64,000 bases of DNA, taken from NCBI RefSeq assembly GCF_003918875.1, contig NW_025767297.1:558001-622000 (forward strand), read 5' to 3'. The position numbers were made by a program, and so were the translations under genes. The notes under the pieces are model-generated. The model searched no databases and had not been told where the DNA came from. It saw nothing but the letters and a program-made list of their open reading frames with translations. This document shows positions 1-64,000 of this stretch, piece by piece. Numbering within the stretch: position 1 is the stretch's first letter; each line of letters begins with the position of its first letter. This DNA is from Haliotis rubra (lineage: Eukaryota).

Positions 1-180
1 AGGAAACTTAATGGATTGATGGTTTGATAAACGCGATCATGTGGTTAGCTGCTCATAATATCGGCCACTAGATTTGAATATTATCACATGTATTTGTTTG
101 TTTGTTGTTTAACGAACGTCGCAGTAAGCAATGTAATATGTAATGGTAGCATGTATAAGGTGTCATGAATACTGCGTGTT

Positions 181-317
181 TGAGTGAGTGGGTAAGTCTA
201 GGTTTATGACGCTTTCTGGGGGACACCAGAATTGGGCTTCACACAGTGTACCCATGTGGGGAATCGAACCCGGGTCTTCGAGCGAACGCTTTAACCACTA
301 GGCTACCCCACCACCCC
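181..317 (-). mobile_element. tRNA-derived SINE family A, internally deleted copy
   Basis: Reverse complement has A-box-like TAGCCTAGTGG, B box GGTTCGATTCC and an (ACTC)n tail; matches the other family A copies. Confidence 0.85.
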
Positions 318-2661
318 TGTGTGTTTGAATACTGCTATATTTTGCGTAATACAACAAACACAAATAGTGTTAGATGTGCCGGAACGGCGATGAATAATTG
401 TATTAGTTTTCACGAGTGTCAATACACGGACGGGTTGGATGCAGCCTAGCACGCATATGGATGTGTTAAATGTATGGGATAATTTGTGCTTGAGATCATA
501 TGTTTCATTACTCCGTGCCAACATTAAATGGATGAAGAAATCGTGTATTTTGTTTCATCGGTTCCTGTTTCAGAAGTAGATCACTGGTACACACTTATAC
601 CCAAAAGGATTATATCACAATGTTCTTTTTTCAGATTCAATGGTTGACAGCGACTTCTCCATTGACGTACTTCATTAAATTCCTTGAACATAAAACTTCC
701 ACGCCAGAGGATAATCCATCTCACCTGCCGAAACAGATTCCATACATGTAGAATGACAAAAATAATGGACTGAAACTGATCACTGAAACTACGTTGACAC
801 CCGGTGTTCAACTTCTTTGAGAAGTTTCAAGAAGTTGAATGGTAGGACAACAAGGGATGAACATCATCTTTATCACCAGGTGTTCGCTTTAACCTTCAGC
901 AAGTCCAGCTCAACCTGTCAACTTATCTTATTTTCACCTTCATTCTACGTGTATTTCATACCTGTTATGTGACAAATTCGACGCCATTCAACAATAATAT
1001 AACTATGACGTCATAACACTGAAACAACGTCAAATGCAGCATTAGCAGAATAAAAAGGAACGTTGAATGAATTCAAAATGTATCAGTAATTTATTATTCA
1101 TATTGCAATGGGACGGTAATATCATTATATTTCCAAAGAAGTATTCATATTCAGACAAAAGTGATGAAGAGCATTGGATATTTTCAACCAATCATATTGC
1201 AAAAAGACATTCTCTGCAAGCCTGATTGGATGTGTCAGTTTTATTTACCGAGATTCCCAATGCTAGTCCATTACCACGACATGTCTCTTATTTAAAACAA
1301 ATATGAACCAACATTCACTTTTTCTACAGAGGTTATTACGTACCTTATGTTGTCAATACCTCTTGTGAAATCTGTTTATTCCGTTGGAAGTCTTATTTAA
1401 AAATCGCCATGATGTCTAAGTTCACCGCCCCGCAAAACTAAAACAAATCATTCTCAATTAACGTCACATCCACTTTCAGTATTTGACCGCACACTGATTT
1501 ACAAAAAAACTAACTAATCCCATTTGTTCCCTCAAAGTCAATAACGCAATGCATTAAAATCACACGGGGGCAACCTAACGGGACTATAATTAAACCTTTC
1601 ATTTGACGTCATTAGACGGTATACCATGCTATGACCTTTACGAAATTTGAGCAACCGACTAGTTGATTGAATTTTGCGTCAAACGTCCCAGGAAGCATGA
1701 AAAAGTACACAATGCAATTCCCATATTCTATATTATTCATAAAGAAATCATATTAGTTATTGTTTATTTGGTAAAACGCTTTTCAGCTGATGAAATCGTT
1801 GAGTTGTTTATCGGTGGATTAAGGCCCTTGACGATTACAGCGGGGAATAAAAGAGATTCTGATTGGTTGAGCCACTCGAGGGACCGTGAGCCGGAGAATA
1901 CATGGGAAGGACGTCCAATAGTGATGAAATACGTGCTCCATCAGTTTCTCTTTGTGGTGATAAAAAGAGATACACCGAGACGACATGGCGCTACTGTGTG
2001 AATATTGTGCAGAGTAGAATTAAATACTGTTAGAGTTTTTCAGATTGTAATGGTGACAGGAGTGGTCCGGAGATCTGAGGCAGCTTACCTAGTTGAGAAG
2101 AGTCGCGCCCCCAGTCGTGGCAGGATCCACTGATAATGGTTTGGAATCCCAAATTCGACCAGAGTGTGATCTGTGGCAGGTCAATATAGTCGCGGTGGGT
2201 TAAACAGTAAGTGAGTACACGTATCGCTGACACCTGATAACGGTGAATCTCACGATGAATCGTGCTATTGAATGTGTTACGGCAGATGTAACGTTGACGA
2301 TAGTGCTGTCGTATATGTAACATGTTTGTGCTTACTTTTTTAAGCTTGCGTTATTTTATTATATTTATTTATTTATTTATTATATATTAATTTATTTAGT
2401 TAATTATTTAATTGTCTATATATTTTATTTACTTTTATGTGTGTGTGTGGGGGGGAGAGTAGTCAATTCCTGACATCAGGGGCATAGTTTGTTTTCGTTG
2501 ATTTAACCTTCAAGTAGTCAATTCCTGCCACAGGTAAATGACGGGGAAATGTATCTATTACGGTGTCTTGCAATCAATCAAATCATGTTATCTGACTTCC
2601 TGATAAAAAGGTCTCTTGCAGCAAGCATTTTGGGTTACTAGTCTTCAATTCTTATCAGACG

Positions 2662-2788
2662 TGGTACTAATCTACTATCCCATGGTACTAATATACTATC
2701 CCATGGTACTAATATACCATCCCATGGTACTAATCTACTATCCCATGGTACTAATATACTATCCGATGGTACTAATATACCATCCCAT
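2662..2788. repeat. 21-bp minisatellite (GGTACTAATATACTATCCCAT, ~6 units) at the Tc1 left end
   Basis: Direct tandem units; they generate the spurious MVLIYYP ORF. Confidence 0.9.
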
Positions 2789-3645
2789 AAAGGAACGCAT
2801 AGGCATTTTGTATTTTTTAAATCTACGAATTCCCTATTGTGTTCAAACAATCGTCAAAATATGTAACAACAGCGTTGATAACATGATTTTACACAATTGC
2901 ACAAGTAAAAAATCGCCTTGACCTGAAAATGTTGATTTTGATGAGATTTCTTACAAAGATTAAAAAGGCATCGCCACAACGCAACAGAAATCACCTTCCA
3001 GTTGAAATTGTGTAGCAAAGAGCATGCACTGTCTGACTATAAAAACAGATTGCTTTCGGAAATTGGCGTTCGTTTTGAAGGAGTTTCAAGGTAAAATCAC
3101 TACGCCACGTCTTGACGCTGCGGCACGGAACATCGCCATTGAAAGAATGCACGATGGTGATTATCAATCTTCTGATGCCAGGCGTCTGAATGTTAGTCTG
3201 AGCAGGATATCACGGCTTGCAGCTCGTTACAACCAAACAGGTATTACAAATAGCCGTCCCCGTACAGGCAGACCTCGAGTCACCACTGCAGCCCAAGATC
3301 GGTACATCCGGGTACTACATTTGCGTGATCGTACTGCCACGGTGAGAGCACAGCAACCAGGGTGCTTGGACTTCGGAGGATATCCGGCCAAACGGTACGG
3401 AGCAGGTTGAGAGAGACTGCACTGAGAGCCAGGATACCCGACGTCGGGACCGTGCTACGTCGTCGCCATCGCGCTCAACATCTCCCTTAACTAAAATTAT
3501 CCACTTGGTTGTACAGACATTTCCTTCTTCTAAACTGATGTATAAAATCTTGCACTAAAGTCTGTTTGTGGACGAGTTATACATGTTTGAAAATACAACA
3601 TTTTCGCAACAGATTTCTGGGTTATGCGTTTCTTTTTTGGAATAG
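2780..3645 (+). mobile_element. Internally deleted Tc1/mariner DNA transposon
   Basis: ORF 3024-3410 has the HTH region and SRPRTGRPRVTTAAQDRYIR linker motif. Imperfect TIRs CCATCCCATAAAGGAACGCATA / TATGCGTTTCTTTTTTGGAATAG flanked by TA. DDE domain absent. Confidence 0.85.
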
Positions 3646-5169
3646 TATATAAATGTTGAGATGAAATTGAATGATTCTATTGTAATGTACTTTTTAACTG
3701 ATTACCCCTAGACTTGCCTTTGCAGGTGTTTGTAGCGTCACCGGAGTTGCAGGATACGCTCATTTTTCCGCAAATACCTCGTATCTTCACAATCTGATCA
3801 ATAATGATTCGCAAACATATGATTCTGGAACAGCCGGGATCATATGAATGTCTAGTTTTTGCGCTTATATATATTTCAAATTTAAACAGAAGAACATAAC
3901 TGAAAACAAAATGCCAACCCAAAAAATCAAAGCTGGGAATGGTCATTGCAATAACTGTAGATCAAACCATTCTGTACCATGCTGGCAATGTATGACGTAA
4001 CGTTGGCACAAACTGCCTTCTCAAGAAGAACGGGGAATGGAAGCTTTGTTATTCCCCTCGTGACTACCTCTGAACAGCTGAGCGCGTCTTCATCTCCGAT
4101 CAGTAAAGAAATGTTTCAAGCATACATTTACGGAAATGCCAATCTTAACTGATACCTTCAATATTATGTCCGTGAAATATTAGAAATAATTTAATGGACA
4201 CATTTCGCGGCAGTTGGTCTCGTAAAGAAGCTTTTTAACTGCCTCAATGTGTACATATGGCGTCACAAGTCGTGCATCGCGCTATTTGAGTGAAATTGTC
4301 TGTACACTCAAGAGGCTCAAATGATTGTTATCGTTTCTGTTTCAGATCCTTCAGAAGTTTTTGCAACTTTTTACAGCGGCTCTTAAAGGAGGTTTTGTCT
4401 TGGAATAACATGCTGGTTTAAATGAAATCTGAAATCAGATATTGCTCGTGAAATAACATATTTTAGTTTAAACAAAATCAGACAAGAAGCAACGTACTGC
4501 ATAACTGATGTCTTCTCCATAACTTGATTGTCTGGTCAAGGCTCGACAATTCAACGGCCACAGTGGTGTGGCTGCAGTACTGGTGAGAATAGTCATTCAA
4601 CAAGACATGTTCTTTCTCATTGTCTTAGTGCCGGGTGTTACAGAATAATATAATATTTAGCTTATCCGTATGACGAACACCTGGTGTCACCACTGATCTT
4701 CAGTGAGTCTTTCTTATAACTTGTAGCACTATTTTACGTTTTACGCTAAATGGTTTGTGCTCTTAACGCCTCATTATTTGTTCAAATTCTCCCAAAACAT
4801 TTACTCTCCCTGTTGTTTTAATTGAAGTAAGCTTGAGAGCAAGCTAAGCACAGCAAATGACCCGTATTTCATTTCAGAGATCTGTTAGATGCATACGATT
4901 TTAAAGCTACTTCAATTAAATTTACAAACCTGCTGCCGGTACTCTTTTCACGAACACCTGGTTTCAAGGATGATTTTCGGTGTTTCCCAGGATAGTCAAA
5001 GACTGGGTATTGTTTTGCACCGATGTTCAGTATTTACTTCAACTGGGTAGATGCTTCTAACACCGCACTTATCGTTAATGATCATGGTATTTCCCTTTGT
5101 TTCTATTTCATTCATGTATTCTACATAATATATACATATTTTAAGGTATTTTATACTGTACGCTCGTGT

Positions 5170-5583
5170 TGGGCAAGGTGGGCGCTGCACTTGTAAGCCA
5201 AAGGTGCCTAAAGCTATCCCCTCTTCTGACCGGATGTAAAATCCTTGGAGTTAGCATTACTAGCATGCTCTCTCAGTGTTGTCACAACACAACCCTGTCC
5301 ACTTAACAGAACCCACTCATCCGATTGTAGGTGGACACACAAACACGTGCAGGCACCTAGTTGTCAGTAAGGTGCAGTATCATTGGACAAAGTACTGTGA
5401 ATATATGTACCTTGTGAGGAAGAGCCTGTGTGGTAACTCGTTGCTGCATGAGTTGAATACTCCCCAGGGAGTTGAGTTGATTAAAAAGAATGCGAGAATA
5501 AAGACATCCGTTGATCAAGGGAAAACTCCAGCGCCTTGAGCATGTACAAGTTGCTTAGATATGTGCACGATAATAATAATAAT
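5170..5583 (+). mobile_element. Probable SINE/LINE 3' portion ending in (TAA)n
   Basis: 3' segment ACTCCCCAGGGAGTTGAG...AGCGCCTTGAGC...(TAA)n resembles mollusc retroposon tails from recall; family not verified. Confidence 0.4.
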
Positions 5584-5585
5584 TT

Positions 5586-6820
5586 TTATTGTGTACTTTT
5601 GCACATATTTATTTATCGGATGATCCTCTGGTGATGCATGTCAAGAGTCATGATGAAAGCAAAGAATTCCACAGCTATTTTAAGTGTGCCAAGGTTGTTG
5701 GACAAAATCTGAAATTTGAGGTTGATTTTGTTGATGGCGATGTACTGCTGGACGGTACAACGATGGTAGTAAACCAGGCGAAGTCCTTCACCAAGTCTGC
5801 CCAGAGTCGGTCATTTGTGGAGAAGCTTTCTGAGAAGCCATTGCATCGTGTGTACATGCAGTGTGTGGAACAGAACAGCAATCCCACCGACTCCTTCGCC
5901 TAGATGAAGTCGGCTGGTCTTAAATGTGAAACTGAGGGCTTCCTTTTCGCTGCTCAGGACCAGTCACTTCCCACGCGCAATCACCTAAATGTGATTCTGA
6001 CAGAAAATATTTCCATGAAATGTCGATTGTGCAATGAATTTACAGAGACTGTCCAACACCTTGTCAGTGGATGCCCTTCCTTGGCACAAACAGCATATCT
6101 TAAACGACATGATGGCATGGCTCGTTGCTTTTACTACCGTCTCCGACATGCCTGTGGCTTTGACTCCGAGGTCCATCCATGGTACGACCCTGAACATGTC
6201 CAGGGCGTCATGGAAAATGATGCTTTCAAACTTCTCTGGAATAGGTCTATATACAGCCTGAGGAGAATTCCAGCCAACAAACCTGATCTTGTCCTTTTTG
6301 ATACAGCCAATGAATTTATATACATCATTGAATTTTCTGTCCCTTTTGACACCAATGTGATTGGCAAGATTCAGGAAAAGCATACTAAGTATGCGGACCT
6401 CGCCTTTGAAATGTCTCGATTGCATCCCAAGTACACTGTCGCCAGGCTCCCCATTGTTCTCGGTGCCCTTGGTTTGGTACCTCCTGATCTCTTGGCGCAG
6501 ATCAGGAGAGTGCCCGGGTTCTCCACCGGGAGTACAGCCCTTCTGACACTCGGGGTAATGCAGAAGGCTGCAGTGCTGGGGAGCCTTCATATTCTCCGGA
6601 AAGTTCTTGGTGGGTTCGACTAGGCAGTGTATCCTGGGAGAAGTCCCATTCGCTGTCTGGGCTGCGTGTAAAGAGGGCGAGGGCACTGAGCTGATGGTAA
6701 GCCTTACCAGCCTGACTGTGCCAGGATCACCCGAACCCTCACTGCTGCATTTTCATCTTTAATCTGTAAAACATAATAATAATAATAATAATAATAATAA
6801 TGCTGGTAATAATAATAATA
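5586..6820 (+). mobile_element. 5'-truncated R4/Dong-clade non-LTR retrotransposon (restriction-like endonuclease type)
   Basis: LKCETEGFLFAAQDQSLPTRN, CCHC knuckle CRLCNEFTETVQHLVSGC, RHD motif, PD..E..KY endonuclease (NKPDLV...IIEFSVP...KYADL); (TAA)n on both sides. Confidence 0.9.
5589..6623 (+). pseudogene. C-terminal part of retrotransposon ORF (zinc knuckle + RLE endonuclease), in-frame TAG at 5901-5903
   Basis: ORFs 5589-5903 and 5904-6623 are contiguous in one frame; the TAG is probably a mutated Trp codon. Confidence 0.85.
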
Positions 6821-7052
6821 ACTGGTTTTGTAAAATAACTAACTTGGATAAGGATATCAGACTTAGACAGAGTATGCCCCCAAGTCGACCAGACCTTTTC
6901 TTAACCCTGTATAGCCGAGAGACAGGTAAGGAAACAACAAGTACGATATTTGATCGAACCTGGAGCAAATAATCCAGTGATCAACAGTATGAGCATCGAT
7001 CTAGGCAACTGGGATGCATACACTTTATACAGACATTTGATTAAAGTGAACA

Positions 7053-7290
7053 AACCCGTGAAGATCCGGGTTAGAATTCATCTACAGTAACCCATGCTTG
7101 TCGTGAGAGGCAACTAACGGGATCGTGTGGTCAGGTTCGCTGAATTGGTTGACACATGTCATCGTATCCCAATTGCGTAGATCGATGCTCATGCTGTTGA
7201 TCACTGGGTTGTCTTTTCCAGATTCGATTTTTTACCGACCGCTGCCATGGAATATTGCTGGGTGCGGTGTAAAACTAAACTCGCTCACTC
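7053..7290 (+). mobile_element. SINE family B, full length
   Basis: Starts ACCCGTGAAGATCCGGGTTAG, ends AAAACTAAACTCGCTCACTC; 13-bp TSD ATTAAAGTGAACA at 7040-7052 and 7291-7303. Confidence 0.9.
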
Positions 7291-8575
7291 ATTAAAGTGA
7301 ACATCAATTGTGAAATGAACAGTAATCTTCGTCGGATTTTATTTTCTGTTGTTGTTTAAATACTTTCTATGGAAATAGTGGTTATTGCCGTTACCCCATG
7401 TCATGGTACGTTTACCTTCTTCGACGTTACTTATTGATAGTGTAGAATTCTGCAGCGTTCTTCATCAACTCGATTGACTTCATCATGGGCAATAAAGACA
7501 ACTTACTTCACATTAGGAATTACTAATTATTTGTCCCCCATGAATAAATGGGGTATGCGTCTCGCAAAGTATCATGAAGCGATGCATTATTTGACACGGA
7601 AGATATAATCCTTTCTTAAGCACTATCGTTATTGTCTGAACGTTACCATGGTGATTGGTTTATGGATTCCATAACAAACCCAGAAAGCATCCAACAGTCA
7701 TCATATGATAGTATCTCCATCTTCAGGTCATTACTGGAATCGTTTCAAGGACGCCTAATAGGGGTAAATACCACGTATTAGAACGTCACAACATCTCTTA
7801 TTAACGTTACAAGTCACCTACAATCGCATAGTTTCGTGAATAATTGAATCTATCGTTTATAATTGAATCCAATAGGGCATTAAATGAAGCAACAATTGAC
7901 TACATCCGTAAACAACAAGATTTATGGCCATGGTTCCTTTGATCGATGCTCAGTATATAAACGGTGCTTTGTGAATAAGACAATTGGTTTGAAACTGGTA
8001 GCAGTCTATCCCGTTGTGAGATGCGTGAATGGTTTCCACCAGTCTGACAGGAGCGTGGTTTATTCGCCTGTAACAAGCGGAGGCTTTGAAAAGCGATCTC
8101 GTTTTGGTTATCGATTCGTTTACATAGATCCTTCTCTATAAACATTCGAAAAGATTTCTGATAGTGTGTGACTTTTCAGAGGTCAAGAAGCGGTCAAACG
8201 TGGCTTGTTTACTTGCCAGCTATGGCAGCGGGTTCTTTCTTTATGTATTTCTGATTCAAAACGTTGTGCAGTCCTGAAGAATGGTGGTCGAATACTTACA
8301 TGTTTATACATGGTTATTGCCCATCTGTGCGGTATGTGCATAGGAGTGTTTAACATAAGAAGTACACCCTTTACTGCAATAGGGTGGTGATTATATTATT
8401 TACATTTAAGAAATGTTTACGTCCAGTGGCAGCAAATGTCTTTGACATTTGCATTGATGTATGATACATTGATGGGCGTCCAATTTATAGATCTGTACAA
8501 ACAGTTTTAAATGTACACGTGGCTGCATGCTGGTCAACGTAGGTTCAGGGAGTTATATTACATGGATGTAGGATA

Positions 8576-9546
8576 TTATCTTACCTTCACGTAAAATACT
8601 TTAATTTCATTGGTCAATGACGCTTTAACAAATTTCCGTGTCACCCCTCCCAGGAGGGTAACAACTGGAAAAAATATTATCCCACAGTAACAGCGAAACT
8701 CTCCGCCGAGAAGCTGTGTAACAATCGTATGACGTCATAATATGACGCATGCAGTGCCCGGAGATCGAAAACCGTTCGATGAGCTGTTTTTTAGTTCACT
8801 ATGTACACATTTATTTTATTAAATTATTTTATACATTGAATCGTTTGCACACTCAATTTAAACATAATTAACAATTTTTAAAGCAGTTTTAAGCTTGTCA
8901 GAATATGTTTCAATGATTTTAAAAATCCAGTCGAGAGATAGATGCCATTTTGTTTACATGTCATATAGTCGGTAACGATCTTCAAAATAAGATATAATGA
9001 TATTTTGTACATTTATTATGGCGGCAAGATCTCCCCCGAGTGTCTTTTGAAATCAAATATATCACCACGAGTTGATAAAGTAACAAATATCCGTGGCTTG
9101 CCGAGGATATTTTTATTTTTATCAACGAGTGTTGATATATTTGATATCAGAAGACACGAGGGTGAGATTCTATTTATCATCAAAAATCACTCTTCATTAG
9201 TTTTCAATGAAAAATGTACATCTCTGAACACAGTACTGCCATTAGATTTGCAGTGCAGTGATGTCATAGCATTGTGACGTCATCAAGTTCATGACGTCAT
9301 AGCATTGTCAGGGCATTGTGCAAAATCTACTGTTCAAACGATATCTCGTCTGATCTCACACAAGCGATATCTCCCGTGGAACACAGTTTTGGATGAGAAA
9401 TACGTTGTATGCTTCTCCCTCGGGTAATACGGTCTGATGAACGCCTTTTTGTGTCAGTGTTACCCCTCGCCTACCGGCTCGGATGACACTGCTACAAAGA
9501 GGCGTACATCAGACCGTATTACCCTCCAGAGAAGCATACAACTTAT
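8576..9546 (+). mobile_element. Non-autonomous long-hairpin element with a nested related element (class unresolved; Crypton- or Helentron-like)
   Basis: Starts TTATCTTACC; long hairpins at 9029-9168 and 9404-9542; architecture shared with 61073-61442. Confidence 0.6.
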
Positions 9547-9689
9547 ACACTAGTATGCAAGGGGACGATGAAGGATATGTACTATGATGAAATCGATGAA
9601 AGATATGTAGTATGATGACATCAATGTAGGATAATCAGTTTTGACTGAAAACAGTATCTTATGTGATTCAGTGCAAAGACAAGATCCTG

Positions 9690-10110
9690 TAATCACCGTC
9701 TTCGCCATGCTCCTGGTTTTGATCTGTGGTAGAGGACGTAATGGTAAACGATAATCATAATATTCTTTGGAATAGGTCCGCACGCAGCCTCCGACATACC
9801 AAGGCCACCAAGCGTATCCTAATATTATCATGTATATCATTGAAATATCTGTTCAAGTGGACACATGCAAATATGCGGACATTGCTTACGACATGTTTTC
9901 CTTGCATCCCAGGAACTAAGATGACTGACTTTCCATATTCCCCGTGCCTTGGATTTTCCACGTCCCAATATTTTGAAAGACACTGGGAGAGTACCCGGGT
10001 TTCCTGGACCACACCCATACCCTCTGGGATGTGGGTAACGAAGTGTCTGAACTCTAGAAACGTTCCTTATTGTGAGAGAAGCCCAATTGTTTTATCAGGG
10101 TTTCGTGTGG
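9690..10110 (+). mobile_element. Old decayed R4/Dong-type endonuclease fragment
   Basis: VEDVMVNDNHNILWNRSARSLRHTKATK aligns with VQGVMENDAFKLLWNRSIYSLRRIPANK of the 5904-6623 ORF. Confidence 0.7.
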
Positions 10111-10186
10111 AGGGATCAAAGGCCCTGGTCTAGTGATAACCCATATCAGCGAGAGTTCCCCGAACGCTCCTTCGTTTATTGGTGTC

Positions 10187-10567
10187 CAGTGTGCGAAATA
10201 GTTTCCAAATTTTGCTACTCAGTCGGGATAGCTATGCTTGAAAGTTACTAGCCAACAAGATAATTCACTAGACATTTGAATGTAGAAACTAAGCAAAAGA
10301 TTACAGCTATAGATGAGAATACGATATTGTCGGCATGACACAGGTTTCATCCTTAAACTGCTAATATGATGAACCTCTTTATCAGGCCATAATCTTGCAT
10401 GACTTAAAAGTGTATTATAAATTAACAAGTCGGAGAGAGTGATATATTTACAAAATGACCCCATGAAAATTCACTAGCCAGTCGGGCCAGTGACTGTGGA
10501 GATTCACTGGCCCGCCTGGCCTTTTACTAGCCACAGGCTAGCGGGCCAGTGGCTATTTCGAACACTG
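10187..10567. mobile_element. hAT-type MITE
   Basis: TIRs CAGTGTGCGAAATAG / CTATTTCGAACACTG; 8-bp TSD TTGGTGTC / TTTGTGTC; subterminal CTAGCC/GGGCCAGTG repeats. Confidence 0.8.
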
Positions 10568-11414
10568 TTTGTGTCATTCCTTATAATGCTAATACCAACA
10601 GCAACGAAAGCAAAAAAAAAATCGGACATAATGTAAGTATGATTCTTACATGGACATATTGCGCTTATTAAATATAATCAAAATAGAGATATGAATTCAA
10701 TTAATGCGTGAAGAAATCATACATTCGATGATTATGTAGACACTCAATTTCATTACAAATCGTTATCAAATTAATAATGCCTATAAGAGAACCACGACAG
10801 TGCACCTTTAACGTCTGTGGAATGTTAAGGGTTAAATTAATTAATCACAATGAAAAGCCGGGCGTTGTGTCTGTGTTGTCTTAACATTTAATGTTCCTCA
10901 GTTCTAGCTTTGTCAACTTTCATAAATAAAAGCTTAATTTACCTCGCAAACTAAAGTAAATAAAGAAAAATAGCGCAATTAATTGCGTGAAAATAGCGTA
11001 ATGTGAAATTTGCGGCAGCTTAATCCATCATTTGTCAAGTTGCTGGGCTCTGAAGGTTAGTACAACACAGAATCAGCGCATCACAACCACTGATCACATA
11101 CACAACACAGAAATCAATTTTTCAACCGATTTCATGTTCGTAATATTTTTGTTCTCGGGATCAAGGCTCTGATTTCAAAGGGCAATGCTCAGTCAAAACA
11201 ATTGCTGGTCTCCATAAGCTTTCAAATGTCCGTATATAGCCTCGGTAAATTAATTACGTTATTACAAGTTTGGATTAAAAGGTATTGTGAAAGGTCTAGC
11301 GAGACCTATACGGGAGTATAACAAGCCTATCAAAACTGGATCACTGAAGTCGAATTGCTGAGGTGCAGTGGTTTCTGTACGAGTAAACATGCAATTATAT
11401 GTTACAATAGGTTT

Positions 11415-11635
11415 TGCTTGTTTGTTGTTTAACGGTACACTCAGCAATATCCCAGATACATGTCGACGATATGTAAATAATAGAGTCTGGACCAGACAAT
11501 CCAGTGATCAACATCGATCTACTCAACTGGGATTCGATGACATGTATCAGCGAGCCTGACCACCCGATCCCGTTAGTCGCCTCTTACCACAAGCATTGGT
11601 TACTGAAGACCAACTGTAACCAGGATCTTCACAAG
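11415..11635 (-). mobile_element. SINE family B
   Basis: Reverse complement of the family B body and head. Confidence 0.8.
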
Positions 11636-11736
11636 TGTCCAATAATATGAGTCGTTTCAACAGTATTGGGTTTTCCTTCGTCATTCGATCTCTAACGTAC
11701 CTTTTGATTGGTTAATGTTTACAGTAACATTGAGCG

Positions 11737-11915
11737 CCGGGGTAGCCTAGGGATTAAAGCTTTTAAATTGCTCCTTACGCCAAAAACACGATTCCCTACA
11801 TTCCCGTTCGATTCCCTACATGGGTATAATGTGTGAAGCTCATACCTGGTGTCACCTGCCGTGATGTTGCTGGAATATTGCTGGAATATTGCTAAAAACG
11901 GAATTAAACCATACT
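11737..11915 (+). mobile_element. SINE family A, degenerate
   Basis: GGGTAGCCTAGGGATTAAAGC...GTTCGATTCC...GGAATATTGCTAAAA. Confidence 0.7.
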
Positions 11916-12667
11916 TACAGCAACAGTTCAACGTCATTCAAAGAAGACCATGGTTTGTATTGCCAGCAATGCCAGATTCTGCCAGACTGTGATGACACTA
12001 CTGTACCAATTGCCTCCGGAGGCAACCAAGGGATGGGTCCACATAATACACATTTGTATCTTATCCAAATATTTCTATTTGCTTGCGTACCATATGCTTG
12101 AAACCCTTTTTTCACAAATGAACAACAAGAACAAACATATTCATGGCATGTATCACTTACTTGACACCGACATTTGAATCTATATCGAATCGTCGCCTTT
12201 CACAATAGAGAAGTTGTATATCCATAAATAGTATCATTATTCTCCAAACATATTTTGTCTTATACCACACTCATAATCATTTCAATACTATAGCTGGTTA
12301 ATCGAATCTGGACATGAAAACCAGTGATTGACAACATGAGCACTGCGAACATGCCTCGCAAATGACAATTAAAAATTCTGACACGTAATCATTATGGGTG
12401 ACTATTGGTTACTCTTATCGAACAGAAACCACAATAAACTGACAGTGATAACATCATGCTGTGTTCTAAATACAGAAACATACTTCACTTATTAATTTGA
12501 ACAATACATAAACACGATTTTACAGCTAGGGTTACCGTTAATTGCCCCATGGCCCATTGTCTCATAACCCTCAGTACTATCTATTCATAATGGATTGGAC
12601 AGTATCTTACATTTGATCAGAACAAAAAACTAGATTGCAAAGATGTAATGAAGACATGCCCATAATT

Positions 12668-12836
12668 GACTGGCTGACTGACTGGTTTTACGCCGGTTTT
12701 AGCAATATTCCAGCAACATCATGGCGGGGGACACCAGAAATGGGCTTTACACATTGTGCCCATGTGGGGATTCGAACCCGGGTCTTCGGCGTGACGAGCC
12801 AACGCTTTAACCATTAGGCTACCCCACCGACCCCCC
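12668..12836 (-). mobile_element. SINE family A
   Basis: Near-consensus reverse complement with A and B boxes. Confidence 0.9.
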
Positions 12837-13414
12837 ATAATTGAGCTGTTTGTTGTGGTGCATCTGTGGCATTTGGGTCTGTCTAGCACAAGTTCTGATG
12901 TCTGACCCAACCATGAATTATATCATGACAGCTCATCTGTGATCAATTAAATACTTGTATTTGTGTGTATGTATTGATTAATTTGGTTCTGATGAGTCAA
13001 AGCTAGACGTTAAAGAATCTATCATTACGTTTTTTCCAGATATGTACCTGAATACAAATTTCGTTTATACACACTTTAGATACTGGCTCTGTCTACAGAT
13101 CATTACGATTTTGATTTACAATTCTATTCTCTTTTCACGCTCTCAGCAATGTTCCAGCAATATCTCGGTAGTAGACCCCAGAAAGGACCTTCACACATTC
13201 TAAGGGGAACAGAACAAGGAACAGAACATGGTCCTTCAGCCTTAAGAGCGAACACTTCATCCACCAGGCTACTGCAACGCCCTGATTACATTTTTAAACA
13301 CGAACCTATTTTACAATAATGAAAACCCAGTTGAGAATATCTTCTTCCGTACTATTTGCATCTCATCATAGTACATCTCCCTACTCACTCGCGTTTACTG
13401 TCCTTCGTTGACAG

Positions 13415-13728
13415 GGTTTCATAAATTATGTATATATATCATGAAAATAGAATTTATTTTAGTCACGATATGGCATGTGACTTTAATCTTAACTCACTCA
13501 CTTACTCGGTCACTGCAGCAATATTTGAACATCACTCAGGCAAGGCAACGCCAGAATCAATCAGATTGCGGTTTCATAAATTATGTGTATTTATCATGAA
13601 AATAGAATTTGTTTAAGTCACGATATGGCTGATGTGACTTTAAATCTTAACTCACTCACTTACTCGGTCACTACAGCAATATTTGAACATCACTCAGGCA
13701 AGGCAACACCAGAATCAATCAGATTGCG
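13415..13728. repeat. Tandem duplication of ~155 bp (2 copies)
   Basis: GGTTTCATAAATTATG...ATCAATCAGATTGC occurs at 13415-13569 and 13570-13728. Confidence 0.9.
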
Positions 13729-13799
13729 ATGACAATCTGACTGCTGTGCCAATTGCCTCAATAGGCAATCAAGGATAGGACCACATGATGTGCTATAAT

Positions 13800-14102
13800 A
13801 GGGCCAGTAAGTAGGTCACGCGAGATCTTACGTTGTTTAGTACTTCCGGTGACAAACAACGTTTCATACCTTTCCGAATTGTCTCATTTTTGTCAGTTGA
13901 CAGAAAGAAACCGACGGTCCTTACTATTACGACTATCCCAAATAGCAACAGCTGTGACAGCCAAGCATGGTTGTACAGTTGGTCTGGTCTAGTAAAGTCA
14001 TATTAGGCGGTCGCGCAATTTGAAACCACAACTGGTTCTTGAATATATACGCCACCGGAAATATGGTATCGGAAGTAGCGACTCGCGAAACTTACGGGCT
14101 CT
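13800..14102. mobile_element. MITE (~300 bp)
   Basis: Imperfect TIRs AGGGCCAGTAAGT / ACTTACGGGCTCT in an AT context; absent from the paralogous segment near 12045. Confidence 0.7.
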
Positions 14103-14518
14103 ATACACATGTATATCTTATCAAAAGAACTTTATTTGCTTGCGTACCATTTTGGTTGACACCTTTCTTCAAAACTGACCAAACCAAAAGAGTAAGAGCA
14201 AGCTTACCACAGTCATAATCGTTCAAACACTAAGACAGCTGTTTGATCGAGTCAGGACAGGCAAGCCTGGGGTCAAATACCTAACCGACAAACTGGAATG
14301 GATTTTGGAAAGGGCGTCGTAAATCCTTTGGGAATTGAGGAATCGCGCAGTACGTGAAACGTTTGAAATGATAATTCACTACTTTCATATGATCTCTTAA
14401 AAAGTGTTAAGTGTGGTCCTGTTTACAGAATACAAAGCAGACGAGGCATTGGCGCAGGGGAGTAGGTGGATAGTTGACCATCCTCGGTGGTTCTGGGTTC
14501 CTATAAAAGACATTTACT

Positions 14519-14715
14519 GACAGAACTTAATTCGTCTCCTATGGGTTGTTCATTCATCAGCCAATGTAAAGACATTTACATTGCAGCGCCTTCAGGATAG
14601 TTTTAAACCTGACAGAACTTCGTCTCCTATGGTTCAATTGCCCTTGTTCATTCATCAGCCAATGTAGGACGACATCACAGCAGACATTGCAGCGCCTTCA
14701 GGATAGTTTTATACC
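14519..14715. repeat. Imperfect tandem duplication (~95-105 bp x2)
   Basis: GACAGAACTT..CGTCTCCTATGG..CAGCCAATGTA..GCAGCGCCTTCAGGATAGTTTTA repeated. Confidence 0.8.
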
Positions 14716-15560
14716 TCTCGGGAAGCTGAGAATGTAATTTAAATACTCACAGTTTTACTGACCACGTTACAAATTAAATAAATATGAGTATATATTAGAT
14801 ACTGTTATACGATGCAACGCTAACACTGTGTCGGAAAGAACTTTTCAAAATTGTCGGTTTGCCAAACCGGTTCCATTTTATGCCATATGTAATCAATTCC
14901 AACTGTCTCTCACTTTCAAACTGGTTTAATGTCTATAACAGAGGAACAGGTGATACAGTTGTATATAACATTTCAGCAACATAAAAAATTCCAGTAATTG
15001 CGAAAATCAGATAATTGGGGAAGAATTTCCGTTTCACCACTTGCCGGTGTCAAAACCTCACAAGATGGATGATATATGATTAGAGCTTCATCCTCAAAAG
15101 TCCGATTTGTCTGATGTATAATGACACCTTAACAAATACAACTACACAGCAAAGGGACGTGATTTATGGCTGTAATGTATGGCTAGAGTGTTCCTGTCAA
15201 AACGATACATCATGTCACGGAACCATGTAATATATATACTGTGCAGATACCTTTGATCTGGGAGAAAGTTATCTACACGGGAAATAAATCTCGGACAAGC
15301 AATCATGTTTAATGAAGTAGGGACATAAAATAATTAAGATAGGCGATAGAGAGGATGCACAGACCAGCTTTCAATTTAGTTTGGTAAATACGATAATTTG
15401 TAATGGGAAAAACCTATAATAAAATACTGGTAACTTACTGACATTCTAATATATGAGTTGAGTATGAAACGTTCGAACGGTGTAATGAACTTGGTTCTAT
15501 TAAATTAAGTTTATAAACCTGAGGATGGTTCGAAAGGTAGAACATGTTAAAACAAGGTAA

Positions 15561-15721
15561 TGAGTGAGTGAGTTTGGTTTTACGCCGCTTTGAGCAATTG
15601 TCCAGCAATACCAGATGGCAATATGGACTTCTCTTATTGTACCCACATTATTGTGGGGAATCGAAACTGGGTCTTCAACATGACGAACGAACGCTTTAAC
15701 CACTACACTACCCACTGGCCC
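15561..15721 (-). mobile_element. SINE family A, degenerate
   Basis: (GAGT)n tail, TCGAA B-box remnant; flanking repeat ACA(A)GGTAATGAGTG. Confidence 0.8.
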
Positions 15722-16317
15722 AAACAGGTAATGAGTGCCCCAGGTAAGAGATATTTTATTGTTTGAGCTATCACTGAGTACTTTTTGAGTAAGTATTTGT
15801 CAATGTGTTAGAAAAATCACGTCATGAGAATTCATATACGGACACTGCACGTTTTCCGAAAGGAGGACAATTAAGTTACCATTCCACTCAATATCTGAAA
15901 GAAAGACTTTCGATGAACTTTAATGCTGTGATTATTATTTCAGTAGTGTTAAAAGTTCAGAGAACTTTGGTAAATCCAGCAAGAATCAGAAACGAAGAGC
16001 ATCAGACGTGGATATGGGACTCATTTTGGAGAGTCTAACACAACGTTCCATGAATACAATGACAATGCCTTCGATGATTGGAAAAAGGGACACCCCGTCC
16101 TGTTCAGCAGTGCAGTCAGTGTGTAGGCTTCACCATTCGTGTCATTAGGAAACCTTGGTTGCTGCCTGTAATGGTGCAGCAACTAAAACCGACCCTACTT
16201 TGTGTACAGATTCAATATAGACCCTCATCGGCAAACACTCCACCATCTAACTTCATGGAACGGTCTATTGCGATTCACAACAGAAAGCAAATAATTGAGA
16301 TCATTGGAAACATGAAA

Positions 16318-16644
16318 TCACGAATAAAATCCATTTCTCTGAAATCCACCATCATTAGGAGTAGAGTTATATAGCGTGTCTGTCTGTTGATCGAACCCAT
16401 ATCGACACTTAGATCTGTCTTCACTGTTAATTTGGTAGAGGCCAGAGAGTCCACATTGCCAATTGGCTCCAAACTTACAGGAAACAGTCAATGAGTGACA
16501 AGCCTCCCAAATTAGCCAGTGGTCAGTAGCAATCTGACCACAAAATAAGGCACATTGGACCACAGAATACGAAGAAGTGGTCACGCGTGTATTTGGCCAC
16601 GTAATTAGAATGTACACGACACTGCTGGGTTGTATCTTTGTGAG
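16318..16644 (-). CDS. Candidate terminal exon encoding a small PAN/apple-like cysteine domain
   Basis: Strong acceptor (polypyrimidine tract + CTGCAG) directly precedes a 108-codon phase-0 open frame with SVVQCALFC...CHSL...CGLS; AATAAA downstream near 15755. Confidence 0.35.
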   Translation of the reverse strand, partial: LTKIQPSSVVYILITWPNTRVTTSSYSVVQCALFCGQIATDHWLIWEACHSLTVSCKFGANWQCGLSGLYQINSEDRSKCRYGFDQQTDTLYNSTPNDGGFQRNGFYS

Positions 16645-17027
16645 CTGCAGATAAAATAAAAAAGGCACAAAACACTTTCCATAATAATCAGGTGCTCAAA
16701 ACAGCTCATTGCCCGATACTGACTGAATTATAAACATGTGTTTGTAAGCATATTGTTTAATTACAGGAATTTGGTAGCAGCACTGTAGCTGCCAACACTC
16801 ATCACCTTGTAAGCTGCCTACAGGGAATTACATAATCACAGGTGGCCTCTCTATCACTGACAATAACATGCTTCGTCAGTCGTGTAAACGTTAACCAAAC
16901 TGAGCCGCATCAGAATAGATGATGTTGAAACATACATGTATGCACTGGTTTCCAAAGCTATATACAGAATCCATCCATAGAGAGCGCTACATTGCTAGGT
17001 CAAACAAAATGTCCTGTATCTCAACAT

Positions 17028-17405
17028 TTACCACGAACCTTGAAAAATCAGGGAAGGATTTCCTATATATATTGCGCGTATGCGAGTCAGATTGGTATAG
17101 ATTTCCTTATGTACGTTCAAGACTTCCAATATTTGTTTCAATTTTGACACTTTCAGAAAAGAATCGAGTTCTTTTGTGTCCAAACATTTGATTTTGCCGG
17201 ATTTATACACCAAGTTCATAAACTTCGTTGCTGGATTCATTGGACATATTCCCCGACAACAAAGACTTTGTATTAGCAACTTGTGTGAATGGTAGGCGGA
17301 ACCACAGATGAAGGACACGTTTATCCTTTTCGAGAATACATGGTAATAGTGATAATCTGAAGAGGCATACAAATCATACGGACTTAAACAAAACTGACTC
17401 GGCAT
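17028..17405 (-). mobile_element. Decayed LINE ORF2 C-terminal remnant (CR1/L2/RTE-X-like)
   Basis: SHKLLIQS...ICP...IYTNL..IRAIYIGNPSL resembles the SHxLxIE...C...YxxLR..YI...PS tail of such LINEs. Confidence 0.4.
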
Positions 17406-17989
17406 CAGTCAACAGAGGCCTGTATAATCTAAGAGAAAGGCAATGTGTGTGTTATGGTTACCTAAAAAGATGGCTGTTTTTATCGGGCGGTCTGAAACGA
17501 TGACTTGGTTTTGTCGTACCGCAGAGGCGTTGATGGTTGCACATTAGCATGTCCGCGTTCGTCAGAAGCATGAATCATATTTAACTGAATCATTTTATCC
17601 AAATCTGAAACGCTCAGGTTACAGGACCGTCTTAAGGACACACGGTGACAGCAACGTTTGAAATTGTTGGTCGTAACATGTTTTGGTCGAGAGAACACCA
17701 TTGACTTGTCTATGATAATGAAGATAATGTTTTTTTGATTGTTTGCTTACACTGTATTCAGCAATGTAACCAATTATCTGGTGGACTGTAATAAACGAGT
17801 CTAGACCAGACAACCATGAACAGCTATCCACTCAGTCGGCGTACAATTGCATTAATTCAACCATGTTTGTTTTTCGTTTGTTATTGTTAAAAGCCTCATT
17901 CAAAAATATTCCAGTCAAATCAGAGCTATTGCTAAACTATAGCGACTGGACAAGACAATCCAGTAAATGTCATCATGAGCAACATATAC

Positions 17990-18146
17990 TGAGTTTAGTT
18001 TTACGCCGCTTTTAGCAATATTCCAGCAATATCACGGCGGGGGACACCAGAAATGGGCTTCACACATTGTGCCCATGTGGGGAATCGAACCCGGGTCTTC
18101 GGCGTGACGAGCCAACGCTTTAACCACTAGGCTACCCCACCGCCCC
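17990..18146 (-). mobile_element. SINE family A, young full-length copy
   Basis: Consensus-like; 14-bp TSD TGAGCAACATATAC at 17976-17989 and 18147-18160. Confidence 0.92.
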
Positions 18147-18764
18147 TGAGCAACATATACACAGGGATAAGATACTAATTGGCCGAACTTGACCTCAACC
18201 AAGTTTCGGAGTGCACACGATCCGTCTGGTCTTACGACGAGCACAGAATGCATTGACTGATAAAGTACTGCTTGAATGCTTTGAACAAACTTGCTATAAC
18301 TGTAATTGTCCTGAATCCTTGAACAGCATTTAATAGTGATACACATCCATAAATTCTCGCCTTTATGTAATTGTCCAACTTAATGTCAGTTCGAGCTATA
18401 ATAATTTACTTCTCCTTATACCACTGTGGAGAATCAAAGGTTACGTTTGTTACATAAAATGCAAGATATGTTGGTGGATAACAACTTCTTTGTTGTTTAA
18501 TGACGCGGATTTTCGGTATACATTGTCAAGCAAAACCAACAGAGGCAATTGAATTTCGCCGACACAAAACACAACAGAGACCATGGATTCCTCATTCCAT
18601 CTGCCGACAATGACCTGATAAAACAACAGAACACTCCAGCTATCATCCCTAATTAATCTTATCAGTGCTGCATATTTTGTACCGCCTCATGTACAGTTGG
18701 CTTTCTCTAGTTATCACTGTATTAATTACCAATATCCACTTTGTTGTTGGTACGTTTAGCATGC

Positions 18765-18945
18765 TATGATGTTATTTTTGTTAATCATTTTCATGCTTTT
18801 TTTAAAAATCATTTTCATACAGAACGTTATGCCGTGTCTGTTGATTATTTTCATGCAGACCGCTATGGTATTTTTGTTAATCATTTCATGCAGACCGTTA
18901 TACTGTTTTTGTTAATAATTTTCTTGCAGACCGTTATGATGGTTT
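18765..18945. repeat. Degenerate ~37-bp tandem repeat
   Basis: TTTTTGTTAATCATTTTCATGCAGACCGTTATG-like unit, about 5 copies. Confidence 0.65.
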
Positions 18946-18990
18946 TTTCAATCCCTACTAAATTGATATACATGTGTTCTGTGTTCTAGT

Positions 18991-19152
18991 ACCCGTGAAG
19001 ATCAGGGTTAGAATTGATCTTCAGTAACCCATGCTTGTCGTAAGAGGCGACTAACGGGATCGGGTGGTCAGGCTCGCTGACTTGGTTGACACATGTCATC
19101 GAATCCCAGTTGAGTAGATCGATGTTGATCACTGGATTGTCTGGTCCAGACT
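18991..19152 (+). mobile_element. SINE family B, 3'-truncated
   Basis: ACCCGTGAAGATCAGGGTTAGAATTGATCTTCAGTAACCC...GTCGTAAGAGGCGACTAACGGG. Confidence 0.88.
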
Positions 19153-20851
19153 GCATTTGTAGGTACCTCGATGTGAACGTCAGCTTGTCAGAGGGACGGA
19201 GGGAGCGGATAAAACATTCCCACAGTGTCTTGCCGTTATTGTTACTAACAAACTTCTAACATACCAGATACAGGAATCTACGTTTAATCTAACCGACCGT
19301 CATTCCCTTGATATGCTGGTGATACAAATTAGTTCCACTTCACGTAGTCTGAAATACCACACAGTAATGGTAGTTTCTAAATTCCTTGGCTTCAGGTTAC
19401 AGTGAAAAAGAGCTGTTGAGAAATGCTGTTGACACGTAGGGGGAGATCTACAATATTTATTTCCCAAATTGAACTCGGTTCGTGTTTGTGTGGATTAAAG
19501 GCCCTGTAATTGGGTGGCCGCTGATCACAGTAAGCATTGCATATACAACATACGCATGCCAATTTAAAAGCTACGTTTTGGCGTTTTCGTTCTTTAAGAA
19601 AATAGGAATTATTAAAATCCACATGGCGTGAGATAGATTAATTTCTTAAAGTCATATCATATTAATAAGAATCATGTGTAAAATGAATGTAATGCTAATA
19701 CAAAAGTGCTTCAGGTTACACTCTTTGAGCTAGAAATAGACGAAAAATCACCCAACAAAAGAATCTTCAAATTATTGATCCATTAGTTATTTCCTGAGGC
19801 ATAAAATCCCAGAAATGTGAGCGAGTTTGCAATCTACATGTTTCCTTTGGTTATCATAATAAAGCAAATATTTATTCCCTTCCTACCTCCAAGTGGATGG
19901 CATTACAGATTGGATTAATAAATATCTTTTATATCGCACACGCCTCCCCTAAGCGCAGATCAATTCCTACCCTCGGCGGGGAGAGGTTATTTCAAGGGGA
20001 TCAAAAGGTCAAAGATATTTTCTGAAAGGTCAAATCGGGGAATTTCTGATTCGAGGCAATCTAACGATTTTAAGCCTTTTATTCCATCAATACACTCAGG
20101 CAAGTATAAAGCCACCTAGATTTAAGCATTTCTCAATTAAAATTGTTTCAGTTTGTTTCAAAGAAAGAATGTTGGTATTTGTGATATGATATCTGCCCAT
20201 CTACATTTGGTAAGTAGAGTACAATTGAGTAGGGATTCAATCTATGTTTAGCATAACTTATTATCACCAAGTCCCCGAAACAAGCACATTGTCCACAAGG
20301 CCACCGAGTGCACCTATTGACCCTTCACCCCAAGTTAAATTTCACACGCCAAGGTCAAGGCTGTTGCACCCTGCACATGGAATGACAAATGCTTATCTAT
20401 TGAACCAAAAATTTTAACTATTTTGTATATTTTACAAATTTAAAGATATGGAGTCGTTACCACAGACATTCTTTAAAATATTGATTTTCCTTATATATTT
20501 TTTTCTGTATTATTTTAGCTCTGAATTTTGAAGTATTTTATTAAAACTGATAAAAATTATCTGACACTGTGATCGCCTAAATATACAAATTTCGTCATAT
20601 ACAGTTCAGAATGGTAAACATCATTATGTATTTATTTATCTAAACAATCATAAATATATAATAAGTAAGTGAGAGTGAGAGCAACGTTTCGGTGTAGTTC
20701 TCCTTGAACAATATTCCAGTTACATGCACCATCTGGTGCTGGAACCTACCCCGCCGCTCTCACTGCAGTAAGGTTCTTCATCCATAGATTGTTATCCTTC
20801 CTCGACAACTCGTGAATGTGTCCATGTAATTGAAATCACCATACTTACAGG

Positions 20852-21890
20852 TAAGTCCGTGAGTGTGTCCGATCGTCGGTTTTTGAGTTGGAGAGTAAGT
20901 TTTTAGTTATGTGGAGTGAGTCCGAGTCCGTTGAAGAGTAGTCCGATCGTCGGTTTTGAGTTGGAGAGTATGGTTTTGAGGATCCGATCGTCGGGAGAGT
21001 ATGTCTGTTAGTCCGTGAGTGAATCCGATCGTCGGTTTTGAGTGAGTCCGATCGTGAGTTTCGTCGGTTTTGGAGTTGGAGTAGTTATGTGGAGTCCGAT
21101 CGTCGGTTTTGGAGTGGAGAGTATGTCTGTTAGTCCGTGAGGAGTCCGATCGTCGGTTTTGGAGTTGGAGAGTATGTCTGTTGAGAGTATGTCGGTTTTG
21201 TAGTTGGAGAGTATGTCTGTTAGTGAGTGAGTCCGATCGTCGGTTTTGTAGTTGGAGAGTATGTCTGTTAGTTCGTGTGTGAGTCCGATCGTCACTTTTT
21301 GAGTTGGAGAGTATGTCTGTTAGTCCGTGAGTGAATCCGATCGTCGGTTTTGGAGTTGGAGAGTATGTCTATTAGTCCGTGAGTGAGTCCGATCGTCGGT
21401 TTTGGAGTTGGAGAGTATGTGTTAGTCCGTAAGTGAGTCCGATCGTCGGTTTTGGAGTTGGAGAGTATGTCTGTTAGTCCGTGAGTGAGTCCGATCGTCG
21501 GTTTTGGAGTTGGAGAGTATGTCTGTTAGTCCGTGACGTGAGTCCGATCGTCAGTTTTGTAGTTGGAGAGTATGTCTGTTAGTCCGAGAGTCCGATCGAG
21601 TCCGATCGTCGGTTTTGAGTTGGTGTATGTCCGGTCCGTAAGTGAGTCCGATCGTCGGTTTTGGAGTTGGAGAGTATGTCTGTTAGTCCGTGAGTGAGTC
21701 CGAGTCCGATCGTCGGTTTTGAGTGAGTATGTCGGTCGTCCGTGAGTGAGGAGTTTGGAGAGTATGTCTGAGTCCGTCCGTGAGTGAGTCCGATCGTCGG
21801 TTTTGGAGTTGGAGAGTATGTCTGTTAGTCCGTGAGTGAGTCCGATCGTCGGTTTTGGAATTGGAGAGTATGCTAGTCTGCGAGAGAGTC
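20852..21890. repeat. 52-bp minisatellite (TCCGTGAGTGAGTCCGATCGTCGGTTTTGGAGTTGGAGAGTATGTCTGTTAG)n
   Basis: 52-bp period, e.g. 21321 to 21373; about 20 partly deleted units. Confidence 0.92.
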
Positions 21891-22769
21891 GGTGAGTTAT
21901 TGAGCAAGTCGCAGAGTGCGTGTGCGAGCATGTAAATCCGTGATCGAGAATGAATCTGAGAGTCTATTTGTCTGGGAGATTACAACTGCTATTTATGAAA
22001 CAGCATGCGGGACAACAGCTTGTCTCTCAAGCAGTTGTACATTCCGTAGTGAAACGAAAGATAGCCAAGATGCCAGGTTGATGGTCTATATCACACAATA
22101 TATGTAAAGATTACATTATTGCCTTATAGACAAGAATTAAAACCATGAAGTGATCAGCTGAACTACATGTTTTTTGAGACGGAAGTCAGTAAACTTTAAG
22201 CTTTGTGACTGCGGTCTGTTGGTAATCTCGTTAAATATGATTAGACTGTAACAAACTTGTCTAACTCAATAAATGAAATATAAGGGAGGCTAACGTGCAC
22301 AGCTGCCATCAACATCTGTATGATTAAACATACATTAAATAATAATATCCATTTTTTTCCATGAAGATAGGTCGTTCTGACCCCGTGGACTTTTGGCACA
22401 ATTTGTATCGTGCATTATCTCTAAAGTAGTAACATTGAAACAACTGGCTATCTTTCAAGAATACAGACATGAGCTTTCAGTGAGATTAAGTAATTGTGTT
22501 TTTCGCCGCAGTTTTGAACTGTTCGTGCAATATGTCGATTGTTTATGAACGGTCGAGTCTGGTCCAGGCAAATTTGTAAATAACTACATAGTTACGGGTA
22601 CAGGTCATATCGGCGTATAGTAAGACGAACGAGATACACTTTTGTGAAACCTGACAGCGCAGTTAAGGAGTTAAAGAACCGATCATGATCAATGTGAATC
22701 TGGACATTACACCCACGACAAGCGGTGTCATATCTCCCTGATTGAAAATTCTACAACAATCACTTGTTG

Positions 22770-22924
22770 AGGGAGTGAGGGAGTTATGTTTTACGCCACT
22801 TTTACCAATATTCCAGCAATTTCACTGCGGGAGACACCAGAAATGGGCTTCCCTGTGAGGAATCGAACCCGGGTCTTCGGCGTGACGGGCGAACGCTTTA
22901 ACCACCAGGCTACCCAACAGCCCC
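22770..22924 (-). mobile_element. SINE family A
   Basis: Reverse-complement head and tail. Confidence 0.85.
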
Positions 22925-24653
22925 TTAAACTGAGTGATGGCTTTTCACTTACTGTATTTATTTTTATCAGGGCTTGTCGGCGGAATATTGGAGAAAGCCA
23001 CAGGCTTTTTACATCCATGAATTTAGTTATGGTACTGACCAACCTGGAAACATAGCCATTGTGAATCGTGGATTTGTGGATTGTGACTCTGGTGAAGTTC
23101 AAGATACGTGTTCAGGTACTGCCAGACACGGTTTCCTGTCTTCAAGATACAACTAATCCGACTTCACAAGACATGGCTTCACTCTTCAAGATACAAACTA
23201 GTAGAACCAACAAGATAAGGCTACCTCTCTTTAAGGGACACGAGCTTCCTGACTAAACTAGATATGGATTCGTCTGTAGATGATAAAAGAACTAACACAC
23301 TAAACTAGACACGAACCCCTCTCTGGAAGGTACAAGGGAACCTTTTGACAATAAACACTCATCTGGGATGGAAATCTAACGGTACGGAATTCTGATGCTC
23401 GGAAGCAACACAACACTGCTCAGTTGACCAAGCCCCGTTGGCCACACTTTAAGATTTCCCCTTGACAGTATAGTTCGTACAACCTCGCTATAATCTTTGC
23501 ACACAATAAAATGCACTATAACTCCTTTTGCCCAAGGGATTTTGATGGTCACACCCTTTCATCGAATAATCATTCAAAAATCTGTCTGATACAAAGGTAA
23601 GCCTGAAGGGCATCCTGTAATCTTGAAGTTGACTAGACACGCCCACGCAATCGTTATCACGTTTTAGTGAATAAAAATATTTTAAGTAAAAAATTGCTTC
23701 CATTAATCTGTCTTCTAAGAGACTTGAGGTCAGCGGGTAAATGCTTGCTGTCGGTAATTGGGCAAATAGTTCATGTTTGTGGATGTCTACCCTACGGCTT
23801 GAAGATGTGTGTCGATTATTCGCAATAAAAAACGTCTAAACCACCACTTGCATTGATTCAAAATGTTGTAATGTATAATAAGTGATGTAGGGTCTTTGAT
23901 CATGCAAGGACTGGGTCTTAATGGAACAGTTGTATCCGATTGCTGGCATTGGTAATGCCATTGTATGGATTCCGAGGTGGTTATCAAGGGAGGCGGATTT
24001 CGAGTTGGGATGAGGCAGTAGCTGTCTTCTTCATTTAATTACTATAACTATAAACTGGCATATAATCATTTTCCTAGACAAAGTATAGAAACTTCTTAAT
24101 TCATAGCTATGTACTACGAAAATGTGGTACGGATGTTCGTGAAGACGTCAAATGTTGTGGGATACACATTGATGTATGTGCAATATCGCCCTTGATGCCA
24201 AATTCACAACAGTGGAAAGGGCATTTCTCCTTTGTTCCATTTTAGGCACGAGCAAACATAGATATATACTTTCGTTAGATAGTCAGATTGTGTTGAAAGT
24301 CCAACGAAGAAATTTGCTCAAGAACCAGGATGTGGGAGGTCATAAAGCCATACTAAGTCATACTGATAACCTGATACACCAATAGTATGGCTTACACGAT
24401 GAAAAGGTCAGAGCTACCTAAGATGCATAGCACTGTCCCTCTTCATGAAAATGAATATATTTTGAAACCTGGCTGTCATCAAGTTTCCCCAACAGAAAGG
24501 GCGAACGCCAACAATCCTCCATACGGACAAAATGCTAAAGTTATTATGTCATGCATGTGTTAGCAGGTAAGCATCTCAGTTCAAAAGGGAAAAACGTCCA
24601 GGAAGACCGTCAATAGTTACCATTAAGGAGCACGTAGAAAAAAAATGACTCAC

Positions 24654-24683
24654 CATTTGCCACACTGGGATCTCAGTACCCAT
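24654..24683 (-). CDS. Candidate first coding exon (MGTEIPVWQM, phase-0 donor)
   Basis: ATG|GTGAGT donor at 24653; TATAAAA about 130 nt upstream; phase compatible with exon 16644-16318. Confidence 0.25.
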
Positions 24684-24812
24684 GTCTCATTTGAGAGTTA
24701 AAACGTTCTGAGGAATGGCATGAGAAAGGTTTCAGCAAGCTGGGTACCAAGTCTTCTCATTCCTGATCGTAAAGACTCCAGGTTTATCCTTTCGCAGAAG
24801 TATGTGTGTCAT

Positions 24813-24819
24813 TTTTATA
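24813..24819 (-). promoter_or_regulatory. Putative TATA box (TATAAAA)
   Basis: CTATAAAAAT on the minus strand upstream of a consensus splice donor. Confidence 0.3.
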
Positions 24820-25479
24820 GAACAATAAGCTGGTTGTGCTGTAACCATGGATAATAAATATGTGGCTCCCTACCTTCATTCAGAGACTAAACAACACACA
24901 CAGAATCCTCGGAGCCCAAAGGAATCCTGTTATTGGACTTTCACCAAAAGGGTCCGACAATTTTAATGGCCAATATTTTCCAAATCTCACAAGGCAACAG
25001 CGAGACAATATCATATGGATGGCACACAAATAATACATATATCTGTATCAGTTGTGTTTTATTCATTGTGATCGCCTGAATAAGAATAATAACATCCATC
25101 AAACGATCCTTTTGGTCATAGCGTAAACGTCAAACCTCGAATACAAGAACAATCACAGCGGGCCGAGAAAAATAGACTGAGCCCGTTTGAGTAAAAAATC
25201 ATCTATTTGGAGTGTCAATACGCATAAATACAGTCAACTACCGCCTCTACTTTAAATGTCAAGCTGAACGCTGCCAGCCCAAAACAAAAGTGACACAGAA
25301 GAGCGAGTGACCTTCACTCACAGTCACACACTCTCAGCGCAGTGGCCCTGAATGACTCGGCGGTCAGCTCATCGGTGCGAGTTTTCTTCGCTGGATGCCC
25401 AGGCTTAATTTGCTGACCAAATGCATTTTGTGAAATGCATGTTTTACATTGCCTTTACTTGTGTTGTGTGACACTCACT

Positions 25480-25613
25480 GGAGTGAGTGAGTGAGTGAGT
25501 ATGATTTTACGCCGCCAGAAATGGGCGTCTAACATTGTACCCATGTGTCGAATCGAACCCTGGTCTTCGGCGTGACGAGCGAACGCTTAACCAATAAACT
25601 ACCGCACTGCCCC
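25480..25613 (-). mobile_element. SINE family A, internally deleted
   Basis: (GAGT)n tail plus head. Confidence 0.8.
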
Positions 25614-26714
25614 GTCCGTCAAAGCGATATGTTCTTTGCAGTGAACATCAAATGTCTGTCACCCCAGTGAAATATCACTTTTCTGAAACACAGAAATCTC
25701 AGCCCTTCACACTGAAGTATATAACAAATGAGTGCATCTGTACTCAGTACTCTGGAAAAGTGTTGACATATTTCAGGGTTAAATTGCAACGCCATTCTTG
25801 TCGATTCATAACCAAATGGACATGTATTAAAATCTGTAGGTCGCTGTGACCTAGTTAGTCCTCATTGCCAATTGACGTCACGCCACATCTAGACACGCGT
25901 GACGGCAGTTAACGTGATTGACCGAAAACGCCCACGGTTTCGCATGACGTCTTTTAACTACCAAACACTTAATAGAAACAGAGGTTTCTAAATAACATTG
26001 AAGACTAAATGTCATGCAATAATGCGTAACCCGCATTAACGTTGGACTGTAAACATCAATAGGGGACCAGATAGGATAACAAATTGCTACATAAACAATC
26101 GCAATGTGAAAGCGAATTTAACGTGGTTGGTAATTCAATTCCACCATTATTGAATTCCTTTCCCATCATGTAAAACTAAAATCTGGGTCCAACATTCTGT
26201 AATGTTTTATACGTTTATTCACGTTCATCCCACCGTATTTCATTAACGACAAGGAATCCTGTAAAGTGTCGTTTCCTAATGGCGGCATCGGCAACGTCAA
26301 CCGCATTGCGAACGGCGTCATCGCCACACACGGCATCGGATATTAAACGTTGGTGAATCTCTATAGGAACAGGAAAACTCAGCTACGGTGCACCCTGTCA
26401 GATGACTGCTGTTGTTGACTTTGGCACTAAACATCACGGAACCTATGAACTGGCGATGACGTAATTAGTTCTGCTTTAATGGGGGAACACCACACGAACG
26501 TTGTCGAAGCCGTTGGACACGATCATGCGATACAAATAGAAAAATGTTCCTAGATTCAATGTAAATGCATATTTCCGGGTGGGAGTGGCAATGACGTAAT
26601 TAGATTAGTATGAACATGGTGAAAGCTTGAGTAAGTGAGTGAATGAGTGTATGTTGACTACATGTCAAGGTGGTCAAAGAGGTGGCTGAGTGCGTGTTAA
26701 CCTGCTTGAGCATG

Positions 26715-26905
26715 TGTTTGTTTGTTGTTTAACGCCGCACTCAGCAATGTGCCAGCTATATGGAGGCAGTCTGTAAATAATCGAGTCTGGACTAGACAAT
26801 ACAGTGAGCAACAGCATGATTGGGATATGATGTCAAGTCAGCGAGCCTGATCACCTAATCCCATGGATTGCTGAAGACCAATTATAACCCTGATCTTCAC
26901 GGGTA
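26715..26905 (-). mobile_element. SINE family B, deleted copy
   Basis: Ends GATCTTCACGGGT; flanking repeat CTTGAGC. Confidence 0.8.
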
Positions 26906-26924
26906 CTTGAGCGAGTAAAGTGGT

Positions 26925-27060
26925 TGAGTCCCATCGGGTTAGGCGGCTAACTTTGTGTGCTGGCGATTAGGTGCCTAATCTGAGGGTGTGGGTTCGAATC
27001 CTCAACCGAACAAAAGTACTAGAATCTGTACTTTACTGAGAAACTGTAATCCCAAATATA
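26925..27060 (+). mobile_element. tRNA-derived SINE family C
   Basis: B box GGTTCGAATCC and tail AGAATCTGTACTTTACTGAGAAA..GTAATCCC, shared with 38930-39160. Confidence 0.6.
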
Positions 27061-27218
27061 ACATATGTTACAATGACATTGAATCGATATTGCAAACTGA
27101 GGCACTAAAATCCGTCACACCTCCGTAGCAGGCTGTAGAAATAGGGAAGACATAAGTGTCAATATTCCTCAGCAGAACGGACGGAAAATACGTAGGTCAG
27201 AGAATGGAAACCAACCAT

Positions 27219-27387
27219 GAGTGAGTGAGTGAGTTTAGTTTTACGCCGCTTTTAGCAATATTCGAGGAATATCACGGAGGGGGACACCAGAAATGGGCTT
27301 CACACATTTTACCCATGAGGGGAATCGAACCCGGGTCTTCGGACGTGACGAGCCAACGCTTTAACCGCTAGGCTACCCCACCGTCCC
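27219..27387 (-). mobile_element. SINE family A, full length
   Basis: Consensus-like; TSD GGAAACCAACCATGA. Confidence 0.92.
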
Positions 27388-28032
27388 GGAAACCAACCAT
27401 GACCATTCCGACTACGTTGCATAAAATATTAAGCGATAACCTTTCACTGGGCCTATTTTTGTACCAGGAATCAAATGTAATCCGAGCCATGTGCTCTCCT
27501 AGTAGTAATTAGGACACTTTCACATTCCTGCTAATTCAAATGGACTCTCGCACCACGACTCTCCTTTGATGTTGTGTCTTATACGGATTTCAGCAGACAT
27601 TGAACTTTTTCTGGAACGTCATGGGATGCTGGATCGAAGACAATCTGTCCAAAATAACCCGGGAATGCCAATGGTAACCAGTAATATGTCCCCTGTTCAC
27701 GCCTCCCGTCAACGTGTGTGCATGGGGAACATTAGCAACTAGATGCGACTTTGACGACGGTGATGCATCTTTGTGGCTCTCTCCTGCTGACCGAACGGGA
27801 ACAGAGACATCAATACCATATGTTTTTTATCTCGATGAAACTTGAGCAAATTGGCTTCCCGCAATACACAGCGGTGTCTGATCAGAGAATTGTTTTTAAA
27901 ACAAATGTGCTTTTCATGTTATTTATGTTATTTGTATTCTTCAGTCGACATGAACATGGTATCTCATTCTTAACAGTCGTCAACACTTTAGTGCTTAGTG
28001 ATAGTGAAGAGTGGAAACTTGTTTTCTTAGCT

Positions 28033-28093
28033 GTCTGTCTGTCTGTGTGTCTGTCTGTCTGTCAGTCAGTCAGTCAGTCAGGCTGTGTGCTGG

Positions 28094-28152
<59 letters not shown>

Positions 28153-28171
28153 TGTCTGTCTGTCTGTCTGT
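28033..28171. repeat. Compound microsatellite (TGTC)n(TCAG)n(TG)n
   Basis: Direct observation. Confidence 0.95.
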
Positions 28172-29229
28172 CATATTCTAGCATCATGGTCACGTCCTTC
28201 AGCAGACAAACATGGAACTAACATCCCAGAACCATCGAGGCATTCTCCCGAAGATGTCTCGTTCCCTTGCCCATGAAAGATCAGAAGTCGGGAAGGAGTT
28301 GGACCCAAAATGAAATCATAGTTTTTTTCCTCACCAATACCAAGTAGGACTGACCATTTTTGTTCCGGAGAATCAAGTTCGCCCAGTGTTTCGAGTTCCT
28401 ACATAGCAGTGCAGTTCGTCCCTTTGCTAAATTACGATCCACTGGCTGCTGGTGTGAATCGTTGAATTACCAACTGTATGATCATCTGTCTGCCTCTACC
28501 GTATTGTGTCATTATGTTTCAACCAATAATCAGACTTCTCCAATCAGCAGGATTACAGTCGTCAAAGTTGCAACAAAGGCTTTTGCAGCACCTTGAATCA
28601 CAACCATGCACCCAGTCTTACATCGAGTTGGGGACAATGCGTAGAGAAACTGTATGTGAATTTTTCCTATCTGGTGCGGACGAGAAGCATCCAACAGCAT
28701 ATATAATTATTCCATTTCTAGCTATTTATTTGGCTAACCCTAGCTAGTCTGTGTTCCTAATAAAGCCACTGCTCTGCAAACAATGACAGAGTATTCAACT
28801 AACTGTGTCTGACATCGCTCGTTTGTCAAGTCAATATATAGGCTGTAATTCGGCACAATACAAATGTCACGTCACATGTTCCGCGCCCGGGTCTATTGTT
28901 TACCAGCTACTGATCAATAGTTGGGGCCCTTGGAGCTGGAGATTGTAACGATTGGCCAGAAAAAGACGTCAGTAAAGCATAAACGAAAAAAATGTCTTCA
29001 TGACCGATGGAATGAAAGAAATAAACTCTTTTGTCAAACGGAAGTGATTGGTGATGTTGTAAATTGTCGCAGACGTCGTTATAAATGTTTCCCATGGAAT
29101 ATTAAAGATTATTCCATGGTAAATATCACTTCAGTTCGTATTCTGAATGCCATCTTTCACCGGACGCGATGTGGTTAAAAGCTGCATGCTAACGTTGAGT
29201 CAGATATTAAAATGTCCAGTTACACTTGA

Positions 29230-31395
29230 AATGATGAATCATACATGATTATGTTGAGCAGCAAATGTAATAATGAGTTAGATATGGTTGTGTTCAGCAG
29301 CACTTGTTATGTTAAGTCCGATATGGTTGTGTTCAGCAGCACTTGTTATGTTAAGTCCGATATGGTTGTGCTAAGCAGCACTTGTTATGTTAAGTCCGAT
29401 ATGGTTGTGCTAAGCAGCACTTGTTATGTTAAGTCCGATATGGTTGTGCTAAGTAGCACTTAAGCACTAATCTCGTGTCAGATATGATTTAATAAATGTG
29501 CTAAGCAGCACTTGGAAATGTTGTTAAGTAATATTAGGTTGCAATGATAAGCAGCACATGTTAAAGTCACATATAATGATGTTAAGAAGCACATGTCATG
29601 TGGGTCCGATATATAGGTTGTGTTAAGCAGCACTTATGTGTTAAGTAGCACGATATGATATTGTGTTGTTGTTATGTTAAGTCCGATAGATATTATGTTG
29701 AGCAGCACATGTAATGTTGTGTCATAGATATTATGTTGAGTAGCACATGCAATGTTGTGTCATGATATTATGTTAAGCACCGATAGCACATGTAATGTTG
29801 TGTCATAGATATTATGTTGTAGCAACATGCAATGTTGTATCATAGATATTATGTAAGCAGCACTTGTTATGTTAAGTCCGATAAATATTGTGTTAAGTAG
29901 CACATGTAATGTTAAGTGTCATAGATATTATGCTAGTAGCACATGCAATGTTGTGTCATAGATATTATGTTAAGTAGCACATGTTGTGGAGTCATGATAT
30001 TAATGTTGTGTCATAGATATTATGTTAAGTAGCACATGTAATGTTGTGTCATAGATATTATGTTGAGTAGCACATGCAATGTTGTAGTCATAGATATTAT
30101 GTTAAGTAGCACATGTAATGTTGTGTCATAGATATTATGTTGAGTAGCACATGCAATGTTGTGTCATAGATATTATGTTGAGTAGCACATGTAATGTTGT
30201 GTCATAGATATTATGTGAGTAGCACATGTAATGTTGTGTCATAGATATTATGTTAAGTAGCACATGCAATGTTGTGTCATAGATATTATGTTGAGTAGCA
30301 CATGTAATGTTGTGTCATAGATATTATGTTGAGTAGCACATGTAATGTTGTGTCATAGATATTATGTTGAGTAGCACATGTAATGTTGTGTCATAGATAT
30401 TATGTTGTTGTAGCACATGTATTGTGTTGAGTAGCATATGTAATGTTGTGTCATAGATATTATGTAAGTAGCACATGTAATGTTGTGTCATAGATATTAT
30501 GTTGAGTAGCACATGTAATGTTGTGTCATAGATATTATGTTGAGTAGCACATGTAAATGTAATATAATTGTTGAGTACGCCACATCAGCAAATCCCAGTT
30601 ATGTCATGGCGGCGGTATGTTAAATAGCACATGTAATGTTGTGTCATAGATATTATGTTAGCAAGTAAGTTGTGTCATAGATAATGTTGAACATGTCATA
30701 GATATTATGTGAGTAGCACATGTAATGTTGTGTCATAGATATTATGTTGAGTAGCACATGCAATGTTGTGTCATAGATATTATGTTAAGTAGCACATGCA
30801 ATGTTGTGTCATAGTATTATGTTAAGTAGCACATACAATGTTGTGTCATAGATATTATGTTAAGTAGCACATGTAATGTTGTGTCATAGATATTATGTTA
30901 AGTAGCACATGTAATGTTGTGTCATAGATATTATGTTGAGTAGCACATGTAATGTTGTGTCATAGATATTATGTTAAGTAGCACATGTAATGTTGTGTCA
31001 TAGATATTGTGTTTAGTAGCACATGTAATGTTGTAACATACATATTATGTTGAGTGACACATGTTGTGTCATAATATAATTGTGAGTGAGTCAGTGAGTT
31101 TAGTTTTACGCCACACTCAGCAATATCCCAGCTATATGGCGGCGGTCTGTAAATAATCGAGTCTGGACCAGACAATCCAGTGATCAACAGCATGAGCATG
31201 TTATTATGTTGAATAGCACATGTAATGTTGTGTCATAGATATTATGTTGTCGTTATGTTGTAAAATAATATGTATGTCACAACATTATATATGTAATGTG
31301 CTACTTAGCATAATATGTATGACACAACATTACATGTGCTACTCAACATAATATGTATGACACAACATTACATGTGCTACTCAACATAATGCGTA
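29230..31395. repeat. 39/38-bp minisatellite array with a terminal inverted block
   Basis: 39-bp GATATGGTTGTGTTCAGCAGCACTTGTTATGTTAAGTCC grades into 38-bp ATAGATATTATGTTGAGTAGCACATGTAATGTTGTGTC; units reverse-complemented after ~31265. Confidence 0.92.
31082..31200 (-). mobile_element. SINE family B 3' half inserted in the minisatellite
   Basis: Tail and body match family B. Confidence 0.85.
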
Positions 31396-32779
31396 TGCTT
31401 GTGTTGAGAGGAGAGCCTCAGCTGATGCAGTCCATACACTTGTTCAATAAGATGCTCTAAATATATGCGACGGAACCCTTTCCATGGTATGTCTCAGATT
31501 GCCCAAACGAAATTATTTTTCCTTCCGGCAAGCCCTTTCTGCAACGCAAAGCCCCTAAATCAAGCAATTCACGATTCTCCACAGGTTCTAAACACCCTGG
31601 GAATCACATGGGCTACTTTTCAGTTTGAGAGGAGTTAGTTGTTTCTATCCAAAATGTTTTTTTTCATAGACTTAGTGTGCGTTTACAACCCTGACACAAC
31701 CTCTGAATCATCAATAGTGTATCCTGTCAAATGTTAAAAACCATAAAACGGTGTGGTGTCAATATTACCAGTTTATTGTTACTCCAGCTAGAATATATAA
31801 CATTGCTCAATATCATCCGAGACAGGAGCCATTTCTTCAGCTCAATTTATCTTATTTTGATTCAGCACATGTATTCAAAAAACAGTAAAACATGTACAAA
31901 CACATACAAACGGCATGAAGGGTCGTAGCCATCCCCCTTATGCCATGACAAGCGATATCATGTACATAGACGACTGTAGTGCCTTGTAATCTGTACTTGG
32001 TATCAGACAAGCATTATTATCACAGCAGGAATCACAACTATCTGGGGAGTTCACCCCTTTTAACATGGTGCTGTGCCGCCTTTTGGCGAGAACGATAAGT
32101 GAAGGCAATTTCCCAGAAAGATAAAGAAGGTTCTGAATTTGGCAGATAGGCTTCTCTGTAGGAGCTGTTCACGACTATGTATTGTGTTACTGTAATCAGT
32201 GATTATGAGAAATAAGATACAGTCTGTGTTTGCACGTCTACGAGATAGTAAATATACCTTGACGCTTGAGGCGATTTCCGCAGGATTTAATAAGCGGCAG
32301 TGAGATGAAATGAGGTTTAACGTTGTGTTCCACTTTCAAAAGATTTCCCCTCTTATGTAGCCATTTGCGTGAAGCGTTGTGTGTGGCTGCCTGTGCTAGT
32401 CCTGACTAGTACATGTGTACTGAGGGCCAGTCAGAGTAAAACCAATCATTATCGCATTAGGTTAACCAATAGGGAGGAACAGTTTTTTATGGATAAACAA
32501 ATTCTTTGTTGCAATAGATGCGACGTTTCGGTGTAGATCCTTTATTGACTTATTGTGTTTACGTACATTCTAGATGTCACTTAAAGAAATTACCAAAGGG
32601 CCCAGGCACAAGAATAACCTTTGTGCTAAACTAAATTATACCCAAATATACATACAATATAAATACCAAATTAAATTATTGTTAAAATACATCGATAGTT
32701 CGACATTAATTACATGTACTTTGGTCATCATGAATCCAGACAGCATAGATTTTGTCAGACAGAAAGCGCGGTTAACGTT

Positions 32780-32953
32780 GATGTGTACCGTTCTGACGCT
32801 GAAGACCCGAGTTCCATTCTCTACCTTTGTAATACCTGTGAAGCCCATTTCTGGCGTCACATCACTCCCATCCCTCCCCCATCCTCACCCCCCCGTAATA
32901 TAACTCGGATATTTCTAAACGTGACGTAAAACCTTAATATTCACTCACTCACT
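32780..32953 (+). mobile_element. SINE family A, degenerate
   Basis: GAAGACCCGAGTTCCATT..GAAGCCCATTTCTGG..(ACTC)n. Confidence 0.6.
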
Positions 32954-33019
32954 TCCACATACAGAACCCTCAATAACGAGACCTATAACCTTAGCTGGTT
33001 GGTTGGTCGGCTGGTTGAG

Positions 33020-33254
33020 TGCTTGGTTGTTTAACCAGCACTAAGCAGTATTCCAGCTATATGGCGGCGGTCTGTAAATAATCGGGCCTGGACCAGACAA
33101 TCCAGTGATCAACAGCATGAGCATCGATGTACGCAATTGGGATACGATGACATGCGTCAACCAAGTCAGTGAGTCTGACCACCCGATCCTGTTAGTCGCC
33201 TCTTACGACAAGCATGGGTTGCTGAAGATCAGTTCTAACCCGGGTCTTCGCAGG
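33020..33254 (-). mobile_element. SINE family B, near full length
   Basis: Reverse-complement match to family B. Confidence 0.88.
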
Positions 33255-33270
33255 TAGAACTATAACCAAT

Positions 33271-33522
33271 AAGGGACCGTTTTATGATATTAGGGGGTAC
33301 TAGTATATATTTCATGTTTGAGACAGCAGTTTTTCTGTCAATGATAGTTTAAAAAATTACACTTTTCTTCCCGTAGGAAGGACTTGAACATTTCAGAGGA
33401 CAACAAGCCCAGCAAACCAATTTTTACTTGTACAAAAATCCATTATACTTTTTTCTCGTATTTTCTGGAACGAATTATTTTTTTCTAAACACAATTCCAG
33501 AATACCAAATAGACTCTCCTTA
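33271..33522. mobile_element. Possible PIF/Harbinger-type MITE
   Basis: TAAGGGACCGTTT ... AAATAGACTCTCCTTA, weak TIRs in a TAA/TTA context. Confidence 0.35.
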
Positions 33523-34229
33523 AGTAAATTTATGTTTCATTGGATCTTTTATGCGTTTCATCCCCATGAAATGTATTACTGTTGTTAATTGCATGTCTGT
33601 GATCTCTCCGCTACTTTCAAAGTCATAATCAATTACACCGACAGACATGCTGATATATATTGCCCCTCTGATCCCCAGTGTAATTTCATTACGGGCGAAG
33701 GTGATAGAGCTTAATACAATCCATCCTTAGGGACCAGTGGCAAGGTCGCATTGCTTCTGATGAAGATATTAAACACAATGAGGCAATTAAGTATTCATAA
33801 ACATACACATAGTAAACGAATACGCTTGCCCCACGCTTGTAGTTGCAGAGACGGCGCGCACTTACTGTAATAGATCACCCTCAATCGATTCAGTCATTCT
33901 TTGGAGTCTCTGAGCACTGACGTGGGAGATGAGATCGTTATTACAAGTTGCCTTCTCACTGCGTATATTTTTAACCATCAGTACAAAGCTAACCCTTTGG
34001 GATATGAAGGAGTTATTCTGTTCAACTCGTAAAGCCTTTTCTCGGATGTTCGGGCATTACATGGCGATTTGTATTCCTCTTCAAACGGGAGAACTAATGT
34101 ACTTGACTGAGACTAAGGCGTTGTTGCGTCGTTTCGTGATCCAAACAGCAATATAAAAAACTACATATGTTTTTGTTTTTGTTTTGTGTCGCATTTTTCA
34201 TTCTTTTTGTTGTTGTTATTGATTGTATT

Positions 34230-35312
34230 TGTTATACCGCTACAACAACTTCAATTTGACCAACGATCGCCCGAGAAGTGGAAGGCCAAGAATCACGACC
34301 CCCCTTCAAGATCGGTACATCCGGGTCCATCACCTGCGTAATCGGCATGCCCTACCAACCGTGACTGCCACACAAATACCAGGTTTGAGGAGAGTGTCAG
34401 CTCAAACGATTAGGAACCGTCTGAAAGAAGCGGGTTTACGTGCCTGTAGACCAGTTGTTGGACCTGTACTACGCCCCCTACATCGACGCCGACGACTCAG
34501 GTGGTGCAACAACGTAAGGATACGGACTTTACAAAACTGGAGGCGAATCTGGTTTCTGATGAATCACGTTTTCTTTTGCAACGTCACGACGGAAGACAGC
34601 GTCTGTATAGGAGACGTCATAAACGTTTTGCGCCCATCTACGTCCGACAGGTGGACAGATTTGGCGGAGAAAGCGTCATGGTTTGGGGAACCATCTCATA
34701 CAACCAGAAATCAGACTTGGTGATCGTTCAGGGAACCTGACAGCCCAACGTTACATCAACCACGTGTTAGAGCTTCACCTTCTCCCGATTATTGACCAAC
34801 AGACACAGATTTTCAACGGACAACGCCCGGCCTCATACTGCACGTGCAACAATGAACTTTCTGCAGAATTCCAACGTCAATGTCTTGCCATGACCCTCTC
34901 AATCACCAGACCTCAACCCTATTGAACACCTGTGGGATACTCTGGATCGACGCGTACGTCAACGTCAGCCGCCGCCACAGACGCTGCAACAGCTCGCCGT
35001 TGCACTGCAGGAGGAGTGGAGAGCCATTCCCCAGGAAAGAATCCGGCGTCTTATCCGTTCTTGTCCAAGGAGATGCCGTGCAGTGATTGCAGCGCGTGGT
35101 GCTCATACGAGATACTGAGAAAGACGCCCCCTGGTGACAAACTGGTGTCTGTGAGATGACTTTTGAAATGACAATTTTAAACATGCCCATCTGGGTTATT
35201 ATTCTGCCAAATTTCAGACTTCTGTCTTAAATAATGAAAATGCCGTGTCGTCCTAAAACTTCACAGATCAAAATCTCTAAAATACAGGGGTTGCGTTTCT
35301 TTTTGACAGAGT
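34230..35312 (+). mobile_element. 5'-truncated Tc1 (DD34E) transposon, frameshifted transposase
   Basis: DRPRSGRPRITT, SDESRF, GGESVMVWG, DNARPH-x-SPDLNPIEHLWD with 34-residue D-to-E spacing; right TIR TTGCGTTTCTTTTTG similar to 3620-3645. Confidence 0.9.
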
Positions 35313-35436
35313 TATATTTGTGCTATGGGCAGAAGTCCTGACATTACAGATTCATGAACATTATCACAGGAAAAGGCAAAGAATAGCACAGTTTATGTCT
35401 TTGATCAGTCGTGATCATCACCCTAAATCATTTCGC

Positions 35437-36835
35437 ATGCAGCATATGATTAGCACCCTCACTCATATGGCATGCAGCATATGATTAACATCCTCACTCA
35501 CATGACATGCAGCATATGATTATCACCCTCACTCACATGACATGCAGCATATGATTATCACCCTCACTCACATGGCATGCGGTATATGATTATCACCCTC
35601 ACTCACATGACATGCAGCATATGATTATCACCCTCACTCACATGACATGCGGCATATGATTTTCAACGTCAGTCATATGTCATGCAGTATATGATTATCA
35701 CCCTCACTCACATGACATGCAGCATATGATTATCACCCTCACTCACATGACATGCAGCATATGATTATCACCCTCACTCACATGGCATGCGGTATATGAT
35801 TATCACCCTCACTCACATGACATGCAGCATATGATTATCACCCTCACTCACATGACATGCAGCATATGATTATCACCCTCACTCACATGACATGCAGCAT
35901 ATGATTATCACCCTCACTCACATACATGACATGCAGCATGTGATTATCAGCCTCACTCACATGGCATGCAGCATATGATTATCACCCCTCACTCACATGG
36001 CATGCAGCATATGATTATCACCCTCACTCACATGACATGCAGCATATTATTATCACCCTCACTCACATGGCATGCGGCATATGATTATCACCCTCACTCA
36101 CATGACATGCAGCATATGGTTATCGCCCTCACTCATATGACATGCAGCATATGATTATCACCCTCACTCACATGACATGCAGCATGTGATTATCACCCTC
36201 ACTCACATGTCATGCAGCATATGATTATCACCCTCACTCACATGACATGCAGCATATGATTATCACCCTCACTCACATGACATGCAGCATGTGATTATCA
36301 CCCTCACTCATATGTCATGCAGTATATGATTATCACCCTCACTCACATGACATGCAGCATATGATTATCACCCTCACTCACATGACATGCAGCATGTGAT
36401 TATCACCCTCACTCACATGACATGCAGCATGTGATTATCACCCTCACTCACATGACATGCAGCATGTGATTATCACCCTCACTCACATGACATGCAGCAT
36501 ATGATTATCACCCTCACTCATATGTCATGCAGTATATGATTATCACCCTCACTCACATGACATGCAGCATGTGATTATCACCCTCACTCACATGACATGC
36601 AGCATGTGATTATCACCCTCACTCACATGACATGCAGCATGTGATTATCACCCTCACTCACATGACATGCAGTATATGATTTTCAACGTCACTCATATGT
36701 CATGCAGCATATGATTATCACCCTCACTCACATGACATGCACCATGTGATTATCACATGCAGCCATGACATGCCTCACATGCAGCATATGTCATTATCAC
36801 CCTCACTCACATGACATGCAGCATATGATTATCAC
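35437..36835. repeat. 35-bp minisatellite (CATGACATGCAGCATATGATTATCACCCTCACTCA)n
   Basis: 35-bp period, about 40 units. Confidence 0.95.
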
Positions 36836-37255
36836 TGACGCAACCTTTGAACTGACAGCGAAATACCATCAGCAAATTAACATTAAGAAACAAACAGGTA
36901 TATTCCACCAACATATACGAATATCATGTAACGTAACAGTTTCGATGAATTCCTTTTGTAAAGAGTCTTGTTTGATGCATATTTTAGTTGATAGACAATG
37001 GTCCATTCATATACGTTTCAGGTATTTTCCCTTTACACAAACGGAATCGGTTTTTGATGATAGTCAGTGCTGGGTGTTTTCTTTTGCTCTGACGTTTTAT
37101 ATTGAGATTTAGATTTTATATAATGGAAGCTAAAGAAAGAAAACCGTTGTCACGGAAGGCAGACATCGAGCGACCCCAAAGATTTCAAGTAACACGTGAT
37201 CTAAATGTATCTTTACGTAATTGGTTTTCTTCAACGTAGCAGTACTATGACAACT

Positions 37256-37595
37256 GACCGCCTCGTTGGTGTACTGGTTAGGGCGTCCGCTCGTAAAGCG
37301 GAAGGTCGCGGGTTCGATCCCAGTCCGCGTCATACCAAAAGACGTTAAAATATGGTACTTGTTTGTCCCCGCCTGGTGCTCGGCATGAAGTGGTACAACA
37401 AGAACTGGTCAGCTCGGAGTTAGTATACTGTGTCTGAGTGGGGTATTCATGCTTCACTGCTGCATGGTATCTCAGTGGGCTAGCATTATAGAACCAGTTT
37501 AAGTCTGGGCTAGTACAAGCAGCCACACATACACATACACATGCATGCACGTCGTCATGTGGGCGAATGTACAAACCCCATTTCACCTCACCTTA
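37256..37595 (+). mobile_element. tRNA-headed SINE with a Meta/MESC-like body
   Basis: A box TGGTGTACTGG, B box GGTTCGATCCC, then GTCATACCAAAAGAC..AAAATATGGTAC..GTGTCTGAGTGGGG; resembles mollusc MetaSINEs from recall. Confidence 0.7.
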
Positions 37596-38229
37596 CTATG
37601 ATAATTATCAGTTGATTTCTGTAGAATAAGCTAGAAACTACGTGAATAATATATGCTTCTTTTTATATCAAGCAGCGCATACTTGGACAGATCGATGACT
37701 CCTTTTTTTCACCCTAAAGTACAAATTCACACCTGTTTGTTTGAATATGTATGAAACTGGTGACAGTTAATGTCATTGTATTTTGCGGCGCGATACTTTT
37801 AGTTTAACATTATTAAGATGGTTGGATCACTCTCAAATACCTTCTTGAACCAAACTCCACAACATTCCAACACCGCGTTGATCATGTCGCCCTGCCATGG
37901 ACAACAAGAGAAAAGAAAGACATTAAAAGAAAATCGACATTAATGCATAAAACATTTATCAGATAACCTTTCACTTGGCCATTTTTTATACCAGGAAGCA
38001 AGTGTAATCAGGGCCATGTAATATCCTAACGGTAATTACTACACTTTCACAATCAAATAGATTCTCGCATCACGTCTCTCGCTTGATGAAGTGTTTTATG
38101 CAGATGTAAGCAGACATTGAACTTTCTGGAATGTCATGGGATTCTGGATCGAAGACAATCTGTCCAAAATAACCCCACAATGTCAATGGTAACAAGCATA
38201 ATGACTTCAATTCAAATCCGTTTTTGGGG

Positions 38230-38781
38230 TGGGGAAACCAACAACAAACTAAAACACGGAAACCAGGTTGAAACCTACAATAAACGAAAACATGGAAACC
38301 AGGTTGAAACCTACAATAAACGAAAACATGGAAACCAGGTTGAAACCTACAATAAACGAAAACATGGAAACCAGGTTGAAACCTACAATAAACGAAAACA
38401 TGGAAACCAGGTTGACGAAAACCTACAATGAAACCTACAAAACGAAAACATGGAAACATGGAAACCAATAAAGGTTGGAAACCAGGTTGAAACCTACAAT
38501 AAACGAAAACATGGAAACCAGGTTGAAACCTACAATAAACGAAAACATGGAAACTAGGTTGAAACCAACAATAAACTAAAACATGGAAACCAGCTGGATC
38601 CTGCTTGGAGGAGTGGGTAATGAATCGCACTGGAAACCAATGGTGCAAACTTCAGTTTCAGTTTTCATGGAAACCACAATGAAACTGTAGGAAACTAACT
38701 TGGAAACCAACTGGAAATGGTGGTTTCCATGGCGTTTCTTCTCAGTTTCAGTGTTCCGGAAACCATCTTATTTTTGTAGTG
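38230..38781. mobile_element. CACTA/CMC-like non-autonomous element end with 36-bp subterminal tandem repeats
   Basis: (GGAAACCAGGTTGAAACCTACAATAAACGAAAACAT)n, dispersed GGAAAC motifs, terminus TTTTTGTAGTG (reverse complement CACTACAAAAA). Confidence 0.55.
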
Positions 38782-38929
38782 CATGAGCTGCTACAAGCGA
38801 CATTGACGACGGCGGTAATGCATCTTTTACACATAATCATGCTACCCTACTGGGAACTTGGACACAATACCTTTAGTTAAGAATACACAATGCCATTTAG
38901 AAAGTGGCCAAACGTACATTGTAACATCT

Positions 38930-39160
38930 ATAGTTGGGATTACACTTTCTCAGTAAAATACAGCTTCTTGTACTTTTGGGAGGTTGAGTCCCATCCGGGA
39001 TTCGAACCCACACTCTCAGTCACACAGTCAGTCAGGCACCTAACCGAGAGCACACACGGTCAGCGATCTAACCCGCTCAGCCACCAACCGGATCCCCGTT
39101 CGAATCCTGGACATGACTCAACACAAGAATCTGTACTGAGAAAGTACAATCCCTAATAAT
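38930..39160 (-). mobile_element. SINE family C, joined to a short forward fragment
   Basis: Reverse-complement tail and GGATTCGAACCC, then a forward GTTCGAATCC...AGAATCTGTACTGAGAAAG. Confidence 0.6.
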
Positions 39161-39304
39161 ACTGTTATATATCTGTCGTTGAAAATGATGATACGCAGTA
39201 TTGAATTATGATCCCGCTGGTTTCAAGCAATATTGTTGATGTCTCCTAAGGTTTTGCAGAATAAAATTCAGATCCCAAGGATGTCGCTCCTTTGGCTGTT
39301 CCTA

Positions 39305-39470
39305 GGGGGCGGTGGGGTAGCCTAGTGGTTAAAGTGTTCGCTGGGCACGCTGAATTCCCGGTTCGATTCCCCTCATGGGTACAATGTATGAAGCCCATTT
39401 CTGGTGTCCCCCGCCGTGATATTGCTGGAATATTGCTAAAAGCGGCGTAAAACCCAACTCACTCACTCAC
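39305..39470 (+). mobile_element. SINE family A
   Basis: GGGGGCGGTGGGGTAGCCTAGTGG...GGTTCGATTCC...(ACTC)n. Confidence 0.92.
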
Positions 39471-40094
39471 TTTGGCCGTTCCAACGCTCAAAAAGGCCTT
39501 TTAAACCCGGTTATTTTTTATAGTTCTTTTTTATTAAGAAATGTTTTATGAAGGAGGATCAACATTTATTATGTCAACAATTTCTATAAACGCAACCGTA
39601 AATATTTATATACTTTTTCGTTGCAATTGATGCCATAAGAAAATTGCGTTTCTATCAATTAGCAAACATAAATGAGAAGGAGAAATGGAAAATATATTCG
39701 TGAGTATATACAAATTATGATCAATCGTGTTTCTGTGTAAACACACTGTAACCATATAACGCCCAGCTTCTACGATCACAAATAATCTGTATCATGTTTG
39801 CTATCCAGCTCAGCTGTTACGCTGCATTAATCAGTATTTTGATCAGCTTAAACACAGAGTGCAATGCACCTCCAACATGATCGATAATCATTTATGTGTG
39901 AAAGCGTTAGTCTGCTATTTGTACTGACTGTACCCACCACAACATGACACCGTCCGAGCAACAGGTGCTGGGTGACATCCGGCACGAGATGGCACCTGGT
40001 GCCATGGTTGTAGAGTGGAAGGTTTACTGTTACCAAGATGGTGTTGCACGGGTGCCAAGGTGTCATGGTCTCATAGTATATATCACATCCGTGT

Positions 40095-40254
40095 GGACGG
40101 TGGGGTAGCCTAGTGGTTAAAGCGTTCGCTCGTCACGCCGAAGACCCGGGTTCGATTCCCCACGTGGGTACAATGTGTGAAGCCCATTTCTGCTGTCCCC
40201 CGCTGGATATTGCTGGAATTTTTGCTAAAAGCGGCGTTAAACTAAACTCACTCA
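40095..40254 (+). mobile_element. SINE family A
   Basis: Consensus-like. Confidence 0.92.
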
Positions 40255-40880
40255 TATATCCGCGTGAATAAGTTCATGGGAATGTTTGTAATAATTTGTT
40301 CCCCAAATATTAAAACAAATGTCTTGCTCTAAAATAGCATCATGAGGTGGATAAGATCGGGGATAACATTGTAAAGAATATGTACGGTTACTTCTTTTAG
40401 AACAAAATATGTTTGAAGAAAAGACTTGAGACTGTCTCTCTTGCACACGCCCAATGAACAGATCCAAATAATGAAACAAATAAGCACATTGCAACCCACG
40501 CAAGTCTAGAATGTGTGACAAGTCTACATTACCATATTTGAAGTCTGAAAATGACGAAAATCTCTGAGCTCCTTTTTATTATATATTATTGATATAATAC
40601 AGAAATCATTTACTCTGTAAAACATGCTCATTTCAGAGACTAGATGTTGGTCTGGCCATTGCGGTACAATGCCACATTTTAGCATGTATGCAATCTTAAT
40701 ACCAACGCAAAGGAAACAGCATCACCTGTTAATATAACAATATATATGATCGAACCACTTGGTCGTCAAGCTTATGTTCTGTCCACTGGACCACCTGACC
40801 GCTCAATGGGCATCAAGCGCATCTAATTTTTCATCCAGTAGGAATCCGGGGCAGAGTGGGTCCACTGTCATCTAACTGCA

Positions 40881-41075
40881 TGGGTCGGTGGGGTAGCTTA
40901 GTGGTTAAAGCGTTGGCTCGTCACGCCGAAGACCCGGGTTCGATTCCCCACGTGGGTGCAATGTGTGGTCCCTTTTCTGGTGTCACCCGCCGTGATATTG
41001 CTGGACTATTGCTAAGAACGGCGTAAAACCATACTCACGCACTCACTCACTCACTCACTCACTCACTCACTCACT
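40881..41075 (+). mobile_element. SINE family A with long (ACTC)n tail
   Basis: Consensus-like; flanking repeat TCTAACTG. Confidence 0.92.
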
Positions 41076-41301
41076 CTAACTGTATGTTGGTCGTCACGTG
41101 GACGACAACCTTTCGGATCGTCCGATTCCAGTACAGCCCCATGGCGTGGATGGTTATTCATGATGTCAGTATCGGTTTACCTATGTCGATCTTTATCTTG
41201 TGACATAATTGGAATTGACAGCGGCGTAAAACAATGATCGTTCAGAAACCAAAAGTAGTACGCTCTGTCTAATTACCATGACCTTTCCCTCGTTGAAAGC
41301 G

Positions 41302-41440
41302 TGGGGCGATGGGGTTAAAACGATCGCTCGTCTCGCCTAAGGTCCGGGTTCGATACCCAATATGTGAAACCCATTTCTGATGTCCCCGTCCTAACATAGC
41401 TGCAATAAATGCTAAACGCGGAGGAAAACCTTATTCACTC
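41302..41440 (+). mobile_element. SINE family A, degenerate
   Basis: GGGTTCGATACC..CCCATTTCTG. Confidence 0.65.
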
Positions 41441-41679
41441 ATAATAAACAAGACCAAATATCCCCGAAACCGATTCCAGTTTGCGTAAAACAAATACGGG
41501 TACCAACTGTACAAATAGATTATTGAAAATACGTGATGACACCATGTGTTCACGAGAAGGGCCAGCATATCTTTCACTACTTGAATCACTTGAATCACCA
41601 GTAACTCACACAATTTACTTAACAATATTGCCGTTTATTGCACAACGCTACGCATGATAATCCTGCCATGCGCCTGTGA

Positions 41680-41938
41680 GTGAGTGAGTGATTGAGTTTA
41701 GTTTTACGCCGCACTCAGCAATATCCCAGCTATATGGCGGCGGTCTGTAAATAATCGAGTCTGGACCAGACAATCCAGTGATCAACAGCATGAGCATCGA
41801 TCTGCGCAATTGGGAACCGACGACATGTGTCAACCAAGTCAGCGAGTCTGACCACCGATCTCGTTCGTCGCCTCTTACGACAAGCATAGTCGCACATGGG
41901 TTGCTGAAGACCTATTCTACCCCGGATCTTCACGGGTC
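41680..41938 (-). mobile_element. SINE family B, full length
   Basis: 14-bp TSD CCATGCGCCTGTGA at 41666-41679 and 41939-41952. Confidence 0.92.
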
Positions 41939-41962
41939 CCATGCGCCTGTGACCTGAATAGT

Positions 41963-42115
41963 CAGTGAGTATGGTTTTACGCCGCTTTTAGCAATATTCA
42001 AGCAATATCACGACGGGGTACACTGGAATTGGGCTTCACACTTCGTACCCATGTTGAGAATCAAAGCCGGGTCCTTGGCGGACTATTTAACCACTAGACT
42101 ACCCACACCGTCCCC
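41963..42115 (-). mobile_element. SINE family A
   Basis: Reverse-complement match. Confidence 0.8.
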
Positions 42116-42252
42116 TGTGACCTGGAAATGTAGAAAACATACTATCAGGTTTGGACCAAAACGTCTAGTGACATTTAATTACACATTTTGTCGAAACTAA
42201 AACGACATGTTAATTCTGCATTACGTCTTCTGTGCATCAGGTGATTCTGCTG

Positions 42253-42416
42253 GAGTGAGTGAGTATGGATTTACGCCGCTTATAGCAATATTCCAGCAAT
42301 ATCACGGCGGGGAACACCAGAAATGGACTTCACACATTGTACCCTTGTTGGGATTCGAACCGGTGTCTCCGGCGTGACGAGCGAACGCTTTAACCACGAG
42401 GCTACCTCACCGCCCC
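42253..42416 (-). mobile_element. SINE family A
   Basis: Reverse-complement match; TSD GATTCTGCTGG. Confidence 0.9.
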
Positions 42417-42889
42417 GATTCTGCTGGGATCCAATGTAGAATTAATGTTCAGTTAACTATATCTGCCTTCGCTCATCAGAGTCGAATAGAGTGTAATGGC
42501 TGCACATCGGCTTAATACAGATGTTATGGCATGTTCTCAGATCCGGTTAATATTATTCATGGACTGAAAACTAATCAATAATTGAGCCACTTTGAAGATT
42601 TGAAGAACTGTTCAAGAAATTACACCATGTGGTCATAAAATAAGGAAGGAGTCAGTCTTAACAGTTGCAATACTGGATAAATATATTCGTGTTGCCAGCG
42701 TGGGAAAACATTGATTAAATTATAGAGGCGACAGAGTATGGTTTTACGCGTTTAACAATCCTGACAACTTCATATGGGAGCACAATTTAATCCTGCTTCA
42801 CAAAGGCTGTTAAACCTGCTTCTGCAGCATGTCAGACGAACCCCTGCACCAATAGGCCACTCTACTGCCATGATTATTATATTTTGTAG

Positions 42890-43050
42890 GAGTGAGTATG
42901 ATTTTACGCCGATTTTAGCAATATTCCACCACTATCACGGCGGGGAACACCAGAAATGGACTTCATACATTGTACCCTTGTTGGGATTCGAACCGGTGTC
43001 TCCGGCGTGACGAGAGAACGCTTTAACCTCTAGGCTACCCCACTGTCCCT
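42890..43050 (-). mobile_element. SINE family A
   Basis: Shares diagnostic variants (ACCCTTGTTGGGATTCGAACCGGTGTCTCC) with 42253-42416. Confidence 0.88.
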
Positions 43051-43349
43051 GGGGAATTGTACCTGGGTCTTCAGTATGACGAGCGGACGCATTAACCATA
43101 GCCCCTATTTTGTAAAGAACTGTCTTTGTAAAATATCAAAATTGGAAATATACCTTAATACACGTACATGTTATTGGTCAGCATGTTACTTATTTCTTCG
43201 CTGGATGGTGATGCTGACGACTAGACATCTCATTCTGATATACTCACTCGTCTTTTAAGAACAATTCAGATTTTACTGAACCCAGCCTTCTCAGTCAAAT
43301 AACGCATCATCTATCAGAACAAAACCTCTTGGACACATAACCGACACAT

Positions 43350-43483
43350 GGGTGATTGAATATGATTTTACGCCACTTTTAGCAATATTCCAGTAATATC
43401 ACTGCTGGACACCAGAAATGGGTTCACACATTGTACCCATGCAAGGAATTGAACGCTTTAACCACTAAGCTACCCAACCGCCC
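43350..43483 (-). mobile_element. SINE family A, deleted
   Basis: Reverse-complement match. Confidence 0.75.
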
Positions 43484-43512
43484 CAAAACGTTTTCATGTC
43501 CCAAAAGACAGT

Positions 43513-43720
43513 ACCCGTGAAGATCCGGGTTAGAATTGGTCTTCAGTAACCGAAAGAGGCGACTAACGGGATCGGGTGGTCAGTCTCGCTGACTTGGTAT
43601 CCCAGTTGCGTAGATGGATGCTCATGCTGTTGATCACTGAATTTTCTGGTCCAGAATCGATTATTTACAGACCGCCGCCATATAGGTGGAATATTGCTGA
43701 GCGCGGCGTTAAACAAAGAA
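43513..43720 (+). mobile_element. SINE family B with internal deletions
   Basis: ACCCGTGAAGATCCGGGTTAGAATTGGTCTTCAG start. Confidence 0.85.
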
Positions 43721-43765
43721 CCAAACCCAAACGTTTGCATAGCAATCCCTTTCATGCTATCTATA

Positions 43766-43904
43766 AGGGAGGAGTGCAGAGAAAGGGACAGCCAGGTGTT
43801 CGAGAACGGATGGAGACGGCACAGCACAGGTTAATGAATAAATAACTTTGTCTCTGAACGTGCTTCTCGAACACCTGGCTGTCCCTTTCTCTGCACTCCT
43901 CCCT
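43766..43904. repeat. Perfect 41-bp inverted repeat with 57-nt spacer
   Basis: 43766-43806 is the exact reverse complement of 43864-43904. Confidence 0.95.
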
Positions 43905-44504
43905 CGTAACAAACAGTGAACTGTGTCAATATTTTAATGATAGTTTGTTAAACAACTTTATATTTTTTAGGACAAAAATTCTGCAAAAACCTCACAGAGT
44001 GGGTATGATGTTTTGATTATGATCAGCGTTTCATTGAGTATTTTATGTTTATTAGTTTTCGAGTTAGATTGCAATTCATCGGTCCGTTTTTGAGCCAAAC
44101 GGACCATATATGAAGAGTTTCAAGTTGTTATTCACAGAAGCCTTGTTCGCTGCATGTGTCGTCTAGCCTGCTTTGTTATCACCGTGAAAAAAAATCAGTA
44201 CCATCTTGGGAGTTCGGACCTTCCCAGAGATAACACGGTCCCCCGCGATGAGAATGAAAAGTGAAAGCAACGGCTCAGAAAGATAAATCAGTGTCGGAAC
44301 TTGTAAGACGAGCCCTGGGAGAGGGCTGCTGCATGAATCATAATCTTTCTTTATGCTCAGGGACAGAATAGATTTTGCAGTTACATATTATAACGTACGA
44401 TTACTAGTAGTAGCAACAGTGGTAGTAGTTGTGTCGTTGTAGTAGTAGCGGTGCAGTATATTGCGTTGAACATGTCTATGTTATCTTTAAAGATAGATGA
44501 TGGA

Positions 44505-44673
44505 CTGACAGACTGACTGAGTTTGGTTTTACACCGCTTTTAGCAATATTCCAGCAACATCACGGCGGGGGACACCTGAAATGGGCTTCACACATTGTGC
44601 CCATGTGGGGATTCGAACCCAGGTCTTCGGCGTGACGAGCCTACGCTTTAACCATTAGGCTACCCCACCGCCC
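44505..44673 (-). mobile_element. SINE family A next to a (TAGA)n microsatellite
   Basis: Consensus-like. Confidence 0.9.
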
Positions 44674-45125
44674 GATAGATGATGGATGATATATAGACAG
44701 ATAGATGGATAGATGAATAGATAGATAGATAGATAGAGTTCAACAGATTGTCATGCAAATAATATACCAAAAGAAATTGTAAATAAAGAGACTTTAAATG
44801 TATGTATGATTATTTTACAATTTTACGCTCTACAAGAGTTGTTTCGTGTTTTAATAGTTGAAAAGTGGGGACTTTAATTGGTTTATCTTTGTCTCAAAGC
44901 AGAATTGTATTTCAACTGTTTTTTGGGACACCTAAATCACTGTTATTGGTCTATTTCGGCATGAAATAGGACAAATTAACTTTTCTGAAAAAGATGCATT
45001 TCACCTAAATATAAATGCATTTGAGAATTTGTTTTCGTGATTTGCATAATGCTGTGTTGTTAAGCTTTCTTCTAAACTAATATCTTCTAACATATCTTTG
45101 ACAGTTTTGGTAGGAGGGTAAGGTT

Positions 45126-45324
45126 NNNNNNNNNNNNNNNNNNNNNNNNNNNNNNNNNNNNNNNNNNNNNNNNNNNNNNNNNNNNNNNNNNNNNNNNNNN
45201 NNNNNNNNNNNNNNNNNNNNNNNNNNNNNNNNNNNNNNNNNNNNNNNNNNNNNNNNNNNNNNNNNNNNNNNNNNNNNNNNNNNNNNNNNNNNNNNNNNNN
45301 NNNNNNNNNNNNNNNNNNNNNNNN
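45126..45324. other. Assembly gap (N run)
   Basis: About 200 N. Confidence 1.
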
Positions 45325-45951
45325 TCCATAACATAACAAAAAACATTTCCGACCATGATGGTACTAACAAAAGCGTCAAAACCGTTTCCATGGCCACAAG
45401 ATTGAATGGATGAGAATGGTTTTATACCACTTTTAGCAATATATCAGTCACGATTGACACACGATTTGAGCTTCACGCAGTTTAACTATTTAGGGAATCA
45501 AACCCAGACCTTCGGCGTGTCGACGTTTAAACCACTGGTCTACCTGCATGTTGTGTGAGAACTTATACATTATGTGGGGCGCTGAATATAGTGGACACTT
45601 GGATAATATATTCCACACAACTGGATGACATTACGACAACATCCCGATACCTTCTGAAACGAATCTGGTGGCAAACTTTGGAAACCGTTTTACTGCCTAC
45701 CAATTTGTTCATTCAATATTTCCCCAAATTTCCTACAAAGCCAAATAATACAGATTTACTTGTACTTCTATAAATGATGTTCTCGGTAAACCGTTCATTC
45801 TGTGTCTCAAACTCAACAACAAGAATTCAGACAAACCAAAAAAGAATGTTTTCTTCAGTAGCTTCAACAGTCAATTACTGTTGATATTAAATTTCACATC
45901 TCACAAGAACATGGACATATCCACACCAAATTAATATAACAAAACGTTATA

Positions 45952-47243
45952 TAGTATGACCAGAAATTATTGAGAATTTTAGGAATATGTTTAATTTTGA
46001 TTTCTAGTATAAACAACCTTGACCAGCTATCAAGTGCTTTCATTCAAGAGAGACAACTCCGTTAATCCTTTTTCATTAGTTTGTGAAGAGTTATCCCCCT
46101 TTGTTTACTTGCTAGCAGACGACATTTTCAGTGATCCTCAGTATGGATGATTTAGAGAAGAGGAAGTTGATTTTAGAGTATTATAACAAGGACATCAGAT
46201 CAGCTAAAGTGATTTCAAGTAGAACAGGAATCCCTTTGTCCACTGTTTATCGTGTTTTAAAAAATACTGCAAATGGATATGGCATTGAGCACCAGGGAGG
46301 CGCAGGTAGGCCCAGAAAATTGACTGTCGGTGACAGGAGGCGGCTTGATATGCTTGTTTCTAAAAACAAACGAAGAAGTTTAGAAAACGTAAGGCTGGGT
46401 ATGATTGATAGAGGAACTGTGGCTGTCTGTAAGGAGACAATTAGAACTGAGCTGCATGCAATGGGTTGGCAGAAAAGTCGAGGAATTCCATCAACTTTCA
46501 TGAAACCTGAACAAAAGGAACGAAGGTTGAACTGGTGCTTACAGCATAGAAATTTTAACTGGGACAATGTGATTTTTTTCAGAGGAAAGTTCTGTTTGGC
46601 TGTTTCCGAATACACTGAAATTCTGGACCAATCAAACTGAAAAACCTTTGTATCAGCGCCCAAAGTACAGTCCGAAATTTAACGTGTGGGATGGCATATC
46701 TGTGTTAGGGGCAACGTCCCTCTGTGTATTTGAAGGGAATATGAACAGTGAGCGGTACACAGATATTCTCGAGGGACATTTACTTCCATCTGCTCACGTG
46801 TTCTATGGAAATGTTTCGATTTTCCAGCAGGACAACGACCCAAAACATCGTTCAAAGCATTCACAGGCCTGGTTTCGGACCCAAAATATGACATTATTAG
46901 ATTGGCCAAGCTATAGCCCTGACCTAAATCCAATAGAAAATGTTTGGGGACTTATGAAGGAAAGTGTCAATAAGAAAAATCGGACAAATATTGCTGAAAT
47001 GAAAGAAGAGGTGGTCCGATATTGGGACAGCATGGACCACGACTTTCTAACTTCTTTGATCAGTAGAATGCCCCGCCGCATTTAAGCCTGCATTGCTGCC
47101 CATGGTGACTTGACAAAATACTAACTGTTCACCTGTCTTTGAATCTGGAGTTATGTTCTGCTAATATTAACATTTAATACGTGAGTAATGAGTGAAAAAA
47201 AATATTACAATCTTAAATTCTCAATAATTTCTGGTTGTACGTG
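45952..47243 (+). mobile_element. Full-length Tc1-like (DD34E) transposon
   Basis: TIR core CCAGAAATTATTGAGAATTT at ~45960-45979 and inverted at ~47215-47234; TA flanks. Confidence 0.92.
46143..47124 (+). pseudogene. Tc1 transposase, frameshifted in a T-run near 46575 with premature TAA at 47083-47085
   Basis: HTH and GAGRPRKLT; first catalytic D region reads VIFSEES after the shift; FQQDNDPKH-x-SPDLNPIENVW with D34E spacing. Confidence 0.9.
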
Positions 47244-48149
47244 TACAAAGTTCACAAAAACGTCCAATAATAACGGTAAACTGCATATTTCATGATTCCT
47301 TATCGATTTTCACTAATTAAATGAGTATCAACATATCTGCGATATATTGGAATTGAAGTCAAAGTCAATTAAGTCGACAGACATCTTGATGTCTGTACTT
47401 TCCCATGGCGCCTGGGTAATTTCATCACCGTCGGAGACGTTGCACAGATTCCTGATAGCCAGGGGCGATAACGGTTAATACAATGCTTCCCATGGGACCA
47501 ATTACAGCACCTCGTTGCTTGACATGACGACAATGAATCGATCTGGTATTCATAGAATATACATATAATGCTCATACCAAATTAATATGCAATACTTCCT
47601 CAGTAGTTTTAACTTAAACGTTATGTCATACGGAACTTCCGTAATAGGGCAATCCTTCAGTCTGGCAGTCTGGCATGGGAGATGAGATTATGAAGACATA
47701 TTGTCCCAGTACACTTCCCCTCGGTCAAGACGATGGCTTTATGTGAACTTGACTGAGCTCGTTTGTACGTGAATGAGGGACTGGTGGTGGCCAAAATCTC
47801 GTTTTCTAAGGTTTTATGACACTAGCAAAGAATTAATTTGTGCATGGTGTTGAATGGCAAACAGTGGCGAGCTGTCTCACGTTTGTGTGTGAAAGAAACG
47901 TCTCTAGCGATTAGAGTGAGTGGGTATGGTTTTACGGCGCTTTGGAATATTCTGGCAATATCACGATGGGGGCACAAGAAACTTCAGGTATTATATCCAT
48001 GGAGCTCTCTCGACATCAGAACGTAAGAATAACGGTTTCATAATTTTGTTTACTCAAGCAGATGAAAAACTGTCTTGTTTCCGACAAACGTTTTAGGTTC
48101 GTTGTTTAGGACACTACGTACATATAGCTTGATATGGCACAGAAATGTA

Positions 48150-48295
48150 TGGGCGGTGGGGTAGTCGAGTGATTAAAGCGTTCGCTCGTCAACCCGGGTT
48201 CGATTCCCCACAATGGTACAATGTGTGAAGCTCACACGCCTTCATATTTCTGGAATATTGCTAATAACCGTGTAAAACCCGACTCAATTACTCAA
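48150..48295 (+). mobile_element. SINE family A, deleted
   Basis: GGGCGGTGGGGTAG..GGGTTCGATTCCCC. Confidence 0.75.
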
Positions 48296-49149
48296 AAAAT
48301 ATGTACATTTTGTACTGGCCGTCTCCTCATAGCTGAAAGCTTTAAAAGCAGGTGTGTGATAACGCTGAAGAGGAGTTGAATAAATCGCAAGAGATGATAT
48401 ATTACCATACCATTCAGTTCGTTCATTGATACCAGAGAAGCATCGATATCAGCTCTCCTTCTGTAATCAGAGGTTCTACATCAAATGAAAACAGTTGAAA
48501 ACTTTCCATTCAAAGATCTTAGGTTGACATACAAGACATACAAAAGCTGCTCTATCAAGGTTACGACTGTCAAGGCCTCAAAACATTTTACGGAAGACAT
48601 GTGGTGCAGATTTCACCATTTGACATAAAAAAAATTTCGGCTTTGACTTGTACCGTTTGTATTCGTTTCTGTTACGTTAAACAATTAACTTGCCTTTGCA
48701 CGCATTTGTGATGAGTGCTAACTGAACGGTAGGGTGGCTTACTTTTTCGGAAACATGGCGTAAATCATTGGTTGGTAGTGATTCATAAACCAATATTCAC
48801 GTTGATAGTCGGAACATTACATCTTAAGAATTTGGGAATGTTTGAATCTCAGAATCGCAGACTAATTATGAACATTTCATCAAGCATGATTTTTGGAAAT
48901 AAGTGTGTTCAAATATATAGGTAGATGTAATAAAAAATCAATACAGTCGGTACAGTCAGATTGTAACGACTACTCGGGCAATAAATAAACAGATTAAATA
49001 TTTACCATTTATGAATGTTTATAAGACTATAAATCATATAGTGTATCGAACTTTCATAAATTGAACCAACAGCCAAGGCTATGCAACTTGAAAAAAACTC
49101 ATTAATGTGATGTTGTCTCCAGACAGGTAATGAAACCTCCCATACTGCA

Positions 49150-50710
49150 GCATTTCTCAACACTTCCACAGTCAAGTGACCTGCAGCATGTCAACACTTC
49201 CATAGTCAAGTGACCTGCAGCATGTGTCAATACTTCCACAGTCAAGTGACCTGCAGCATGTGTCAACACTTCCACAGTCAAGTGACCTGCAGCATGTGTC
49301 AACACTTCCACAGTCAAGTGACCTGCAGTATGTGTCAACACTTCCACAGTCAAGTGACCTGCAGCATGTGTCAACACTTCCACAGTCAAGTGACCTGCAG
49401 CATGTGTCAACACTTCCATAGTCAAGTGACCTGCAGTATGTGTCAACACTTCCACAGTCAAGTGACCTGCAGTATGTCAACACTTCCACAGTCGAGTGAC
49501 CTGCAGCATGTGTCAACACTTCCACAGTCAAGTGACCTGCAGCATGTGTCAACACTTCCACAGTCAAGTGACCTGCAGCATGTGTCAACACTTCCACAGT
49601 CAAGTGACCTGCAGCATGTGTCAACACTTCCACAGTCAAGTGACCTGCAGCACGTCAACACTTCCACAGTCAAGTGACCTGCAGCATGTGTCAACACTTC
49701 CACAGTCAAGTGACCTGCAGCATGTGTCAACACTTCCACAGTCAAGTGTGACCTGCAGCATGTGTCAACACTTCCACAGTCAAGTGACCTGCAGCATGTG
49801 TCAACACTTCCACAGTCAAGTGACCTGCAGCATGTCAACACTTCCACAGTCAAGTGACCTGCAGCACGTCAACACTTCCACAGTCGAGTGACCTGCAGCA
49901 TGTCAACACTTCCACAGTCAAGTGACCTGCAGCATGTGTCAACACTTCCACAGTCAAGTGACCTGCAGCATGTGTCAACACTTCCACAGTCAAGTGACCT
50001 GCAGCATGTGTCAACACTTCCACAGTCAAGTGACCTGCAGCACGTCAACACTTCCACAGTCAAGTGACCTGCAGCACGTCAACACTTCCACAGTCAAGTG
50101 ACCTGCAGCACGTCAACACTTCCACAGTCAAGTGACCTGCACCATGTCAACACTTCCACAGTCAAGTGACCTGCACCATGTCAACACTTCCACAGTCAAG
50201 TGACCTGCACCACGTCAACACTTCCACAGTCAAGTGACCTGCAGCATGTGTCAACACTTCCAGTCAAGACCTGCAGCCATGTCAACACTTCCACAGTCAA
50301 GTGACCTGCAGCATGTCAACACTTCAACACGCAGCACGTCAACACTTCCACAGTCAAGTGACCTGCAGCACGTCAACACTTCCACAGTCAAATGACCTGC
50401 AGCATGTCAACACTTCCACAGTCAAGTGACCTGCACCATGTCAACACTTCCACAGTCAAGTGACCTGCACCATGTCAACACTTCCACAGTCAAGTGACCT
50501 GCAGCATGTCAACACTTCCACAGTCAAGTGACCTGCACCATGTGTCAACACTTCCACTGTCAAGTGACCTGCAGCATGTGTCAACACTTCCACAGTCAAG
50601 TGACCTGCAGCATGTGTCAACACTTCCACAGTCAAGTGACCTGCAGCATGTCAACACTTCCACAGTCAAGTGACCTGCAGCATGTCAACACTTCCACAGT
50701 CAAGTGACCT
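49150..50710. repeat. 36/34-bp minisatellite (CACAGTCAAGTGACCTGCAGCATGTGTCAACACTTC)n
   Basis: About 44 units; source of the repetitive ORFs. Confidence 0.95.
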
Positions 50711-51677
50711 GTTCATTTAGTATCACAGCATTGAATTGCTAACTACGAAAGGAATAGATCAATCAGGTTTTCCCTATTCGTATATATTATACAGGACGTA
50801 ACACCTGTGATAAACCCCTTTATCTCGGTTAGTTTATACCCGAGCTGAAGACCCATGTTTTCCATCTCACGCTTTTCACAAAGAATTCAATCTATGATAT
50901 TGTCATATTATTCATCATTTGACCCCTTTTGTTTGCTTCTCAAAAGTTCAGTGATGATAATAACGATGACAACGAGTGCGATGATGATGATAACTAGGAT
51001 TAGGGTTATGATGACTGGTTTTCCTTCATGCTCCACACAGCCATATCTGTTTCCCTAATGCGATTTACACAGCTGAAATCTAGCTCATGTCATATTACCT
51101 GATTAAATCTGTATTTATGCTGTGTAACCTTAATAGAAAAAAATGAATTTCATCGACGTTGATGGAAGTACTTTTAACCAACTGTGATTGTATCTTTAAT
51201 CCCCAAATAGTTTCATATTGCATCCTCACAAATGCCATTTTGGAAATTAGTTTTTGCCAGATCAAACATACGAAAATAGTATTTTTCGTCTTAAAAGCGT
51301 GTTTCATATTTTCTGGCAGGGGAAATGAATCAAATCGATGGGACGTTGTCACTCCGCTTCCATCTAAACATGATCGTGAAAACCAAAGTTAAAATGTCAC
51401 CATATTGTGACCACGTGGAACTGAATTTGATCAAATTATGATGAGCAATTTATAAATGGATTCTTCAATCCTACTTGTACGTTTGGCCATACTTATAGAA
51501 TTCCAGTAGCCTGTTTCCCACACCTCCGAGAGTAAAAAGTAATCCTGTTCCAGTGTAAACTTCTTTGGAAGCTCTGAAACCCTGCGTTGTTTAGAGATCC
51601 ATTTGGGTTTTGGTGAGGGATATATATCTAAAGTTAATATTTGAGACTAAGTGTTAGTCAGGTGATCTGTTATTAAA

Positions 51678-51837
51678 GGGGCGGTGGGGTAGCCTAGTGG
51701 TTAAAGCGTCCACTCGTCACGCTGAAGACCCGGGTTCGAATCCCCACATGGGTACTATGTGTGAAGCCCATTTCAGGTGTCCCCCGCCGTGATGTTGCTG
51801 GAATATTGCTAAAAGCGACGTAAAACTAAACTCAGTC
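51678..51837 (+). mobile_element. SINE family A present only in duplication copy 1
   Basis: Absent at the paralogous site near 57508. Confidence 0.9.
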
Positions 51838-51997
51838 AACACATTCCCGCAACACATTCTCTTGATAAGCATCGGGTACTTGCAAGTAAATGTGTTGGTT
51901 ATGTTGTGAACTGTGCAAATGCTAAATCTCTGGAACTTCGGTGTGACCAGCGAACTCGTTAACCACAAGGCTACTCCACCACCTCTTATATATTAAC

Positions 51998-52225
51998 ACC
52001 CGTGAAGATCCGGGTTAGAAATGATCTTCAGTAACCAATGCTTGTCGTAAGAGGCGACTAACGGGATCTGGTGGTCAGGCTAGCTGACTTGTTTGACACA
52101 TGTCAGCGGTTCCCAATTGCGTAGATCGATGCTCATGCTGTTGATCACTGGATTGTCTGGCGCAGAGTCGATTATTGACAGAACGCCGCCATACATGTGG
52201 AATACTGCTGAGTGCCACACTCACT
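51998..52225 (+). mobile_element. SINE family B shared by both duplication copies
   Basis: Paralog at 57681-57910. Confidence 0.88.
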
Positions 52226-55200
52226 TATCTCGTGCTGATACTAGGTGTGCGCGCCTCCTGTTAACAAACTCACAAACAATTGCAAAGAAAAGTCACTGTT
52301 TCACGGGTGTCGTTATCCATCCTGGCGATATCCAACGACCCAGTGTTGATAGAAATGACATGATCTATTGATCTTTTCGATCAGCTGTCATCATGGCTCT
52401 AAGACTCAACCTCCTCCAGTACAATCCAATAAAGGAATATTTATCATCATCATTTCACCAAACAATTCAATCATCCAATCATTCTCAAAGATATTATCTT
52501 TTTATGGTGCCTTAAATAATGCAATTGGTCGTTATTTGGAACATACGTTTGTAACAGCGTATTATACTCAGTATCATTTAATGATGTCGAATGCCTAGGT
52601 TGTATTTCATTTATCACGTTCTTGCCAACATCAATACAGTTTCACAATAAATATTTCCGTAATAGAAGCTTGAGATAACAAATAACGGTGTTTCTGATTG
52701 ATTCCCTGTGGTCTTACCCCACAGCCCGATAACAAGAGCTCTGTACACAAAATGGACATTGGCTTGAAGGACTGTTTATCTACAGAAAGTCTAATGCATG
52801 CTTCCATAATTATTTGGACTAAGATAACACAGACCGAAGACGGCAAAACGTTAAGACAGGACATGCTTTAAGAAGAAAAATATGACAGGAAGGAACAGAA
52901 TGATGAACATTCATATAGTTTCAATAATTGTTTTGAAACTAATCAAATATTTGTTAGGTCTTTATGTTACTACGGTCAATAAAAGCTGAAGGATTTGTAT
53001 ATGTTGATTGCTTTTGCTCGTCGTGTGAACCAATAACGGTACATGGATTCGGAGGATAACATTCCTTTCGTATCTCTGCATCTCTCAAGGTCATACTGGT
53101 AACGGTTCCAGGCACTTAAATGCATATATCGCACGTGCTGCGTGTTTGTTTGTAGCACGTGCATGACTGATGAGCAGATATATCAACTAGGTACGTATGC
53201 TGCCAATTATCTCTACAGACATGTCACTACTGAGGAAGGCTACACCTAACAGAATCATCCTGGTTGCTGTTGTAAACATTTCCATCTTCATCCTACAAAA
53301 ATATCCCCGCTGTATGTAAGGTGCATTTGTACGTTCCGTGCTACTTGGGCAAGATTCACAATATGGAATCCCAAAGCTTATTTTGCATGTCGGTATAAAC
53401 ACTGGGTGATGAAAATATTGTATGTGTGTTTGTATGTACAGGGATTGTATCACATAAACATATTCTCTGTTATTAACTGGCATAAGTCTTGACTAGTTGA
53501 AACAGAATGACAGAAACAGACACACACACAAACAAAGTCTCAAGCACGCACACACGCACGCATGCACGACCGCACGCACATATACAAACATACATACATA
53601 CATAAATGCAGTTTTCACGATACTTTAAATCTATCACAGACTTTGTAACGCCATTTTATTTGCCATTATTTCTGTATATTATTTGCATGTCCCAATCCAT
53701 CTATCAATCCAATCCAAACGAAACACAGAAACCAATCTGTGTCATTTACAAAGTACCCTATTTAAATCAGACTGGATATCAATCTTATCATCTGTTTGTC
53801 TGCCTATTTATTACAAACGTCCAGATGAACAGTGATTTATTTCTGGTTTTGATACTTAAACTAATCCCGGAGGTATTTCAGACAACATTACAATTGTAGA
53901 TGTTGCCGTTTTCACTATTATCTAGATCACTGTCTAGACAGGAAACAATACAACCACTACTTGGACAAATAAACTTACATATATACAAAACAACATTTGG
54001 TAGCAATAGCCCACTCCATATAAACAGTTCAAATAGCGTTACCGGGCAAAAGAAACTTTCTGCTTGAAAATTGGATTCAACCAGAACATTACAAACGTTA
54101 TTAAATGCTATAAACGTGTAAGACAGCGCCAAAACACTGCAAACTGCCCTTAACACAACTACCATACCTAATTGAAATACATCGATAACATTCTCTTGTT
54201 GAGTTGATATTTAGCAACTATAAAAAGTGAGTGTACACTATGTTCGTCCGGCAGGTTATAGCTGGATTATCTACCAAAGTTTAACTTTACAGACCTTCAA
54301 AAACAGCGTATGGACACAATACTACTGTAAGTGAAGGTCACATCCGTTTACCATGTCGCAACTGTCAGTTAGGTTTTTCACACATTTGTTTCTTTGTGTT
54401 GACTGTGTTGACGAAATGGGTAATTACGTCACCTACATGATGACGTTTACCAACGTCGTTCAAATAATATTGACACTGCCATCCACTGCTGGAGATACAA
54501 ACTGCTGTAAATCCACATACAATGCAGCTGTATTATATACGTTGACGTAGCACTCGGCTCAGGTGATTAAAAAAATGAAATAAAGAAACACACGTACCTG
54601 AGTGTCGTTACAAAAAGAAAGTAAGAAGCAGCAGATTGAATTAATGTCAGTGGCAAGTCATTTTAGAGCTTTCGTCACAAATTACATTTTATGATCGAAT
54701 TTGATCCGTTTCTTTCTCCAGATTTGCGTTTTGTACGGCATACAAAAAACACACACAGAATCTAGGCGTTGCCGTCTGAAAACATGTCTTATTTTGTAAC
54801 GATGATGCATGTCTTGCTCTGAATGATTGCATCCTTCCAAAAGTCTAAGCCTTTATGTTATATAGAGTTTCAGAATTCATAAATTGTTGTTTTTATTCGA
54901 TGAAAATGTCTTGTGAAAAGGCCACTAAGGAGTAGTCTGGCTAGCTGACGTGGATGACTGTATCCACACGGCTCCTGGTGTCAATCGGATTGTCTGGTCC
55001 AGACTCGTTTGTTTACAAACAGCCGTCACACAGCTGGAGTTCTGCCAGGTGAAAACTACGAACCCCAAAATGAAATGAGTCGCGATGCGATTAATACATA
55101 AGGCAGTATGCTTTTAGAAGCTGTGTTTGTGTCTTCTGGTCAGTCTGTCTGTCTGTATGTATGGTGATGGCTAGAATGCCACGGTTAAACAAAGCAACAG

Positions 55201-57680
55201 AAACATGCTTCAGATACCTTTCAGGACAGACGCTGGAGGTACCCTTGCATTCCCTGTCCTCTTTTGGCCCATTCTGATTACACGTACTTAGCAAAAACAA
55301 GCAACATTATCCAACACTGGAGACAAGCCAGGAAAGTGTAACCGATCACGGATTTTCTGAAGATAACATTTTGTAGTTAGTGCATATATCTTTAACCAAT
55401 GGTCATTCTGATACTGATGTTAAATTGGAATATAGCTATATGTACCCAAATACACATGATACCATGTGTTTGTGGTGGAAGCTATATCTACCAATTTACA
55501 CATGATACCAATTGTGTGTGGCGGAAGCTATATATGTACCCATTTACACGTGATGGCATGTGCCGCATGTCCAATTATTCATATCAGATGTGTATTTTTC
55601 ATGAATTGAACCAAGAGTAAAATATGCAATCAGGCTGTCAAGGCCATGCAACTTGCAAACGATAGTGTTGAGTGATATGCTTGCTTCACTTAGTGGGGAC
55701 AGGAACAAACAGTCTCAAGTGCCAGACTTCCTGTAGAAATCTCTCGAATAGTTTCCGCTGTTCAAACTCCTACTTTCGGTGAAGTTATCGGCTTGATTGC
55801 CTCATTAACGTGATGTTGTCTCGTGACAGGTAATGAAACCTCCCATACTGCAGCATGTGTCAACACTTCCACAGTCAAGTGAACTTGGCATTATGTGTCA
55901 ATAGTTTCATAGAAACATGTAGTGCAGCACGTACCAACACCTTCTTCGTGGCATGACACTTTCTTAGTCTGCAAGTATCAACATAGTATGACACTGATGA
56001 CTTGCAGCACGTTTTAACAGGTTCATAGTCACGTGCCAACATCTTCATCCACACGTGTCAAGAAGCACGTGTCAACAGTTTCTTATTCTACACTTGTCAA
56101 CAGTTTCATAATCACGACATGCAGCACCCGTCAAGACGTCATGAGACACCTGACATGCAGAACGACCCAACAATTCCATAATCACATGACATGCAGCACG
56201 TGTCCACATCTTCTTCTACAAATGCCGTGAAGCACATGTCAACATTGTCGTCGTCTCGTGACCAGTAGAACATGTCCACAGTTTCTCAGTCACATGACTT
56301 GTAACATTCATCAACAGGTGTTCATTTCAGCATTAATTGGGTATCTACTAAGGACATAATTCAAACAGGACAAATGGTTCACCATATTATTTCATATTTT
56401 GCAGGACGTAACCCTTATAATAACCATGCTGACTTTGTAATTTCTTTGAGTGGTTTTTCTGAAGTTGGGAAGTTCGACACTGACACATTTATGGATAACA
56501 ACTTCATTCATTTTGTGAGTGCGACGCTTCCTTCCAGATTCTTGTACTGCTGTCTTGTCATGTATGCACTCAGCAATTCTTATCCATAAATGTGTCAGTA
56601 GTGTTGACCTTCCTCCAGTAATTCAGATGAAAACACGTGTTAACGTGTCAACTTTTAACAGAATGCTCCAATGCTCTTTTTCTCTGAGAGTTTATTCCCG
56701 ATCTGAAGACACATGTGTCCCATCTCACGCTTTTTACAAAGAATTCATTCTATGATGTGTTCATGTTACTCATCATTTGACTAAGTTGAACGATGACAAC
56801 GACGACGACGCCGATGAAGATGATGATGATGAGTAGGAGGATGAGGAGTGTTAAAATGATTGCTTTCCCATGCTCCATACAACCATATCTTTTTCGATAA
56901 TGAGACTTTGCATGTTTACACTTCCAGCTCAAGGAATATTGCCTGATGATTGAGGCTGTATTTATGCTGTGTAACCTTAATAGAAAAGATGAATTTCATC
57001 CACGGTGATGAAGTACTTTTAACCAACTGTGACTGCATCTTTAATCCCCAAATAGTTTCATATTGCATCCTCACAAATGCCACTTTTGAAATTAGCTTTT
57101 GCCAGATCAAACATACGAAAATAGTACGTGTATTTTTCGTCTTAAATGCGTGTTTCATATTTTCTGGCAAGGGAAATGAATCAAATCGACAGGACGTCCG
57201 TCAAAACATGATCGTGAAAAACAAAGTTGGAATGTCACCATATTATGACCACGTGGAACTAATTTTGATCAAATTAAAGTGATATAACCAATTGATAAAT
57301 GGATTCTTCAATCCAACTTGTACGTTTGGGCTCTCCAGTAACCCCTCTCTAATACCTCCAAAAATAAAAGGTAATCCTGCTCAAGTGTAAAGTTCTTTGG
57401 AAGCTCTGAAACCCTGCATTATTCAGAGATCCATTTGGATTTTGGTGGGGGATATACATAACAGATAATATTTGAGACTAAGTGTTAGTCAAGTGATCTA
57501 TTATTAAAGAGGATGGGCCACAACACATTGTAAGATCTGGGTAGGAATCGGATACTTGCAAGTCAAGGTGCTGGTTATGTCATGAACTGCACAAATGCTA
57601 AATCTCTTGGAATCAGGTCTTAGGCGTGACCAGAGAAGGCGTTAGTCTCAAGGCTACTCCACCGCCCCTTTTCTATAAAG

Positions 57681-57910
57681 ACCCGTGAAGATCCGGGGTA
57701 GAATTGATCTTCAGTAACACATGCTTGTCGTAAGAGGCGACTAACGGGATCTAGTGGTCAGGCTTGCTGACTTGGTTGACACATGTGATCGGTTCTCAAT
57801 TGCGTAGATCGATGTTCATGCTGTTAATCACTGGATTGGACTCGATTATTTACAGACCGCAGCCATACAGCTGGAATATTGCTGAGTGCGGCGTAAGACT
57901 AAACTCACTT
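57681..57910 (+). mobile_element. SINE family B
   Basis: ACCCGTGAAGATCCGGGGTAGAATTGATCTTCAG...AAACTCAC. Confidence 0.88.
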
Positions 57911-59200
57911 TCCCACTTATTTATTAACTCGTGCTGATACTACGTGTGCAAGGAAAAGACACTGTTTCACTGCTGTCCTTATCCATCCTGGCGATATCCT
58001 ACGATCCAGTGTTGATAAAAATGACATGATCTATTGATCTGTTCGATCAGCTGTCATGGTGGCACAAAGAGTCAACTTCCTCCAGTGCAATCCAATAAAG
58101 GAATATTTATCATGGTCATTTCACGAAACGATTCAATCATCCAATCATTGGTAAAGATATTATCTTTTTATGATGCCTTAAATAATGCAGTTGGTCGTTA
58201 TTTGGAACATGCGTCTGAAACAGCGTATTATACTCAGTATCATGTTATAATGCCTAGGTAGTATTTCATTATCATGTTCTTGCCAACATCAATACAGTTT
58301 CACAATAAATATTTCCGTAATAGAAGCTTGAGATAACAAATTACGGTGTTTCTGATTGATTCCCTATGGTCTAACCCCAGAGCCCGATAACAAGAGCTCT
58401 GTACGCAAAATGGACATTGGCTTGAAGGACTGTTTATCTACAGAAAGTCCAACGCATGATTCCATAATAATTTGGACTAAGATAACACGGAAGACGTCAA
58501 AACGTTAAGACAGGACATGCTTTAAAAAGATAAACATGACATAAAGAGAAGGAACAGAATGATGAACATTCATATAGTTTCAATAATTGTTTTGAAACTA
58601 ATCAAATATTTGTTAGGTCTTTATGTTACTACGGTCAATAAAAGCTGAAGGATTTGTATATGTTGATTGCTTTTGCTTGTCGTGTGAACCAATAACGGTA
58701 CATGGATTCGGGGATAACATTCCTTTCGTATCTCTGCATCTCTCAAGGTCTTACTGGTAACGGTTCCAGGCACTTAAATGCATATATCGCACGTGTTGGG
58801 TGTTTGTTTGTAGCACGTGCATGACTGATGAGCAGATATATCAACTAGGTACGTATGCTGCCAATTATCTCTACAGACATGTCACTACTGAGGAAGGCTA
58901 CACCTAACAGCATCTTCCTGGTTGCTGTTGTAAACATTTCCATCTTCATCCTACAAAAATATCCCCGCTGTACGTTAGGTGCATTTGTACGTTCCGTGCT
59001 ACTTGGGCAAGATTCACAATATGGAATCCAAAGCTTATTTTGCATGTCGGTATAAACACTGGGTGATGAAAATATTGTATGTGTGTTTGTATGTACAGGG
59101 ATTGTATCGCATAAACATATTCTCTGTTATTAACTGGCATTAGTCCTGACTAGTTGAAACAGACAGACAGAAACAGACACACACACAAACACAGTCTCAA

Positions 59201-59247
<47 letters not shown>

Positions 59248-61072
59248 AACATACATACATACATAAATGCAGTTTTCACGATACTTTAAATCTATCACAG
59301 ACTATGTAACGCCACTTTATTTACCATTATTTCTGTATATTATTTGCATGTCCCAATCCATCTATCAATCCAATCCAAACGAAACACAGAAACCAATCTA
59401 TGTCATTTACAAAGTATCCTATTTAAATCGGACTGGATATCAATCTTGTCATCTGTTTGTCTGCCTATTTATTACAAACGTCCAGATGAACAGTGATTTA
59501 TTTCTGGTATTGATACTTAAACTAATCCCGGAGGTATTTCAGACAACATTACAATTGTAGATGTTGCCATTTTCACTATTATCTAGATCACTGTCTAGAC
59601 AGGAAACAATAGAACCACTACTTGGACAAATAAACCTACATATATACAAAACAACATTTGGTAGCAATAGCCCACTCCATATAAACAGTTCAAATAGCGT
59701 TACCGGGCAAAAGAAACATTTTGCTTGAAAATTGGATTCAACCAGAACATTACAAACGTTATTTAAATGCTATAAACGTGTAAGACAGCGCCAAAACACT
59801 GCAAACTGCCCTTAACACAACTATTATACCTAATTGAAATACATCGATAACATTCTCTTGTTGAGTTCATATTTAGCAACTATAAAAAGTGAGTGTACAC
59901 TGTGTTTGTCCGGCAGGTTATAGCTAGATATTTTACCAAAAAACTTTACCAAAATTTACAGAACTTCAAAAACAGCGTATGGACACAATACTATTGTAAG
60001 TGAAGGTCACATCCGTTTCCCATGTCGCAACTGTCAGTTAGGTTTTTCACACATTTGTTTCTTTGTGTTGACTGTGTTGACGAAATGGGTAATTACGTCA
60101 CCTACATGATGACGTTTACCAACGTCGTTCAAATAATATTGACACTGCCATCCACTGCTGGAGATACAAACTGCTGTTAATCCACATACAATGCAGCTGT
60201 ATTATATACGTTGACGTAGCACTCGGGCTCAGGTGATAAAAAATGAAAATAAGAAACACATATACCTGAGTTGCGTTACAAAAACAAAGAAATACCCAGC
60301 AGATTGAATTTATGCGTATGTCAGTGTCAGGTCACTTTAAAGTTTTCGTCACAAATTACGTTTTATGATCGAATTTGATCCGTTTCTTTCTCCCGATATG
60401 CCTTATGGATGGCATACAGACTCTATGCGTTGCCGTTTCAAAAACGTGTCTTATCTTCTTCGATCATGAATGTCTTGCGCTGACTGATTTTATCCTGTCA
60501 AAGGTCTAAGTCTTCATATTATATAGAGTTTCAGAATTCCTCTTTTGATGTTTAGATACGATGAATATGTCTTGTGAAAAGGTCACTACGGAGTAGTTTG
60601 CCTAGCTGACTTGGATGACTGTATCCACACGGCTGCTGGTGTCAATCGGATTGTCTGGTCCAAACCCGTTTGTTTACAGACAGATGTCAACTAGCTGGAG
60701 TACTGCCAGGTAAAACTAAGAACCCAAAATGAAATCTGTCGTGATGTGATTAATGTTTAAGACAGTATGCTTTAAAAGCTGTATCTGTGTGTTCCGGACA
60801 GTCTGTCTGTATGTATGGTGATGGCTAGAATACCACCGTTAAACAAAACTACATTCTGATTAGACGTAATTAGCGAAAACAAAGCAACACTATTCAACAC
60901 TGGAGACAAGCCAGGGAAGTGCAACAGATCACGGATTTCCTGATGATAACATTACTTTGTAGTTAGTGCATATATTTATTTAACCAAAGTCATTCTGATA
61001 GTGGCGGTACATAGGAATAAACCTATGTACCCAGTTCCACATGATGCCATATGTTTGTGGTGAAGCTTTATA

Positions 61073-61442
61073 ATAAGTTGTTTCCTGGTCACTAGGGGAC
61101 ATGGGTTGATGTACCCTCTATGTTTGGGAGGGCGAGGGGAACATAAACAAAACATCTAGGGTACATCAACCCATGGGCCCCGAGGGGCCAGTGAACAACG
61201 TATTTATCTTACCGAACACCTCAATGTTAATTTTGAACTGTTTAAAGCACGCGTATTGGATCATAATGAGGAGTACCGGAGTTAGGCAACAGCCCAAACA
61301 CTACTAACACGAAGTAGCAAACGAATTCTCACAGTTCGGCATTTCCAGCGGGTAACAGAGAAAATGTTACTCGCTTGTAAGCGGGGTACATTGATTGGCT
61401 TCAGCCAATCAGAAAAAGACATGTATGTGTGAGGTAAGATAA
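61073..61442 (-). mobile_element. Long-hairpin non-autonomous element inserted in the 45-bp minisatellite
   Basis: Hairpin 61077-61199; inverted repeat TTATCTTACC (61204-61213) / GGTAAGATAA (61433-61442); absent from duplication copy 1. Confidence 0.7.
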
Positions 61443-61865
61443 GATGCCATATGTTTGTGGTGAAGCTACATGTACCTATTTACACACGATGTCATCTGTT
61501 TGTGGTGAAGTTATATGTACATATTTACCAAGATGCCATGCGCCTTTTGTGAAGCTATATGTACCCATTTACACACGATGTCATCTGTTTGTGGTGAAGT
61601 TATATGTACATATTTACACATGATGCCATGCGCCTGTTGTGAAACTATATGTACCCATTTACACACGATGCCATGTGTTTGTGGTGAAACTATATGTACC
61701 CATTTACACACGATGCCATGTGTTTTTGGTGAAGCTATATGTACCCATTTACACACGATGCCATGTGTTTTTGGTGAAGCTATATTTACCCATTTACACA
61801 CGATGCCATGTGTTTTTGGTGAAGCTATATGTAAAGTGGAACTTATATGTACCCATTTACACACT
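61443..61865. repeat. 45-bp minisatellite (ATGCCATGTGTTTGTGGTGAAGCTATATGTACCCATTTACACACG)n
   Basis: About 9 units. Confidence 0.92.
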
Positions 61866-62689
61866 ATGGTACTGATAGTGCGTGAGTGGACAACGTGGTA
61901 TGACAAGAGGATATGCACCAAATGTTTGCTGACGAAAGTATTAGCAGACAAACTAGACAGAGTTTCGAGGCACTCTCGACACATATTCAAACAATTAGGT
62001 ACTTTGAATAAATTAAGTTTCAAAGAAGTATATCTGCACCCTAACAAAATAGATGTAATTTCCCTCCATTTAATTACGCAAAGGGGTTTATCGCGCTTAG
62101 TGGTATGGAATGTGCAGAGGATCACTACCGCAAGTACGTTTGAGTAATACACATAATATAACAATGAATTGGTTGAGATAATCATTACCAAGTCAGTAAT
62201 ATCATGGTCGTTAATCTGAATCTTGAACAACACGTCTGGTTGTAGTTCACCGGCCCAAATTGATGGTGTCGATACATTGTGTACTTATAACATATGATGT
62301 CGAAACCTCACTTATGCTTTAAACATACCTCCCCGGTTTGCAGGATATTGAGTTTCGCTTATCACACACAAAAACAGCAAAGTTAATCTTTTGTCAAGAT
62401 TTAGTACTTACAACTGTTTTGTACTGTTTCGAAATTGCAAAACGTCAGTCATAAAGACCTGTATTGTATCATATATGATAGCAAAACCCACCCCGTCTTT
62501 ATTTATTTATGACTTCCATTATGCATTCCTATTCACTATTTGTCAACTGTGTACACACTTTTCCCTGCCTCCTCTCTTCCTCATACTGACAGTTTCCTTG
62601 TTTCCCGCTTCATTCTCTTGACTGAAACGCTCAACATGTATTTGTTCACTTCGACAGATGCCCTGATATAAAGTGTTTGCAGTTATTCC

Positions 62690-62860
62690 GGTATGTAAAT
62701 AATTGAGTTTGGAGAAGCGATTCCTGTGACTGACATCATGAGCATCAATCTTCTCATTCGGGATACGAAGACATGTATCAACCAAGTCACCGAGCTTGAC
62801 CACCCGATCCCTTTAGTCGCCAAACATTGGTTGTTGAACACCAATTCCCTCCCGGATATT
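62690..62860 (-). mobile_element. SINE family B, degenerate
   Basis: CAACCAAGTCA..GACCACCCGATCCC..TTAGTCGC. Confidence 0.7.
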
Positions 62861-63636
62861 CGGGGGATTCCTTTACAATTGCATTTATGCTGGTGCTTTT
62901 GTAATGTCGACTTGACTTGGTGTGCACCTCTATTTTTAGGACCGATATAATGTGTCTTACCACTTCCATCCATCGACTTCACTTTCCGACTCCAATTTCT
63001 CAAACTCATCCTCCTTCAAAGAAAAGATTTTTTCCCCAACCTGGAAAAATCGATAGAGTATTTTACAGAATCATGCATGGAATGTTACTACCGCAAATGG
63101 CTGCTGTTTCATTGATGATGCTTGATGTCATATCTAGCATTGACGTCATATTCATGACGCCATAAAATATTTTTAACCTCTGGTATTTTTTAGTTTCTTG
63201 GCAAAGAAATACTTCCATGACAACTCAATGAGATAGCTTCGAAAATGTACTGCTTGCAGCATTGATGTTTTTACTGAAACCTTTAATTTTGGTACATAAA
63301 AGGACGCTAAATGAGTAGAAGGGAGAGAAAGGGTGTAATATAAAATTTATTTCATCCGAGTATTTTTGCCTTGGAAATAAAAGCGACAAAACCATTTCCA
63401 CATCCATAAGAAATATCTGCTAAAAGCGGAGCCACGGGCTTGTGTCTATAAATCAATACCTAAATAGTGATACCAGATTTCTATATTTAAAGCCATTGTA
63501 GCGCCATACTGAGTCTTACCCAATAGCTACACATGTCTAAATAGGTAGTAGTTTCAATTAGTGCAAGCAGCCCCGTACAAACACATATATGTTGCTATGT
63601 TCAATCATCTTAAACGTGACGCCAAACAGGTAAAAG

Positions 63637-63985
63637 ACCCGTGAAGATCCGGGTAAGAATTGGTCTTCAGCAACTCAAGCTTGTCGTAAGAGGTGACTAA
63701 CGGGATCGGGTGGTCAGGCTCGCTGACTTGGCTGATGCATGTCATCATATCCCAGTTGCATTGATCGATGTTCATGATGTCAATCACTGGATTATCTGGT
63801 CAAGACTCGATTATTTACAAACCGCAATATAGCTTGAATATTAAATCTTTGAAGGGCGTTTAGACGTGGAATGCATAAGAAAACCAAGATTTATGGATGT
63901 CAACTTCTTTATTTTGAACAACACGACGTTTCGGAGTGTATGCTTACTCCTTCATCAGGTAACATTAAGCTTGAATATTGCCGGG
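63637..63985 (+). mobile_element. SINE family B interrupted by a Penelope-like fragment
   Basis: Head at 63637; tail split, with AGCTTGAATATT duplicated on both sides of the insert. Confidence 0.85.
63920..63962 (-). ncRNA. Minimal type-I hammerhead ribozyme motif (Penelope-like terminal repeat)
   Basis: Minus strand CUGAUGA-A-GGAGU(aagcauac)ACUCC-GAAACGUC; palindromic ACGU in place of stem III; AAUAAA downstream; stem I only 2-3 bp. Confidence 0.7.
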
Positions 63986-64000
63986 TTCTGCAAGTACTCG

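What the first reader, a model, noticed from the sequence alone, without database searches (positions are those of the whole stretch)
8576..9546. Long-hairpin elements share a hairpin-base motif, and one appears nested in the other's inverted repeat
Seen: this element starts TTATCTTACC and ends AAATACGTTG-[~140-nt hairpin]-CAACTTAT. The element at 61073-61442 (minus strand) has the same layout, TTATCTTACC...GGTAAGATAAATACGTTG-[hairpin]-CAACTTAT, but its stem sequence is unrelated. Here the expected GGTAAGAT|AAATACG is split: GGCAAGAT at 9023-9030 and AAATACG at 9398-9404. Between them lies an opposite-orientation module with its own hairpin (9029-9168) and inverted repeat (TATTTATCATC 9171 / GATGAGAAATA ~9400). 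No TSD is evident. Inference: conserved junctions with free stem sequence, plus insertion into a sibling's inverted repeat, suggest site-specific mobilisation by a tyrosine recombinase (Crypton-like) or an HUH/Helentron-like enzyme that recognises the hairpin base.
Basis: partly seen in the sequence, partly recalled or inferred. Interest (0 to 1): 0.72.

Follow-up and report, generated by a model that had tools for sequence, protein, structure and literature searches.

The report
Nested abalone Helentron-type hairpin transposons
These are copies of three very abundant, non-coding rolling-circle (Helentron/Helitron2-type) jumping elements of an abalone-like genome, one landed inside another; the kind is known, but their 140-base end hairpins with a conserved mismatch are unusual.

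Summary
Window 8576-9547 (+) is a copy of repeat family A. It is interrupted between GGCAAGAT and AAATACG by a minus-strand copy of family B (9029-9401; 367 extra bases, 9031-9397). Window 61070-61442 (-) is a copy of family C, a sister of A.

All three families are high-copy and non-coding, and none makes a target-site duplication. Their layout is that of Helitron-like element 2 (Helentron/Helitron2, non-autonomous form HINE). The 5' end forms a 10-15 nt inverted repeat with a stretch just upstream of a 3' palindrome, and the element ends right after that palindrome.

The genome also encodes an intact 2350-aa Helentron protein (OTU, DUF6570, Rep, PIF1, endonuclease). Its own ends differ, so no autonomous partner of A, B or C was found.

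New points:
- The palindromes are 130-150 nt, against 5-20 bp in described HINEs.
- A, B and C share a tandem T.C/C.T mismatch, with both arms reading CTCG.
- The flanks of B resemble its own joined ends, (A)T | NTATC.
- The host site, read on the minus strand (CGTAT|TTATC), fits that preference exactly.

The nesting is a single event in the genome, not a hot spot. Nothing supports a tyrosine recombinase. Earlier notes of this scan describe similar giant-hairpin families elsewhere in this genome.

The parts
8576..9547 (+). Family A element (host), a non-autonomous Helentron-type element. Uninterrupted copies are about 600-625 bp; this copy is interrupted by B.
   Evidence: The repeat boundaries at 8576 and 9547 are also seen as loose ends of hundreds of contigs in 4 runs. 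This copy is 89-95% identical to the family consensus.
8576..8585 (+). 5' terminal inverted repeat of A, TTATCTTACC.
   Evidence: It is the reverse complement of GGTAAGATAA, which lies upstream of the palindrome in uninterrupted copies.
9023..9030 (+). Left piece of A's split 3' sub-terminal inverted repeat (GGCAAGAT; the family has GGTAAGAT).
   Evidence: Contigs join 9030 to 9398.
9398..9546 (+). Right piece of the sub-terminal repeat (AA) followed by A's 3' palindrome. The arms are 9400-9465 and 9481-9546, with base ATAC GTTGT...ACAAC TTAT. The left arm reads CTCG at 9419-9422. The right arm of this copy reads CTCC at 9524-9527, where the family has CTCG.
   Evidence: (-53.3 kcal/mol, z -16).
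9029..9401 (-). Family B element, nested in the opposite orientation. Full copies are 390 bp. The bases strictly extra to A are 9031-9397. This copy is 94% identical to the B consensus and lacks the last 7 nt (TCTCTAT).
9029..9168 (-). 3' palindrome of B (arms 9029-9097 and 9100-9168).
9169..9186 (-). 3' sub-terminal inverted repeat of B. The minus strand reads TTTTTGATGATAAATAG; the family consensus is TTTTGGATGATAAATAG.
9387..9401 (-). 5' terminal inverted repeat of B. The minus strand reads ATTTCTCATCCAAAA; the family has (T)TTATCATCCAAAA.
61070..61442 (-). Family C element, a sister family of A with the same terminal and sub-terminal repeat and the same hairpin base, about 375 bp.
   Evidence: This copy is 92% identical to the C consensus.
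61433..61442 (-). 5' terminal inverted repeat of C, TTATCTTACC.
61204..61213 (-). 3' sub-terminal inverted repeat of C, GGTAAGATAA.
61073..61203 (-). 3' palindrome of C with base ATACGTTGT...ACAACTTAT.

Best explanation
Families A, B and C are non-autonomous rolling-circle transposons of the Helitron-like element 2 group (Helentron/Helitron2; the non-autonomous form is called HINE).

Layout (shown). Each element begins (T)TTATC.... This 5' end forms a 10-15 nt inverted repeat with a stretch ending ...GATAA. That stretch lies directly upstream of a 130-150 nt palindrome whose base is ATA...TAT. The element ends 0-3 nt after the palindrome.

Mobilisation (inferred). I propose that a Helentron Rep/helicase, an HUH enzyme with two catalytic tyrosines, moves them in trans. 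It would nick at the conserved 5' TTATC and at the 3' ...TAT end. The palindrome would act as the stop and recognition signal in single-stranded DNA. Integration makes no target duplication, and the preferred sites look like the element's own joined ends, (A)T | NTAT(C).

Why the nesting site fits (geometry shown, its use inferred). The 5' repeat mirrors the sub-terminal repeat, and the 3' end mirrors the left base of the palindrome. So the boundary between sub-terminal repeat and palindrome, read on the other strand, copies the joined-end sequence: CAACGTAT|TTATCTTACC inside A against CAACTTAT(A)|TTATCTTACC for A's joined ends.

The event in this window (order inferred). B inserted once, in opposite orientation, at this look-alike site of an older A copy. 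About 11 nt around B's 3' junction were later lost.

The conserved mismatch (role speculative). A tandem T.C/C.T mismatch is conserved, with CTCG on both arms. On the complementary strand it would be G.A/A.G. It is probably a protein-recognition or strand-marking feature.
For: Layout and copy number.

Palindromes. The consensus palindromes are near-perfect, at -71.7, -62.0 and -50.1 kcal/mol. A and C keep a 14-bp lower stem although 5 of its positions differ on both arms, and their upper stems are unrelated in sequence yet fully paired.

No target duplication.

Empty site. One B copy has a clean paralogous empty site, TGTT^TT, with nothing gained or lost (L008).

Flank preference of B.
- Position -1 is T in about 92 of 100 listed places, and position -2 is A in about 52.
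- Position +2 is T in 93 of 100 and +3 is A in about 76 of 100, followed by T or C. These counts were made by eye.
- Computed on 18 fetched copies: T 17/18 at -1, T 18/18 at +2, A 12/18 at +3, T 15/18 at +4, C 11/18 at +5.

Published definition of the group: 12-16 nt terminal inverted repeats, a stem-loop after the right repeat, insertion at T-T, no duplication (PMC11417382; PMC4067079; PMC7492417).

Enzyme in the genome. There are 29 Helitron_like_N hits. One open frame of 2350 aa carries OTU-like, DUF6570, Rep, PIF1 and Exo_endo_phos domains. It has an HUH motif (HTH), YIISYISK and GPGGTGKS.

Relative age. B is younger: its copies are 98% identical to their consensus, against 90% for A.
Against: - No autonomous element with TTATC... 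ends was found. The one Helentron I could read has different ends with short hairpins.
- The strict T^T rule is only partly met. Position +1 after B is T in only about 29%.
- The palindromes are about ten times longer than in described HINEs.
- Exact ends rest on one paralogous empty site of 86% identity.
- The window's B copy lacks its 3' tail, so its original insertion point is inferred, not read.
- Resemblance of the target to the joined ends would also fit a site-specific recombinase.
Confidence: 0.8

Rival explanations
1. The elements are moved by a tyrosine recombinase (Crypton-like). A circular form would recombine with a target through a short shared core.
For: B's flanks resemble its joined ends, as expected when a core sequence is shared between a circle junction and its target. 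There is no target duplication.
Against: The layout of asymmetric inverted repeat plus terminal palindrome is the published hallmark of Helitron-like element 2, not of Cryptons. No recombinase gene is linked to these ends. The genome does hold intact Helentron genes.
Confidence: 0.04
2. They are ordinary cut-and-paste MITEs with terminal inverted repeats, moved by a DDE transposase. The nesting position is then random.
For: They are short, non-coding, high-copy and have inverted repeats. A true TA-duplicating palindromic MITE does sit at the same spot in another A copy. Nesting of B in A is a single event.
Against: No target duplication in 36 copies, and none at the clean empty site. The right-hand repeat lies 130-150 nt inside the element, not at its end. 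The ends TTATC.../...TAT are not inverted copies of each other.
Confidence: 0.05
3. The B-in-A arrangement did not arise by transposition into A. It arose by recombination or template switching between the similar end sequences: B's 5' end is TTTATCATCC, and A's sub-terminal repeat read on the minus strand is TTTATCTTACC.
For: Both junctions overlap by 2-3 shared bases (TTT and AT). B's 3' tail of 7 nt is missing. The arrangement is unique in the genome.
Against: B is otherwise complete (373 of 390 nt) and A is complete on both sides, with no host base lost (joint 9030 to 9398). The 5' junction is exactly what a normal insertion at AT^TTATC gives. A small deletion between two AT dinucleotides explains the 3' junction.
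Confidence: 0.1

Closest known systems
HINEs / DINE-1 (non-autonomous Helentrons of mites, Drosophila and mosquitoes; Thomas et al. 2014, PMC4067079)
   Same: Sub-terminal inverted repeats of about 12-15 nt. A palindrome after the right repeat, near the 3' end. No target duplication. T-rich targets. Non-coding and very high copy. Families are defined by the sub-terminal repeat and subfamilies by the 3' end; by that rule A and C are one family with two subfamilies.
   Different: The palindrome is 130-150 nt (arms 65-70 nt) instead of 5-22 bp, and it reaches to within 0-3 nt of the 3' end. A tandem T.C/C.T mismatch module is conserved. No core sequence or central microsatellite is present. No partner was identified. 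Position +1 of the target is not consistently T.
Cg_HINE elements of the Pacific oyster (PMC7492417)
   Same: Mollusc host. Sub-terminal repeats of 11-12 nt followed by a palindrome in the right flank. TT or oligo-T targets. No duplication.
   Different: The oyster elements carry central satellite-like arrays and short palindromes. A, B and C carry no array, although copies A and C in this window lie next to short tandem arrays.
Helitron2 / FoHeli elements with asymmetric terminal inverted repeats (PMC5148889)
   Same: Asymmetric inverted repeat with the 3' arm inside the element. A sequence-specific target (TNAT|A or T in Fusarium). Evidence there for joined ends, that is, a circular intermediate.
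   Different: Fungal elements with short hairpins and different end sequences. They are autonomous and lack the endonuclease.
IS200/IS605 and IS91 families (bacterial HUH transposons); comparison from general knowledge, not tested here
   Same: Hairpins at or near the ends serve as recognition signals in single-stranded DNA. There is no duplication. Insertion is next to a short sequence that resembles the cleavage site at an element end.
   Different: These are prokaryotic, use one-tyrosine or unrelated Rep enzymes, and have much shorter hairpins. The resemblance is in logic only; membership is not claimed.

Membership tests
Helitron-like element 2 (Helentron/Helitron2), non-autonomous form (HINE) | Short (about 11-16 nt) inverted repeat between the 5' end and a stretch inside the 3' region | tested here: met
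   In A and C, TTATCTTACC pairs with GGTAAGATAA (10-11 nt). In B, TTTATCATCCAAAA pairs with TTTTGGATGATAAA (14 nt)..
Helitron-like element 2 (Helentron/Helitron2), non-autonomous form (HINE) | Palindrome or stem-loop after the right repeat, close to the 3' end | tested here: met
   It is present in all three families but is 130-150 nt long, against 5-22 bp in published families.
Helitron-like element 2 (Helentron/Helitron2), non-autonomous form (HINE) | No target-site duplication | tested here: met
   In 36 copies, the longest flank-to-flank repeat is 0-1 nt in 32, 2 nt in 3 and 3 nt in 1. The clean paralogous empty site in L008 shows no gain.
Helitron-like element 2 (Helentron/Helitron2), non-autonomous form (HINE) | Insertion between T and T | tested here: inconclusive
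   Position -1 is T in 92-94% of B copies. One empty site reads TGTT^TT. However, position +1 is T in only about 29%. Shifting the boundary by one base moves the T to the other side.
Helitron-like element 2 (Helentron/Helitron2), non-autonomous form (HINE) | An autonomous partner with the same ends that encodes Rep-helicase (with or without endonuclease) | tested here: inconclusive
   The genome has 29 Rep hits and one intact 2350-aa Helentron frame. That element has other ends. Other Rep loci could not be fetched.
Canonical Helitron (Helitron-like element 1) | 5' TC, 3' CTRR after a short hairpin, insertion between A and T | tested here: not met
   The ends are TTATC... and ...TAT(A). Inverted repeats are present.
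Cut-and-paste MITE with terminal inverted repeats | Inverted repeats at both extreme ends, flanked by a target duplication of fixed length | tested here: not met
   In contrast, the unrelated 133-bp palindromic repeat in L030 does meet it (TA duplication).
Crypton (tyrosine-recombinase transposon) | Encodes or depends on a tyrosine recombinase; lacks inverted repeats | not tested
   No recombinase search was run. The elements do have inverted repeats and a palindrome, which Cryptons are not described as having (general knowledge).

The most novel reading that the evidence does not exclude
The giant end palindrome, with its conserved strand-asymmetric tandem mismatches, may be a device that lets the Helentron Rep tell the transposed strand from its complement. 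The mismatches are T.C/C.T on the element strand and would be G.A/A.G on the other strand. Integration may use the same sequence-specific cleavage as resolution of the joined ends. On that reading a eukaryotic Helentron chooses targets that copy its circle junction, as bacterial IS200/IS605 and IS91 elements do, and every element carries an internal mirror image of that junction which can attract relatives.
Probability: 0.2. Interest if true: 0.6.

Novelty: new variant of a known kind. Interest (0 to 1): 0.35.

Why it matters
Helentron-type elements are widespread, but how their ends work is poorly understood. No transposition of a Helentron has been reconstituted in the papers I could read.

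These abalone families offer three sister designs. All keep the same end bases, the same geometry and the same mismatch module, while the rest of the stem is free. That pattern indicates which features the enzyme reads.

The elements also matter for annotation. They are thousands of long palindromes that break assemblies, decay by arm deletions and look like microRNA precursors. They also explain a class of apparent nested hairpin structures.

The finding itself is an ordinary member of mollusc repeat content, and other follow-ups of this scan have already met similar families.

Tried and rejected
(1) Partner search.
- The best Rep hit (C2101) is an intact Helentron.
- Its 20 kb holds no TTATC.T.CC or GATAAATA motif and no long palindrome.
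- Its 3' region has short hairpins, AGGTCTTCCAGAC...GTCTGAAGACCT, and arrays of 1-2 kb modules. It is therefore not the partner.
- None of the listed places of A's hairpin start or B's 3' end lies near a listed Rep hit. Only the first 100 places of each list are visible.

(2) Recurrent nesting. A search for B's 5' end next to A's hairpin base found only the window.

(3) Second insertion at the same A site (L030). This looked like support for a hot spot. It proved to be a separate 133-bp palindromic repeat with a TA duplication, shown by the empty paralogue at C64:187766.

(4) Public reads. Contigs of four runs confirm the repeat boundaries and the uninterrupted A junction. They are too fragmented at repeats to show the orthologous locus with or without B. 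Contigs of runs X1 and X11 do cross A's outer boundaries at this locus.

(5) Other long palindromes in the window. The only one, at 31217-31293, is the inversion point of a 45-bp satellite and is unrelated.

(6) Rfam. Only weak microRNA-like hits, far below the gathering scores. No meaningful open frames.

(7) Other empty-site candidates. The L010 candidate and the satellite around C are not clean: they show 8 extra and 15 missing nt respectively.

(8) Literature. No held paper describes abalone Helentrons.

Full report
**What is there**

The window is part of a 1.38-Gb eukaryotic assembly.

The three palindromes fold far better as single-stranded DNA than shuffled controls: z = -16, -11 and -8, with 0 of 200 shuffles as good.

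**Three repeat families**

Whole-genome searches show three discrete families.
- Family A is the host, 8576-9030 plus 9398-9547. Uninterrupted copies are about 600-625 bp, and the first look gave 1348 candidates.
- Family B is nested on the minus strand at 9029-9401. Full copies are 390 bp, with 4238 candidates. Its exact 3' end occurs 991 times and its exact 5' end 955 times, against 2 and 0 for reversed-pattern controls.
- Family C is at 61070-61442 on the minus strand. Copies are about 375 bp, with 2474 candidates.

Fetched copies are on average 90% (A), 98% (B) and 93% (C) identical to their majority consensus. The window copies are 89-95%, 94% and 92% identical. None holds a meaningful open frame, and none matches an Rfam family at its gathering score.

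**The split junction**

Uninterrupted A copies read ...ATGGCGGTAAGATAAATACGTTGTATGC.... Of the 100 listed places (214 in all) with the start of A's hairpin, 96 or more have this junction.

Contigs of four public runs join window 9030 directly to 9398. So the window copy carries 367 extra bases, with no host base lost or duplicated.

The inserted copy is not complete. Family B ends ...GGGTGAGATTCTCTAT, whereas the window has ...GGGGGAGAT followed at once by host CTTGCC.

The 5' junction, CAACGTAT|TT(C)TCATCC, is what a normal insertion at CGTAT^TTATC gives. At the 3' junction about 11 nt are missing: B's TCTCTAT plus host TTAT. They lie between two AT dinucleotides. I read this as insertion followed by a small deletion. 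An aberrant joining event cannot be excluded.

**Anatomy**

Majority consensus sequences give the following.
- A: TTATCTTACC ... GGTAAGATAA-ATAC-GTTGTATGCTTCTCC-CTCG-[upper stem]-CTCG-AGAGAAGCATACAAC-TTAT(A).
- C has the same ends and base, with a different lower-stem interior and an unrelated upper stem.
- B: (T)TTATCATCCAAAA ... TTTTGGATGATAA-ATA-GAATCTCACC-CTCG-...-CTCG-GGTGAGATTC-TC-TAT.

The consensus palindromes are almost perfect: -71.7, -62.0 and -50.1 kcal/mol.

A and C are 78% identical over the sub-terminal repeat plus the start of the stem, and 74% identical over the end of the stem. Five lower-stem positions differ on both arms while pairing is kept.

In all three families both arms read CTCG at the same height, 11-14 bp above the base. 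This gives a tandem T.C/C.T mismatch between C-G pairs. A and B repeat the module at the apex: CCCTCGCC...GGCTCGGG in A, and CCTCGG-N4-CCTCGG in B. On the complementary strand the same places would be tandem G.A mismatches.

**Ends and targets**

No family shows a target duplication.

For B:
- The base before TTATC is T in about 92 of 100 listed places, and the one before that is A in about half.
- After TCTCTAT come a variable base, then T (93 of 100), A (about 76 of 100) and T or C. These counts were made by eye.
- Computed on 18 fetched copies: T 17/18 at -1, T 18/18 at +2, A 12/18 at +3, T 15/18 at +4, C 11/18 at +5.

A and C show the same pattern one base later...TTATA-N-T-R-T.

One B copy (L008) has a paralogous uninterrupted site nearby, 86% identical. 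Joining the flanks of an element defined as TTATC...TCTCTAT reproduces TGTTTT(A/G)TTCACG exactly, so that insertion lies inside a run of T with nothing gained or lost.

The flanks thus resemble B's own joined ends...TAT|TTATC. I reached it and tested it on B only.

**Classification**

Published definitions of Helitron-like element 2 (Helentron, Helitron2 and their non-autonomous HINE or DINE-1 forms) require:
- short terminal inverted repeats;
- a stem-loop after the right repeat at the 3' end;
- insertion at T-T without duplication;
- ends shared with an autonomous Rep-helicase(-endonuclease) element (PMC11417382; PMC5148889; PMC4067079; PMC7492417).

The first two features and the lack of duplication are met. 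The T-T rule is only partly met.

The enzyme class is present. There are 29 Helitron_like_N hits. One 2350-aa open frame at C2101 carries OTU-like, DUF6570, Helitron_like_N, PIF1 and Exo_endo_phos domains. It has RGSPHTHCLFW, YIISYISK and GPGGTGKS motifs.

That element has different ends. The partner of A, B and C is therefore unidentified.

By the naming rule of Thomas et al., A and C are two subfamilies of one family, and B is a second family.

**Why B sits where it does**

The 5' repeat mirrors the sub-terminal repeat, and the 3' end mirrors the left base of the palindrome. So the boundary between sub-terminal repeat and palindrome, read on the other strand, is a near copy of the element's joined ends. 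Inside A it reads GCATACAACGTAT|TTATCTTACC. The joined ends read GCATACAACTTAT(A)|TTATCTTACC.

This inner site, AT^TTATC, matches B's target preference at every informative position. That explains the position and the opposite orientation without invoking special targeting of siblings.

It is not a hot spot:
- B next to A's hairpin base occurs only once in the genome at one mismatch or fewer.
- Only 2-4 of 100 listed A junctions are disturbed.
- The other insertion I found at this spot (L030) is an unrelated 133-bp palindromic repeat with a TA duplication, proven by an empty paralogue.

**Mechanism: shown and inferred**

Shown: the anatomy; the copy numbers; the lack of duplication; the flank preference; stems that covary between families; the presence of intact Helentron genes.

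Inferred from what is known of HUH Rep enzymes and Helitrons: nicking at TTATC and at TAT; the palindrome as a terminator in single-stranded DNA; a joined-end intermediate; use of the same specificity at the target.

Speculative: the role of the CTCG mismatch.

**Novelty**

The kind is known. The size of the palindrome, the conserved mismatch module and the target that mimics the joined ends are not described in the papers I could search. Other follow-ups of this scan have reported comparable giant-hairpin families in the same genome.

Noticed in passing
L061 + L062 (G000:C2101:2296000-2315999), open frame at C2101:2302741-2309790, minus strand: Apparently intact Helentron gene of 2350 aa. It carries OTU-like protease, DUF6570, Rep (HTH, YIISYISK), PIF1 helicase (GPGGTGKS) and AP-endonuclease domains. 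More than 4 kb of repeated sequence lies on each side, including arrays of 1-2 kb modules. End-like units read TTCGGGTAAAAACAGTAGGTCTTCCAGACTTTCGTCTGAAGACCTAA.
   Followed up: partly
L030:1966-2098 (G000:C64:292901-293033): A separate 133-bp palindromic repeat (TACTCATGCCAATAATAGTTGTCACCC...) with about 1880 candidate copies at 92-95% identity. Here it is inserted in A's GATATATACG with a TA duplication. The empty paralogue is at C64:187766. It looks like a Tc1/mariner-type MITE.
   Followed up: partly
window 61443-61833, and 61043-61072: A 45-bp satellite (8.7 units) abuts the 5' end of element C. A further part-unit follows C's 3' end, so that 25 nt (AGCTTCACCACAAACATATGGCATC) flank C on both sides. 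Compared with the array, about 15 nt of a unit are missing at the insertion point. A related array lies near 55421-55562.
   Followed up: partly
window 9566-9633 and 8557-8575: A 28-bp tandem repeat (2.4 units) lies 20 nt after A's 3' end. Its last part (ATGACATCAATGTAGGATA) resembles the 19 nt just before A's 5' end (ATTACATGGATGTAGGATA). Element A seems to sit in a short tandem array, as C does.
   Followed up: no
L029 and L040; L031 (family A copies): In L029 and L040 (one duplicated locus) the apex of A's palindrome is inverted relative to the family. In L031 the right-arm CTCG is replaced by CGAG, which closes the mismatch. About half of the 19 A copies have partial deletions of a hairpin arm. 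All of this fits unstable long palindromes.
   Followed up: no
window 8729-8739, 9275-9299; consensus of A and B: Both A and B carry copies of the palindromic octamer TGACGTCA (a CRE-like site) in their internal parts. This is the only internal similarity between A and B (86% over 21 nt).
   Followed up: no
window 30700-31400: A 45-bp satellite array changes orientation at 31217-31293, which creates a 32-nt inverted repeat. It is unrelated to the hairpin elements.
   Followed up: partly
G000:C7:315407-315439 and L013: A B copy starts directly after the 3' end of a C-type element (...GAACAACTTATAAT|TTATCATCC). L013 holds a head-to-tail pair of B copies (TCTCTAT|TTATCATCC). Both fit insertion next to end-like sequences.
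   Followed up: no

What the first reader, a model, noticed from the sequence alone, without database searches (positions are those of the whole stretch)
18991..19062. SINE family B starts with a fixed, pseudoknot-capable RNA head: candidate structured or self-cleaving RNA
Seen: at least 8 copies (7053, 18991, 26905-, 41938-, 43513, 51998, 57681, 63637) start within 1-2 nt of ACCCGTGAAGATC. TSDs at 7040/7291 and 41666/41939 pin that 5' end, and no Pol III A box is visible. The first ~70 nt can fold as follows: CCCG pairs with distal CGGG; hairpin UGAAGAUC/GRUCUUCA (the A/G variants keep U-A or U-G, and copy 18991 extends it by an A-U pair); loop GGGUUA pairs with downstream UAACCC as a pseudoknot; hairpin GUCG/CGAC is followed by UAA and the closing strand. 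Established: HDV-like and twister ribozymes define the 5' ends of R2, RTE and L1Tc retroelements, and a C-U-A-A joiner before the closing helix recalls HDV J4/2. Inference: the head may be a self-processing RNA that does not fit the HDV, pistol or twister consensus exactly. Alternative: GAAGATCCGGGTTAGA matches family A's tRNA T-arm region GAAGACCCGGGTTCGA at 14/16 positions, so it could be a clipped tRNA head.
Basis: partly seen in the sequence, partly recalled or inferred. Interest (0 to 1): 0.8.

Follow-up and report, generated by a model that had tools for sequence, protein, structure and literature searches.

The report
LINE-type folded head of abalone SINE
This is the first ~70 bases of a very abundant, already described kind of abalone short jumping element whose head is not a tRNA but a folded RNA module also found at the start of LINE jumping genes; one of its hairpins is clearly kept by evolution, but nothing I could test shows that it cuts itself.

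Summary
The window has 8 exact ACCCGTGAAGATC starts, and 12 head-bearing copies by covariance model. The genome has at least 42,000 copies. All begin at the same base, with target-site duplications and unrelated upstream flanks.

The element fits the 'LP-SINE' described in Haliotis in 2016 (PMC4758252): a tRNA-less SINE whose ~70-nt head matches LINE 5' UTRs. I confirmed the LINE link. An RTE-type LINE on a metagenome contig carries the module upstream of its ORF (45.8 bits, E 3e-10).

The long hairpin UGAAGAUC/GAUCUUCA is under selection. One pair passes A-U, G.U, G-C across subfamilies of thousands of copies. In the LINE all 8 pairs are kept, 3 changed on both sides.

The other helices get no such support. 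Two of the six proposed pseudoknot pairs are broken in a subfamily of thousands.

Self-cleavage is not supported. Rfam gives no ribozyme hit at E<=10. The helix order is not HDV-like and no catalytic C is in place. A G-biased extra base at the 5' junction suggests a capped, initiated RNA. A low-copy abalone LINE has a separate HDV-like ribozyme upstream of a weakly similar module.

The scan noted this family before on other DNA of this genome. Ordinary, apart from the fold evidence.

The parts
18991..19058 (+). Head module (element nt 1-68) of this SINE copy, from A1 to the CGGG strand.
   Evidence: R1 covariance model 112.6 bits. The same limits appear in old and young consensus folds. Homologous module in an RTE-type LINE, L120:125-204.
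18996..19003 (+). 5' strand of the long hairpin H2 (UGAAGAUC).
   Evidence: Pairs with 19016-19023. Pair 11-28 covaries A-U / G.U / G-C genome-wide. All 8 pairs are kept in LINE L120, with 3 double changes.
19016..19023 (+). 3' strand of the long hairpin H2 (GAUCUUCA).
   Evidence: As above. In the count of structure pairs only this helix shows covariation among SINE subfamilies.
18992..18995 (+). CCCG, 5' strand of the proposed closing helix H1. It is also complementary to the start of the H2 loop.
   Evidence: Invariant among SINE subfamilies. In L120 this pairing loses one pair, while the alternative 5' pentamer to loop pairing stays perfect (read). Unresolved.
19055..19058 (+). CGGG, 3' strand of the proposed closing helix H1.
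   Evidence: Minimum-energy fold. No informative variation.
19005..19010 (+). Loop GGGUUA, the proposed pseudoknot 5' strand.
   Evidence: Only the GGG part is constant. U18G in the young subfamily breaks pair 18-37.
19025..19030 (+). UAACCC, the proposed pseudoknot 3' strand.
   Evidence: U35C in subfamily S2c and the young subfamily breaks pair 20-35. The CCC run is kept in L120 and L119 without covariation.
19037..19051 (+). Hairpin H4, GUCG-UAAGAGG-CGAC. It is part of the 21-nt core GUCGUAAGAGGCGACUAACGG.
   Evidence: Invariant in all SINE subfamilies. The exact 21-mer recurs in two unrelated metagenome elements, one of them a LINE.
18991..19152 (+). This SINE copy: element nt 1-171, with the 3' part missing or rearranged.
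   Evidence: BLAST to the family consensus, 92% over 171 nt.
7054..7291 (+). Full-length copy flanked by a 13-nt target-site duplication.
11427..11636 (-). Decayed copy.
26727..26904 (-). Copy with internal deletions.
31083..31199 (-). 5'-truncated copy (element nt 132-248).
33030..33255 (-). Copy whose head starts ACCTGCGAAGACC.
41681..41937 (-). Young-subfamily copy with a 14-nt target-site duplication and one extra G.
43513..43717 (+). Copy with deletions.
51998..52215 (+). Copy inside a duplicated segment.
57681..57921 (+). Copy inside the same duplicated segment.
62689..62867 (-). Old, diverged copy.
63637..63842 (+). Copy.

Best explanation
The stretch is the head of an 'LP-type' SINE: a ~250-265-nt non-autonomous retroposon of abalone with at least 42,000 copies. 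It has no tRNA-derived head. It starts with a ~68-nt module of the kind found in 5' UTRs of LINEs, and it ends in a LINE-type tail with (ACTC)n or (CAAA)n repeats.

Shown here: the RNA's first templated base is A1. Copies are inserted by target-primed reverse transcription, as seen from target-site duplications, 5' truncations and template-jump junctions. The module occurs in an RTE-type LINE. Its long hairpin is maintained by compensatory substitutions, and the tolerated G.U states point to the sense-strand RNA as the folding strand.

Inferred: the module is a portable 5' leader that marks the start of the transcript and is needed as folded RNA for the element to be copied. Likely roles are an internal start signal for a capped transcript, and/or a structure that stabilises the RNA or makes it acceptable to the LINE machinery. 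It most likely does not cut itself.
For: Fixed 5' end:
- The top 40 genome hits start at element nt 1-4.
- 200 listed upstream flanks are unrelated.
- Target-site duplications of 10-16 nt end 0 or 1 nt before A1.

Copy number:
- 17,770 exact matches of a 23-nt head pattern.
- 41,994 heads with an intact hairpin context.

Known kind:
- PMC4758252 section 10 describes TSD-flanked SINEs in Haliotis whose first ~70 bp match the 5' ends of Nimb and RTE LINEs, with the hexamer ACTAAA before the 3' tandem repeats.
- This family has ...GTAAAACTAAACTCACTCA.

LINE link tested here:
- L120 has the module at 125-204 (R1 45.8 bits, E 3e-10, model built from abalone SINE heads only).
- It is followed by a 987-aa ORF with APE and RT domains.

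Hairpin selection:
- Pair 11-28 counts are A-U 28,109, G.U 7,422, G-C 5,112 and A.C 1,351 (odds ratio about 14).
- G.U and G-C are the defining states of large subfamilies. A.C has no subfamily of its own.
- L120 keeps all 8 pairs, with 3 changed on both sides.
- A8 count: 6 of 8 pairs changed on both sides, 0 of 500 shuffles as high.

Against self-cleavage:
- Searches give no ribozyme family.
- The single extra base at the 5' junction is G in about 22 of 27 young copies and in 3 of 5 S5 copies that have one.
- A low-copy abalone RTE-like LINE has its own HDV-like fold at its first base, upstream of a module-like stretch.
Against: - I could not compare the head with the published Hdi_LP, Nimb-17_LMi, I-3_DR or RTE-9_CPB sequences, because figures and supplements are not held. 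Identity with the 2016 family is inferred from its description.
- Promoter activity, a cap, and the polymerase are all untested.
- The extra G could be templated in the young master copy, since S5 copies often have no extra base.
- The L120 and L119 hits were found with a 21-mer from the head. Conservation of that core is therefore partly ascertainment, and the source organisms are unknown.
- Four protein relatives of the L120 LINE lack the module.
- The abalone LINE module match is weak (7.6-8.1 bits, E 0.6-0.8).
- The abundant partner LINE reported by earlier notes was not found by me.
- An inverted DNA repeat bound by a dimeric factor would also give symmetric changes.
Confidence: 0.7

Rival explanations
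1. The head is a new class of self-cleaving ribozyme. It frees the SINE RNA from read-through transcripts at A1.
For: - The 5' end is precise and there is no recognisable Pol III promoter.
- It is a conserved, folded module with an ultra-conserved 21-nt core and a covarying stem.
- LINE 5' ends are a known home of ribozymes (PMC4758252 section 10; PMC3383444 abstract).
Against: - No Rfam ribozyme family matches at E<=10.
- The helix order is not HDV-like, and no C sits in the J4/2-equivalent position.
- A 22-nt insertion and 4 substitutions lie inside the head of the most prolific recent subfamily.
- Two pseudoknot pairs are broken there.
- The G-biased extra base at the junction fits a cap better than a 5'-OH end.
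- In a low-copy abalone LINE, a separate HDV-like fold defines the 5' end upstream of a module-like stretch.
Confidence: 0.05
2. The head is a clipped tRNA head. It would derive from the variable-loop and T-arm part of the tRNA-derived SINE family A, and would be transcribed by Pol III through the remaining B-box-like motif.
For: - Element nt 7-22 match family A at 14/16, or 15/16 against the common GAAGATCC variant. Score z=3.8, with 1 of 500 shuffles as good.
- The two families share the 3' tail at 54/63 positions, so they coexist and could recombine.
- There is no TTTT run in the consensus.
Against: - The motif GGTTAGAATTG has A at the conserved C56 position in all subfamilies. It becomes GGGTAGAATAG in the most recent, very successful subfamily.
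- There is no A box, and no tRNA model hit.
- No longer copies with a tRNA 5' half exist: among GAAGATCCGGG sites not preceded by the SINE start, the tRNA-type ones are ordinary family A copies.
- In LINE L120 this stretch is the variable stem of the module.
Confidence: 0.1
3. The inverted repeat acts only as double-stranded DNA, as a palindromic binding site of an internal promoter. The RNA fold would be a by-product.
For: - The 2016 authors proposed a promoter role.
- Symmetric changes in both half-sites are expected for a dimeric binding site.
- The transcript starts at a fixed base a few nt upstream of the repeat.
Against: - The asymmetric states that became large subfamilies are exactly those that give G.U in the sense RNA: G11.U28 with 7,422 copies, and U12.G27 in about half of the A-U class. 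The equivalent A.C state never defines a subfamily.
- In L120 three further pairs are G.U.
- The half-site sequence is not conserved between SINE and LINE, whereas the pairing is.
Confidence: 0.12
4. The head is a small tRNA-like three-way junction. A host enzyme such as RNase P would cut it out of longer transcripts at A1.
For: - The 5' strand pairs with a 3' strand that directly follows a 4-bp/7-nt-loop hairpin, an arrangement resembling an acceptor stem and T arm.
- There is sequence similarity to a T arm.
Against: - No tRNA-like score from Rfam or ARAGORN.
- The closing helix is only 4-5 bp and is not supported in L120.
- The G-biased extra base argues for a capped end.
Confidence: 0.03

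Closest known systems
LP-SINEs ('LINE promoter' SINEs) of gastropods and bivalves, including Haliotis diversicolor and H. midae (Matetovici et al. 2016, PMC4758252)
   Same: - Abalone host.
- TSD-flanked, tRNA-less SINE.
- A head of about 70 nt shared with LINE 5' UTRs.
- 3' terminal tandem repeats preceded by ACTAAA.
- A tail shared with other SINEs.
   Different: Nothing tested here differs. The paper proposes a promoter and gives no fold. Here one hairpin is shown to covary, and an RTE-type LINE with the module was found independently. I could not align to the published sequences.
Pr77 / L1TcRz of trypanosome L1Tc and NARTc (PMC3383444)
   Same: A ~77-nt 5' module shared by an autonomous LINE and its short non-autonomous partner, and sitting at the exact 5' end.
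   Different: Pr77 is both a promoter and an HDV-like ribozyme. The abalone head matches no HDV-like model and lacks the HDV helix order and catalytic C.
HDV-like ribozymes at the 5' ends of R2, RTE and other LINEs
   Same: Location at a retroelement 5' end. A nested, pseudoknot-capable fold has been proposed for the head.
   Different: Topology, P1.1, the J4/2 cytosine and covariance-model tests are all not met by the SINE head. A true HDV-like fold is present at the first base of a low-copy abalone RTE-like LINE (L134:767-835), upstream of a module-like stretch.
tRNA-derived SINE family A of the same genome
   Same: The same 3' tail (54/63 positions) and the same kind of repeats, so probably the same LINE partner. 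A 14/16 match to its T-arm region.
   Different: Family A has a full tRNA-like head with an A box (TAGCCTAGTGG) and a B box (GGTTCGATTCC). Family B has neither.

Membership tests
LP-SINE (Matetovici 2016) | Short non-autonomous element with variable-size target-site duplications and 3' terminal tandem repeats. | tested here: met
   Target-site duplications of 7-16 nt. (ACTC)n or (CAAA)n tails. 5'-truncated copies.
LP-SINE (Matetovici 2016) | Head of about 70 nt that is not derived from a small cellular RNA. | tested here: met
   No Rfam family at E<=10 and no ARAGORN tRNA on the heads. The module limits are nt 1-68.
LP-SINE (Matetovici 2016) | Head homologous to the 5' part of a LINE 5' UTR. 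| tested here: met
   L120 has the module 306 nt upstream of a 987-aa APE+RT ORF. R1 45.8 bits, E 3e-10.
LP-SINE (Matetovici 2016) | Sequence identity with the published Hdi_LP/Hmi_LP consensus and with Nimb-17_LMi, I-3_DR and RTE-9_CPB. | not testable with these tools
   Figures and supplements are not held. Sequence strings are not found in the paper library.
HDV-like ribozyme | Nested double pseudoknot with strand order P1-P2-P3-P3'-P1'-P4-P4'-P2', with the cleavage site at the first base of P1. | tested here: not met
A forced mapping (P1 2-8/62-68, P3 47-50/58-61, P2 35-39/94-98, P4 77-91) needs a G.A mismatch and conflicts with the covarying hairpin (consensus).
HDV-like ribozyme | Catalytic cytosine at the start of J4/2. 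| tested here: not met
   In the forced mapping, J4/2 is U92-U93 with no C (consensus).
HDV-like ribozyme | Match to the HDV-type covariance models. | tested here: not met
   No hit at E<=10 on two copies. RF00094 on the whole genome gives only one match, at E 9.65 and elsewhere. Caveat: the manually mapped HDV-like fold of L134 is also missed by Rfam, so this test is weak for minimal variants.
Hammerhead, twister, twister-sister, pistol, hatchet, hairpin, VS, hovlinc ribozymes | Match to the family covariance model. | tested here: not met
   cmscan of all 4227 Rfam families at E<=10 on window 18960-19260 and L025:1470-1800.
tRNA-derived SINE | Internal A box and B box, and a tRNA-like 5' region. 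| tested here: not met
   No A box. The B-box-like motif matches 6 of 9 specified positions in the old consensus and 5 of 9 in the young one. No tRNA model hit.
Self-cleaving RNA in general | Site-specific cleavage of the transcript, leaving 5'-OH and 2',3'-cyclic phosphate ends. | not testable with these tools
   All public runs that hold the element are kept as contigs, which cannot show RNA ends.

The most novel reading that the evidence does not exclude
The ~68-nt module would be a portable 5'-end-forming or 5'-end-protecting RNA of a class not yet described, either self-cleaving or processed by a host enzyme. It has an ultra-conserved 21-nt core and a free-to-vary stem. RTE, Nimb and I LINEs of several phyla would carry it, and SINEs would copy it to do without a Pol III promoter.
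Probability: 0.06. Interest if true: 0.85.

Novelty: already known. Interest (0 to 1): 0.3.

Why it matters
SINEs are defined as Pol III elements with heads from small cellular RNAs. LP-SINEs are the exception, and how they get a defined 5' end is still untested.

This family has more than 40,000 copies in a 1.4-Gb genome, so whatever the head does works very well. Two results move the open question from 'promoter DNA' towards 'functional leader RNA'. First, the long hairpin is kept by compensatory changes, with G.U intermediates. Second, the same module sits in an RTE-type LINE. Together they give concrete mutants to test.

They do not make the element new, and they give no support to a new ribozyme.

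Tried and rejected
1. Search for the abundant abalone LINE that earlier notes say carries a ribozyme plus this module. I did not find it.
- I tried APE, RNase H and Exo_endo_phos family searches.
- I mapped the 5' end of the commonest I-type LINE. It starts TCCATTCATTCA at L061:~602, with no module.
- I fetched 3.5 kb upstream of RNase H in five copies, from groups that looked different in the RNase H search. At least one of them (L068) proved related to the family already mapped.
- I fetched upstream regions of a second APE group.
- I ran pattern searches with exclusion codes around the head and around the tail.
- All of these returned SINE copies, tRNA-SINE family A, truncated copies, or decayed relatives. 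Examples are L070:2862-2938 and the C762 1.75-kb tandem repeat.

2. A recurrent context at C391/C103 is a 5'-truncated SINE inside a segmental duplication.

3. 3' ends of six RNase H LINEs show no match to the SINE tail.

4. Rfam HDV model on the whole genome: nothing useful.

5. Two viral-contig scans with head motifs: 0 hits.

6. Reads: all 23 runs are contigs. Read laying shows the family in four coded organisms, but no RNA starts.

7. Thermodynamic significance: z only -0.3 to -1.9 for the SINE heads. z is +0.4 and -0.1 for L120 and L119. Energy alone does not support the fold.

8. A C4-G66 to U-A change in copy 33255 is explained by decay of two CpGs, so it does not count as covariation.

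9. Four protein relatives of the L120 LINE (55-59% identity) lack the module.

10. A pattern built from the L3 region of the abalone HDV-like fold found no larger family.

Full report
**What is there**

The finding's stretch, window 18991-19062, is the start of one copy of an interspersed repeat. The 13-mer ACCCGTGAAGATC occurs 8 times exactly in the window, against 0.99 expected, and 0 of 100 shuffles reach that number. I built a covariance model (R1) from 19 heads. It finds 12 heads in the window. BLAST with the family consensus gives the limits of 12 copies, one of them 5'-truncated. Copies 51998 and 57681 sit in a larger duplicated segment.

The genome is 1.38 Gb in 2855 contigs. In it, a 23-nt degenerate head pattern has 17,770 exact matches and none in the reversed control. 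Heads with an intact hairpin context number 41,994.

**The 5' end**

- The 40 best genome hits all begin at element nt 1-4.
- The 57 heads I held, and 200 further listed upstream contexts, have unrelated flanks. There is therefore no longer precursor, no tRNA 5' half and no conserved leader in front of A1.
- Target-site duplications of 7-16 nt end 0 or 1 nt before A1.
- In the young subfamily about 27 of 30 copies have one extra base, and it is G in 22.
- In subfamily S5, 6 clear cases have none and 5 have one: G, G, G, C, T (read by eye).
- Several loci show a partial head (nt 1 to about 50-59) joined directly to A1 of a full element. This is what a template jump at the RNA's 5' end would give.

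A1 is therefore the first templated base. The G-biased untemplated base is what reverse transcription of a capped RNA is known to give in other LINE systems (my knowledge). It could also be a templated G in the young master copy.

**What kind of element**

The consensus is about 250 nt. It ends ...GCGGCGTAAAACTAAAC followed by (TCAC)n. A second tail type ends in (CAAA)n. The last ~63 nt are 54/63 identical to the tail of the tRNA-derived SINE family A of the same genome.

Matetovici et al. 2016 (PMC4758252, section 10) describe TSD-flanked 'LP-SINEs' in Haliotis diversicolor and H. midae, Littorina, Ostrea and Saccostrea. Their first ~70 bp are homologous to the 5' ends of Nimb-17_LMi, I-3_DR and RTE-9_CPB, with ACTAAA or AATATA before the terminal repeats. 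They propose a promoter role, and they mention the L1Tc Pr77 promoter/ribozyme as an analogy. The family here fits that description. I could not align to their sequences.

**Independent test of the LINE link**

One scan of metagenome contigs with the 21-mer GTCGTAAGAGGCGACTAACGG gave two contigs.

- L120 matches R1 over the whole module at 125-204 (45.8 bits, E 3e-10). It is followed by a 987-aa ORF (510-3473) with APE and RT domains and no RNase H, which makes it an RTE-type LINE. Its protein relatives include hemipteran insect sequences at 40-49% identity.
- L119 matches at 35.7 bits and has no ORF of 80 aa or more.
- Four relatives of the L120 protein (55-59% identity) lack the module. This fits the sporadic, modular distribution reported in 2016.

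**The fold**

The minimum-energy fold of the old and the young consensus is a junction closed by CCCGU/ACGGG. It contains the long hairpin H2 (UGAAGAUC/GAUCUUCA) and H4 (GUCG/CGAC). The 22-nt duplication of the young subfamily forms an extra arm. The z-scores are only -1.4 to -1.9.

Evidence from variation, for H2:

- Pair 11-28 has A-U in 28,109 heads, G.U in 7,422, G-C in 5,112 and A.C in 1,351.
- G.U is the state of the large subfamily S3 (loop GAATATTGATC).
- G-C is the state of S5 (GAATGAACC) and S4 (GAATATTGGCC).
- The A.C class has no loop type of its own.
- U12 pairs with A27 or G27 in roughly equal shares of the A-U class.
- In L120 the hairpin reads UCCAGGUU/GGCCUGGG. All 8 pairs are kept, 3 changed on both sides and 3 turned into G.U.
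- On subfamily representatives only H2 shows covariation.
- On the model-fitted alignment that includes L120 and L119, 6 of 8 H2 pairs change on both sides, and no shuffle reaches the observed score. This alignment leans towards the model and holds one spurious row.

G.U tolerance, together with the absence of A.C states, points to the sense RNA as the folding strand.

Evidence for the other helices:

- H1 and H4 never vary among SINE subfamilies.
- In L120, H1 loses one pair (CCCC/CGGG). The 5' pentamer is perfectly complementary to the start of the H2 loop in both elements (ACCCG/CGGGU in the SINE, GCCCC/GGGGC in L120). The partner of the 5' end is therefore unresolved (read).
- The proposed pseudoknot GGGUUA/UAACCC loses pairs 18-37 and 20-35 in the young subfamily, which is about a fifth of the A-U class. 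Pair 20-35 is also lost in S2c.
- Only GGG/CCC is constant, also in L120, without covariation.
- Between the old and young consensus there are 4 substitutions and the insertion in nt 18-40, but only 3 substitutions in the other ~205 nt.

**Is it a ribozyme?**

No Rfam family, ribozyme or otherwise, matches the head at E<=10 in two copies. A forced HDV-like mapping has no cytosine in J4/2 and clashes with the covarying hairpin.

A protein search with the L120 APE region led to three copies of a low-copy abalone RTE-like LINE. The most intact copy begins, at its first base, with a fold that has the HDV hallmarks by manual mapping (L134:767-835):

- P1 GUCUCCU/GGGAGAU, with a G1.U wobble.
- L3 UCCUCGU.
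- P1.1 CC/GG.
- P2 AGCCC/GGGCU.
- CAAC before P2'.

Rfam does not detect this fold. After a 22-nt linker comes a stretch that R1 aligns to the SINE head, in sense orientation just before the ORF, with hairpins at the H2 and H4 positions. The score is weak (7.6-8.1 bits, E 0.6-0.8).

If that homology is real, then in a LINE the 5' end is made by a separate ribozyme and the module has another job. Earlier notes of this scan report the same arrangement for a more abundant LINE. I could not find that LINE.

**The tRNA alternative**

Element nt 7-22 match the family A variable-loop and T-arm stretch at 14/16 (z 3.8, 1 of 500 shuffles). Sites with GAAGATCCGGG not preceded by the SINE start are mostly ordinary family A copies with a complete tRNA-like head.

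The B-box-like motif has A at the C56 position in all subfamilies and degrades further in the young one. This stretch is also the variable stem and loop of the module in L120. I take the match as possible shared ancestry or exchange between co-resident SINEs, not as a working Pol III promoter.

**Verdict**

- The element is an already described kind.
- The head is a real, partly selected RNA fold shared with LINEs.
- Self-cleavage is unsupported but not excluded.

The scan had already noted this family on other pieces of the same genome.

Noticed in passing
L134:767-835 (G000:C203:137666-137734); also L132 and L133: A low-copy RTE-like LINE (3 copies) starts at its first base with a fold that has the HDV-like hallmarks: a 7-bp P1 with G1.U, L3 UCCUCGU, P1.1, P2 and CAAC before P2'. 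Rfam does not detect it. Two of the three copies have lost both P2 strands by deletion.
   Followed up: partly
L075 (G000:C762:24350-26520): A 1.75-kb unit is repeated in tandem at least four times and contains an old SINE B relative. Its body hairpin reads GUCCA/UGGAC where the family has GUCAG/CUGAC, so two pairs are changed on both sides. The SINE body is therefore structurally constrained too.
   Followed up: partly
G000:C449:171337-176388 and G000:C2126:258666-266053: In two contigs, a second endonuclease domain of another LINE group lies about 1.5 kb downstream of the RNase H domain of the common I-type LINE, on the same strand. This could be a recurrent tail-to-head arrangement or a nested insertion.
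   Followed up: no
Several loci, e.g. G000:C424:269162-269249, G000:C446:1610456-1610543, G000:C3:411443-411522: A partial head (nt 1 to about 50-59) is joined directly to A1 of a complete element, in independent loci. This is as expected from reverse-transcriptase template jumps at the RNA 5' end.
   Followed up: no
Window 26904-27200 (-), 51700-51997 and 57380-57680: Three head copies abut, within about 10 nt, the 5' end of an oppositely oriented tRNA-derived SINE. Two of the three are the same duplicated segment.
   Followed up: partly
L061:602 (G000:C52:233856): The commonest I-type LINE (ORF1, APE, RT and RNase H, with many copies at 74-98% identity) starts with TCCATTCATTCA. This is an initiator-like start, with no ribozyme and no module.
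   Followed up: partly
G000:C141:73845-74860: A short-period tandem array of head-like hairpin units (GTGAAGATCTAGTTTAGAACTGGCCTTCAG), spaced about 52 and 104-155 nt apart.
   Followed up: no
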